In this document: in pieces, positions 1 to 61,363 of the stretch
Numbering within the stretch: the first letter of the stretch is position 1
Layout of the letters: each line of letters opens with the position of its first letter
NCBI RefSeq assembly: GCF_003334785.1
Contig: NZ_QOWV01000020.1
Length of the DNA stretch: 61,363 bases
Source of the DNA: Escherichia coli
GTDB taxonomy: Bacteria > Pseudomonadota > Gammaproteobacteria > Enterobacterales > Enterobacteriaceae
Reading direction: 5' to 3' (one strand)
Made by a program: the position numbers and the translations under genes
Notes under the pieces: model-generated
Told to the model about the DNA's origin: nothing
What the model saw: the letters and a program-made list of their open reading frames with translations, nothing else
Database searches by the model: none

Positions 1-10938: not shown

Positions 10939-11889
10939 GTGAATTTCCAACAACTAAAGATAATCCGCGAGGCTGCACGTCAGGATTACAACCTGACAGA
11001 GGTTGCGAATATGCTTTTTACCTCACAGTCCGGCGTCAGCCGTCATATTCGGGAACTGGAGGATGAACTTGGCATCGAAATATTTGTTCGACGAGGTAAG
11101 CGACTGCTGGGCATGACTGAACCGGGCAAAGCATTACTGGTCATTGCAGAACGTATTCTGAATGAAGCCAGTAATGTTCGTCGGCTTGCAGACCTGTTTA
11201 CCAACGATACGTCTGGCGTTCTCACTATTGCAACGACGCATACTCAGGCACGTTATAGTTTGCCAGAGGTCATTAAATCTTTTCGCGAACTTTTCCCGGA
11301 GGTTCGGCTCGAGCTAATCCAGGGGACGCCACAGGAAATTGCGACGTTGTTGCATAATGGTGAAGCTGATATTGGTATCGCCAGCGAGCGTTTGAGTAAT
11401 GACCCGCAGCTCGTCGCCTTCCCGTGGTTTCGTTGGCACCATAGTTTGCTTGTTCCACTCGATCATCCCTTGACGCAAATTACACCATTGACGCTGGAAT
11501 CAATAGCGAAGTGGCCGTTAATCACTTACCGACAGGGGATTACGGGGCGCTCACGTATTGATGACGCATTTGCCCGCAAAGGTTTGCTGGCAGATATTGT
11601 ATTAAGTGCGCAGGATTCTGATGTCATTAAAACCTATGTTGCTCTTGGGCTTGGGATCGGAATAGTTGCCGAACAATCCAGCGGTGAACAAGAGGAAAAG
11701 AATTTAATCCGCCTGGATACGCGGCATCTTTTTGATGCTAATACTGTCTGGTTGGGACTGAAGCGAGGACAACTTCAGCGTAACTATGTCTGGCGCTTTC
11801 TGGAACTTTGTAATGCAGGGCTTTCAGTTGAGGATATCAAGCGGCAGGTGATGGAAAACAGTGAAGAGGAAATTGATTATCAGATATAG
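10939..11889 (+). CDS. cbl: LysR-family regulator of sulfonate-sulfur utilisation
   Basis: 316 aa, MNFQQLKIIREAARQDYNLTEVANMLFTSQSGVSRHIRELE... (CysB-like), adjacent to nac. Confidence 0.88.
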   Translation: MNFQQLKIIREAARQDYNLTEVANMLFTSQSGVSRHIRELEDELGIEIFVRRGKRLLGMTEPGKALLVIAERILNEASNVRRLADLFTNDTSGVLTIATTHTQARYSLPEVIKSFRELFPEVRLELIQGTPQEIATLLHNGEADIGIASERLSNDPQLVAFPWFRWHHSLLVPLDHPLTQITPLTLESIAKWPLITYRQGITGRSRIDDAFARKGLLADIVLSAQDSDVIKTYVALGLGIGIVAEQSSGEQEEKNLIRLDTRHLFDANTVWLGLKRGQLQRNYVWRFLELCNAGLSVEDIKRQVMENSEEEIDYQI

Positions 11890-11892
11890 CAA

Positions 11893-11918
11893 AAAGCCCG
11901 CTATAAAAGCGGGCTTTT
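11893..11918 (+). terminator. Rho-independent terminator downstream of cbl
   Basis: Hairpin AGCCCGC-TATAAA-GCGGGCT followed by a T-run. Confidence 0.6.
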
Positions 11919-11926
11919 CAGAAATT

Positions 11927-12002
11927 TGGCTCCTCTGACTGGACTCGAACCAGTGACATACGGATTAACAGTCCGCCGTTCTACCGACTGAACTACAGAG
12001 GA
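11927..12002 (-). tRNA. asnU: tRNA-Asn (GTT)
   Basis: Identical 76-nt tRNA-Asn sequence on the minus strand; copy name by synteny between cbl and yeeO. Confidence 0.95.
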
Positions 12003-12162
12003 ATCGCTGTTGAGGCACATCTTAACGGCGAAAAATCTTTTGTCAAACCCGATTTTTAATTTTCCCAACTGTTTGCCGTTTCTATCAACAGTTTGTTGCA
12101 TTTGCAGACAATTTGTTGGCGAAAATCTTTGCAGCTTTGCTGATTCTCCCTCATTATTTGAA

Positions 12163-13650
12163 ATGTGGTTTCACTTTCTGCAATTAAGGTCGGCTTTGAA
12201 TATCTCCTCTGCTTTACGCCAGGTTGTTCACGGCACTCGCTGGCACGCTAAACGCAAGAGCTACAAAGTGTTGTTCTGGCGCGAGATAACCCCGCTTGCT
12301 GTTCCTATCTTCATGGAGAATGCCTGTGTCCTGTTGATGGGGGTTCTGAGCACTTTTCTGGTCAGCTGGCTGGGAAAAGATGCGATGGCCGGCGTGGGAT
12401 TGGCGGACAGCTTCAATATGGTCATTATGGCTTTTTTTGCTGCTATCGATCTTGGTACTACTGTCGTTGTGGCATTTAGTCTCGGTAAGCGGGATCGACG
12501 ACGAGCGAGGGTGGCGACGCGGCAGTCATTGGTGATCATGACGTTGTTTGCCGTACTGTTGGCAACGCTTATTCATCATTTTGGCGAGCAAATTATTGAT
12601 TTCGTCGCGGGTGATGCCACGACAGAAGTTAAAGCACTGGCGTTGACTTATCTGGAGCTGACGGTACTCAGTTATCCAGCAGCTGCCATCACTTTGATTG
12701 GTAGCGGGGCACTTCGTGGTGCAGGGAATACGAAAATACCGCTACTGATTAACGGTAGCCTGAATATTCTTAATATTATTATTAGCGGCATATTGATTTA
12801 CGGCCTTTTCTCCTGGCCGGGACTGGGATTTGTCGGGGCTGGGTTGGGGTTAACCATTTCTCGTTATATTGGCGCAGTGGCAATTTTGTGGGTGCTGGCG
12901 ATTGGTTTTAATCCTGCGCTAAGGATTTCGTTAAAGAGCTATTTTAAACCGCTGAATTTTAGCATTATCTGGGAAGTCATGGGGATTGGTATTCCCGCGA
13001 GTGTCGAATCAGTGTTATTTACCAGTGGTCGGTTATTAACCCAAATGTTCGTTGCCGGGATGGGGACCAGTGTTATTGCCGGAAATTTTATCGCGTTTTC
13101 AATTGCGGCTCTTATCAACTTACCCGGAAGTGCGCTCGGCTCTGCTTCTACGATCATTACAGGCCGAAGGTTGGGTGTAGGACAGATAGCGCAAGCAGAG
13201 ATTCAGTTGCGGCATGTGTTCTGGCTTTCCACTCTTGGATTAACGGCCATCGCCTGGCTAACGGCTCCCTTTGCCGGGGTTATGGCATCGTTTTACACCC
13301 AGGACCCACAGGTTAAACATGTCGTTGTGATTCTGATTTGGCTAAATGCTTTATTTATGCCTATTTGGTCTGCCTCATGGGTGCTACCCGCTGGATTTAA
13401 GGGTGCTCGCGATGCACGTTACGCCATGTGGGTTTCTATGTTGAGCATGTGGGGTTGCCGGGTTGTAGTCGGTTATGTGCTGGGAATCATGCTTGGCTGG
13501 GGTGTGGTTGGTGTCTGGATGGGAATGTTTGCCGACTGGGCTGTGCGGGCCGTGCTGTTTTACTGGCGAATGGTTACTGGACGTTGGCTGTGGAAATATC
13601 CTCGACCTGAGCCGCAAAAGTGTGAAAAAAAGCCAGTTGTGTCGGAATAA
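12163..13650 (+). CDS. yeeO: MATE-family multidrug/flavin efflux transporter
   Basis: Polytopic membrane protein. The ORF track start at 12010 abuts the tRNA, so I use the internal ATG at 12163 (MWFHFLQL..., about 495 aa). Confidence 0.8.
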   Translation: MWFHFLQLRSALNISSALRQVVHGTRWHAKRKSYKVLFWREITPLAVPIFMENACVLLMGVLSTFLVSWLGKDAMAGVGLADSFNMVIMAFFAAIDLGTTVVVAFSLGKRDRRRARVATRQSLVIMTLFAVLLATLIHHFGEQIIDFVAGDATTEVKALALTYLELTVLSYPAAAITLIGSGALRGAGNTKIPLLINGSLNILNIIISGILIYGLFSWPGLGFVGAGLGLTISRYIGAVAILWVLAIGFNPALRISLKSYFKPLNFSIIWEVMGIGIPASVESVLFTSGRLLTQMFVAGMGTSVIAGNFIAFSIAALINLPGSALGSASTIITGRRLGVGQIAQAEIQLRHVFWLSTLGLTAIAWLTAPFAGVMASFYTQDPQVKHVVVILIWLNALFMPIWSASWVLPAGFKGARDARYAMWVSMLSMWGCRVVVGYVLGIMLGWGVVGVWMGMFADWAVRAVLFYWRMVTGRWLWKYPRPEPQKCEKKPVVSE

Positions 13651-13750
13651 ACGACAAAGTGCAGATTATTTCAGCAAACGATTTCAAATTTAAAAAACAG
13701 GCTTTGACATTGTGGATGAGCGTCGCTAATATTCGCCTCGTTCTCACGAT

Positions 13751-13826
13751 TCCTCTGTAGTTCAGTCGGTAGAACGGCGGACTGTTAATCCGTATGTCAC
13801 TGGTTCGAGTCCAGTCAGAGGAGCCA
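13751..13826 (+). tRNA. asnW: tRNA-Asn (GTT)
   Basis: Same 76-nt tRNA-Asn sequence on the plus strand, opposite in orientation to the other three copies; followed by a hairpin and T-run at about 13889..13927. Confidence 0.95.
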
Positions 13827-14282
13827 AATTTTAGTTTTGAGATATCTCTATAAGTCTCAAAACAGTTAAAAAATAAAAATTATTTTTACCCGGCCGCTTT
13901 GTAAAAAAAGTGGCCGGGTTTTTTGATTTCTGTGTTTCGTGCGCTTAATCGAGTCTCACGCTTCAGTGAGCAAATTGCCCCTCCCCAACAGACATCACGA
14001 TTCACAGGGTCAAAAATTCTGTTCCATGAAGTACCGTACAAAGATAAAGAGAAAAATGCCTTATGCGGGATGTAGCTGTCGCGTCTTTATCGGGAAACTA
14101 TACGTAATTGCCACTTTGTCTTCGGTAATCAGAAAAAGAAGACCTGCCATTTTAATAAATATTATTTCTCTGGGAACGGGGATTTTTTATAAGCAATATG
14201 ACGAGTTAAACATTATATTTTTTATAAGAATTATATGAGATTAAAGAAATCTGCCATAAAGACAGATTTCTTTAAAATATCA

Positions 14283-14999
14283 TTAGAGATTTGCGACGTT
14301 ATGATAAACTTTTTGTACATCGTCGTCATCTTCAAGGGCATCAACAAGCCCTTCAAAGATTTCTAAATCTTCTGGGGAAAGCTCAACTTCAGATTGAGCA
14401 ATCATTTCTAATTCTGTTGTTGAGAACTCAGTGATTCCAGCTGCTTTTAGCGCCGCGATTCCTTTATGAAGGTCAGTAGGTTCAGTATAAATAACAATAT
14501 TACCTTCTTCTTCAGTTACATCACGAACATCAACTTCAGCTTCAAGCAAAATTTCAAAAATATGGTCAGGGTCTGTTCCTTTAAATACAATCACACCCGT
14601 ATTGTCAAACATATAGCTGACAGAACCTGCCGCTCCGATATTGCCGCCTTTTTTATTGAAAATTGTGCGAACGTTAGCAATCGTACGGTTAACATTTGAA
14701 GTCAATGTCTCAGCAATAATCATTGAGCCATTAGGACCAAAGCCTTCATAACGTCCCTGTACGAACGTTTCATCTCCGCCGCCTTTGGCTTTATCAATTG
14801 CTTTATCAATAACGTGCTTTGGAACTTGTGCCTGCTTTGCACGTTCAATAACGAATTTTAAAGATGTGTTTAATTCTGGATCGGGTTCACCTTGTTTGGC
14901 AGCAGCATAGATTTCTACACCGAATTTTGCATAAATTTTAGACGTTGCACCGTCTTTAGCCGTTTTTTTAGCAACAATATTGGCCCATTTACGTCCCAC
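14283..14999 (-). CDS. yeeN: YebC/PmpR-family transcriptional regulator
   Basis: 238 aa, [44 protein letters not shown]... (YebC family). Confidence 0.88.
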
Positions 15000-15341
15000 T
15001 GGAATGATCTCCTCGAAAATTTATTTACATTACTGGTAAATCGTTAACATGTGTTAATTCAGCATATTATATCATAACAGGAAAAATCTCGTCTATTAGA
15101 AATAAAAATATTCTAAAGCCATAATCTAATATTTAATTTTATAAAAACTAATGTTGTTGGCGGGATTTTTTATAATTGTGTTTTGAAAGCATACTTGCTT
15201 TTAATATGTGGAAATCATTAAGACGATAATAAAACTCGCATCTGCCCAAGGAAGCAAACAGCCCGCGTTTATTGCAGGCTATTTGCCAGATGTCTTACTT
15301 AATCCTTCACATCTATTTCTGATAAGAAGGTTCATAACTTA

Positions 15342-16796
15342 TTATCGGAACGGCGGCTCATTAAAGGTTCGTAATTTACGTGAATGCAGTCGGTCGCCTT
15401 CTGCGCGCAGCAAATCGATCGCCCGAATGCCAATTTGCAGGTGTTCGGAAATAGCGCCTTCATAAAAACGGTTAGCCTGGCCGGGAAGCTTAATCTCACC
15501 ATGTAACGGTTTATCTGAAACACACAGTAGTGTCCCGTATGGCACGCGGAAACGATATCCTTGCGCGGCAATGGTTGCACTTTCCATATCAATTGCTACG
15601 GCCCGGCTTAAGTTAAAACGAAGTGCAGAAGCTGAGTAACGTAACTCCCAGTTCCTGTCATCTGTGGTTACCACCGTGCCAGTACGTAACCGCTGTTTGA
15701 CTTCTTCACCAGGCCTGCCGCTGACTAACTTGGTAGCGTCATAAAGCGCACGTTGCACTTCAGCAATGCTCGGAATAGGAATATCGGGCGGCAGAACCGC
15801 ATCAAGAACGTGGTCATCGCGTAAATAAGCGTGTGCAAGGACATAATCTCCAATGGCCTGGCTTTCACGTAATCCGCCACAGTGACCAATCATCAACCAG
15901 ACATCCGGGCGTAGCACTGCCAGATGATCGCAGATGGTTTTAGCATTGGACGGTCCCACGCCAATATTCACCAGAGTAATACCCTGACCATCAGCGGTAA
16001 TTAAATGCCATGCTGGCATCTGGTGTTTTTTCCATGCAAGGTCGGAAATGGCTTCTTCTGGCGCTTCGGTTTCGGCAGTGATCCAGTTCCCGCCAGCACA
16101 AGAAAGGGCAATGTAGGGACTATCAGGATCGAGGATCTGGCTGCATCCCCAACGAACGAACTCATCCACATAACGTGTGTAGTTGGTAAACAAGACGAAC
16201 GGCTGAAAATGTTCAACTGGCGTACCGGTATAATGGCGCAACCGCGCGAGGGAAAAATCGACGCGGCGCGCATCAAAATGCGATAGCGGGGAGAATTCCG
16301 TTGGATGATAAATGCCGTCTGCAGTTTCATCGCCGATTTGCGCCAGTTCTGTTGTCGGGAAGTAGCGAGTTAAACCAGCGCTCATTGAGCGATCAAGTGT
16401 CAATTCAGAGCCATCGATGACATAAGGATAAGGGATTTCATGCTGCGAGGGTTGCACAGAGATATGCGCACCATAATCCTGATACAGCAACGTAAGTTGT
16501 TCATTGAGATACGAACGAAAGAGAGTAGGGCGAGTAATCGTGGTGGTGTAGCTGCCTGCGTGAGTAAAACGACCAAATGCGCGCGTTTTGGGGGGATTAG
16601 TTGTGCTACCGTCCCAGGTTACGGTCAGTGATGGATAGACAAAAAGACCTTGTTTGCGGGCGTTTTCATCAGGTAATTCGCCACTTGTAATATATTTGCC
16701 AATGGCGTTGCGTAAAGCAACTACAGATTGCTCATACAGCGCGTCGAGTTTATCCAGTGCCTGAGCTGGGGTCAGACCGGAGCCCTTATTATTCAT
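15342..16796 (-). CDS. amn: AMP nucleosidase
   Basis: Start placed at ATG 16796 (MNNKGSGLTPAQALDKLDALYEQ...), giving 484 aa; the ORF track extends it to 16952. Confidence 0.88.
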   Translation of the reverse strand: MNNKGSGLTPAQALDKLDALYEQSVVALRNAIGKYITSGELPDENARKQGLFVYPSLTVTWDGSTTNPPKTRAFGRFTHAGSYTTTITRPTLFRSYLNEQLTLLYQDYGAHISVQPSQHEIPYPYVIDGSELTLDRSMSAGLTRYFPTTELAQIGDETADGIYHPTEFSPLSHFDARRVDFSLARLRHYTGTPVEHFQPFVLFTNYTRYVDEFVRWGCSQILDPDSPYIALSCAGGNWITAETEAPEEAISDLAWKKHQMPAWHLITADGQGITLVNIGVGPSNAKTICDHLAVLRPDVWLMIGHCGGLRESQAIGDYVLAHAYLRDDHVLDAVLPPDIPIPSIAEVQRALYDATKLVSGRPGEEVKQRLRTGTVVTTDDRNWELRYSASALRFNLSRAVAIDMESATIAAQGYRFRVPYGTLLCVSDKPLHGEIKLPGQANRFYEGAISEHLQIGIRAIDLLRAEGDRLHSRKLRTFNEPPFR

Positions 16797-16897
16797 GTGT
16801 GTCTCCTGTTCCATACAATTACCGCACATCCGATAGTATGTCACAGGAATGTGAAACAAAAGTATAAGGCGAAGATCGGATGATCTTCGCCAGGCTA

Positions 16898-18214
16898 TCA
16901 CGAGCGTTGATTGTCTTTCATCAATAAAGCGGTCATTGCAGAAATCAGGCATCCAGCCAGCAAATAAATGGCAACGCTATGCCAGTTCCCGGCAAAGTAA
17001 GTGATGAGTGCAGCGGCAATAAAAGGTGTAAATCCACCGCCAACCACACTGGCAACCTGATAACCGACTCCAGCACCACTGTAGCGATAACTGGCACCAA
17101 ACATTTCGGTAAACATCGGTTGTTGCACACACACCACCATGTCATGCGCAATGTTTGCCAGCATGATGGAGAAGAAAACTATCCAGAAAATGGATTGTGC
17201 TTCAAGCGCCATAAAGAAAGGAAATGCGCTCAACGTTCCGATTAACGCGCCTGTGATATAAACCCTGCGCCGACCAAAACGATCGGCAAGCCAGGCAAAA
17301 CAGGGAATTGTCAGGCAGCTTAATCCACCTACCAGCAAACCAATATTAAGGAAAAGTTCGCGCGGTAACCCCATATTCTGGGTTGAATAATTAAGTGCAA
17401 AGGCAGTAACAATGTACATCGTCAGCAACTCGCACAGTCGTAGTGCAATAATCTTCAGGAAAGCACCGGGATGTCGTAACAGAGCTTCGATAACCGGGAT
17501 GCGTTTTTTCGCGGCCGCTTGATTATGTTGCTGTTGTTCAAATTCCGCGGACTCCTCCATGCCATTGCGCACCCACAATGCTCCCAGTACCAGTACGATG
17601 CTAAACAGGAAAGGAATGCGCCAGCCCCAGCTTAAAAACTGTTCGTCAGTCGTCATCATACTGATCAATGAAACCAGTCCGGTTGAAAGCAGTAAACCTA
17701 CTCCGTAGCCAACTTGTACACCGCTACTGTAAAAGGCTTTTTTATTTTTCGGCGCACTTTCAACGGAAAGCAACGCTGCGCCTCCCCATTCGCCGCCGAC
17801 GGCAAATCCCTGAATGGCACGCAGTGTCACCAGCAAAATAGGTGCCCACCACCCAATGGTCGAGAATGAAGGAAGAATACCAATCAAGGCTGTCGCGATG
17901 CCCATCATCCAGACGGTCAGCATTAACATGCGCTTACGTCCCAGCCGGTCACCAAAGTGACCGAAAATGACACCGCCGAGCGGTCGGAAAAGGAAGCCGA
18001 CACCAAAGGTGGCAAATGCGGCGAGCGTTCCCATCGCCGGGCTTACTTGCGGGAAAAACTCGCGATTAAACACCAGTGCGGCGGTAATGCCATAGAGTAA
18101 AAAATCATACCAGTCGACGACGGCACCAGCGAAACTGCCTAACGCAGCTCGTCGGGCGCGACTTAACGAAAGCGTCCCTTCATCGGGACGAGTGGAGATG
18201 AGCGTGGAGTCCAT
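16898..18214 (-). CDS. shiA: MFS shikimate/dehydroshikimate transporter
   Basis: 438-aa 12-TM MFS protein, MDSTLISTRPDEGTLSLSRARRAALGSFAGAVVDWYDFLLYG... Confidence 0.88.
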   Translation of the reverse strand: MDSTLISTRPDEGTLSLSRARRAALGSFAGAVVDWYDFLLYGITAALVFNREFFPQVSPAMGTLAAFATFGVGFLFRPLGGVIFGHFGDRLGRKRMLMLTVWMMGIATALIGILPSFSTIGWWAPILLVTLRAIQGFAVGGEWGGAALLSVESAPKNKKAFYSSGVQVGYGVGLLLSTGLVSLISMMTTDEQFLSWGWRIPFLFSIVLVLGALWVRNGMEESAEFEQQQHNQAAAKKRIPVIEALLRHPGAFLKIIALRLCELLTMYIVTAFALNYSTQNMGLPRELFLNIGLLVGGLSCLTIPCFAWLADRFGRRRVYITGALIGTLSAFPFFMALEAQSIFWIVFFSIMLANIAHDMVVCVQQPMFTEMFGASYRYSGAGVGYQVASVVGGGFTPFIAAALITYFAGNWHSVAIYLLAGCLISAMTALLMKDNQRS

Positions 18215-18528
18215 AATGATCCTGTTTGTACTGTCTTTTTATAATTAGTATGGAAAAGGTAACTCACATTGCCGTCGATCTATAAACGAACCTTATGAGA
18301 CTACCTCGACAGAGCGCATCTGCAAATGATTTTATGGCTGATTAGCGGCAACATGAAAAATTCGATGGAAGATGAAAGCGCAGGAGTTGCTGGTGTTGTT
18401 TAAGGATTAAGCAGAGGGCCCACAGGTTCGAGATATGAAACATAAAAGTCCGCATATGCACAAAATTGTACCCTGATGATTCTGATAGACTGCATTGCAT
18501 TATAACCAGTAGGGAGGCGAGGTTAGTT

Positions 18529-19581
18529 ATGTTTTTAGTATCATTGTTGAGACATATTGCATTTAGTTACTACGATTATAAAGCTTATAATTTTAATATT
18601 GAAAAAACAGACTTTGTTGTCATACATATTCCCGATCAGATTGGCGATGCTATGGCCATCTTTCCTGTTATTCGGGCGCTTGAATTGCATAAAATTAAGC
18701 ATCTATTAATTGTTACGTCGACAATTAATTTAGAAGTCTTTAATGCGCTCAAACTTGAACAGACTAAATTAACATTAGTCACAATGACTATGCAGGATCA
18801 CGCAACATTAAAAGAAATAAAATATTTAGCGAAGAACATAACACTGCAATACGGTACGCCGGATCTTTGTATAGAGGCGATGCGTAAAAAGAACCTGAAA
18901 ACGATGATATTTATCAGTCAGTTGAAAGCAAAAACGAATTTCCAGGTCGTCGGTTTAACCATGAAGTGCTATTCCCCTTTGTGTAAGAACGCGTCCCGTA
19001 TGGATCAGAATCTCCGGGCTCCTGTACCCATGACATGGGCATTTATGATGCGTGAGGCGGGTTTTCCGGCAGTCAGGTCAATATATGAATTGCCATTAAG
19101 CGATGATGTACTCGATGAGGTACGCGAGGAAATGCGATCGTTAGGATCTTACATTGCGCTCAATTTAGAAGGTAGCTCGCAGGAACGTATATTTTCATTT
19201 TCGATTGCAGAAAATATAATAGCAAAAATTCAAAGTGAAACAGATATTCCAATAGTGATCGTTTATGGACCCAAAGGGGAAGATAAAGCCAGGGCATTAG
19301 TGGATTGTTATAATAATGTCTACCGTTTATCCTTATCACCCTCTATTAAACATTCAGCAGCAATCATAAAAGATGCTTATATTGCAATAACTCCTGACAC
19401 CTCAATATTACATATGGCAAGTGCCTATAATACCCCTGTTGTTGCAATTTATGCTGATTACAAAACGCGATGGCCCGCAATGGCCGATGTTTTGGAGTCA
19501 GTCATCGTTGGGCAAAAAATTGACAATATAAGTCTGGATGAATTCGCAAAGGCATTAAAAAGTGTTTTGGCGAGAATTTGA
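18529..19581 (+). CDS. yeeL: Putative glycosyltransferase family 9 (heptosyltransferase-like) protein
   Basis: Intact ORF. Start taken at ATG 18529, preceded by GGGAGG at 18512-18517; the ORF track starts at 18466. GDAMAIFPVIRAL resembles the N-terminal motif of ADP-heptose:LPS heptosyltransferases. Position between shiA and yeeJ matches yeeL. Confidence 0.65.
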   Translation: MFLVSLLRHIAFSYYDYKAYNFNIEKTDFVVIHIPDQIGDAMAIFPVIRALELHKIKHLLIVTSTINLEVFNALKLEQTKLTLVTMTMQDHATLKEIKYLAKNITLQYGTPDLCIEAMRKKNLKTMIFISQLKAKTNFQVVGLTMKCYSPLCKNASRMDQNLRAPVPMTWAFMMREAGFPAVRSIYELPLSDDVLDEVREEMRSLGSYIALNLEGSSQERIFSFSIAENIIAKIQSETDIPIVIVYGPKGEDKARALVDCYNNVYRLSLSPSIKHSAAIIKDAYIAITPDTSILHMASAYNTPVVAIYADYKTRWPAMADVLESVIVGQKIDNISLDEFAKALKSVLARI

Positions 19582-19836
19582 GGCAGTACTTATGCATAGT
19601 AATGCCGATCTGTTATGAACGGTGGTGTCATCAATACTCTGAGGCTGGTCAATCATCACAGAAAACCAGCCTTTGGATCAAAGCAATACTCACCGAAAAT
19701 GATCATAGTCACACCGAACGCGATTCATGCGGAACTGTTTGGTAAATAGCACCACCGGATCTTGGGGGCGCTGTGATTATTACAGTATTGCTATCACCGT
19801 CATTTTTGAATGTCACTTTACCAGTAGCATCAACGC

Positions 19837-22527
19837 CTACCCAAGAGGCCGAGTTTGAAACGAATAATCAGCCGCCGTTTTTCCTGGTGCAAAGTTGTCA
19901 TTATTCAACTGATAATACGCCCCGGTAAATCCCTGCGAAGGGAATGAAGCTGTCGGTAGGTTTGCACCATTCACTGACACTGTACCGGTCATTGGTCTGG
20001 TTTCCGCGCTAATGAATTCTATCGTGGTACTCAGGCCCGCCTGATGAACACCATTCAATACGGGGATCAGCGTTGCGATACCCTCTCCGCCTCCTGTAAC
20101 AGTAGCTTTGTAATCACCGTTGATATTTTGAGTGTAATCAATTGCGCTAATTTTCATATAGGGCACGTTTGTACCTGATTGCACAAATTCCATCCCTTCA
20201 GAAACTTTGATCGGATTGCCTGATATATCGTGCAGAACAAGATGTAGCTCAGCACTATCGGTAAAGTCCCCTTTCAGTGATGACTGGTTGTTCTTAAGGA
20301 TGGACTGCGAGGCGTCTGCTGGGCCTGCCACTAGCGATATATCTACTGTTTGCATTCCACCTGCGCTTGTGACTGTGCTTACAGTGACGCTCCCCGTTAT
20401 CGCTCCTTTCACGCTTGTTGTCGCGATTCCGTTTTGATCGGTCACAGCTGTTAATGACGTTAATGTGGTGGAGCCGTTTTTTAAGGCGAAGTACACAGTG
20501 AGACCTTCGATCAGGTTACCACTGCCATCCTCAACCGTTGCCTTTAAGGTACTTAAATCACTGTTGGTGGCGGCGATAGTCGACGGTTCAGCGATAAAGC
20601 TAGCAACATGTGCGGTGCTTGGGTTGCCAGTAACCTTCACGGTTGTCTGTGTCTGTATTGTGACGCCGTTATGGAACGATGCAGTCACCGTATATGTACC
20701 GACTTTATTGCTGGTCAGAACGACTGGAGCCTGACCTGAAGAGTTGGTTCTCACTTTTCCGCCACTTAACGTCGCACCTTCTAGCGTTACGCTAAAGTTG
20801 ATGACCTGACCCTCCACTGGAGTGCCATTTGCAGAGGTTAGCATTGCCGTCAGAGTAGCGCCTTTAGGAGCATTGACACCGATAAGCGGACTGGACGTGA
20901 GTGTCAGTTTTTCATCAATAGCCTCCAGTTGTTTCTCAAGTGAAGCTCCATTCGCTAGGGATGCTTTTACAGTATACGAGCCGTTTCTTTCAGGCGTCAT
21001 GGTGACCTCGGCTACTCCCTGCGTATTAGTAGAGACCGTATTCTGGCTGATGATCATTTGCGAGGATGGCGCTGCACTGAATGTCGCGGGTTGATGCGTC
21101 ACCGGGTTGCCAAACTGGTCGTTAACGTGAGCTTTAACTGCTATGTCTTGTGCGACCATGACCTGACCTTCAGGTATCTCCTGACTGGTAATCGTCGCAG
21201 AATTAACATCTACCTTGGCATTCAGTAATCGCGAGATGACTTCAGTAGGTTTATCTGCCAGAGAGGCTGAAACTGTTTTTAGTCCGACCTCGGTGCTTGT
21301 CACAAGAATTTCAGCGAAAACCTGATCATCCGTTTCAACGCTGGTGCTGCTTAGCGTGACGGAGGTTCCACGGAAATTAACTTTTATACCTTCTACTGGG
21401 TTGCCGTTTCCATCAGTCACTGTTGCCTGTAGCCTGGTCATTCCAATGTTATTGGCGATGAAATTGTCCTCGGTAACGTTAAGATTAACCTGCGCAGTGA
21501 GCGTATCCGCAGTAAAGTTCACCACCAACTGCTCACTCTTACCGCCAACCATCGATGCTGTCACGGTATGAGCGCCTGCTTTTGTACCTTTCAGCGTGAC
21601 TTTCGCTTTGCCATCGGCATCAGTAACCGCTTTGTCGCCATCGCTCAGCGTGAAGTTCGCCTTCACATCTTCCGGTAGAGTAAATGTTACCTCAGTGTTG
21701 GCTATCGCATTGCCCTCTGTATCAGCGACGGTGCTGTTAGTGTCGTGAGATCGTTATTGTCGGCAATCACCGGGTCCTTCGAGGCTGCCAGCGTGATTTC
21801 AGCATTCGTGACGTTCGGCACATAGTTCACTGTTTGTTGCATCGAATCGCCATTTTCGAGGGTTGCCGTCACGGGAGTTCTTCAGGCTGAAATCTTCATC
21901 CACGCCCAGCGTGATTCTTGCGGTACCGAAGCGGCTTAACCAGTCTGTCATTACCCCTGAAGCCTGAGAAGAGGCCCATCCACGTGCTATGTTTGCCGCT
22001 TGCTCGCTGTTCATATCTTCGGCGAGCAGAGATCCAATTAGCTGTGAAGTACTGGCTATCTGTTGCTCAAGGTTGCCACTGCTGTTACCCGGCGGCGGGG
22101 TTAAATTTTTTTCACTAACTTGTGCCGGGACATCCAGTTCATCACCCGGGCGGACATTACGAACAAACGTACGAAACTGGTTGAGTTTGCGTAACAGGGG
22201 GGTATCTATAATTTGTTGCACAGGACAAATATATCTAGCTTCTGTACAGAGTCTTAAATTTTGACCATAAATAAAACCGTCCCTGTCAAGCATGCATAGT
22301 TTATCAAGTAGGTCTCCCACAAACTGCCTGAATTTTATTTTTCCATTAAAAGTTTGTATCTTCTTAAGTATCACAGGAGACTGGAAATAGACCGATAGTA
22401 GGATGTTGCCACTCAAGGCATGACGATAAATATCGCTAGGAGTAATTTTTTGTTTTATGGCTTTGGTAGTGATCTCAACTGCTTCCGTTATAGTGACCCA
22501 TGTTGACATATAATGAGTTATAAGCAA
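19837..22527 (-). pseudogene. yeeJ: Inverse-autotransporter adhesin YeeJ remnant (internal deletion, frameshifts)
   Basis: ORF 21799..22527 ends with an N-terminal-like segment (...LRKLNQFRTF...GDELDVPAQVSEK...DWLSRFGTARITLGVDEDFSLKNS); ORF 19837..21666 consists of Big-type Ig-like repeats (TVTASxxxG, ATVTDGNGNP). The large beta-barrel region is missing between them. More out-of-frame C-terminal debris (...SASWVGVDATGKVTFKN...) lies at about 19640..19836. Confidence 0.7.
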
Positions 22528-31800: not shown

Positions 31801-34800
31801 TGTGGTACGGCTCCAGCGCTCAAGGGTAGCGGCAAACAGCGTGAGCAGCGCGGCAGACGGTGTGACGCCTTGCTGCTGCCAGCGCTGTTTCACGGCCTGC
31901 CATTCTGTCTTGCCGATCGTCGATTTGAAGGTGGTGAAGTGTGGCGTTTCCGGGGGCGTCTCAACCACCGGCAGCTCTGGCGCTAAGGGCAGTTGCGGCA
32001 GTTTTTCCTGCCAGTAATCCCAGGCATCGTGCCATGCCGATGTCTGTCGGCGCGCCTGTTCAGCCATCACATAATCACGGAAGGTAATAGCGAGCGGCGC
32101 CAGCGTTTCACCGCGCCAGACCTGCGCCAGGTCGTCCATCATGACTTTAAAACTCTGCACATCAAACTGCAAAAGGTCGAGGTTCATATGCAGACGGTAA
32201 TGGCAATCGTCGATTTCGCTGACCACCAGCTCAAAAAGAGGCCACTGGTCGGCAGGCAAAACGCGATAGCTCAGTTCATGCCGCCGTTTTTCCAGCGCGA
32301 TGCGCTGTTCTTCCGGGGAAAGCGCGCGCAGATCGTCACGCGGGATGTGATACTCCGGCGTTGTCGCCAGGATTCGCTGCTGCCCGTCGGCATCAACCAC
32401 CATACGCAACATATCGTGGCGTGCGATGAGCTGGTTCCATGCTTTCTCCAGTATGGCGAGATCGAACTCATCGTGGCGTTTATCCCACTCAAACAGGACG
32501 TGACAGGCGACGCCGCCATAGCCAATGAGGTGGGTTCGCCCCAGCCAGTAGGCGTGCTGAATGGGCGTCAAAGGGAAGGGCGCATAACGCTCGTCGGCGT
32601 CGTGCCGCAACACTTCCGGCTGCGAAGCGGCAGGCGTCGCCTCTGGCTTAGAACAGATAAGCTGCGTGAGTCCATGAGGAGACAGATCCTGCCACGCCCG
32701 TTCCGCATTGATGCGTACGCCCAGGTAGTGCTGAATATCGCTACTGAGTTCAAGGAAGAGCAGCGAGTCCATGCCGAGTTGCAACAGATCCTGGTTTGGA
32801 TGCAGTGACGCCGGATCGCTCAGCCTTAGCTGAACCGCAATCCGCTTTTTCAGCCATGCCATCACCGCTGTTTCATCGCTCAGGCTGCCGTTAAAGGCGT
32901 TGTCATCAGCAGGAGGAATGACCGGCGTTGCGGCTTTTTCTGTGGCGCTGATGTTAAACAGAGCCTGTTGTAACGGGGGCATTTTGTCGGTAAAAACGCG
33001 CATCGCCAGTCGCCACGGGGCGCCGCGCATCACCGCCTGTTCCAGGTGCCAGCAGCCTTCGGCATCGCTTAACGCGCCCATACCTCGGCTGGCGAGCGTC
33101 GCCAGCATTTCCGGCGTGGCCGCCCGACCGCTTTCTCCCCATGCGCCCCAGGCGACAGAGAGCGTTTTCGGCGCATCAAGGGTGGAAAACTGCTGGGCCA
33201 GCCCGTCCAGGTAGCCGCAGGCCAGCGCATGGGCGCTCTGACCCGGCGCGCCGAGGGTGGCGGCAGCGGAAGAGTAGAGAATAAGATAGCGTCCGTCGTG
33301 GTTGCGCAGGGTTTGCAACAGCTGGCTTGCCGCCTGCGCTTTTACCGCGAAAACGGCAGCCAGCTGGTGGTCATCAAGCTCCTGCAAGGGCGCGTCAGCC
33401 AATACGCCAGCGGCATGAATCGCTCCGGCAATGCCGCCGTTGGCCGCCAGATCGTCAAGAACCGTGGCCAGTTGCCCGGCATCGCCCACATCACAACGGC
33501 AGACGCGCGTCTGCCCGCCCTCCACGTCGCGTAGCCATGACTCATCCACGCGCGGCGCCAGCAGGGCGATGCGTCGCGCCCCTTTTTCTCTGAGCCAGTT
33601 CACGGCAAGGCGGCCTAATCCGCCAAACGCTCCGGTCACCAGATGCCAGCGGCTATCGCCGGTAAACACGTTTGCCGGTAATTCAGCGGCGCATCCCGTA
33701 TTGGGCGACAGTGAAGGGAGCCAAAGGGTGTCACCCCGTGCGGCGAGCCAGCGCTGTGATAGTGAGACTGCGCTCAACCCTTGATGCAGCGTTTCCCACG
33801 GGGTGTTTTCGGCGAGATCGATGGCGGCAAGCAACCGTTCCGGCTGTTCGTTGGCCGCGACGCGAAGCAAGGCCCATAGCGCGTGATGGGATGCAGAGAG
33901 TGCTTCATTTTCCTCGACTCGCCACGCGCGGTGAGTAACCACAATCAATCCGGCTGCGCTGGCGGTGAGCGCTGCTATCACTTTCTCCGCTAAGGCCAGC
34001 GTATCCTCGCTCTCCTCAACAATCATCAGTCGTGAAGAGGCGTGCGGATCGTGAATGATGCCGTATTGCGCCAGCTCGTCGCTGCGCGCAAGCGTACCGG
34101 CGCTGAAGCTAAAGGTAAGCGGATGGTCAATGCTGGCGACGTTGAGGGGCGTCCAGCGCCATTGATAATGCGTTTGCGGCGCAGGAAGAGGCGCGGCGGG
34201 CGATAGCGGCAGCCACTCGCCAGCAGGATGACGGGCTTCAACGCGCATCTGACCGCGGGAAAAGGCTTTGTTTTGCCAGCTTAAGCGAACCTTCCCCAGC
34301 CACTCCGGGGCGGCGACGGGGGGCGGTTCCACAGGCAGAGCGTCGCCATGACGCTGTGAAAGCAGACGCCAGGCCTCCTGCCAGCGGGCGTTAAACTGTT
34401 CGGGCTGACCTGCGCAATCAGACCAGTCGGCGAGATAATCACCGTTATCCGTCAGCGCCTGCCCCAACACGGGTTCTGATGGCGCGGTGAATGTTACGGC
34501 GCTAACCGCCTGACCGGGCAGCGTGGCGAGAATGATATGTTCGCTCATCCCGGCGGTCGGGCTGCCATCCTGCGGTAGCCACGCCACTTTGCTGAATCCG
34601 GCGTGGCGGCACTGTTGTTGCCACTGAGCGGTGGTGAGGAATAACTCACCTTCGCGGGCGTCGAGATCCTGTAGCGGAAGAACCAGCGGGCCGAAAACGA
34701 AGTCAAACAGACGCATTGGCTGGGTGATTTCGCGCATCAGCAGGCGCCCGCCCGGCTTGAGCAGGGGGCGCAGATTATCGAGCGTGCGGCCAATATGGCG

Positions 34801-37800
34801 GGTGGCGTGAATCACGTTCGCTGCCACGATAAGATCGTAAGACTGTGCCTGGAAACCCTGAGACTGCGCCTCTTTTTCGAGATCCAGCTCGCTATACTTC
34901 ACAAAATCATAGTCGGCGAATTTCTGCTGGGCGCGACGGGTGAACAGCGCCGAGATATCGGTGAAATGGTACTCCAGTGCCGGAACGCCGTTGAGTTCCG
35001 GCAGCAGCCACGCGGTGGTGCCGCCGGTTCCGCCGCCAACTTCAAGAATACGCAACGGCTGGCGGGGCTGACGCGTCTGGACAATGCCGCGTAATACCCC
35101 GGCGGCGATTTGGTTGAAATAGCGGCCAAAGCTGAATTCCTGATACAGCACTTCCACGCCGTCGGAGGCGCTTTGCGGGAAGATAATCGCCACCGGTTCT
35201 TCCGCGCCGCTCATCATTTCATATAACCGATCGCCGGCACGGGCGATGGTGTCGGGAATAGCCTGAAAACCTTCACAATAACCGGCAAGTTCCGTCAGCA
35301 GTGATTCCCGCTGTTGATGTTCAATGGGGCGGGCGCGGACGTATCGCCCGTCGGTGCAGCGGTAATCGCCGTCGACCACGCAGTTATTCAGCAGGCGCTG
35401 GAGTAGCTGCTGGTAGCGGGGCAGCAGACGTCCACGGCGCATGATGGTCATGGCGTCCACGCCGTTCTCTATGGCATCGCCGGTACAGCGTTGTACCAGT
35501 TGATCGACGTAGATGGCGTGCAGTCGCGTGGCGCACTGTTTAAGCGCTTCCAGGCGAGGGAGATCGAGCGCTGTCGCGGCGCGACTCGCCACCTCCAGCC
35601 CGGCAGACAGCGCTGCGTCGGCAGGCTCGCAGGCCGGGGAGACGCGCTCTTTCCAGTAACGTTCAGTATCAAACGGATAACATGGCGCAGCGATACGTTG
35701 TCCATCGCCCGCCAGCAGGTCGGCCCACGGTAGGGCGACGCCGGCAGCGTAAAGCTGGAGCAGGGCCTGATTGAGGACATCGCTCGCCTCTTTGTTACGC
35801 CGGGCGCTGGCTATCCAGTATGCGTTATCGCGGTATTCGCGCTGCCCGCAAGCAACCAACTGGGCATCGGGCCCCATCTCCAGAAAAACGCGGGTGCCGA
35901 GCTGATGCGCCACCTGAATACTCTGGATAAAACGCACCGGCTGGCGCATGTGTCGGCGCCAGTAATCCGCCTGGTTGAGCGTTGACTCATCAATGACGTC
36001 GGCGGTGAGCGTGGAAATAATCGGTATTTGCCCCGGCTCCGCGTGCAGTCCCGCGCAGGCGTCCTGGAACCGATCGAGTATCGGCTCCAGTAAAGCGGAG
36101 TGCGCCGCACCGGTTACGCTCAGGCGACGATAGTTAATGTCATGCTGCGAGAGCGTGGCGCAAAATACCGCGAGACGGGCTTCCGGCCCGGAAAATACCG
36201 TATGTTGCGTACCGTTGTTGGCGGCGAGATCCAGCTCAAACTGGCGAGCCAGCGGCATCAGCGTGTCTTCGTCTGCAAATACCGCCACCATCGCGCCGCT
36301 TGCGCACTGCTGCATTAGCGCGCCGCGCCGAAAAACCAGTGGCATGACCTGTTCAATCGTATAGTGTCCGCAGACAACGGCAGCGGCAAATTCACCGACG
36401 GAATGCCCAATGGCGAAGTCTGGCTTCAGTCCTTCAGCACGCCAGTGCGCCGCCATCGCGATTTCAAACGCGACAATCGCCGGCTGCGCCCAGGCCATAT
36501 TGTCCAGCTGCGCCGAATCGGGGTTAAACATCGCTTCGCGCAGTGACGGCGTGAGCATTTCGCTACAGGCGGAAAAACAGCGATCCAGCGTGTCGGCAAA
36601 CGCCGTTGAGTGCTGGTACATCGTTTGACCCATAGTGCGCCAGTGCGAGCCCTGGCCGGTAAACAGCCACACCTGCTTGCCGCTGGCGCCGTGGCCGCTG
36701 TAAACCAGCGCCCCCGATTTCTCACTAGCCCAGGCGCTGAGCGCCTCGGCGGTTTCACGGTTTAATGGCGCCGCCAGGCGGAAGGGGAGATCGAGACGGC
36801 GCGCGTGCAGGGCTGTGAAGGCCAGAGAGCTGGCATCCGCATTCTCTCTCAGCGCCCCGGCATAATCCGTCGCCAGCCGCCGCAACGCGCTGTCGCTGGC
36901 GGCGCTGAGCAGCAGCGCGGTACTTTTTCTGCCGCTATCCGTATTGGGGAGGCGCGCGTTGAGCGCGTCGGGCAGCGAGGCGACGATCATATGGCAGTTG
37001 GTGCCGCCAATACCAAAGGAGGAGACGCCCGCATAGCGCATTTCGTCCTGCCATGCCTGTGCCGACACCGGTATGGTAAAGGGGCTCTCTTCAAGTTTCA
37101 GCGCCGGGTTGGGGGTGTGAAAATTCAGTAAGGGAGGAATTTGCCCGCGACTGACTGCCAGAACGGTTTTCAGCAGTCCGGCAATGCCCGCCGCGGTATC
37201 CAGATGGCCCATGTTACTTTTCACGGAACCGAGCGCACAGCGCTGATCCTGCGGGCGAGGCGCATAGACGTTGCGTAACGCTTCAATTTCAATCGCGTCG
37301 CCCAGCGGTGTGCCGGTGCCGTGGGTTTCAATGTAACCTACCTGCCTGTCGTCGATGGCCGCCAGCATTAACGCCTCTTCGATGACTGCCTGTTGCCCTG
37401 CGACGGAAGGGGCGGTATAGCCGACCTTTCTGTTGCCGTCGTTGTTGACCGCGCTGGAGAGGATCACCGAGATAATCGGATCGCCTGACAGCAGCGCGTC
37501 TCTCAGGCGACGCAGCACCACGCAGCCGAGACCGTTACCGGCCCAGGTGCCCTCAGCCGAGGCGTCAAAGGGACGACAGTGACCATCAGGAGAGAAAATC
37601 ATTCCGGGCTGGTAGCGGTAGCCTGCCTGCTGGGGGAAAGAGAGCGCCACGCCGCCGGCAACCGCCATATCGGATTCGCCAGCGCGCAGGCTTTCACAGG
37701 CCAGATGCACGGCAACCAGCGAGCTGGAGCAGGCGGTCTGTACCGATAACGCCGGGCCGTGCAGGTTGAGTTTGTACGCGGCGCGGGTGGCAATATAGTC

Positions 37801-38322
37801 TTTATCATTGCCCATCAGAGATTGCAGACCTTTTACCTGCGCGACTTCTGTCACGTTCAATGCTTCGCGACCGGGGTAGGTACTCATCCGGGAAGAGGCG
37901 AAAACGCCGGTCTTATGGGGGACGGCGCCGGGGGCATAACCGGCATGTTCCAGCGCATGCCAGACCGCCTGCAAAAACAGGCGCTGCTGCGGGTCCATCG
38001 ACTCCGCTTCCTGTCGCGAATAGCCAAACAGGGTGGCGTCGAAGCAGTCGGCGTTGTCTAACACCGTACCGATATTGACATAATGAGGATCGTCAATGAT
38101 GGCGGCATCCAGACCGACGGCCAGAAGCTCTTCGCGCGTAAAGCGTCGGCTGCATTCACGACCTTCCAGCAGATTTTGCCAGAACGTTTCGCCATCCGGC
38201 GATTCAGGAAAATGGCAGGCGTAGCCGATAACCGCGACAGGTTCGCAGTCCGGGTAGTGTTGAGCGATCGATGCATCAATGGAATCTGCTGTCGGCGCAG
38301 AAGAGAAGCGCAAGTTATCCAT
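28831..38322 (-). CDS. irp1: HMWP1, hybrid PKS/NRPS yersiniabactin synthetase
   Basis: Uninterrupted 3163-aa ORF. KS active site QTACSSSLVA (Cys near aa 198), AT GHSVGE, two SAM-methyltransferase motifs (LEVGGGTGGTT, LEVGAGTAATT), carrier-protein serines (LGMDSLL, GGDSLMATRM), C-terminal thioesterase GWSYGA. Confidence 0.95.
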   Translation of the reverse strand: MDNLRFSSAPTADSIDASIAQHYPDCEPVAVIGYACHFPESPDGETFWQNLLEGRECSRRFTREELLAVGLDAAIIDDPHYVNIGTVLDNADCFDATLFGYSRQEAESMDPQQRLFLQAVWHALEHAGYAPGAVPHKTGVFASSRMSTYPGREALNVTEVAQVKGLQSLMGNDKDYIATRAAYKLNLHGPALSVQTACSSSLVAVHLACESLRAGESDMAVAGGVALSFPQQAGYRYQPGMIFSPDGHCRPFDASAEGTWAGNGLGCVVLRRLRDALLSGDPIISVILSSAVNNDGNRKVGYTAPSVAGQQAVIEEALMLAAIDDRQVGYIETHGTGTPLGDAIEIEALRNVYAPRPQDQRCALGSVKSNMGHLDTAAGIAGLLKTVLAVSRGQIPPLLNFHTPNPALKLEESPFTIPVSAQAWQDEMRYAGVSSFGIGGTNCHMIVASLPDALNARLPNTDSGRKSTALLLSAASDSALRRLATDYAGALRENADASSLAFTALHARRLDLPFRLAAPLNRETAEALSAWASEKSGALVYSGHGASGKQVWLFTGQGSHWRTMGQTMYQHSTAFADTLDRCFSACSEMLTPSLREAMFNPDSAQLDNMAWAQPAIVAFEIAMAAHWRAEGLKPDFAIGHSVGEFAAAVVCGHYTIEQVMPLVFRRGALMQQCASGAMVAVFADEDTLMPLARQFELDLAANNGTQHTVFSGPEARLAVFCATLSQHDINYRRLSVTGAAHSALLEPILDRFQDACAGLHAEPGQIPIISTLTADVIDESTLNQADYWRRHMRQPVRFIQSIQVAHQLGTRVFLEMGPDAQLVACGQREYRDNAYWIASARRNKEASDVLNQALLQLYAAGVALPWADLLAGDGQRIAAPCYPFDTERYWKERVSPACEPADAALSAGLEVASRAATALDLPRLEALKQCATRLHAIYVDQLVQRCTGDAIENGVDAMTIMRRGRLLPRYQQLLQRLLNNCVVDGDYRCTDGRYVRARPIEHQQRESLLTELAGYCEGFQAIPDTIARAGDRLYEMMSGAEEPVAIIFPQSASDGVEVLYQEFSFGRYFNQIAAGVLRGIVQTRQPRQPLRILEVGGGTGGTTAWLLPELNGVPALEYHFTDISALFTRRAQQKFADYDFVKYSELDLEKEAQSQGFQAQSYDLIVAANVIHATRHIGRTLDNLRPLLKPGGRLLMREITQPMRLFDFVFGPLVLPLQDLDAREGELFLTTAQWQQQCRHAGFSKVAWLPQDGSPTAGMSEHIILATLPGQAVSAVTFTAPSEPVLGQALTDNGDYLADWSDCAGQPEQFNARWQEAWRLLSQRHGDALPVEPPPVAAPEWLGKVRLSWQNKAFSRGQMRVEARHPAGEWLPLSPAAPLPAPQTHYQWRWTPLNVASIDHPLTFSFSAGTLARSDELAQYGIIHDPHASSRLMIVEESEDTLALAEKVIAALTASAAGLIVVTHRAWRVEENEALSASHHALWALLRVAANEQPERLLAAIDLAENTPWETLHQGLSAVSLSQRWLAARGDTLWLPSLSPNTGCAAELPANVFTGDSRWHLVTGAFGGLGRLAVNWLREKGARRIALLAPRVDESWLRDVEGGQTRVCRCDVGDAGQLATVLDDLAANGGIAGAIHAAGVLADAPLQELDDHQLAAVFAVKAQAASQLLQTLRNHDGRYLILYSSAAATLGAPGQSAHALACGYLDGLAQQFSTLDAPKTLSVAWGAWGESGRAATPEMLATLASRGMGALSDAEGCWHLEQAVMRGAPWRLAMRVFTDKMPPLQQALFNISATEKAATPVIPPADDNAFNGSLSDETAVMAWLKKRIAVQLRLSDPASLHPNQDLLQLGMDSLLFLELSSDIQHYLGVRINAERAWQDLSPHGLTQLICSKPEATPAASQPEVLRHDADERYAPFPLTPIQHAYWLGRTHLIGYGGVACHVLFEWDKRHDEFDLAILEKAWNQLIARHDMLRMVVDADGQQRILATTPEYHIPRDDLRALSPEEQRIALEKRRHELSYRVLPADQWPLFELVVSEIDDCHYRLHMNLDLLQFDVQSFKVMMDDLAQVWRGETLAPLAITFRDYVMAEQARRQTSAWHDAWDYWQEKLPQLPLAPELPVVETPPETPHFTTFKSTIGKTEWQAVKQRWQQQGVTPSAALLTLFAATLERWSRTTTFTLNLTFFNRQPIHPQINQLIGDFTSVTLVDFNFSAPVTLQEQMQQTQQRLWQNMAHSEMNGVEVIRELGRLRGSQRQPLMPVVFTSMLGMTLEGMTIDQAMSHLFGEPCYVFTQTPQVWLDHQVMESNGELMFSWYCMDNVLEPGAAEAMFNDYCAILQAVIAAPESLKTLASGIARHIPRRRWPLNAQADYDLRDIEQATLEYPGIRQARAEITEQGALTLDIVMADDPSPSAAMPDEHELTQLALPLPEQAQLDELEATWRWLEARALQGIAATLNRHGLFTTPEIAHRFSAIVQALSAQASHQRLLRQWLQCLTEREWLIREGESWRCRIPLSEIPEPQEACPQSQWSQALAQYLETCIARHEALFSGQCSPLELLFNEQHRVTDALYRDNPASACLNRYTAQIAALCSAERILEVGAGTAATTAPVLKATRNTRQSYHFTDVSAQFLNDARARFHDESQVSYALFDINQPLDFTAHPEAGYDLIVAVNVLHDASHVVQTLRRLKLLLKAGGRLLIVEATERNSVFQLASVGFIEGLSGYRDFRRRDEKPMLTRSAWQEVLVQAGFANELAWPAQESSPLRQHLLVARSPGVNRPDKKAVSRYLQQRFGTGLPILQIRQREALFTPLHAPSDAPTEPAKPTPVAGGNPALEKQVAELWQSLLSRPVARHHDFFELGGDSLMATRMVAQLNRRGIARANLQDLFSHSTLSDFCAHLQAATSGEDNPIPLCQGDGEETLFVFHASDGDISAWLPLASALNRRVFGLQAKSPQRFATLDQMIDEYVGCIRRQQPHGPYVLAGWSYGAFLAAGAAQRLYAKGEQVRMVLIDPVCRQDFCCENRAALLRLLAEGQTPLALPEHFDQQTPDSQLADFISLAKTAGMVSQNLTLQAAETWLDNIAHLLRLLTEHTPGESVPVPCLMVYAAGRPSRWTPAETEWQDWINNADDAVIEASHWQIMMEAPHVQACAQHITRWLCATSTQPENTL

Positions 38323-38409
38323 AATCGGTCCCGTTTCCTAAGATTCACAAAGTCAATGGAACGCCATGCGTTCGCGATGGCGTTCCGGGGAAAATCAGTT
38401 TGCTTCGCG

Positions 38410-41400
38410 CTATATCCGCCGCTGACGACGGCGAACAGGGCGAGGTCGTTGTGTTTTCTCCACCGTGGCGACGCCGGCCAGATAATCGGCCAGGGCAGCA
38501 GGAGAAGGGTGGGTGAAGAGGTCAAGCAACGTCAGGGTGGAAAATTCGTGACGTTGTAACAAAACGTGCAGTTGCACCAGATTCAGCGACGTTGCGCCCG
38601 CCTCAAAGAAGTTTTCTGCGGGCGTGACAGACTCGCCAACCACCTCGCGGAAGGCGTCGCAAATCAGGCTGACGGTGCTCTCGTCCGCCGCAATGTGTGG
38701 CTGAGAGTGCTCAGGGCATACGCGCGGTGAGCGCTCTGCGCATTGCCCTGCGTGTTTAACGGGAGGCACCAGCGCGGCGAGCGGCAGTTGCCAGCCGCTT
38801 TCATCCTCGGCCATTCGGTTTAGCAATGCGCAATACTGTTCAAACTGGCGCTCCACCTGCCCGGCAGGAAACAGCGCGGCGACAAAATCCCAGTTAAAGC
38901 GCAGTTCGCCTTCGGATTCATAAATCTGGTGATCGAGCCAGACCTGCGGCGTCTGGGAGATGCCCCAGACCGGTTTGAGCAGATTACGCCGGGCGAGGAA
39001 GTTATCCTGCTCAAAGCCCAGCGCGCTGGTAAAGACGACGGGCATCGGAACGGCTGGCACGTTTTGCCGTTGCGCCAGTTGACGCATCACGCGGATGGCT
39101 GACACATCGCGGTGGTTGAGGTTCTGGCTCAGCCGCTGCTGTAGTGACTGCGCGCTGTGCAGCCAGCTTTCGCCGGGATGCCAGCTCAGCAGCATCAGCG
39201 AGGTGAAATCGCCCAGAATCTGGTTGATTTGCGGGTGCAGCGGTCGCCTGTCGAAAAGCGTAAGGTTAAGCGTGAAGTCAGGCTGTGCACTCCATGCAGA
39301 GAGAACCGTTGACCACACCGACAACAGTACGGCCGACGGGGTGAGATGGGCGTCAGCCGCCCGTTTTTTCAGCCGATGCCAGCGCGTGCTGTCCAGTGCG
39401 CCGTTCAGGCGGGCGAAGCGCGGTGTTTCAACCTCCTGAGGCAAGCAGCGCAGCGGCAACGCAGGCGCCGGAGGAATATCATCAAGCTGCGCCTGCCACC
39501 ATGCCAGAGAATCTGGATTGGGCGACTGTAGCGAGGGTTGTTGCAGATAATCCCTGAAGGTGACGGGCAGCGGCGGAAGCAGCTGTTGCGGGTAGCGGTA
39601 GCCGTGCTCCAGCTCCGCCAGCAGGATCTGCATGCTCAGACCGTCAAGCAACAGGTTATCCAGACACAGCCACAGGCGGGCAGGCATCCCGTCCACGTAT
39701 CCGACCTGGAGATCGAATACCGGCCACACTTCGGGGTTGAGTACCTGATGCGCCAGTTTTTCGCGCACCCGCAACGCCTCTTCAGGCGTATGGAGGGTGT
39801 GTGCGGGTATCACCCAGGGGGGCGTCTGTTCGAGCACCTGTTGCTGTCCATCACGCACGATGGCGCGCAGCATATCGTGGCGGGCGATTAATCGGTTCCA
39901 GACCGTCTCCAGCCGGGTGAGGTCCAGATCGGCAATTTCAAATTCAACAAATAAATGTGAGCCGACGCCGCCCAGGGCAAAGCCCGGCTGACGCCCTACC
40001 AGGTAAGCCTGCTGCACGTCGGTAAGCGCAAAGGGCTGGTAGCGATCTTCAAGGGAGTGGACGAATGGTTGTTCGACCGGGACGTCGGTTTTCCGCAGCG
40101 TGGCGGCAAAATCCGCCAGCCGGGGATGATTAAACAGGTCGCTTAATTGCGCTTCATAACCTGCCTGATGAAGTTGCCCGGTCAGACGGGTCGCCAGCAG
40201 GCTATCGCCGCCTTGCTGGAAGAAGTCGGTTTCTCTGGTGACATTGTCAGTTGATAAGAGTTGCTGCCAGAGGGCGGCAACCTGTTTTTCAATGTCGCCC
40301 TGGGGTAAATCTGCTTCGGCCGGGTTTTCCGCTTCAGGGGTATGACGACGCTTCAGCGCCTGGTAGTCAATTTTCCCGTTAGCTGTCAGCGGTAAGGCGT
40401 CGAGGAAGACGATCCGTTGCGGCACCATCCACCCCGGCAGACGCCCGGCGAGGGCGGCCTGAAGTTGACGGGGATCGCGGCGCACCTGCCTGTCAGGACA
40501 TTGTACGAGGAAGCGTTGTAACCCCGCGACCTCATCGCCATGCTGACAGTTGAAGCCGGCCGCGCTAAATAATGCCGCCCAGTCGGCGCTGTTATGCAGC
40601 AAGGCCTCCGGCTGCCCATTGGTTAACAGGAGCGTGCTGAGTAGGGCGGACGGCGTTAACTGGCGAAACTCCATCACGTAGAGCAGCGCGCCGGGAACGG
40701 CAAGCTGTTGTAATGTCGCAAGGAGCCCGGGATCTTCCGGCAGCAGACGATGCAGGGCGTTATTAAGCCAGATAATGTCCGCCGAGTGAGCGTGCGCCGC
40801 CAGCGTGTCTGCATTCCAGAGGGACAGACGGGCGCCAGGCCAGGGGGCGAGCCTCTGCCGGGCGCTCAGCAGCATCTCCTGGCTCTGCTCAAGCCCGACA
40901 TACTCAATCTGTCCGGCGTTGAGCTGTGCTAACAGCGATTCTGCGGCGCGGCCAGTGCGGGTTCCCACCTCAAGCAGGCGTACCGGGCGCTGTAAGCGCT
41001 GTGCAAGCTGTTGGCAAATTGTCGCCAGTTCCTGAATATACGGGGCGCTGGCCGGATGGTTAAAGGCCAGGCTTTCCGGCGACCACTGCGCGTCGTTCAG
41101 TAACGACAGTTCGTTACGGGCACCGCGAAGAATTTGCGATAACGTTAAATCATGTCCGCTGAAGTGCGGGTGCTCATCCTCGCGTTCTTCACCAGCGCAG
41201 ACCTGATAACCTTCAGCAGCGGGCTTCAGTCGCCGTTGTGTCACCAGAAATGCTAACCAGCGTTCCACCACGGCCTGCCAGCGCGGCTGGATAGCGAGTG
41301 AGTTCATCAGGGGGAGAGGATCGGCGCCAGCGGTGTGACCCGGCTTCAGTTTTAGCAGGCGATGCTGAAGGAAATCGGCTACCTGTTCTGCGGAGATCTC

Positions 41401-44400
41401 TGGCGAGATGGCGCAACAGGGCAACGTTCCCGCAAGCGTGTGCCACGCCTGCGGCAGTGCCGGGTTCCGATGATCGGTAACGCAAAAAGCCTCGCCCTGA
41501 GGAACAACGTATGCCGCCAGCGTTTTTTCTTTTTCGCCGATCGCCAGAACGGTTGCTTGTTTCACCCCCACCAGCTGGCTGAGCGCGCTTTCGATTTCGC
41601 CCAGCTCGATGCGATATCCTCCGACTTTGACCTGCTTGTCGCGACGACCGAGGAACTCGATTGTGCCATCTGGCCAGTAGCAGCCGAGATCGCCGGTGCG
41701 ATACCAGCGCTCGTCCGGGAGCGTCAAAAATTGCTGCTCGCTACGCAGGGGATCGTTGAAATAGCCTTCCGCGACCCCAATGCCGCCAATCCATAATTCA
41801 CCCGGCACCCAGTCAGGGCAGTCCCGGCCCTGTTCATCCACCACCCGGTAGCGTTGGTTGGTTAGCGGAAAACCGTAAGGGATGGAGCGCCAGTGGGCGG
41901 GGACGTCGTGAATTTCGCAGGCGTTAGACCAGATAGACGCCTCGGTGGCGCCGCCCATCGCGATAAATTGTCCTTGTGGCCGGAAGGCCCGATAACGGGC
42001 GGGGAGGTCAAGCCCGATCCAGTCGCCGGAAAGCATCACTGCGCGCAGGTTTTCCGGCGTGGCGTCGGCGAAACCTTCACACCAGGTCAGCAGCATATCG
42101 AACAGCGCCGGGACGCTGTTCCAGAGCGTGACCTGATGGCGCTGGATCAGCTCACACCATGCGTGAGGATCGCGCCGTTGATTTTCCATCACCATCACCA
42201 GCGCGCCGCCCGCGCGCAGTACGCCAAAAATGTCGTAAACCGATAAATCAAAATGTAGGGCGGAGAGGGCCAGCACCCTGTCATGCGGGCCAACCTGATA
42301 GCGGGTATTGATATCGCAACAGGTGTTAAGCGCTCCCCGGTGAGAAATGACTACCCCTTTCGGCGTACCGGTAGAGCCGGAGGTGTAGATAATGTAGGCC
42401 GGTTGCGTGGGGGCGCGTACTACCGGGTTGGCGATCGGCTCCGCCTCAATGGCCTGCTGCCAGGCAAGGGCGGGAATATCGTCTGACCCGGCGCTGGCGT
42501 CGTGCTGACAAATGAGCACCAGCCGGACGCTGGCGTCAGCGTAGATTTTCTCGCGCCGTGCGGCAGGCTGATCCAGCGAAACCGGAACGTAAACCGCCCC
42601 GGCCAGCAGGACGGCCAGAACCGCAACAAGTTGTCCTGCGCCTTTCGACATCGTGATAGCCACATTATCGCCGGGCTGAACCCCGCACTCGATTAACCTG
42701 CCCGCGCAACGGCGGGCATAGTCTGTCAGCTCATGATAATTCCACTGATAACGCATGTCCGTTACCGCCAGCGCCTGCGGCTGTTGCAGAGCGATACGGA
42801 AAATGCCTTCATGCAGCAAGCCTTCGGGAATGGGGGCGCCGGTGGCGTTGACCCGTTCGCGTATCGCGCGCTGGCTGGCGGGCATCATATCTGCGAACGG
42901 CTTTTGCCAGGCGCTTTCGTCATCGCAGAGTTGGTTAATCAACTGGCAGTAGGCGTCGAACAATGTTTCGACTAACGCCGGAGGGAACAGCGCGTCGTTG
43001 CTGTCCCATTGTAGCCAGACCTCGCCGTGATGCTCGAACGCCAGATGATCTATCCAGACCTGCGGCGTTTGCGAGATGCCCCATTCCGGCTCGCCCAACG
43101 GCGATTCTGCGCGGCTGCTGTAGAGGGAACGCCCCAGATTGCTGGTAAATACCACCGGGGCGCCGTGGGGGTAGCGCTGCTGGCGTTTGAGTTCACGGAG
43201 TAATTCGACGCCGGACCAGTGGCGATGCTCCCAGTCCTCCGTAAACGTGAGCTGGTTTTTACGCGCCAGGTTGCTGACGGTATCGCCATCGCAGGCGGTA
43301 TCCAGCAGAAGAATATTGGTGAAGTCGGCAAGCATCGCGCCAACCGCCGGTTGCAGCGGCTGGCGGTCGAATAAGGTGATGTTAAGCAGCAGACGCGTCA
43401 GGCCGCCCCAGCGAGCCAGCACGGCAGAAAAACAGGTCGCCAGTGCCATTGTCGGCGTCACGCCATACTCGCCGGCCCGGTTGCTAAAGGCGTGCCAGCG
43501 TGTTGCCGGGACAATCATGCGGCGTCGGGTATTACGGACTTCACGTAGCGTGGCGGGTTCGCAGGCCAGCGGCAAGACGGGCGCGGGGGGAAGCGTCGAT
43601 GCTTTCGCCAGCCAGTAAGCGCGCGCGACGTCTCTCAGTGGTTGATTGATCTTCTGCTGGTGCAGCAAATACGAGCGGAAATCATAGCGGGTGTCGATAG
43701 CCGGCAGCGATTCTCCGGCCAGCAGGGCGTTAAGCTCATCGAAGAAAAGCGTAAAGCTGGAGGCATCCATAATCAGCAGGTCAATATTGACATGGAGGCG
43801 GTGGCGATTGTCCGGCAAGAGCGTCAGCTGAAAATCAAACGTTTCGCCGATTTCCACGCGTAAAAGACGGTGGCTCAGGCGCTGGCGCAGTGCGTCCAGA
43901 TAGGCCTGGCGGCTTTCAGCGTCGTTATGGCGTAAATCATGAACGGTGACGCCGTTCCAGTAAGGTTGCGGTAGCCAGACCTGCTGCCCGTCGGGGCGAA
44001 AGGCGATATGCAGCATTGGGTGGCGTTGCAGCAAGGTCGTGATGGCCTGCTCCAGCTGCGACGCCGTCAGACAATGGCCTTCAAACTCCTGATACAGGTG
44101 GCAACCCACGCCGCCAAGCGTCTGCCCCGGCATGCGGCCCGTCAGGTAGGCGTGCTGTACTGGCGTCAATGGGAAGGGGGTACTTTCGGTCATGTTCGGC
44201 CAGGATGATTCGTCGGGCGGCGTTTCTTCTTCCGCGTTCTCCGGCGACCGGCTGAGCATTAACTGGTTCCATGCCGCCAGCGTGGGGGCGGCATACAGCT
44301 CGCGAAGGGTAAGGCGGTAGCCATTTTTACGAAACCAGTGTAACCATCTCATCAATCTTATGGAATCCAGACCGGCCTGGATCAGGTTGCTCTCTTCATG

Positions 44401-44517
44401 TAACTGCTGCGGCGTTAAATTCAGTTCCTGTATGAGCCGCTCGCGTAATTGTTGGTAATCAGCCGCGTGGCGGTTGTCCGGTAACAGCGAATCCTGAGAT
44501 GGTGCGCCAGAAATCAT
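38410..44517 (-). CDS. irp2: HMWP2, NRPS yersiniabactin synthetase (cyclisation / adenylation / carrier domains)
   Basis: Uninterrupted ORF; probable start MISGAPSQ at 44517 (ORF track 44535). Adenylation motifs [42 protein letters not shown] motif [14 protein letters not shown]. Confidence 0.95.
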
Positions 44518-44564
44518 TCTTCCTCCTGATGGCACGTCTTACCGAAAAGCATTACTCATATGAG

Positions 44565-44625
44565 AATAATAATTATTAACAATTGGATGCTACCCGAAAC
44601 GGGTTTATTTATGCCCGTTTCGGGT
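44565..44625. promoter_or_regulatory. irp2 promoter region: Fur-box-like site plus YbtA-type inverted repeat
   Basis: AATAATAATTATTAAC (Fur-like) followed by ACCCGAAACGGGTTTATTTATGCCCGTTTCGGGT, sharing its core with the repeat upstream of fyuA. Confidence 0.55.
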
Positions 44626-44644
44626 TGGTAACAGGCGGAAAGAA

Positions 44645-44675
44645 CAGAGGCCCGGATGGGGTATCCGGGCCTCTG
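44645..44675 (-). terminator. Hairpin downstream of ybtA (putative terminator)
   Basis: Perfect inverted repeat CAGAGGCCCGGAT-GGGG-TATCCGGGCCTCTG immediately 3' of the ybtA stop. Confidence 0.5.
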
Positions 44676-44707
44676 TCAGGGAGGAGTTTAGGGGGGCGCG
44701 ACCCCGG

Positions 44708-45667
44708 TTACATCCCGCGTTTAAAGGTCGAAGGAGTTACGCCAAACTGTTTCTGGAAGGCGGCAGAGAAATGGCTGGCGTTGGCATAGCCCAGATCGGC
44801 CGCCACCGTCATGACGGAGGTATTGCCGTTGGCCAGGCGTCTTCTGGCTTCCTGCATTCGTTCAGCCTGAAACAGGCCATAGACGCTGTTGTTGAACAGA
44901 ACGCGGAAGCCTCGCTTAATTTTGAGAACGCTCAGACCGGACTCTCTGGCCAGCTCCGCGACGCCCGGCGCTTGCGTCAGATCAGCCAGCAGCAGATCCT
45001 TCGCCCGCAGCAGTTTCTGGCGTTCCATCGGGTTGAAGTGGCAGGAGAGGCAACTGGCGTCTTCGCGATGTTCATCCAGCACCAGACTGAGCATGACCAG
45101 ACTTTGCCCCTGCAACCATAGCGTCGACGGCTTTTGTTCATGACTGAAGCCGCCGTGCATGCGCATCAGCGCGTGACGCAAGGCCTGAGCCGTTAAGTGG
45201 GTTTCAGCATTACAACGCTGCTGCTGGCAACAGCAGTGGGAGTCGATCTTATTCTTAATGACCGCGCTAATATCCGGCACCCACAGCGCGAGGGTTTCAG
45301 GGCTGAAGGAGAGGGTAATGCTCTCGAATCGGCCACAATAGGAGGCGCTGCCGCGACAGTCTGGCGTATGGGTAATGTAATGACGATTGCGCGCAAGCTC
45401 CCAGTCGGTGTGGCGCCGGAGTCCCTGAATCGCAAAGCGCGATGTGCCTTCCAGGATGCACGAGAAGTTAATCCTGCCCAGATCGTCGTGTAGCTGCAAC
45501 GTCTCAGGCCGCGCAAAATGGCCCCTCCAGAGCAAAATATCCATACCTTCCTGCAACGAACAGCGCAGCAGTTCACACTGAGCAGGAATATTGCCATCGT
45601 TTGCAGGTTTCCCGACCACCAACTGGTGAATAGAGATTTCAGATTGCGTTTGCGGTGACTCCATCAT
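44708..45667 (-). CDS. ybtA: AraC-family transcriptional activator of the yersiniabactin regulon
   Basis: 319 aa; C-terminal AraC-type HTH (...ANASHFSAAFQKQFGVTPSTFKRG); divergent from ybtP. Confidence 0.9.
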   Translation of the reverse strand: MMESPQTQSEISIHQLVVGKPANDGNIPAQCELLRCSLQEGMDILLWRGHFARPETLQLHDDLGRINFSCILEGTSRFAIQGLRRHTDWELARNRHYITHTPDCRGSASYCGRFESITLSFSPETLALWVPDISAVIKNKIDSHCCCQQQRCNAETHLTAQALRHALMRMHGGFSHEQKPSTLWLQGQSLVMLSLVLDEHREDASCLSCHFNPMERQKLLRAKDLLLADLTQAPGVAELARESGLSVLKIKRGFRVLFNNSVYGLFQAERMQEARRRLANGNTSVMTVAADLGYANASHFSAAFQKQFGVTPSTFKRGM

Positions 45668-45737
45668 GACCTGGTTATCTCCCTGTGGCTTAGACCAATG
45701 CGGGTATAAATAGAACCGAATGGGGTAGATGAGTTAT

Positions 45738-45756
45738 TGATAATGGTTATTATTCA
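45738..45756. promoter_or_regulatory. Fur-box-like site in the divergent ybtA / ybtP promoter region
   Basis: TGATAATGGTTATTATTCA matches about 13 of 19 positions of the Fur consensus GATAATGATAATCATTATC. Confidence 0.45.
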
Positions 45757-45833
45757 CATTAATTCTCAGAACGCCACCCTGAATTGTCGTTTTTGGCGTC
45801 CGTAAAAATTCATCAGGAAATTCAGTTACTCCC

Positions 45834-47636
45834 ATGTCATCTCAATCATCCAATACTGAATCGCTGTCCCGATTTCCTCTCTGGCAGGTGATTACACCGG
45901 TTCGCAGGAAGGTTATTTTAGCTATGGCGCTGGCGGGGCTGGCGGCATTAACCAGCCTGGGGGCGCTCCTTTTTCTGGCGTGGAGCCTGCGTGACATTCG
46001 CGCGACGCCTGACGCTATTCCGGCCTGGCCGCTGGGCGGCGTGATCGGCTGCGTGGTCTTAACTTTTGTTCTGCGCTTACAGGCGTTCAACACCTCTCAT
46101 TACGCGGCTTTTCATCTGGAGAACATTCTGCGCAGCAGGTTAGCCCGTAAAGCATTGCAGCTTCCGCCAGGCGTGTTACAGCAAATGGGCAGCGGGTCAG
46201 TGGCGAAAGTGATGCTGGATGACGTGAAGTCGTTACATATTTTTGTGGCCGACAGCACGCCGCTCTATGTCCGCGCGATCATCATGCCGCTGGCGACAAT
46301 CGTTATCTTGTTCTGGCTGGACTGGCGGCTGGCAATCGCGACGCTGGGGGTACTGGCGTTTGGATCGGTTGTTCTCGTGCTCGCCCGCCAGCGTTCGGAA
46401 GATATGGCTCAGCGTTATCATAAGGCGCGCGAGCAGGTTAGCGCGGCGGTTATTGAGTTCGTGCAGGCCATGCCCGTGGTGAGAACGTTTGATAGCGGCA
46501 GCACCAGTTTTTTGCGCTATCAACGCGCCCTTGAAGAGTGGGTCGATGTGCTCAAAACCTGGTATCGCAAAGCCGGTTTTTCAGCGCGTTTTTCCTTCTC
46601 GATTCTGAATCCTCTCCCGACCCTGTTTGTCCTGATCTGGTCGGGATACGGCCTGTTGCACTATGGCAGTTTCGATTTTATCGCGTGGGTGGCCGTTTTA
46701 CTGATGGGCAGCGGAATGGCCGAAGCCGTAATGCCAATGATGATGCTCAATAACCTGGTCGCGCAAACGCGTTTAAGCATTCAGCGTATTTATCAGGTTC
46801 TCGCGATGCCGGAGTTATCGCTGCCGCAGTCTGACCAGCAGCCGCAAGAGGCGAGCATTACCTTTGAGCAGGTGAGCTTTCATTATCCGCAAGCGCGTAC
46901 TGGCGCCGCGTTGCAGGAGGTGAGCTTTCATGTGCCTGCCGGGCAAATTGTGGCGCTGGTCGGGCCAAGCGGTGCCGGAAAAAGCACCGTGGCGCGCTTG
47001 CTGCTGCGTTACGCCGACCCGGACAAAGGCCATATCCGTATTGGCGGCGTGGATCTGCGTGATATGCAGACGGACACCCTGATGAAGCAACTCTCGTTTG
47101 TGTTTCAGGACAACTTCCTTTTTGTCGACACGATAGCCAATAACATTCGTCTGGGCGCGCCGGATACGCCGCTGGAGGCGGTAATAGCGGCGGCCAGAGT
47201 GGCGCAGGCCCATGATTTTATTAGCGCTCTGCCAGAAGGTTACAACACTCGAGTCGGGGAACGTGGGGTATTTCTCTCCGGCGGCCAGCGGCAGCGCATT
47301 ACTATCGCCCGGGCGCTTTTGCAGGATCGCCCCATCCTGGTGCTCGATGAGGCGACGGCGTTTGCTGACCCGGAAAACGAAGCGGCGCTTATCAAGGCGC
47401 TCGCGGCGGCCATGCGTGGCCGGACGGTCATCATGGTCGCGCATCGTCTCTCAATGGTGACTCAGGCCGATGTGATATTGCTGTTTTCCGACGGACAGCT
47501 CAGGGAAATGGGGAACCATACGCAACTGTTGGCGCAGGGCGGCCTGTATCAACGGCTCTGGCAACACTATCAGCAGGCGCAGCATTGGGTGCCGGGTGGA
47601 ACACAGGAAGAGGTGGTGGAAAATGAAAGACAATAA
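45834..47636 (+). CDS. ybtP: ABC transporter, fused permease-ATPase (yersiniabactin uptake)
   Basis: 600 aa; N-terminal TM domain; Walker A GPSGAGKST, ABC signature LSGGQRQR, Walker B ILVLDEAT. Confidence 0.9.
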   Translation: MSSQSSNTESLSRFPLWQVITPVRRKVILAMALAGLAALTSLGALLFLAWSLRDIRATPDAIPAWPLGGVIGCVVLTFVLRLQAFNTSHYAAFHLENILRSRLARKALQLPPGVLQQMGSGSVAKVMLDDVKSLHIFVADSTPLYVRAIIMPLATIVILFWLDWRLAIATLGVLAFGSVVLVLARQRSEDMAQRYHKAREQVSAAVIEFVQAMPVVRTFDSGSTSFLRYQRALEEWVDVLKTWYRKAGFSARFSFSILNPLPTLFVLIWSGYGLLHYGSFDFIAWVAVLLMGSGMAEAVMPMMMLNNLVAQTRLSIQRIYQVLAMPELSLPQSDQQPQEASITFEQVSFHYPQARTGAALQEVSFHVPAGQIVALVGPSGAGKSTVARLLLRYADPDKGHIRIGGVDLRDMQTDTLMKQLSFVFQDNFLFVDTIANNIRLGAPDTPLEAVIAAARVAQAHDFISALPEGYNTRVGERGVFLSGGQRQRITIARALLQDRPILVLDEATAFADPENEAALIKALAAAMRGRTVIMVAHRLSMVTQADVILLFSDGQLREMGNHTQLLAQGGLYQRLWQHYQQAQHWVPGGTQEEVVENERQ

Positions 47637-49425
47637 TCCTGCGGATAACCTGGCCTGGCGCGTCATCTGGCGCCTGCTTATCTCCAGCGTTGGCAGTCAG
47701 GCCAGGATGCTGCGACGCAGTATGCTGGCGCTGTTGCTGGCGGCATTCATGCAGGGGATCGCCTTTGCCTGTCTTTATCCGATCATTGATGCGCTGTTAC
47801 GGGGAGACGCGCCGCAACTTCTTAACTGGGCTATGGCCTTCAGCGTCGCCGCAATTGTGACGCTGGTGCTACGCTGGTATGGCCTGGGCTTTGAATACCG
47901 TGGTCATCTGGCGCAGGCCACCCATGAGTTGCGCCTGCGACTTGGCGAGCAGTTACGCCGCGTGCCGCTGGAGAAGCTCCAGCGCGGCAGGGCGGGTGAA
48001 ATGAACGCCTTGCTGCTGGGCAGCGTGGATGAAAACCTCAATTATGTTATTGCGATAGCCAATATTTTGCTGCTCACCATTGTCACGCCGCTGACGGCGT
48101 CGCTGGCGACATTGTGGATAGACTGGCGGCTGGGGCTGGTGATGTTGCTGATCTTCCCTCTGCTGGTGCCGTTTTATTACTGGCGCCGCCCGGCGATGCG
48201 GCGACAAATGCAGACGCTGGGGGAAGCGCACCAGCGTCTGAGCGGCGATATCGTTGAATTTGCTCAGGGGATGATGGTATTGCGCACCTGCGGCAGCGAT
48301 GCCGATAAAAGCCGGGCGCTGCTGGCGCATTTCAATGCGCTGGAAAACTTACAGACCCGCACTCACCGTCAGGGCGCTGGCGCGACGATGCTGATCGCCA
48401 GCGTCGTGGAGTTGGGCCTACAGGTGGTGGTGTTATCCGGGATCGTCTGGGTAGTGACGGGCACTCTGAACCTCGCCTTTTTGATTGCCGCCGTCGCGAT
48501 GATTATGCGCTTCGCAGAACCGATGGCGATGTTTATCAGCTACACCTCGGTTGTGGAACTGATCGCCAGCGCCCTGCAACGGATTGAGCAGTTTATGGCG
48601 ATAGCACCGCTTCCCGTCGCAGAGCAAAGCGAGATGCCGGAACGTTACGATATCCGCTTTGACAACGTCAGCTATCGCTACGAAGAAGGCGACGGCCACG
48701 CGCTTAATCATGTTTCTTTGACGTTCCCGGCAGCCAGTATGAGCGCGCTGGTGGGTGCCTCCGGCGCAGGCAAAACTACCGTCACCAAACTGTTAATGCG
48801 CTATGCCGATCCGCAGCAAGGGCAGATTTCTATTGGCGGCGTCGATATTCGCCGCCTGACGCCGGAACAGCTCAATAGCCTGATTTCTGTTGTTTTCCAG
48901 GATGTCTGGCTGTTTGATGACACGCTGCTGGCGAATATCCGTATCGCGCGCCCACAGGCGACGCGGCAGGAGGTAGAAGAGGCCGCCCGCGCGGCGCAGT
49001 GCCTTGAGTTTATTTCCCGTCTTCCGCAAGGCTGGCTGACGCCAATGGGAGAGATGGGCGGCCAGCTATCGGGCGGCGAGCGCCAGCGGATTTCCATTGC
49101 CAGAGCGTTATTGAAAAACGCGCCAGTCGTCATTCTCGATGAACCGACTGCCGCGCTGGATATTGAAAGCGAGCTGGCGGTGCAAAAAGCGATCGATAAC
49201 CTGGTTTACAACCGGACGGTGATTATCATCGCTCACCGTTTATCCACCATCGCCGGGGCCGGAAACATTCTGGTGATGGAAGAGGGACAGGTGGTTGAGC
49301 AGGGTACTCATGCGCAATTGCTCTCACATCATGGGCGTTATCAGGCGCTGTGGCAGGCGCAAATGGCCGCGCGCGTGTGGCGCGACGACGGGGTTTCCGC
49401 GTCTGGAGAGTGGGTGCATGAGTGA
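47623..49425 (+). CDS. ybtQ: ABC transporter, fused permease-ATPase (yersiniabactin uptake)
   Basis: Start at ATG 47623 (MKDNNPADN...), overlapping the ybtP end; Walker A GASGAGKTT, signature LSGGERQR, Walker B VILDEPT. Confidence 0.9.
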   Translation: MKDNNPADNLAWRVIWRLLISSVGSQARMLRRSMLALLLAAFMQGIAFACLYPIIDALLRGDAPQLLNWAMAFSVAAIVTLVLRWYGLGFEYRGHLAQATHELRLRLGEQLRRVPLEKLQRGRAGEMNALLLGSVDENLNYVIAIANILLLTIVTPLTASLATLWIDWRLGLVMLLIFPLLVPFYYWRRPAMRRQMQTLGEAHQRLSGDIVEFAQGMMVLRTCGSDADKSRALLAHFNALENLQTRTHRQGAGATMLIASVVELGLQVVVLSGIVWVVTGTLNLAFLIAAVAMIMRFAEPMAMFISYTSVVELIASALQRIEQFMAIAPLPVAEQSEMPERYDIRFDNVSYRYEEGDGHALNHVSLTFPAASMSALVGASGAGKTTVTKLLMRYADPQQGQISIGGVDIRRLTPEQLNSLISVVFQDVWLFDDTLLANIRIARPQATRQEVEEAARAAQCLEFISRLPQGWLTPMGEMGGQLSGGERQRISIARALLKNAPVVILDEPTAALDIESELAVQKAIDNLVYNRTVIIIAHRLSTIAGAGNILVMEEGQVVEQGTHAQLLSHHGRYQALWQAQMAARVWRDDGVSASGEWVHE

Positions 49426-50698
49426 TGTTCAGTCGAATGTGAAACCGCCGACGTTGACGACCGGGCGGGTGATTTTTGCTATTGCCGGCGTCTATGTGAC
49501 GCAGAGTCTGGTATCGGCGCTGTCTATGCAGTCCTTACCCGCGCTGGTGCGCGCTGCTGGCGGTTCGCTGGCGCTTGCCGGTGCGACAACCCTGTTTATG
49601 CTGCCCTGGGCGCTGAAGTTTATTTGGGCGCCGTGGATCGAGCGCTGGCGGCTTCCGCCCGGTAGCCAGGAACGCCGTTCCCGCATGTTAATCCTGCGTG
49701 GTCAGGTCGCGCTAGCGGCGATCCTGACTATTGCCGCAGCGATTGGCTGGTTTAGGCGAGAAGGGGGATTCCCCGATACGCAAATCGTCGCGTTATTTGT
49801 TCTGTTTATGGTGGCAGGCACGGTCGCCTCCACCATTGATATCGCCAGCGACGGCTTTTGTGTCGATCAACTGACCCGCACGGGTTACGGCTGGGGAAAC
49901 AGCGTGCAGGTCGGCGGCAGCTATCTGGGAATGATGTGCGGCGGCGGGGTGTTCCTGATGCTGTCGGCGGCATCCGGCTGGCCTGTCGCCATGCTGATGA
50001 TGGCGGTGCTGATTATGGCGCTGTCACTCCCGCTGTGGCGCATTACGGAGCCGACGCGAACAGCGACTATCCTGCATGTTCCGGCGTTAGGTTATGCGCT
50101 AAGGAGGAAGCAGGCGCGCCTGGGCTTACTGCTGGTATTGATGCTGAATTCAGGCATGCGGTTTGTGCTGCCTCTTCTGGCACCGCTGTTGTTGGATCAT
50201 GGGTTGAGCATGTCCGCATTGGGCGCGTTGTTCAGCGGCGGCAATATTGCAGCGGGCATAGCAGGAACGCTGGCCGGCGGATTGCTGATGAAATACACCT
50301 CACCCGGCAGAGCGCTGTTGACGGCTTATGGCGTCCAGGGGATCGCGCTGCTGGCGGTGGTGATGACGCTCATGATGGCGCCGGGTCATCTGCTGCTGCA
50401 GATTCTCCAGTGTCTGGTCATTGTCCAGTCCATTTCGCTGGCCTGCGCGCTGGTCTGTCTTTACGCCACGCTGATGTCGCTTTCATCGCCTTTGCAGGCC
50501 GGTGTCGACTTCACCCTCTTTCAATGTACTGATGCGGCAATCGCCATTCTGGCAGGCGTTATCGGTGGCGTTGTTGCTCAACATTTTGGCTATGCGGCCT
50601 GCTTCCTGTTTGCCGGGGCATTCACGTTGCTGGCGGCGTGGGTTGCTTATATCCGGCTGCATTCGGCAAGAGAACTGATGACAAGCGCAATTGATTGA
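49418..50698 (+). CDS. ybtX: MFS-type (AmpG-like) inner-membrane permease
   Basis: Start at ATG 49418 (MSDVQSNVKPP...), overlapping the ybtQ stop; polytopic hydrophobic protein, 426 aa. Confidence 0.85.
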   Translation: MSDVQSNVKPPTLTTGRVIFAIAGVYVTQSLVSALSMQSLPALVRAAGGSLALAGATTLFMLPWALKFIWAPWIERWRLPPGSQERRSRMLILRGQVALAAILTIAAAIGWFRREGGFPDTQIVALFVLFMVAGTVASTIDIASDGFCVDQLTRTGYGWGNSVQVGGSYLGMMCGGGVFLMLSAASGWPVAMLMMAVLIMALSLPLWRITEPTRTATILHVPALGYALRRKQARLGLLLVLMLNSGMRFVLPLLAPLLLDHGLSMSALGALFSGGNIAAGIAGTLAGGLLMKYTSPGRALLTAYGVQGIALLAVVMTLMMAPGHLLLQILQCLVIVQSISLACALVCLYATLMSLSSPLQAGVDFTLFQCTDAAIAILAGVIGGVVAQHFGYAACFLFAGAFTLLAAWVAYIRLHSARELMTSAID

Positions 50699-50725
50699 TC
50701 CGGGAATAACACAGAGAGGTAAGGG

Positions 50726-52030
50726 ATGAAAATCAGTGAATTTCTACATCTGGCGTTACCAGAGGAACAATGGCTACCGACGATTTCTGGCGTTTTACGC
50801 CAGTTCGCAGAAGAAGAGTGTTATGTCTATGAGCGTCAACCCTGTTGGTATTTAGGCAAAGGGTGCCAGGCACGGCTGCACATTAATGCCGACGGAACGC
50901 AGGCGACATTTATTGATGATGCCGGGGAGCAAAAATGGGCGGTGGATTCCATTGCCGACTGCGCGCGTCGTTTTATGGCGCATCCTCAGGTGAAAGGACG
51001 TCGGGTATATGGACAGGTTGGGTTCAACTTTGCGGCGCATGCGCGGGGGATTGCCTTTAACGCCGGGGAGTGGCCGCTGCTGACGTTAACCGTTCCCCGT
51101 GAAGAACTTATTTTTGAAAAGGGAAATGTCACCGTTTATGCGGACTCCGCCGACGGGTGCCGACGTTTGTGCGAGTGGGTAAAAGAGGCCGGTACAACGA
51201 CGCAGAACGCACCACTGGCGGTGGATACCGCCCTCAATGGTGAGGCATATAAACAACAGGTTGCGCGCGCCGTTGCGGAGATCCGCCGTGGCGAGTATGT
51301 CAAAGTGATTGTCTCGCGCGCCATTCCCCTGCCATCGCGGATTGATATGCCCGCCACGCTGTTATACGGGCGGCAGGCAAACACGCCTGTGCGCTCGTTT
51401 ATGTTCCGTCAGGAAGGACGCGAAGCGCTGGGCTTTAGCCCGGAACTGGTGATGTCAGTGATGGGCAATAAAGTGGTCACTGAACCGCTTGCGGGCACCC
51501 GCGATCGCATGGGAAACCCGGAGCATAATAAGGCGAAAGAGGCAGAACTGCTGCACGACAGTAAAGAGGTGCTTGAGCATATCCTTTCTGTCAAAGAAGC
51601 TATTGCTGAACTGGAGGCTGTTTGCCAGCCGGGCAGCGTGGTGGTTGAAGATTTAATGTCGGTTCGCCAGCGCGGCAGCGTTCAGCATCTGGGGTCTGGC
51701 GTGAGCGGTCAGCTTTCGGAAAACAAGGATGCCTGGGATGCGTTTACCGTGCTGTTTCCGTCGATTACCGCCTCAGGTATCCCTAAAAATGCTGCTCTGA
51801 ACGCGATTATGCAAATTGAGAAGACGCCGCGAGAGCTTTATTCCGGCGCAATCCTGCTGCTGGACGATACGCGCTTTGATGCGGCGCTAGTTCTGCGTTC
51901 CGTATTTCAGGATAGCCAGCGCTGCTGGATACAGGCGGGGGCGGGAATCATCGCGCAATCTACGCCGGAACGCGAACTGACAGAAACCCGGGAGAAATTA
52001 GCGAGCATTGCGCCCTATTTAATGGTGTAG
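50726..52030 (+). CDS. ybtS: Salicylate synthase (chorismate-utilising enzyme)
   Basis: 434 aa; chorismate-binding family, last gene of the ybtPQXS operon. Confidence 0.9.
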   Translation: MKISEFLHLALPEEQWLPTISGVLRQFAEEECYVYERQPCWYLGKGCQARLHINADGTQATFIDDAGEQKWAVDSIADCARRFMAHPQVKGRRVYGQVGFNFAAHARGIAFNAGEWPLLTLTVPREELIFEKGNVTVYADSADGCRRLCEWVKEAGTTTQNAPLAVDTALNGEAYKQQVARAVAEIRRGEYVKVIVSRAIPLPSRIDMPATLLYGRQANTPVRSFMFRQEGREALGFSPELVMSVMGNKVVTEPLAGTRDRMGNPEHNKAKEAELLHDSKEVLEHILSVKEAIAELEAVCQPGSVVVEDLMSVRQRGSVQHLGSGVSGQLSENKDAWDAFTVLFPSITASGIPKNAALNAIMQIEKTPRELYSGAILLLDDTRFDAALVLRSVFQDSQRCWIQAGAGIIAQSTPERELTETREKLASIAPYLMV

Positions 52031-52223
52031 GAGTAACTGTTTTCTAACCTCACAACCAGACTGTCCAAAGACAATTGAGTCGCTCTTTGATTCCTCTGTG
52101 ACTCTATTGTCTTCTTTTGGGATAAAATAGGTGTTTTTCGTCATGAAGTTGATAAAAGTCTATATAGAACCACCTCCTGTGGAGGTGGTGGTAATTTGCC
52201 AGAGTGAGGGATTCGTTAGTATA

Positions 52224-61363: not shown

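What the first reader, a model, noticed from the sequence alone, without database searches (positions are those of the whole stretch)
18466..19581. yeeL glycosyltransferase reading frame appears intact
The GT9-like ORF is uninterrupted over 350 or more codons and has a plausible ribosome-binding site. As far as I recall, yeeL is annotated as a pseudogene in K-12, so this strain may retain a functional copy of a gene lost in the laboratory strain.
Basis: partly seen in the sequence, partly recalled or inferred. Interest (0 to 1): 0.35.

Follow-up and report, generated by a model that had tools for sequence, protein, structure and literature searches.

The report
Intact yeeL glycosyltransferase gene, ordinary
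This E. coli strain carries an uninterrupted copy of yeeL, a sugar-transferase gene that a single stop codon breaks in laboratory K-12, but about two thirds of E. coli genomes have it intact too, so the finding is correct and ordinary.

Summary
An open frame runs from 18466 to 19581 (+). The real start is almost certainly ATG 18529, behind a GGGAGG/GAGG ribosome-binding site, giving 350 aa. RefSeq already annotates this exact sequence as "glycosyltransferase family 9 protein" (WP_032179975.1). K-12 yeeL (b4497) is colinear with it and is broken only by CAA>TAA at codon 235.

That stop is a natural allele. Its exact 31-mer occurs in 768 of 5426 complete genomes (K-12, BL21 and wild isolates). 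The CAA 31-mer occurs in 3591. A rank-spread sample suggests about two thirds of genomes keep an intact gene. The rest are broken by other stops, a frameshift, IS1/IS5 insertions or truncation.

One caveat: intact does not mean active. This lineage's allele has 7 private missense changes against 1 synonymous. Two of them (T221I, R275H) fall at positions invariant among orthologues. Known gene, low interest.

The parts
18529..19581 (+). yeeL coding sequence, 350 codons plus TGA. Intact orthologue of the K-12 pseudogene b4497. Identical to RefSeq WP_032179975.1 'glycosyltransferase family 9 protein'.
18466..18528 (+). Probably 5' UTR, not coding.
   Evidence: K-12 has TGG instead of TTG. Orthologue N-termini align at the ATG 18529 Met. 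RefSeq start is at 18529.
18512..18522 (+). Shine-Dalgarno-like GGGAGG (18512-18517) and GAGG (18519-18522). The GAGG is 6 nt before ATG 18529.
   Evidence: read directly from the sequence
19231..19233 (+). Codon 235, CAA (Gln). This is the site of the TAA nonsense mutation that makes K-12 yeeL a pseudogene.
18646..18648 (+). Codon for Asp40 in the motif IGDAM. Aligns with the catalytic base Asp13 of WaaC. Invariant in all 40 other rows of the 41-sequence family alignment.
   Evidence: Role of Asp13 from bioRxiv 10.1101/2021.06.16.448588.
19171..19188 (+). Codons 215-220 (G-S-S-Q-E-R), the predicted pyrophosphate loop. G215/S216 align with WaaC T187/T188, and R220 aligns with K192.
19396..19413 (+). 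Codons 290-295 (D-T-S-I-L-H). D290, T291 and H295 align with WaaC D261, T262 and H266 (heptose and phosphate contacts). All three are invariant in the family.
19189..19191 (+). Codon 221, ATA (Ile). A lineage-private substitution: Thr in all 18 orthologues and all 15 other E. coli alleles examined. It lies next to the phosphate-binding Arg220.
   Evidence: The 31-mer occurs in 355 of 5426 genomes.
19351..19353 (+). Codon 275, CAT (His). A lineage-private substitution: Arg in all 18 orthologues and all 15 other E. coli alleles. His does occur in 9 of the 40 other rows of the wider family alignment.
   Evidence: The 31-mer occurs in 356 of 5426 genomes.
16898..18214 (-). shiA (shikimate transporter), the divergent upstream neighbour. 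The intergenic region is 314 bp.
19743..22510 (-). Degraded remnant of the inverse-autotransporter adhesin gene yeeJ, the convergent downstream neighbour. It has a large internal deletion, a lost 3' end and a frameshift.

Best explanation
Window 18529-19581 is the intact chromosomal gene yeeL. It encodes a 350-aa cytoplasmic, probably membrane-peripheral, GT-B glycosyltransferase of CAZy/Pfam family 9. Shown here: the frame is open; the K-12 copy differs by one nonsense codon (Q235*); the fold is that of the LPS heptosyltransferases; and the residues that in WaaC act as catalytic base and bind ADP-heptose are all present. Inferred: the enzyme takes ADP-L-glycero-D-manno-heptose in its acidic C-terminal domain (pI 4.9). 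Asp40 deprotonates a hydroxyl of an anionic envelope glycolipid held by the basic N-terminal domain (pI 9.4), and the enzyme transfers heptose with inversion. The most likely acceptor is a position of the LPS core, giving a non-essential, non-stoichiometric decoration. The acceptor is not that of WaaC, because WaaC's acceptor residues K7, R60 and R120 are not conserved. The gene is accessory. It has low GC, stands alone with no conserved partner, has a patchy distribution in Enterobacterales, is under weaker constraint than its neighbours, and has been knocked out repeatedly and independently in E. coli, K-12 and B strains included. Whether this particular allele is active is open.
Against: No biochemical or genetic characterisation of YeeL turned up in the searchable literature. 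The TraDIS hit was not followed up with a defined mutant. Sequence-level GT9 support is weak: Pfam E=1.3e-6 over the C-domain only. The NCBIfam heptosyltransferase I/II/III models score 34, 19 and 16 bits against cut-offs of 185, 135 and 170, so YeeL is not an orthologue of any known heptosyltransferase. WaaC E222 aligns with G250, although E251 and D252 are adjacent. No sigma-70-like promoter was found in the 314-bp upstream region. Omega of 0.21 is 5-20 times that of shiA (0.04) and amn (0.009) at the same dS. The window allele has 7 private missense changes against 1 synonymous, which fits neutrality (P=0.46) and departs from the gene's own omega (P=0.014). T221I and R275H hit positions invariant in 18 orthologues. 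The close orthologues are not in LPS loci.
Confidence: 0.55

Rival explanations
1. The frame is open but the gene is already on the way out in this lineage. The allele, shared by about 355 genomes including ST648, encodes an impaired or inactive enzyme that evolves under relaxed constraint. It is a pseudogene in waiting rather than a retained function.
For: Relative to 15 other E. coli alleles there are 7 private nonsynonymous changes against 1 private synonymous change (R9H, D99Y, T221I, L224F, R275H, S322L, V326I). This ratio fits neutrality (P=0.46) and is unlikely under the gene's own omega of 0.21 (P=0.014). T221 and R275 are invariant in 18 orthologues, and T221 sits next to the phosphate-binding R220. 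The species as a whole inactivates yeeL repeatedly by nonsense mutation, frameshift, IS1, IS5 and truncation. No upstream promoter-like site was found.
Against: All residues that map to catalytic or donor-binding positions are unchanged. In the wider family, position 275 is His in 9 of the 40 other sequences and position 221 is variable, so neither change is obviously disabling. The test rests on eight changes. An excess of missense changes could also reflect adaptive change. The allele has stayed open across about 355 genomes.
Confidence: 0.3
2. YeeL is a protein heptosyltransferase of the TibC/Aah (BAHT) type that glycosylates the neighbouring adhesin YeeJ.
Confidence: 0.04
3. YeeL is a GT9-fold enzyme with a different chemistry or target. 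It may use another nucleotide sugar, or a non-LPS acceptor such as enterobacterial common antigen, capsule, a periplasmic-glucan precursor or a small molecule.
For: The acceptor (N-terminal) domain is highly diverged and lacks WaaC's acceptor residues. The gene is not in the waa cluster, and its close orthologues have no LPS neighbours. It scores far below every curated heptosyltransferase model. There is an extra 28-residue N-terminal helix that WaaC lacks.
Against: The three residues that contact the heptose moiety in WaaC (K192, D261, H266) are conserved as R220, D290 and H295. Deeper relatives are embedded in LPS-core/O-antigen type loci. From my own knowledge, not checked here, nearly all characterised GT9 enzymes use ADP-heptose.
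Confidence: 0.11

Closest known systems
E. coli K-12 yeeL (b4497), annotated pseudogene
   Same: Same locus between shiA and yeeJ, the same 1053-nt frame with no indels, about 96% nucleotide identity and 22 amino-acid differences.
   Different: K-12 has TAA at codon 235 where the window has CAA. K-12 also carries changes at positions conserved in orthologues (A117G, R157S). The window carries its own (T221I, R275H).
WaaC / WaaF (LPS heptosyltransferases I and II; PDB 2H1H, 1PSW) and the Veillonella GT9 structure 3TOV
   Different: Only 11-15% identity. WaaC's acceptor residues K7, R60 and R120 are not conserved. YeeL has an extra N-terminal helix (aa 2-15). It is encoded outside the waa cluster and is dispensable. 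It scores far below the curated equivalog cut-offs.
TibC / Aah autotransporter heptosyltransferases (BAHT family; PDB 4RAP)
   Same: GT9-like GT-B fold, encoded next to an adhesin gene in E. coli.
WaaQ / WaaU (heptosyltransferases III and putative IV of the K-12 core)
   Same: Accessory GT9 enzymes that add side-branch heptoses and are not essential. waaU is also low in GC (31%).
   Different: BLASTP similarity is limited to 44-131 residues of the C-domain (E 2e-5 and 8e-6). The genomic location differs.

Membership tests
yeeL orthologue group (K-12 b4497) | Same chromosomal position (shiA / yeeL / yeeJ) and colinear sequence | tested here: met
   same neighbours, 1053-nt gapless alignment, about 96% identity.
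yeeL orthologue group (K-12 b4497) | Uninterrupted reading frame (the feature at issue) | tested here: met
   no internal stop. Codon 235 is CAA.
Glycosyltransferase family 9 (Pfam PF01075, GT-B, inverting) | Significant match to the family profile | tested here: met
   PF01075 i-Evalue 1.3e-6, but only aa 232-320. hhalign to WaaC and WaaF gives 97.3% and 97.6% probability over both domains.
Glycosyltransferase family 9 (Pfam PF01075, GT-B, inverting) | Two-Rossmann-domain GT-B fold closest to solved GT9 structures | tested here: met
Glycosyltransferase family 9 (Pfam PF01075, GT-B, inverting) | N-terminal catalytic Asp (WaaC D13) | tested here: met
   D40, invariant in all 40 other sequences of the family alignment.
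ADP-heptose-dependent heptosyltransferase | Donor-contact residues of WaaC (T187/T188, K192, E222, D261, T262, H266) | tested here: met
   The counterparts are G215/S216, R220, D290, T291 and H295. E222 aligns with G250, with E251 and D252 adjacent, so that one position is uncertain.
ADP-heptose-dependent heptosyltransferase | Demonstrated transfer of heptose from ADP-heptose | not testable with these tools
   Needs an enzyme assay. No report was found in the literature.
LPS heptosyltransferase I / II / III equivalogs (TIGR02193, TIGR02195, TIGR02201; WaaC, WaaF, WaaQ) | Score at or above the curated NCBIfam cut-off | tested here: not met
   Scores of 34.2, 19.2 and 16.1 bits against cut-offs of 185.3, 134.6 and 170.2.
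LPS heptosyltransferase I (WaaC) | Acceptor-binding residues K7, R60, R120 | tested here: not met
   These map to I34, an unaligned position and G142.
BAHT autotransporter heptosyltransferases (TibC/Aah) | Closest structural relative is TibC, and the gene is conserved next to an autotransporter substrate | tested here: not met

The most novel reading that the evidence does not exclude
YeeL is a fifth, accessory ADP-heptose-dependent transferase of wild E. coli. It adds a non-stoichiometric sugar to the LPS core, or to another anionic envelope glycolipid. This decoration has gone unnoticed because both standard laboratory lineages, K-12 and B, carry the same Q235* allele. Its presence or absence would modulate surface-dependent traits such as motility (the ST131 TraDIS hit), phage adsorption or serum resistance. 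Its repeated loss in some lineages would then be adaptive rather than neutral.
Probability: 0.3. Interest if true: 0.5.

Novelty: already known. Interest (0 to 1): 0.15.

Why it matters
The finding itself adds little. The pseudogene status of K-12 yeeL and the intact 'glycosyltransferase family 9 protein' in other strains are both in RefSeq. The broader point is modest but real. A well-conserved, apparently catalytically competent GT9 enzyme, present in most natural E. coli, has never been characterised. One likely reason is that K-12 and B strains share a nonsense allele. If it decorates LPS, textbook core structures derived from laboratory strains would miss one modification. A repaired K-12 allele, or a deletion in ST131, would be a cheap experiment.

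Tried and rejected
1. YeeJ-glycosylating enzyme (TibC/Aah-like). Rejected on the fold ranking, the lack of conserved adjacency and the opposite decay states of the two genes.

2. A conserved MFS-transporter partner. shiA is the neighbour in E. coli and Pseudocitrobacter, and an MFS gene lies upstream in Erwinia and Rosenbergiella. Rejected because these are three different transporters: ShiA, YdeE-like and NepI-like.

3. A phage or defence origin. PADLOC gave no hit. PHROGs has a family, phrog_27389, that matches YeeL end to end. However, tblastn against 50,697 phage records finds nothing, so that PHROG probably comes from a mis-called prophage.

4. Sequence search of the PDB gave nothing significant (best E 0.96). 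Only the fold search was informative.

5. Rfam scan of the window found only tRNAs and nothing near yeeL.

6. The promoter and terminator scan found no site in either intergenic flank of yeeL. The hits inside the ORF are at chance level.

7. Literature searches for yeeL returned mostly noise or uses of the K-12 pseudogene as an integration site. The one functional lead is the TraDIS table in PMC5425062, which was not validated individually.

8. The TTG 18466 start proposed by the ORF finder was rejected in favour of ATG 18529.

Full report
**1. What is in the sequence**

The TTG is unlikely to be the start:
- K-12 has TGG at that position.
- All 18 orthologues from other species begin at the Met that corresponds to ATG 18529.
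- RefSeq annotates the 100%-identical strain E423 from that ATG, as WP_032179975.1, 'glycosyltransferase family 9 protein', 350 aa.
- GGGAGG lies at 18512-18517 and GAGG at 18519-18522, the latter 6 nt upstream of the ATG.

The gene is flanked by shiA (divergent, 16898-18214) and by a remnant of the adhesin gene yeeJ (convergent). Beyond that remnant lies the yersiniabactin island.

**2. Comparison with K-12**

MG1655 annotates yeeL (b4497, 2052276-2053328) as a pseudogene. The two genes align over 1053 nt without a single indel. K-12 has 22 amino-acid differences plus one nonsense codon, CAA>TAA at codon 235, which is window 19231-19233.

**3. How unusual an intact copy is**

It is not unusual. 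The locus is present in 5343 of 5426 complete E. coli genomes. I used exact 31-mers chosen so that every 28-base seed word spans the diagnostic base:
- The K-12 TAA allele is in 768 genomes (14%). These include K-12 derivatives, DH1, C600, BL21/BL21(DE3) and many wild isolates from humans, chickens, pigs, a dog and a pigeon.
- The CAA allele is in 3591 genomes (66%).

The K-12 lesion is thus an old natural polymorphism, not a domestication artefact.

I then checked 15 further genomes taken at even steps down the similarity ranking. Twelve have an intact 350-codon gene. Three are pseudogenes: a stop at codon 60, Q235*, and a frameshift. In addition, 7 of the 40 rank-spread rows are visibly split by IS1 or IS5, truncated, or absent. 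Weighting these gives roughly 0.69 of genomes with an intact gene. One 90%-identity cluster of intact 350-aa proteins alone has 10,923 member sequences. yeeL is therefore a common gene that is repeatedly and independently lost.

**4. What the protein is**

By sequence the GT9 assignment is weak:
- Pfam PF01075 scores E=1.3e-6 over residues 232-320 only.
- The curated NCBIfam heptosyltransferase I/II/III models score 34, 19 and 16 bits against cut-offs of 185, 135 and 170.
- A sequence search of the PDB finds nothing significant.

Foldseek agrees. Profile-profile alignment to WaaC and WaaF spans both domains at 97.3% and 97.6% probability.

I mapped the functionally assigned WaaC residues onto YeeL. 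Their roles are taken from bioRxiv 10.1101/2021.06.16.448588, and the mapping is:

| WaaC residue | Role | YeeL residue |
|---|---|---|
| Asp13 | catalytic base | D40 |
| Thr187/Thr188 | pyrophosphate | G215/S216 |
| Lys192 | pyrophosphate and heptose | R220 |
| Asp261 | heptose | D290 |
| Thr262 | phosphate | T291 |
| His266 | heptose | H295 |
| Glu222 | ribose | G250 (E251 and D252 adjacent) |
| K7, R60, R120 | acceptor | I34, unaligned, G142 (no counterpart) |

D40, D290, T291 and H295 are invariant, and R220 is nearly invariant, across the 41-sequence family. The donor site therefore looks like an ADP-heptose site, and the acceptor is something other than Kdo2-lipid A.

The N-terminal domain is basic (pI 9.4, against 9.8 for WaaC) and the C-terminal domain is acidic. 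This fits an anionic glycolipid acceptor. YeeL also has a 28-residue N-terminal extension with a predicted helix (aa 2-15) that WaaC lacks.

**5. Context and family**

The family is small. An exhaustive phmmer search of 1.84 billion representatives gives 446 hits at E<=1e-3, but only about 20 full-length relatives at 25-37% identity.

Close orthologues (52-70% identity) occur in E. albertii, Pseudocitrobacter, an unnamed enterobacterium, Erwinia and Rosenbergiella. They are always single genes, and their neighbourhoods are unrelated:
- shiA-yeeL-mtfA in Pseudocitrobacter;
- hchA-yeeL-mtfA-shiA in a 70%-identity Escherichia variant;
- between a tonB-like gene and yciA in E. albertii;
- between maeB and the eut operon in another genome;
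- downstream of two different MFS efflux genes in Erwinia and Rosenbergiella.

Adjacency to yeeJ is thus specific to E. coli. This, together with the fold ranking, argues against a TibC-like adhesin glycosyltransferase.

More distant relatives (33-35% identity) do sit in LPS-core/O-antigen type clusters. Their neighbours include a second GT9, GT2 and GT4 enzymes, a kinase-like protein, WaaL-like Wzy_C proteins, WecG and Bac_transf. yeeL has 37.8% GC against 50% for shiA and amn, which resembles outer-core waa genes such as waaU at 31%.

The only functional lead in the literature I could search is a TraDIS screen in ST131 strain EC958. Insertions in yeeL (EC958_2299) were enriched in the hypermotile pool, logFC 7.46 (PMC5425062). 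That gene was not followed up. Other papers use the K-12 pseudogene as a neutral integration site. The YeeJ paper mentions neither yeeL nor glycosylation.

**6. Is this copy functional?**

That is not shown, and there is a specific reason for caution.
- Among intact E. coli alleles, dN/dS is about 0.21. The gene is constrained, but 5-20 times less than its neighbours at the same dS (shiA 0.04, amn 0.009).
- Relative to 15 other E. coli alleles, the window allele has seven private missense changes and one private synonymous change: R9H, D99Y, T221I, L224F, R275H, S322L and V326I.
- That ratio fits neutral evolution (P=0.46) but is unlikely under the gene's own omega (P=0.014).
- T221, next to the phosphate-binding R220, and R275 are invariant in all 18 orthologues and in all 15 other E. 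coli alleles.
- In the wider family, however, position 275 is often His and position 221 is variable. Neither change touches a mapped catalytic residue.
- The two variant 31-mers occur together in about 355 genomes, including ST648 strains, so this is a lineage allele and not a sequencing error.
- The consensus scan finds no sigma-70-like promoter in the 314-bp upstream region.

I put the chance that this allele is impaired at about 0.3.

**7. Verdict**

The finding is already in the databases and describes the majority state of the species. It is a known gene of unknown function. The most interesting reading the evidence still allows is that YeeL adds an LPS or envelope decoration that has been overlooked because K-12 and B strains share the same nonsense allele. 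I give that about 0.3.

Noticed in passing
window 19743-22510 (- strand): The adhesin gene yeeJ next to yeeL is heavily degraded. Only three blocks of K-12 yeeJ survive: window 19797-21427, 21398-21871 and 21873-22195. About 3.7 kb is deleted internally, the 3' end is lost, and the 5' side abuts the yersiniabactin island. RefSeq calls it a frameshifted, incomplete pseudogene plus a short beta-domain ORF. K-12 shows the opposite pattern, with yeeJ intact and yeeL broken.
   Followed up: partly
window about 23201-53150, with tRNA-Asn at 53301-53376: A complete yersiniabactin high-pathogenicity island (fyuA, ybtE/T/U, irp1, irp2, ybtA/P/Q/X/S) is inserted at asnT. Its integrase is annotated as frameshifted in the identical strain E423, so the island is probably immobilised.
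   Followed up: partly
window 18529-19581: PHROGs contains a family (phrog_27389, function unknown) that matches YeeL end to end (E 1e-222). Yet tblastn finds no YeeL homologue in 50,697 phage records. The PHROG probably derives from a chromosomal region mis-called as a prophage.
   Followed up: yes
window 18529-19581 compared with 15342-18214: yeeL has 37.8% GC, whereas the adjacent shiA and amn have 50%. Its dN/dS (about 0.21) is 5-20 times theirs at the same dS. This is a compositional and evolutionary island one gene long.
   Followed up: partly
E. coli genomes in general (K-12 L001:4032): The K-12 Q235* allele is shared with BL21 and B strains and with wild isolates (768 of 5426 genomes). 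Other genomes carry independent lesions: a stop at codon 60, a frameshift, and IS1 and IS5 insertions. Shigella sonnei proteins in the database are partial. This points to recurrent loss of one gene.
   Followed up: partly
L031:3750-7059 and L032:5307-8980: Distant YeeL relatives (33-35% identity) lie in LPS-core/O-antigen-like clusters. In L031 two GT9 genes flank a GT2 gene and sit next to two Wzy_C (WaaL-like) genes. The source organisms were not identified.
   Followed up: no
window 9518-9593, 11927-12002, 13751-13826, 53301-53376: There are four identical tRNA-Asn(GTT) genes in the window, which is the usual E. coli asnT/U/V/W arrangement. One of them serves as the island's insertion site.
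   Followed up: no

Follow-up and report, generated by a model that had tools for sequence, protein, structure and literature searches.

The ybtA-irp2 intergenic region of the Escherichia coli High-Pathogenicity Island: a hairpin downstream of ybtA followed by a Fur- and YbtA-controlled irp2 promoter

The stretch of DNA that was analyzed (61,363 nucleotides, referred to here as the window) carries an E. coli copy of the High-Pathogenicity Island (HPI), in which ybtA and irp2 are both located on the minus strand. Positions 44518 to 44707 corresponded exactly to the 190-bp region between the two genes, based on the RefSeq annotation of an E. coli record that was 100% identical. This annotation agreed with the gene identities that had been assigned in a sequence-only reading of the same DNA, and it placed the irp2 promoter directly 5' of irp2 (HMWP2), inside the ybt cluster. 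The order of the island genes in the identical record was tRNA-Asn, a frameshifted integrase, ybtS-X-Q-P, ybtA, irp2, irp1, ybtU-T-E, and fyuA. A 1.5-kb stretch around the site matched E. coli strain 7/2 at 100% identity, and 2266 of the 5426 complete E. coli genomes carried it with at least 99% identity. The irp2 promoter drives the two giant synthetases of yersiniabactin, a siderophore that contributes strongly to the virulence and fitness of extraintestinal E. coli, Klebsiella, and Yersinia.

Some features of the wider locus were recorded during the annotation. The integrase (52224 to 53376), which adjoins a tRNA-Asn gene at 53301 to 53376, is annotated in the identical record as a pseudogene with a frameshift, and three further tRNA-Asn genes were present in the window at positions 9518, 11927, and 13751. 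For ybtP, the longest open reading frame started at an ATG at position 45834 (600 amino acids), while RefSeq placed the start 90 nt downstream at position 45924 (570 amino acids); depending on which start is correct, the ybtP leader, as measured from the divergent ybtA/ybtP promoter, would be shorter or longer.

Downstream of the ybtA stop codon, which ended at position 44708, the minus strand contained, in order, a C-rich stretch of 31 nt, a hairpin, the sequence UCUUUCC, two YbtA-type repeats (RS1 and RS2), a Fur box, a leader, and the irp2 ATG. The individual features were as follows:

44708 to 45667, minus strand: the ybtA coding sequence, encoding the AraC-family regulator YbtA (open reading frame list, identical RefSeq record, and matches to the AraC-type C-terminal HTH).
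44644 to 44676, minus strand: a GC-rich hairpin, the proposed intrinsic terminator and 3'-end stabilizer of ybtA (inverted-repeat search, folding, covariation, and copy number).
44637 to 44643, minus strand: an imperfect U-tract, UCUUUCC, adjoining the stem (sequence).
44614 to 44625, minus strand: RS1, the upstream YbtA repeat, ACCCGAAACGGG (inverted-repeat search and 12-mer count).
44592 to 44603, minus strand: RS2, the downstream YbtA repeat, CCCGTTTCGGGT (inverted-repeat search and alignment with the fyuA and ybtP promoters).
44562 to 44580, minus strand: the Fur box, GTTAATAATTATTATTCTC (consensus scan; the same sequence was shifted by Fur in an EMSA, PMC11225919).
44566 to 44571, minus strand: a candidate -10 element, TATTAT (5 of 6), located within the Fur box (predicted by reading the sequence).
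44515 to 44527, minus strand: the irp2 Shine-Dalgarno sequence AGGAGG (44522 to 44527) and the ATG (44515 to 44517) (sequence and RefSeq irp2 start).

NCBIfam contained no YbtA-specific model, and YbtA yielded generic AraC-family matches that were all below the cut-offs. In the case of irp2, the open reading frame list extended the gene to a GTG at position 44535. The RefSeq start and the AGGAGG-N4-ATG arrangement both favored a start at position 44517, and the AGGAGG and ATG were invariant across all of the lineages that were aligned.

The sequence-only reading had described a perfect 13-bp stem at positions 44645 to 44675. As indicated by the inverted-repeat search, this stem is part of a slightly longer one: the arms at 44644 to 44657 and 44663 to 44676 formed a perfect 14-bp stem with a 5-nt loop, and a terminal G-U lengthened it to 15 pairs. 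The hairpin started 31 nt past the ybtA stop codon on the sense strand, and the sequence flanking the stem was rich in C and poor in G. The minus-strand RNA had a predicted folding energy of -29.3 kcal/mol, compared to -12.7 +/- 2.4 kcal/mol for shuffled sequences (z about -7), and none of 200 shuffles folded as well. The plus strand folded nearly as well (-28.7 kcal/mol), and a pyrimidine tail was found only on the ybtA-sense strand. This tail, TCTTTCCG, contained 4 T nucleotides in the 8 bases after the E. coli stem. Our terminator scan, which required at least 5 T in the 8 bases following a stem, did not report the E. coli hairpin. An Rfam scan of positions 44000 to 46200 yielded no match at the permissive threshold of E ≤1. 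The literature that we searched contained no mention of the hairpin, nothing relevant on a terminator for ybtA or a mapped start for irp2, and no 5' or 3' transcript ends for this junction.

Like known intrinsic terminators in enterobacteria, the proposed ybtA terminator is a GC-rich stem-loop that lies in the sense orientation just past a stop codon, and it is followed by a pyrimidine- or U-rich tail. It differs from them in the unusual length of its stem (14 to 15 bp) and in the E. coli U-tract, which is interrupted and falls below the scan threshold.

The hairpin occurred at a median of one place per genome, and only in the 2266 HPI-positive genomes among the 5426 E. coli genomes. A dispersed palindrome of the REP/BIME type was rejected on the basis of this distribution, namely, one copy per genome and confinement to the island. 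The allele present in the window was found as an exact match over a 50-nt hairpin segment in 1507 of the 2266 HPI-positive genomes. A second allele (locus L011, positions 121 to 170), which was found as an exact match in 440 of the 2266 genomes, including an O25:H4 strain, carried a C-to-A change at position 44654 in the 3' arm. This change opened one G-C pair and weakened the predicted fold from -29.3 to -23.1 kcal/mol. Since the C-to-A allele is common in HPI-positive E. coli, the full stem is not strictly required.

We also examined the hairpin in comparative loci, which were collected via a genome scan with YbtA, plasmid matches, and a metagenome scan for irp2 promoters of the K. oxytoca-complex type. 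In loci of the K. michiganensis type, three consecutive stem pairs were changed on both sides relative to E. coli (C-G to A-U, A-U to C-G, and G-C to A-U), and the stem was followed by a canonical run of six to eight T nucleotides, which reached at least 5 U in 8. The homologous element in this lineage thus combined a canonical stem with a U6-8 run, as in known enterobacterial terminators. Across 9 distinct related sequences from about 3 lineages, in which the covariation stems essentially from one lineage split, pairing was retained in 83% of the cells in the proposed register, compared to no more than 52% when the 3' arm was slid by 1 to 3 columns. The hairpin core, GGCCCGGA/TCCGGGCC, was kept inside an otherwise variable ybtA-proximal part of the region. 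The K. oxytoca-type loci had an 8-bp stem core only, with a poor tail (z = -1.9), and no hairpin was found in the ybtA relatives of Pectobacterium and Serratia (52 to 56% identity), in which the RS elements were located about 20 nt past the stop codon. The covariation and the T-run on the ybtA side support the idea that the hairpin is selected at the RNA level and in the ybtA-sense orientation, as would be predicted for a terminator. These compensatory changes are a modest new addition to what is known about the region.

A separate element was noted in these alignments. A CCTCC-containing motif at positions 44680 to 44686 (CUCCUCC on the minus strand), which is located just upstream of the hairpin, was conserved in every lineage that we examined, and the stretch that separates the hairpin from the ybtA stop was otherwise poorly conserved around it. 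The pairing predicted for this motif with the irp2 ribosome binding site did not stand out significantly from shuffled sequences.

RS1 started 18 nt beyond the hairpin stem. The YbtA-type repeat noted in the sequence-only reading was readily located here, as the RS1/RS2 pair (44592 to 44625) consisted of perfect 12-bp inverted arms separated by a 10-nt spacer. The exact RS 12-mer occurred three times in the 61-kb window, compared to an expected 0.007 occurrences, and all three were in the irp2 and fyuA promoters. Matches to the 12-mer were meaningful at 0 or 1 mismatch only; a search that allowed up to 3 mismatches was uninformative because it returned 46 matches, with 46 expected. The irp2, fyuA, and irp6/ybtA promoters have been described as carrying RS elements to which YbtA binds (PMC5634559, PMC8725597). 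In addition, each RS arm (44592 to 44604 and 44613 to 44625) was itself a small palindrome, ACCCG-AAA-CGGGT, which gives the element four CCCG/CGGG half-sites. The terminator scan reported one of the arms as a 5-bp mini-hairpin on the plus strand.

The Fur box was located 11 nt beyond RS2. What had been described from the sequence as a Fur-like element, a 16-mer at positions 44565 to 44580, lies within a 19-mer (44562 to 44580) that matched 15 of 19 consensus positions when read on the plus strand and had a perfect AATAAT-T-ATTATT palindrome core. The irp2 Fur box and the site between ybtA and ybtP (45739 to 45757) were the two best Fur matches in the 61-kb window. Two sites with no more than 4 mismatches were observed, compared to an expected 0.14, and 4% of simulated windows reached two such sites. 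The identical Fur site has been reported previously; it precedes the irp2 ATG by 44 bp and overlaps a predicted -10 element, and purified Fur shifted an irp2 promoter fragment in an EMSA (PMC11225919).

Related arrangements were identified at two other positions in the island:

25278 to 25342, minus strand: the fyuA promoter copy, with RS1-RS2 at 25309 to 25342 and a Fur-like site at 25278 to 25296 (repeat and Fur searches, and alignment).
45701 to 45757, plus strand: the ybtA/ybtP divergent promoter copy, which was more degenerate, with RS elements at 45701 to 45728 and a Fur box at 45739 to 45757 (inverted repeats and alignment).

The irp2, fyuA, and ybtP promoters shared a layout in which RS1 was followed by an AAATA-containing spacer, an RS2 that ended in GGGTAG, 9 to 11 nt of sequence, and a Fur box. 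This RS1-RS2-Fur layout is the published architecture of the island promoters. From RS1 through to the ATG, the sequence was nearly invariant in E. coli, K. pneumoniae, Salmonella, K. oxytoca, and K. michiganensis, and the part upstream of RS1 varied. The RS1-RS2-Fur order was also retained in Pectobacterium, in which YbtA identity was 55%.

AraC-family class II activator-dependent promoters, such as araBAD and rhaBAD, have activator half-sites directly upstream of and overlapping a poor -35 element. The irp2 promoter appeared to be of this kind. A sigma-70 consensus scan of positions 44300 to 46000 identified no promoter and no recognizable -35 element, which we read as the expected result for an activator-dependent promoter and not as counter-evidence. 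Judging from the spacing, RS2 would abut or overlap the expected -35 position, so YbtA may supply a contact that RNA polymerase otherwise lacks. In contrast to the known class II promoters, the irp2 sites are inverted 12-mers, each of which is a small palindrome, and a Fur operator overlies the putative -10 element. Downstream of this point, a leader of about 35 to 45 nt was followed by AGGAGGAAGA-ATG. The exact -10 element, the transcription start, and the class II geometry of the irp2 promoter are predictions made from the sequence.

The conclusion that irp2-irp1-ybtUTE has its own iron-regulated promoter, which the sequence-only reading had also reached, is in good agreement with published data. 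In addition to the Fur EMSA (PMC11225919), Fur ChIP in the uropathogenic E. coli strain CFT073 identified irp2, ybtPQXS, fyuA, and ybtA as direct members of the Fur regulon. YbtA is known to activate irp2, fyuA, and ybtP and to repress ybtA (PMC5634559, PMC8725597), and others have shown that irp2 expression depends on YbtA and on iron. Four separate ybt operons have been published, and this four-unit organization has been repeated for E. coli (PMC8805033). Furthermore, when strain UTI89 was exposed to Cu-yersiniabactin, irp2 mRNA went up and ybtA mRNA went down within 5 min; because the two mRNAs responded in opposite directions, obligatory co-transcription of ybtA and irp2 is hard to reconcile with the data. 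In its genes, its RS1/RS2 elements, its Fur sequence at 44 bp from the ATG, and its place in the four-operon organization, the promoter examined here matched the published ybt irp2 promoter with no substantive difference; what we describe is the E. coli island copy. Hence, the irp2 promoter half of our results is already known, established biology and follows the regulatory design of the island without departure.

Based on the results described above, we think it likely that the region contains two adjacent and functionally separate minus-strand elements, the putative ybtA terminator hairpin and then the Fur/YbtA-controlled irp2 promoter. In the proposed mechanism, the ybtA mRNA would be initiated near 45.7 kb, at the divergent ybtA/ybtP promoter, and would end, for the most part, at the 14- to 15-bp hairpin (44644 to 44676) and the adjoining UCUUUCC, with the hairpin acting as an intrinsic terminator and as a protector of the 3' end. 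The ~20-kb irp2-irp1-ybtUTE operon would be initiated independently, about 80 to 90 nt downstream of the hairpin. YbtA and its yersiniabactin co-activator would bind to RS1/RS2, and YbtA bound there would provide the RNA polymerase contact in place of the absent -35 element, in the AraC-type, class II-like manner. When iron is plentiful, Fe-Fur on the 19-bp box would cover the -10 region and block initiation. A short leader and a strong AGGAGG ribosome binding site would then precede the irp2 ATG.

The part of this mechanism that concerns insulation calls for more caution. The sequence-only reading had proposed that ybtA transcription is insulated from the irp2 operon. The hairpin is strong, correctly oriented, and covarying, which favors this proposal, but the T-run (TCTTTCC) is imperfect and the scan did not call it. 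We regard insulation as plausible, with some read-through possible. Because the E. coli U-tract is imperfect, termination at the hairpin is probably efficient but incomplete.

If the hairpin were leakier than this, substantial ybtA read-through would enter irp2, the two genes would be partly co-transcribed, and insulation would be only partial. The interrupted U-tract and the lack of a scan call point in this direction, as do the high frequency of the natural stem-mismatch allele and the existence of hairpin-free Pectobacterium and Serratia relatives with RS elements shortly after the ybtA stop. However, the stem is very stable, ybtA and irp2 are treated as separate units in the literature, and the rapid, opposite shifts of the two mRNAs with Cu-yersiniabactin are not what substantial read-through would predict; we therefore consider such a leaky hairpin to be unlikely. 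It is also conceivable that the hairpin does not terminate transcription, that the ybtA mRNA is instead terminated by Rho or processed farther downstream, and that the hairpin only shields its 3' end from exonucleases. The weak U-tract and the C-rich, G-poor flanks of the stem would fit this explanation, but Rho would have little space to load, as fewer than 200 untranslated nt are available before the active irp2 promoter and the translated irp2 gene are reached, and a textbook intrinsic terminator occupies this position in sister lineages. A role restricted to 3'-end protection thus seemed very unlikely to us.

The palindrome could instead be a DNA-level element that has no role in transcription, such as a protein binding site, a cruciform, or a mobile or REP-like relic. 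A perfect palindrome that folds almost equally well on the plus strand is what this explanation would predict. Nevertheless, the element is present in a single copy per genome and is confined to the island, it had no Rfam match, the arms are changed in the K. michiganensis-type loci with pairing kept, and the T-run is on the ybtA-sense side only. We consider a purely DNA-level element to be extremely improbable.

A variation on the terminator reading is that the hairpin allows some read-through and that its strength as a terminator is tunable, differing between island lineages. The U-run was canonical in the K. michiganensis types and interrupted in the E. coli and Yersinia types, and the mismatch allele was present in about one-fifth of the HPI-positive E. 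coli genomes; Pectobacterium and Serratia had no hairpin. In that case, read-through from the autoregulated ybtA promoter might set a YbtA-independent basal level of biosynthetic expression that differs from clone to clone. We view this as quite unlikely.

Another candidate, masking of the irp2 ribosome binding site in read-through RNA by the CU-rich tracts around the hairpin, was rejected. These flanking tracts were complementary to the irp2 Shine-Dalgarno sequence, and the in silico probability that the irp2 AGGAGG is unpaired was 0.06 to 0.19 in read-through RNA, compared to 0.27 to 0.47 in promoter-initiated RNA. When the upstream segment was dinucleotide shuffled, equal or stronger masking was observed in 8%, 13%, and 30% of the trials for the three lineages. 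Masking was not significant relative to the shuffles and, since shuffled sequences gave similar masking, the effect is compositional.

Taken as a whole, the results mainly confirm that the annotation of the window is correct. The hairpin and the common stem-weakening allele could matter for modeling how ybtA autoregulation is coupled to siderophore output.

Loci outside the classical island arrangement provided some additional observations. In distant ybtA-like loci of Pectobacterium spp. and Serratia marcescens (L004, positions 3940 to 4060; L005; and L006, positions 3930 to 4025), RS1-RS2 was kept, and the Pectobacterium loci also kept a GAATGATTATCATTTTC Fur box. The gene downstream of these elements was not irp2; it encoded a protein of about 130 amino acids with no NCBIfam match, and the downstream open reading frame in L004 looked frameshifted. 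In Klebsiella indica TOUT106 (L001, positions 3960 to 4145), ybtA was followed by a hybrid promoter, in which the irp2-type RS1-spacer-RS2 was fused to a fyuA-type Fur box and leader, and then by a fyuA-like gene. This gene was full length and encoded a TonB-dependent siderophore receptor of 673 amino acids. The 5' arm of the ybtA hairpin was absent from this locus. It appears that irp2-irp1-ybtUTE was deleted in TOUT106 via recombination between the paralogous promoter copies; if so, the receptor and the transporter would remain without the synthetases.

What the first reader, a model, noticed from the sequence alone, without database searches (positions are those of the whole stretch)
45668..45833. 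Divergent ybtA / ybtP control region with a single Fur-like site
The 166-bp intergenic region holds one 19-bp Fur-box-like sequence (45738-45756) between the two divergent start codons. I did not see a clear copy of the YbtA-type repeat here, unlike at fyuA and irp2.
Basis: seen in the sequence. Interest (0 to 1): 0.25.

Follow-up and report, generated by a model that had tools for sequence, protein, structure and literature searches.

The report
Known ybtA–ybtP Fur/YbtA control region
This is the well-studied switch between the yersiniabactin regulator gene ybtA and the transporter operon ybtPQXS.

Summary
[quoted passage not shown] It is 100% identical in the top-listed E. coli genomes and at least 99% identical in 2266 of the 2268 that carry it.

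The Fur box is real. Only 0.16% of shuffles reach that score. A second register overlaps it at 45733-45751.

The claim that no YbtA-type repeat is present is wrong. A repeat pair lies at 45692-45705 and 45713-45728, collinear with the fyuA and irp2 pairs and at the same distance from the Fur box. It matches 22 of 32 positions, the best non-self hit in the 61-kb window, reached by 0.02% of shuffles. An independent weight matrix ranks the two units 4th and 28th of 122,696 positions.

The repeat cores and the Fur 19-mer are unchanged in a Klebsiella oxytoca ortholog whose flanking genes are 11-14% diverged. The same layout precedes YbtA-like genes in Ralstonia and Burkholderia.

Published work on E. 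coli and Yersinia describes three YbtA sites plus the Fur box here. I could not place the third site by sequence, and I could not fetch Yersinia DNA. Verdict: already known, low interest.

The parts
44708..45667 (-). ybtA coding sequence (AraC-type regulator, 319 aa)
   Evidence: ORF list. Annotated ybtA in matching E. coli genomes.
45677..45688 (-). CCACAGGGAGAT in the ybtA leader: the published CsrA-binding motif, overlapping the likely ribosome-binding site
   Evidence: Sequence extracted. It matches the motif CCACAGGGAGAU tested by RNA EMSA and mutation in E. coli M1/5 (PMC8805033).
45692..45705 (+). YbtA-type repeat unit distal to the Fur box: AGACCAATGCGGGT, or ATACCCGCATTGGTCT when read towards ybtA over 45692-45707
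   Evidence: Matches the unit consensus at 10/14. Weight-matrix rank 28 of 122,696 with a matrix that excludes this locus. Aligned in register with the fyuA and irp2 units. The core is unchanged in K. oxytoca.
45713..45728 (+). YbtA-type repeat unit next to the Fur box: GAACCGAATGGGGTAG, or CTACCCCATTCGGTTC when read towards ybtA
   Evidence: Matches at 11/14-15. Weight-matrix rank 4 of 122,696; only the fyuA and irp2 units used to build the matrix score higher. The CTACCC end is invariant in all five aligned modules, including Ralstonia and Burkholderia. Unchanged in K. oxytoca.
45733..45757 (.). Extended Fur site made of two overlapping 19-mers: 45739-45757 (15/19) and 45733-45751 (14/19)
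   Evidence: Consensus scan of the window and shuffles. A near-identical 19-mer, one base different, was bound by Fur in EMSA on pESI and Y. pseudotuberculosis DNA (PMC11225919).
45733..45733 (-). Inferred ybtA transcription start (a C on the - strand), giving a 66-nt leader
   Evidence: Transferred by alignment from the RACE-mapped start in pESI: a C five bases downstream of the Fur box and 266 bases upstream of the ATG, with a 201-bp insertion in between. Inferred, not measured for this sequence.
45740..45745 (-). Candidate ybtA -10 hexamer CATTAT, inside the Fur box
   Evidence: Its position relative to the inferred start is -12 to -7. PMC11225919 states that the Fur box overlaps the ybtA -10. 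The consensus scan finds no strong sigma-70 promoter here.
45764..45769 (-). Candidate ybtA -35 hexamer CTGAGA (4/6, 18-nt spacer)
   Evidence: My reading of the sequence. Weak, and below the threshold of the promoter scan.
45748..45753 (+). Candidate ybtP -10 hexamer TATTAT, inside the Fur box. The matching -35 position (45725-45730, GTAGAT) overlaps the end of the Fur-adjacent repeat.
   Evidence: Inference from the sequence and from the shared layout with irp2, whose Fur box overlaps its predicted -10 (PMC11225919). No start site was mapped here.
45774..45790 (.). Best candidate for the published third YbtA site (RS3), on the ybtP side of the Fur box. The assignment is weak.
   Evidence: The reporter constructs in PMC5634559 place RS3 beyond the Fur box as seen from ybtA. 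By sequence it matches only 8/14-15 and ranks 567 of 122,696, which is chance level.
45783..45799 (+). Block ATTGTCGTTTTTGGCGT in the ybtP leader, shared with the fyuA leader (25250-25269, - strand)
   Evidence: There are only two matches in the window, both in the sense orientation of a YbtA-activated gene, with none in 100 shuffles. Its function is unknown.
45834..47636 (+). ybtP coding sequence (600 aa), first gene of ybtPQXS
   Evidence: ORF list. The N-terminus is identical to PDB 6P6I chain A, which is 600 residues.

Best explanation
The region is the known bidirectional control region of the yersiniabactin locus. Two back-to-back, overlapping, intrinsically weak promoters (ybtA leftward, ybtPQXS rightward) share one extended Fur site at 45733-45757.

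- Fur. The site covers the likely -10 elements of both promoters, so iron-loaded Fur represses both.
- YbtA repeats. A pair of YbtA-type repeats (45692-45705 and 45713-45728) sits immediately to the left of the Fur site. Seen from ybtP it is in the same position and orientation as at fyuA and irp2: the CTACCC/GGGTAG end abuts the -35 region. That is the usual place for an AraC-type activator to recruit RNA polymerase.
- Autorepression. Seen from ybtA, the same pair lies at about +6 to +42 of the transcript. YbtA bound there would hinder ybtA transcription. One bound protein complex would therefore activate ybtPQXS and repress ybtA.
- Further layers from the literature. A third YbtA site lies on the ybtP side of the Fur box, and a CsrA site lies in the ybtA leader.

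Shown here: the sequence elements, their statistics, their register with fyuA and irp2, and their conservation. Taken from papers: protein binding and the direction of regulation. Inferred: the promoter hexamers and the roadblock geometry.
For: - Identity. The stretch 45400-46100 is 100% identical in the top-listed E. coli genomes, at least 99% identical in 2266 of 2268 matching genomes, and annotated ybtA | ybtP.
- Fur. The site is top-scoring in the window and reaches a score seen in 0.16% of shuffles. Fur shifted near-identical DNA in EMSA, and the box overlaps the ybtA -10 (PMC11225919).
- Repeat pair. It aligns essentially without gaps to the fyuA and irp2 modules. It matches the composite at 22/32, the best non-self hit in 61 kb, with the next best at 19. 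Only 0.02% of shuffles reach that score. Weight-matrix ranks are 4 and 28 of 122,696. The gap to the Fur box is 10 nt, against 10 nt at fyuA and 9 nt at irp2.
- Conservation. In K. oxytoca the intergenic region is 94.0% identical, against 89.2% for ybtA and 86.1% for ybtP. None of the 10 changes falls in the primary Fur 19-mer or the repeat cores.
- Distant relatives. YbtA homologs in Ralstonia (51% identity) and B. gladioli (46%) keep the order Fur box, 8 nt, CTACCC-type unit, 7-8 nt, second unit, regulator gene.
- Start site. The ybtA start transferred from pESI RACE falls at 45733.
- Literature. [quoted passage not shown] Two YbtA sites lie in the ybtA 5' leader (PMC8805033). Fur and YbtA target all four ybt operons directly (PMC3521224). 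Repeats and a Fur box are drawn in the UTI89 operon-1 promoter (PMC8725597).
Against: - No binding or expression data exist for this exact window. Everything functional is carried over from identical or near-identical sequences in papers.
- The repeat units are degenerate (10/14 and 11/14), and the distal unit alone would not stand out strongly (rank 28).
- No sigma-70 consensus promoter is detected, and the ybtP start site is not mapped here.
- The third published site cannot be recognised by sequence.
- PMC5634559 reports that YbtA raises ybtA promoter activity in HPI-negative backgrounds, so simple autorepression is not the whole story.
- I could not read the primary footprinting papers (Anisimov 2005; Fetherston 1996, 1999), which are not held. 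Unit names RS1/RS2 could therefore not be matched to my coordinates with certainty.
Confidence: 0.9

Rival explanations
1. The region is controlled directly only by Fur. It holds no YbtA operator, so any YbtA effect on ybtPQXS is indirect or acts from elsewhere.
For: The units differ from the near-perfect fyuA and irp2 copies at 11-13 of 36 positions and are easy to miss by eye. No strong promoter consensus is present.
Against: The pair is collinear with fyuA and irp2 and statistically exceptional. It is conserved in K. oxytoca and in Burkholderiales. Several papers state that YbtA sites lie in this region.
Confidence: 0.03
2. The repeat-like pair is a decaying relic of an ancestral promoter-module duplication. 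It is recognisable by homology but no longer bound by YbtA. Regulation runs through the third site or other factors.
For: The pair is more degenerate than at fyuA and irp2. The three promoters are clearly paralogous over about 75 nt, so similarity alone could reflect descent.
Against: The cores are unchanged in K. oxytoca while the flanking genes have diverged by 11-14%. The same two-unit layout persists next to regulators that are only 46-51% identical, which drift would not preserve. Reporter and literature data assign function to these sites.
Confidence: 0.04
3. The pair serves only ybtA autorepression, as a roadblock in the leader. Activation of ybtPQXS depends on the third site on the ybtP side.
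For: The pair lies at +6 to +42 of the inferred ybtA transcript. A third site exists beyond the Fur box.
Against: Relative to ybtP, the pair has exactly the position and orientation it has at fyuA and irp2, where it is the only upstream element. A site downstream of the ybtP -10 would be an unusual position for an AraC-type activator (established knowledge of the family).
Confidence: 0.05

Closest known systems
ybtA-irp6 (ybtP) divergent overlapping promoters of the Yersinia HPI (Anisimov et al. 2005, FEMS Microbiol Lett 250:27, cited in PMC5634559 and PMC11225919; Fetherston et al. 1996 and 1999)
   Same: Same genes, same island, same elements: a Fur box flanked by YbtA repeated sequences. 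The E. coli NU14 version was dissected with reporter fusions (PMC5634559). The DNA is 100% identical in the top-listed E. coli genomes and at least 99% identical in nearly all that carry it.
   Different: Nothing of substance. Y. enterocolitica carries a 125-bp ERIC insertion and pESI a 201-bp insertion in the ybtA leader (PMC11225919). The window has neither.
fyuA (psn) and irp2 promoters of the same island
   Same: The order is repeat, AAATA spacer, repeat ending in GGGTAG, 9-10 nt, then Fur box. All three align in register.
   Different: The ybtP copy is degenerate, at 23/36 and 25/36 identity against 32/36 between fyuA and irp2. It also doubles as a leader element of the divergent ybtA gene.
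PchR / PchR-box control of the pyochelin genes in Pseudomonas aeruginosa (Michel et al. 2005, cited in PMC3672683)
   Same: A siderophore-responsive AraC-type regulator that acts together with Fur. From my own knowledge, it activates biosynthesis and receptor genes and represses its own gene.
   Different: A different operator sequence and organism. I did not compare the sequences here; the resemblance in mechanism comes from the literature and memory.
YbtA-like regulator loci of Ralstonia solanacearum and Burkholderia gladioli
   Same: A Fur box, 8 nt, a CTACCC-type unit, 7-8 nt, a second unit, then the regulator gene, all divergent from an iron-uptake gene.
   Different: The divergent partner is a TonB-dependent receptor gene, not an ABC transporter. 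The regulators are only 46-51% identical to YbtA. Whether these sites have been studied is unknown to me.

Membership tests
Fur box (Fur operator) | Match to the 19-bp 9-1-9 consensus GATAATGATAATCATTATC | tested here: met
   15/19 at 45739-45757, plus an overlapping 14/19 at 45733-45751. Top of the window. A score of 15/19 or more occurs in 0.16% of shuffles.
Fur box (Fur operator) | Overlaps core promoter elements of an iron-repressed gene | tested here: inconclusive
   The -10 CATTAT lies inside the box once the pESI RACE start is transferred to 45733. No start site was measured for this sequence, and no consensus promoter was detected.
Fur box (Fur operator) | Bound by Fur; transcription repressed by iron | not testable with these tools
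   EMSA with Fur on pESI and Y. pseudotuberculosis fragments, and derepression in a fur mutant, are reported in PMC11225919.
YbtA repeated sequences (RS operator of the yersiniabactin regulon) | Sequence similarity to the repeats upstream of fyuA/psn and irp2 | tested here: met
   22/32 to the composite, the best non-self hit in 61 kb. Reached by 0.02% of shuffles. Weight-matrix ranks 4 and 28 of 122,696.
YbtA repeated sequences (RS operator of the yersiniabactin regulon) | Two units separated by an A/T-rich spacer of 7-9 nt, at a fixed distance upstream of the Fur box and oriented towards the activated gene | tested here: met
   Essentially ungapped alignment with fyuA and irp2. The gap to the Fur box is 10 nt, against 10 and 9 nt.
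YbtA repeated sequences (RS operator of the yersiniabactin regulon) | Conserved in orthologous loci | tested here: met
   The cores are invariant in K. indica and K. oxytoca. The intergenic region is more conserved than the flanking genes. The module is present in Ralstonia and Burkholderia. Yersinia DNA itself could not be fetched.
YbtA repeated sequences (RS operator of the yersiniabactin regulon) | Bound by YbtA; needed for activation of ybtPQXS and repression of ybtA | not testable with these tools
   Stated in PMC5634559, PMC8805033, PMC3521224 and PMC11225919, which cite Anisimov 2005 and Fetherston 1996. The primary papers are not held.
YbtA repeated sequences (RS operator of the yersiniabactin regulon) | Third site (RS3) on the far side of the Fur box | tested here: inconclusive
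   The reporter constructs imply it lies within 45758-45833. The best sequence match, 45775-45790, is at chance level with rank 567.

The most novel reading that the evidence does not exclude
The block ATTGTCG(N0-3)TTTTTGGCGT is found only in the ybtP leader (45783-45799) and the fyuA leader (25250-25269). It might be a functional cis-element that has not been described as such. It could be the sequence basis of the poorly defined third YbtA site, or a shared target in the two mRNA leaders. Separately, the Fur box plus two-unit operator module is conserved as far as Burkholderiales. That would make it an old, portable regulatory cassette of thiazoline-siderophore loci.
Probability: 0.2. Interest if true: 0.3.

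Novelty: already known. Interest (0 to 1): 0.08.

Why it matters
The finding matters little as a discovery. This control region has been dissected since the late 1990s in Yersinia and later in uropathogenic E. coli and Salmonella pESI. The useful outcome is a correction: the yersiniabactin transporter operon does carry the YbtA operator. All four ybt transcription units in this window therefore share the same Fur plus YbtA logic. Degenerate operators like this one can be recovered by aligning paralogous promoters in register rather than by looking for near-exact repeats.

Tried and rejected
- Yersinia comparison. It returned only Klebsiella indica and K. oxytoca, so no Yersinia DNA could be aligned. 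A look-up by exact YbtA protein gave 10 loci without organism names, all 99.5-100% identical. The listed cluster members were E. coli or Klebsiella.
- Primary papers and review. Anisimov 2005 and Perry & Fetherston 2011 are not held. Full-text searches for the operator strings and for 'RS3' found nothing. One RS1/RS2/RS3 search was swamped by SNP identifiers.
- Third YbtA site. Consensus and weight-matrix scans did not lift any site on the ybtP side above chance.
- RNA structure. The ybtP, fyuA and ybtA leaders fold no better than shuffles, with z-scores of +0.83, -0.34 and +0.60. I rejected a structured-leader reading.
- Promoter consensus scan. It found no sites, so the hexamers I give are weak inferences.
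- NCBIfam. It has no YbtA-specific model, so the Ralstonia and Burkholderia proteins could only be called AraC-family.

Full report
**What is there**

The window carries the Yersinia high-pathogenicity island as found in E. coli. The stretch 45400-46100 is 100% identical in the top-listed E. coli genomes. It is at least 99% identical in 2266 of the 2268 complete genomes that carry it, and it is annotated ybtA | ybtP.

The ybtA ORF is 44708-45667 on the minus strand. PGAP annotates a shorter, 570-residue YbtP that would start at window 45924. The solved YbtP chain in PDB 6P6I has 600 residues and begins MSSQSS, so 45834 is the better start.

**The Fur site**

I scanned the whole window on both strands against GATAATGATAATCATTATC.
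- The top hits are 45739-45757 (15/19 on the minus strand, 14/19 on the plus strand) and the irp2 box at 44562-44580 (15/19).
- The fyuA box scores 13/19.
- A second register, 45733-45751, scores 14/19 and is shifted by six bases. The site is therefore an extended element of about 25 bp, not strictly a single 19-mer.
- In 5000 dinucleotide shuffles of the 166 bp, a match of 15/19 or better appeared in 0.16%.

A 19-mer that differs by one base was bound by purified Fur on Salmonella pESI and Y. pseudotuberculosis fragments. That paper also states that the box overlaps the ybtA -10 (PMC11225919).

I aligned the fyuA, irp2 and ybtP upstream regions, each in its gene's direction. The alignment is essentially ungapped, with one 1-nt gap in irp2. 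It shows the same order in all three: a repeat unit, an AAATA-containing spacer, a second unit ending in GGGTAG, 9-10 nt, then the Fur box.

The ybtP copy is GACCAATGCGGGTATAAATAGAACCGAATGGGGTAG at 45693-45728.
- It is identical to the fyuA copy at 23/36 positions and to the irp2 copy at 25/36. The fyuA and irp2 copies match each other at 32/36.
- The gap to the Fur box is 10 nt, against 10 and 9 nt.
- Against a composite of the 32 positions shared by fyuA and irp2, the ybtP site scores 22. That is the best non-self hit among all positions on both strands of the 61-kb window; the next best scores 19.
- Only 0.02% of shuffles of the 166 bp reach 22 anywhere, before position and orientation are even required.
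- I built a weight matrix from eight units that exclude this locus: four from fyuA and irp2, and four from Ralstonia and Burkholderia. It ranks 45713-45728 4th and 45692-45707 28th of 122,696 positions.

That criterion is met.

**Conservation**

Klebsiella oxytoca NBRC 105695 (L002) carries a diverged ortholog.

| Segment | Identity to the window |
|---|---|
| ybtA coding sequence | 89.2% |
| ybtP coding sequence (first 1500 nt) | 86.1% |
| irp2-ybtA spacer | 85.2% |
| ybtA-ybtP intergenic region | 94.0%, no indels |

The ten substitutions in the intergenic region fall at 45672, 45692-45693, 45707, 45735, 45784, 45786-45787 and 45826-45827. None lies in the primary Fur 19-mer or in the repeat cores.

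Much more distant relatives give the same picture. Plasmid-borne YbtA homologs in Ralstonia solanacearum (51% identity) and Burkholderia gladioli (46% identity) were found. Each is preceded by a Fur box, 8 nt, a unit beginning CTACCC, 7-8 nt, a second unit, and then the regulator's start codon. Each is divergent from a TonB-dependent siderophore receptor gene. All five modules align almost without gaps, with CTACCC invariant.

**How it most likely works**

The ybtA transcription start was mapped by RACE in pESI. It is a C five bases downstream of the Fur box and 266 bases upstream of the ATG, with a 201-bp insertion in between.

Aligning pESI (L013) to the window puts this start at 45733, which is a C on the minus strand. 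The leader is then 66 nt. Three things follow.
- CATTAT (45740-45745) is the -10 and lies inside the Fur box.
- A weak CTGAGA (45764-45769) is a possible -35.
- The repeat pair lies at about +6 to +42 of the ybtA transcript.

This agrees with the published statement that two YbtA sites lie in the ybtA 5' leader (PMC8805033).

Seen from ybtP, the pair sits where it does at fyuA and irp2. Its GGGTAG end abuts a poor -35 position (GTAGAT, 45725-45730), 17 nt upstream of TATTAT (45748-45753), which is also inside the Fur box. This is the usual arrangement for an AraC-type activator.

I therefore read the region as two overlapping back-to-back promoters sharing one Fur operator. A single YbtA operator activates ybtPQXS and hinders ybtA.

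The regulation itself is taken from the literature: activation of ybtPQXS, repression of ybtA, and direct targeting by Fur and YbtA (PMC3521224; PMC5634559). The promoter hexamers and the roadblock geometry are my inference. The consensus scan found no strong promoter, which fits dependence on an activator but proves nothing.

PMC5634559 also reports that YbtA raises ybtA promoter activity in HPI-negative hosts. The autoregulation is therefore not fully understood.

**Other elements in the gap**

- The CsrA motif CCACAGGGAGAT, tested in E. coli M1/5, is at 45677-45688 on the minus strand and overlaps the ribosome-binding region.
- The reporter constructs in PMC5634559 give the order, starting from ybtA, as RS2, RS1, Fur box, RS3. 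A third YbtA site should therefore lie in 45758-45833. I could not identify it. The best match, 45775-45790, is at chance level.
- In the same stretch, the block ATTGTCGTTTTTGGCGT (45783-45799) recurs as ATTGTCGGTATTTTTGGCGT in the fyuA leader. It occurs nowhere else in the window, and none was found in 100 shuffles.
- This block may be the third site, a remnant of promoter paralogy, or something else. The leaders show no unusual RNA folding.

**Comparison with what is known, and verdict**

This is the ybtA-irp6/ybtP control region described by Fetherston and Perry and by Anisimov and colleagues. It has been re-examined in E. coli NU14, UTI89 and M1/5 and in Salmonella pESI. Every sequence-level defining feature I could test is met, apart from the two marked inconclusive in the membership table. 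Protein binding cannot be tested with these tools.

Two limits remain. I could not fetch Yersinia DNA, because the single genome-collection scan returned only Klebsiella. I also could not read the primary footprinting papers, so the published unit names cannot be matched to my coordinates with certainty.

The finding is real but already known.

Noticed in passing
window 45783-45799 (+) and 25250-25269 (-): The block ATTGTCG(N0-3)TTTTTGGCGT occurs exactly twice in the window, in the sense leaders of ybtP and fyuA. None was found in 100 shuffles. In K. oxytoca the TTTTTGGCGT half is kept while ATTGTCG changes. Its function is unknown; it may relate to the published third YbtA site.
   Followed up: partly
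window 45834 versus 45924: RefSeq/PGAP annotates ybtP with a 570-residue start, equivalent to window 45924. The solved YbtP chain (PDB 6P6I) has 600 residues starting at the 45834 ATG. With the PGAP start the 'intergenic' region would be 256 bp.
   Followed up: yes
window 52224-53150 (join at about 53016/53017): The HPI integrase gene next to tRNA-Asn (53301-53376) lacks 347 bp relative to E. coli Nissle 1917. That leaves a 308-codon ORF instead of about 420 codons, so the integrase is probably inactive. The island as a whole is 99.4% identical to Nissle.
   Followed up: partly
L013 (Salmonella Infantis pESI-type plasmid) 746-946, equivalent to window 45705/45706: The 201-bp insertion reported for pESI sits between the two YbtA repeat units. 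Its ends are TACCC...GGGTA and it is flanked by GGGCATA / GGGTATA, which looks like a small non-autonomous mobile element. It moves the two units about 200 bp apart.
   Followed up: partly
L015 3880-3979 (Ralstonia solanacearum) and L016 3882-3975 (Burkholderia gladioli): YbtA homologs of 46-51% identity keep the same order of Fur box, CTACCC unit, second unit and regulator gene, divergent from a TonB-dependent receptor gene.
   Followed up: partly
window 44649-44664 (-): ATACCCCATCCGGGCC scores 13.9 bits with the repeat-unit weight matrix, among the top hits in the window. It lies inside a GC-rich inverted repeat just downstream of ybtA (GAGGCCCGGAT...ATCCGGGCCTC, followed by TGTTCTTT). That inverted repeat looks like the ybtA terminator, upstream of the irp2 repeats. 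The match is probably coincidental.
   Followed up: no
window 9518-9593, 11927-12002, 13751-13826, 53301-53376: Four tRNA-Asn genes are present, consistent with the E. coli asn tRNA cluster. The island sits next to the one at 53301.
   Followed up: no
window 44517-44535: The mechanical ORF list starts irp2 at a GTG at 44535 (2041 codons). The annotated gene has 2035 codons and starts at the ATG at 44517-44515, six bases after AGGAGG.
   Followed up: yes
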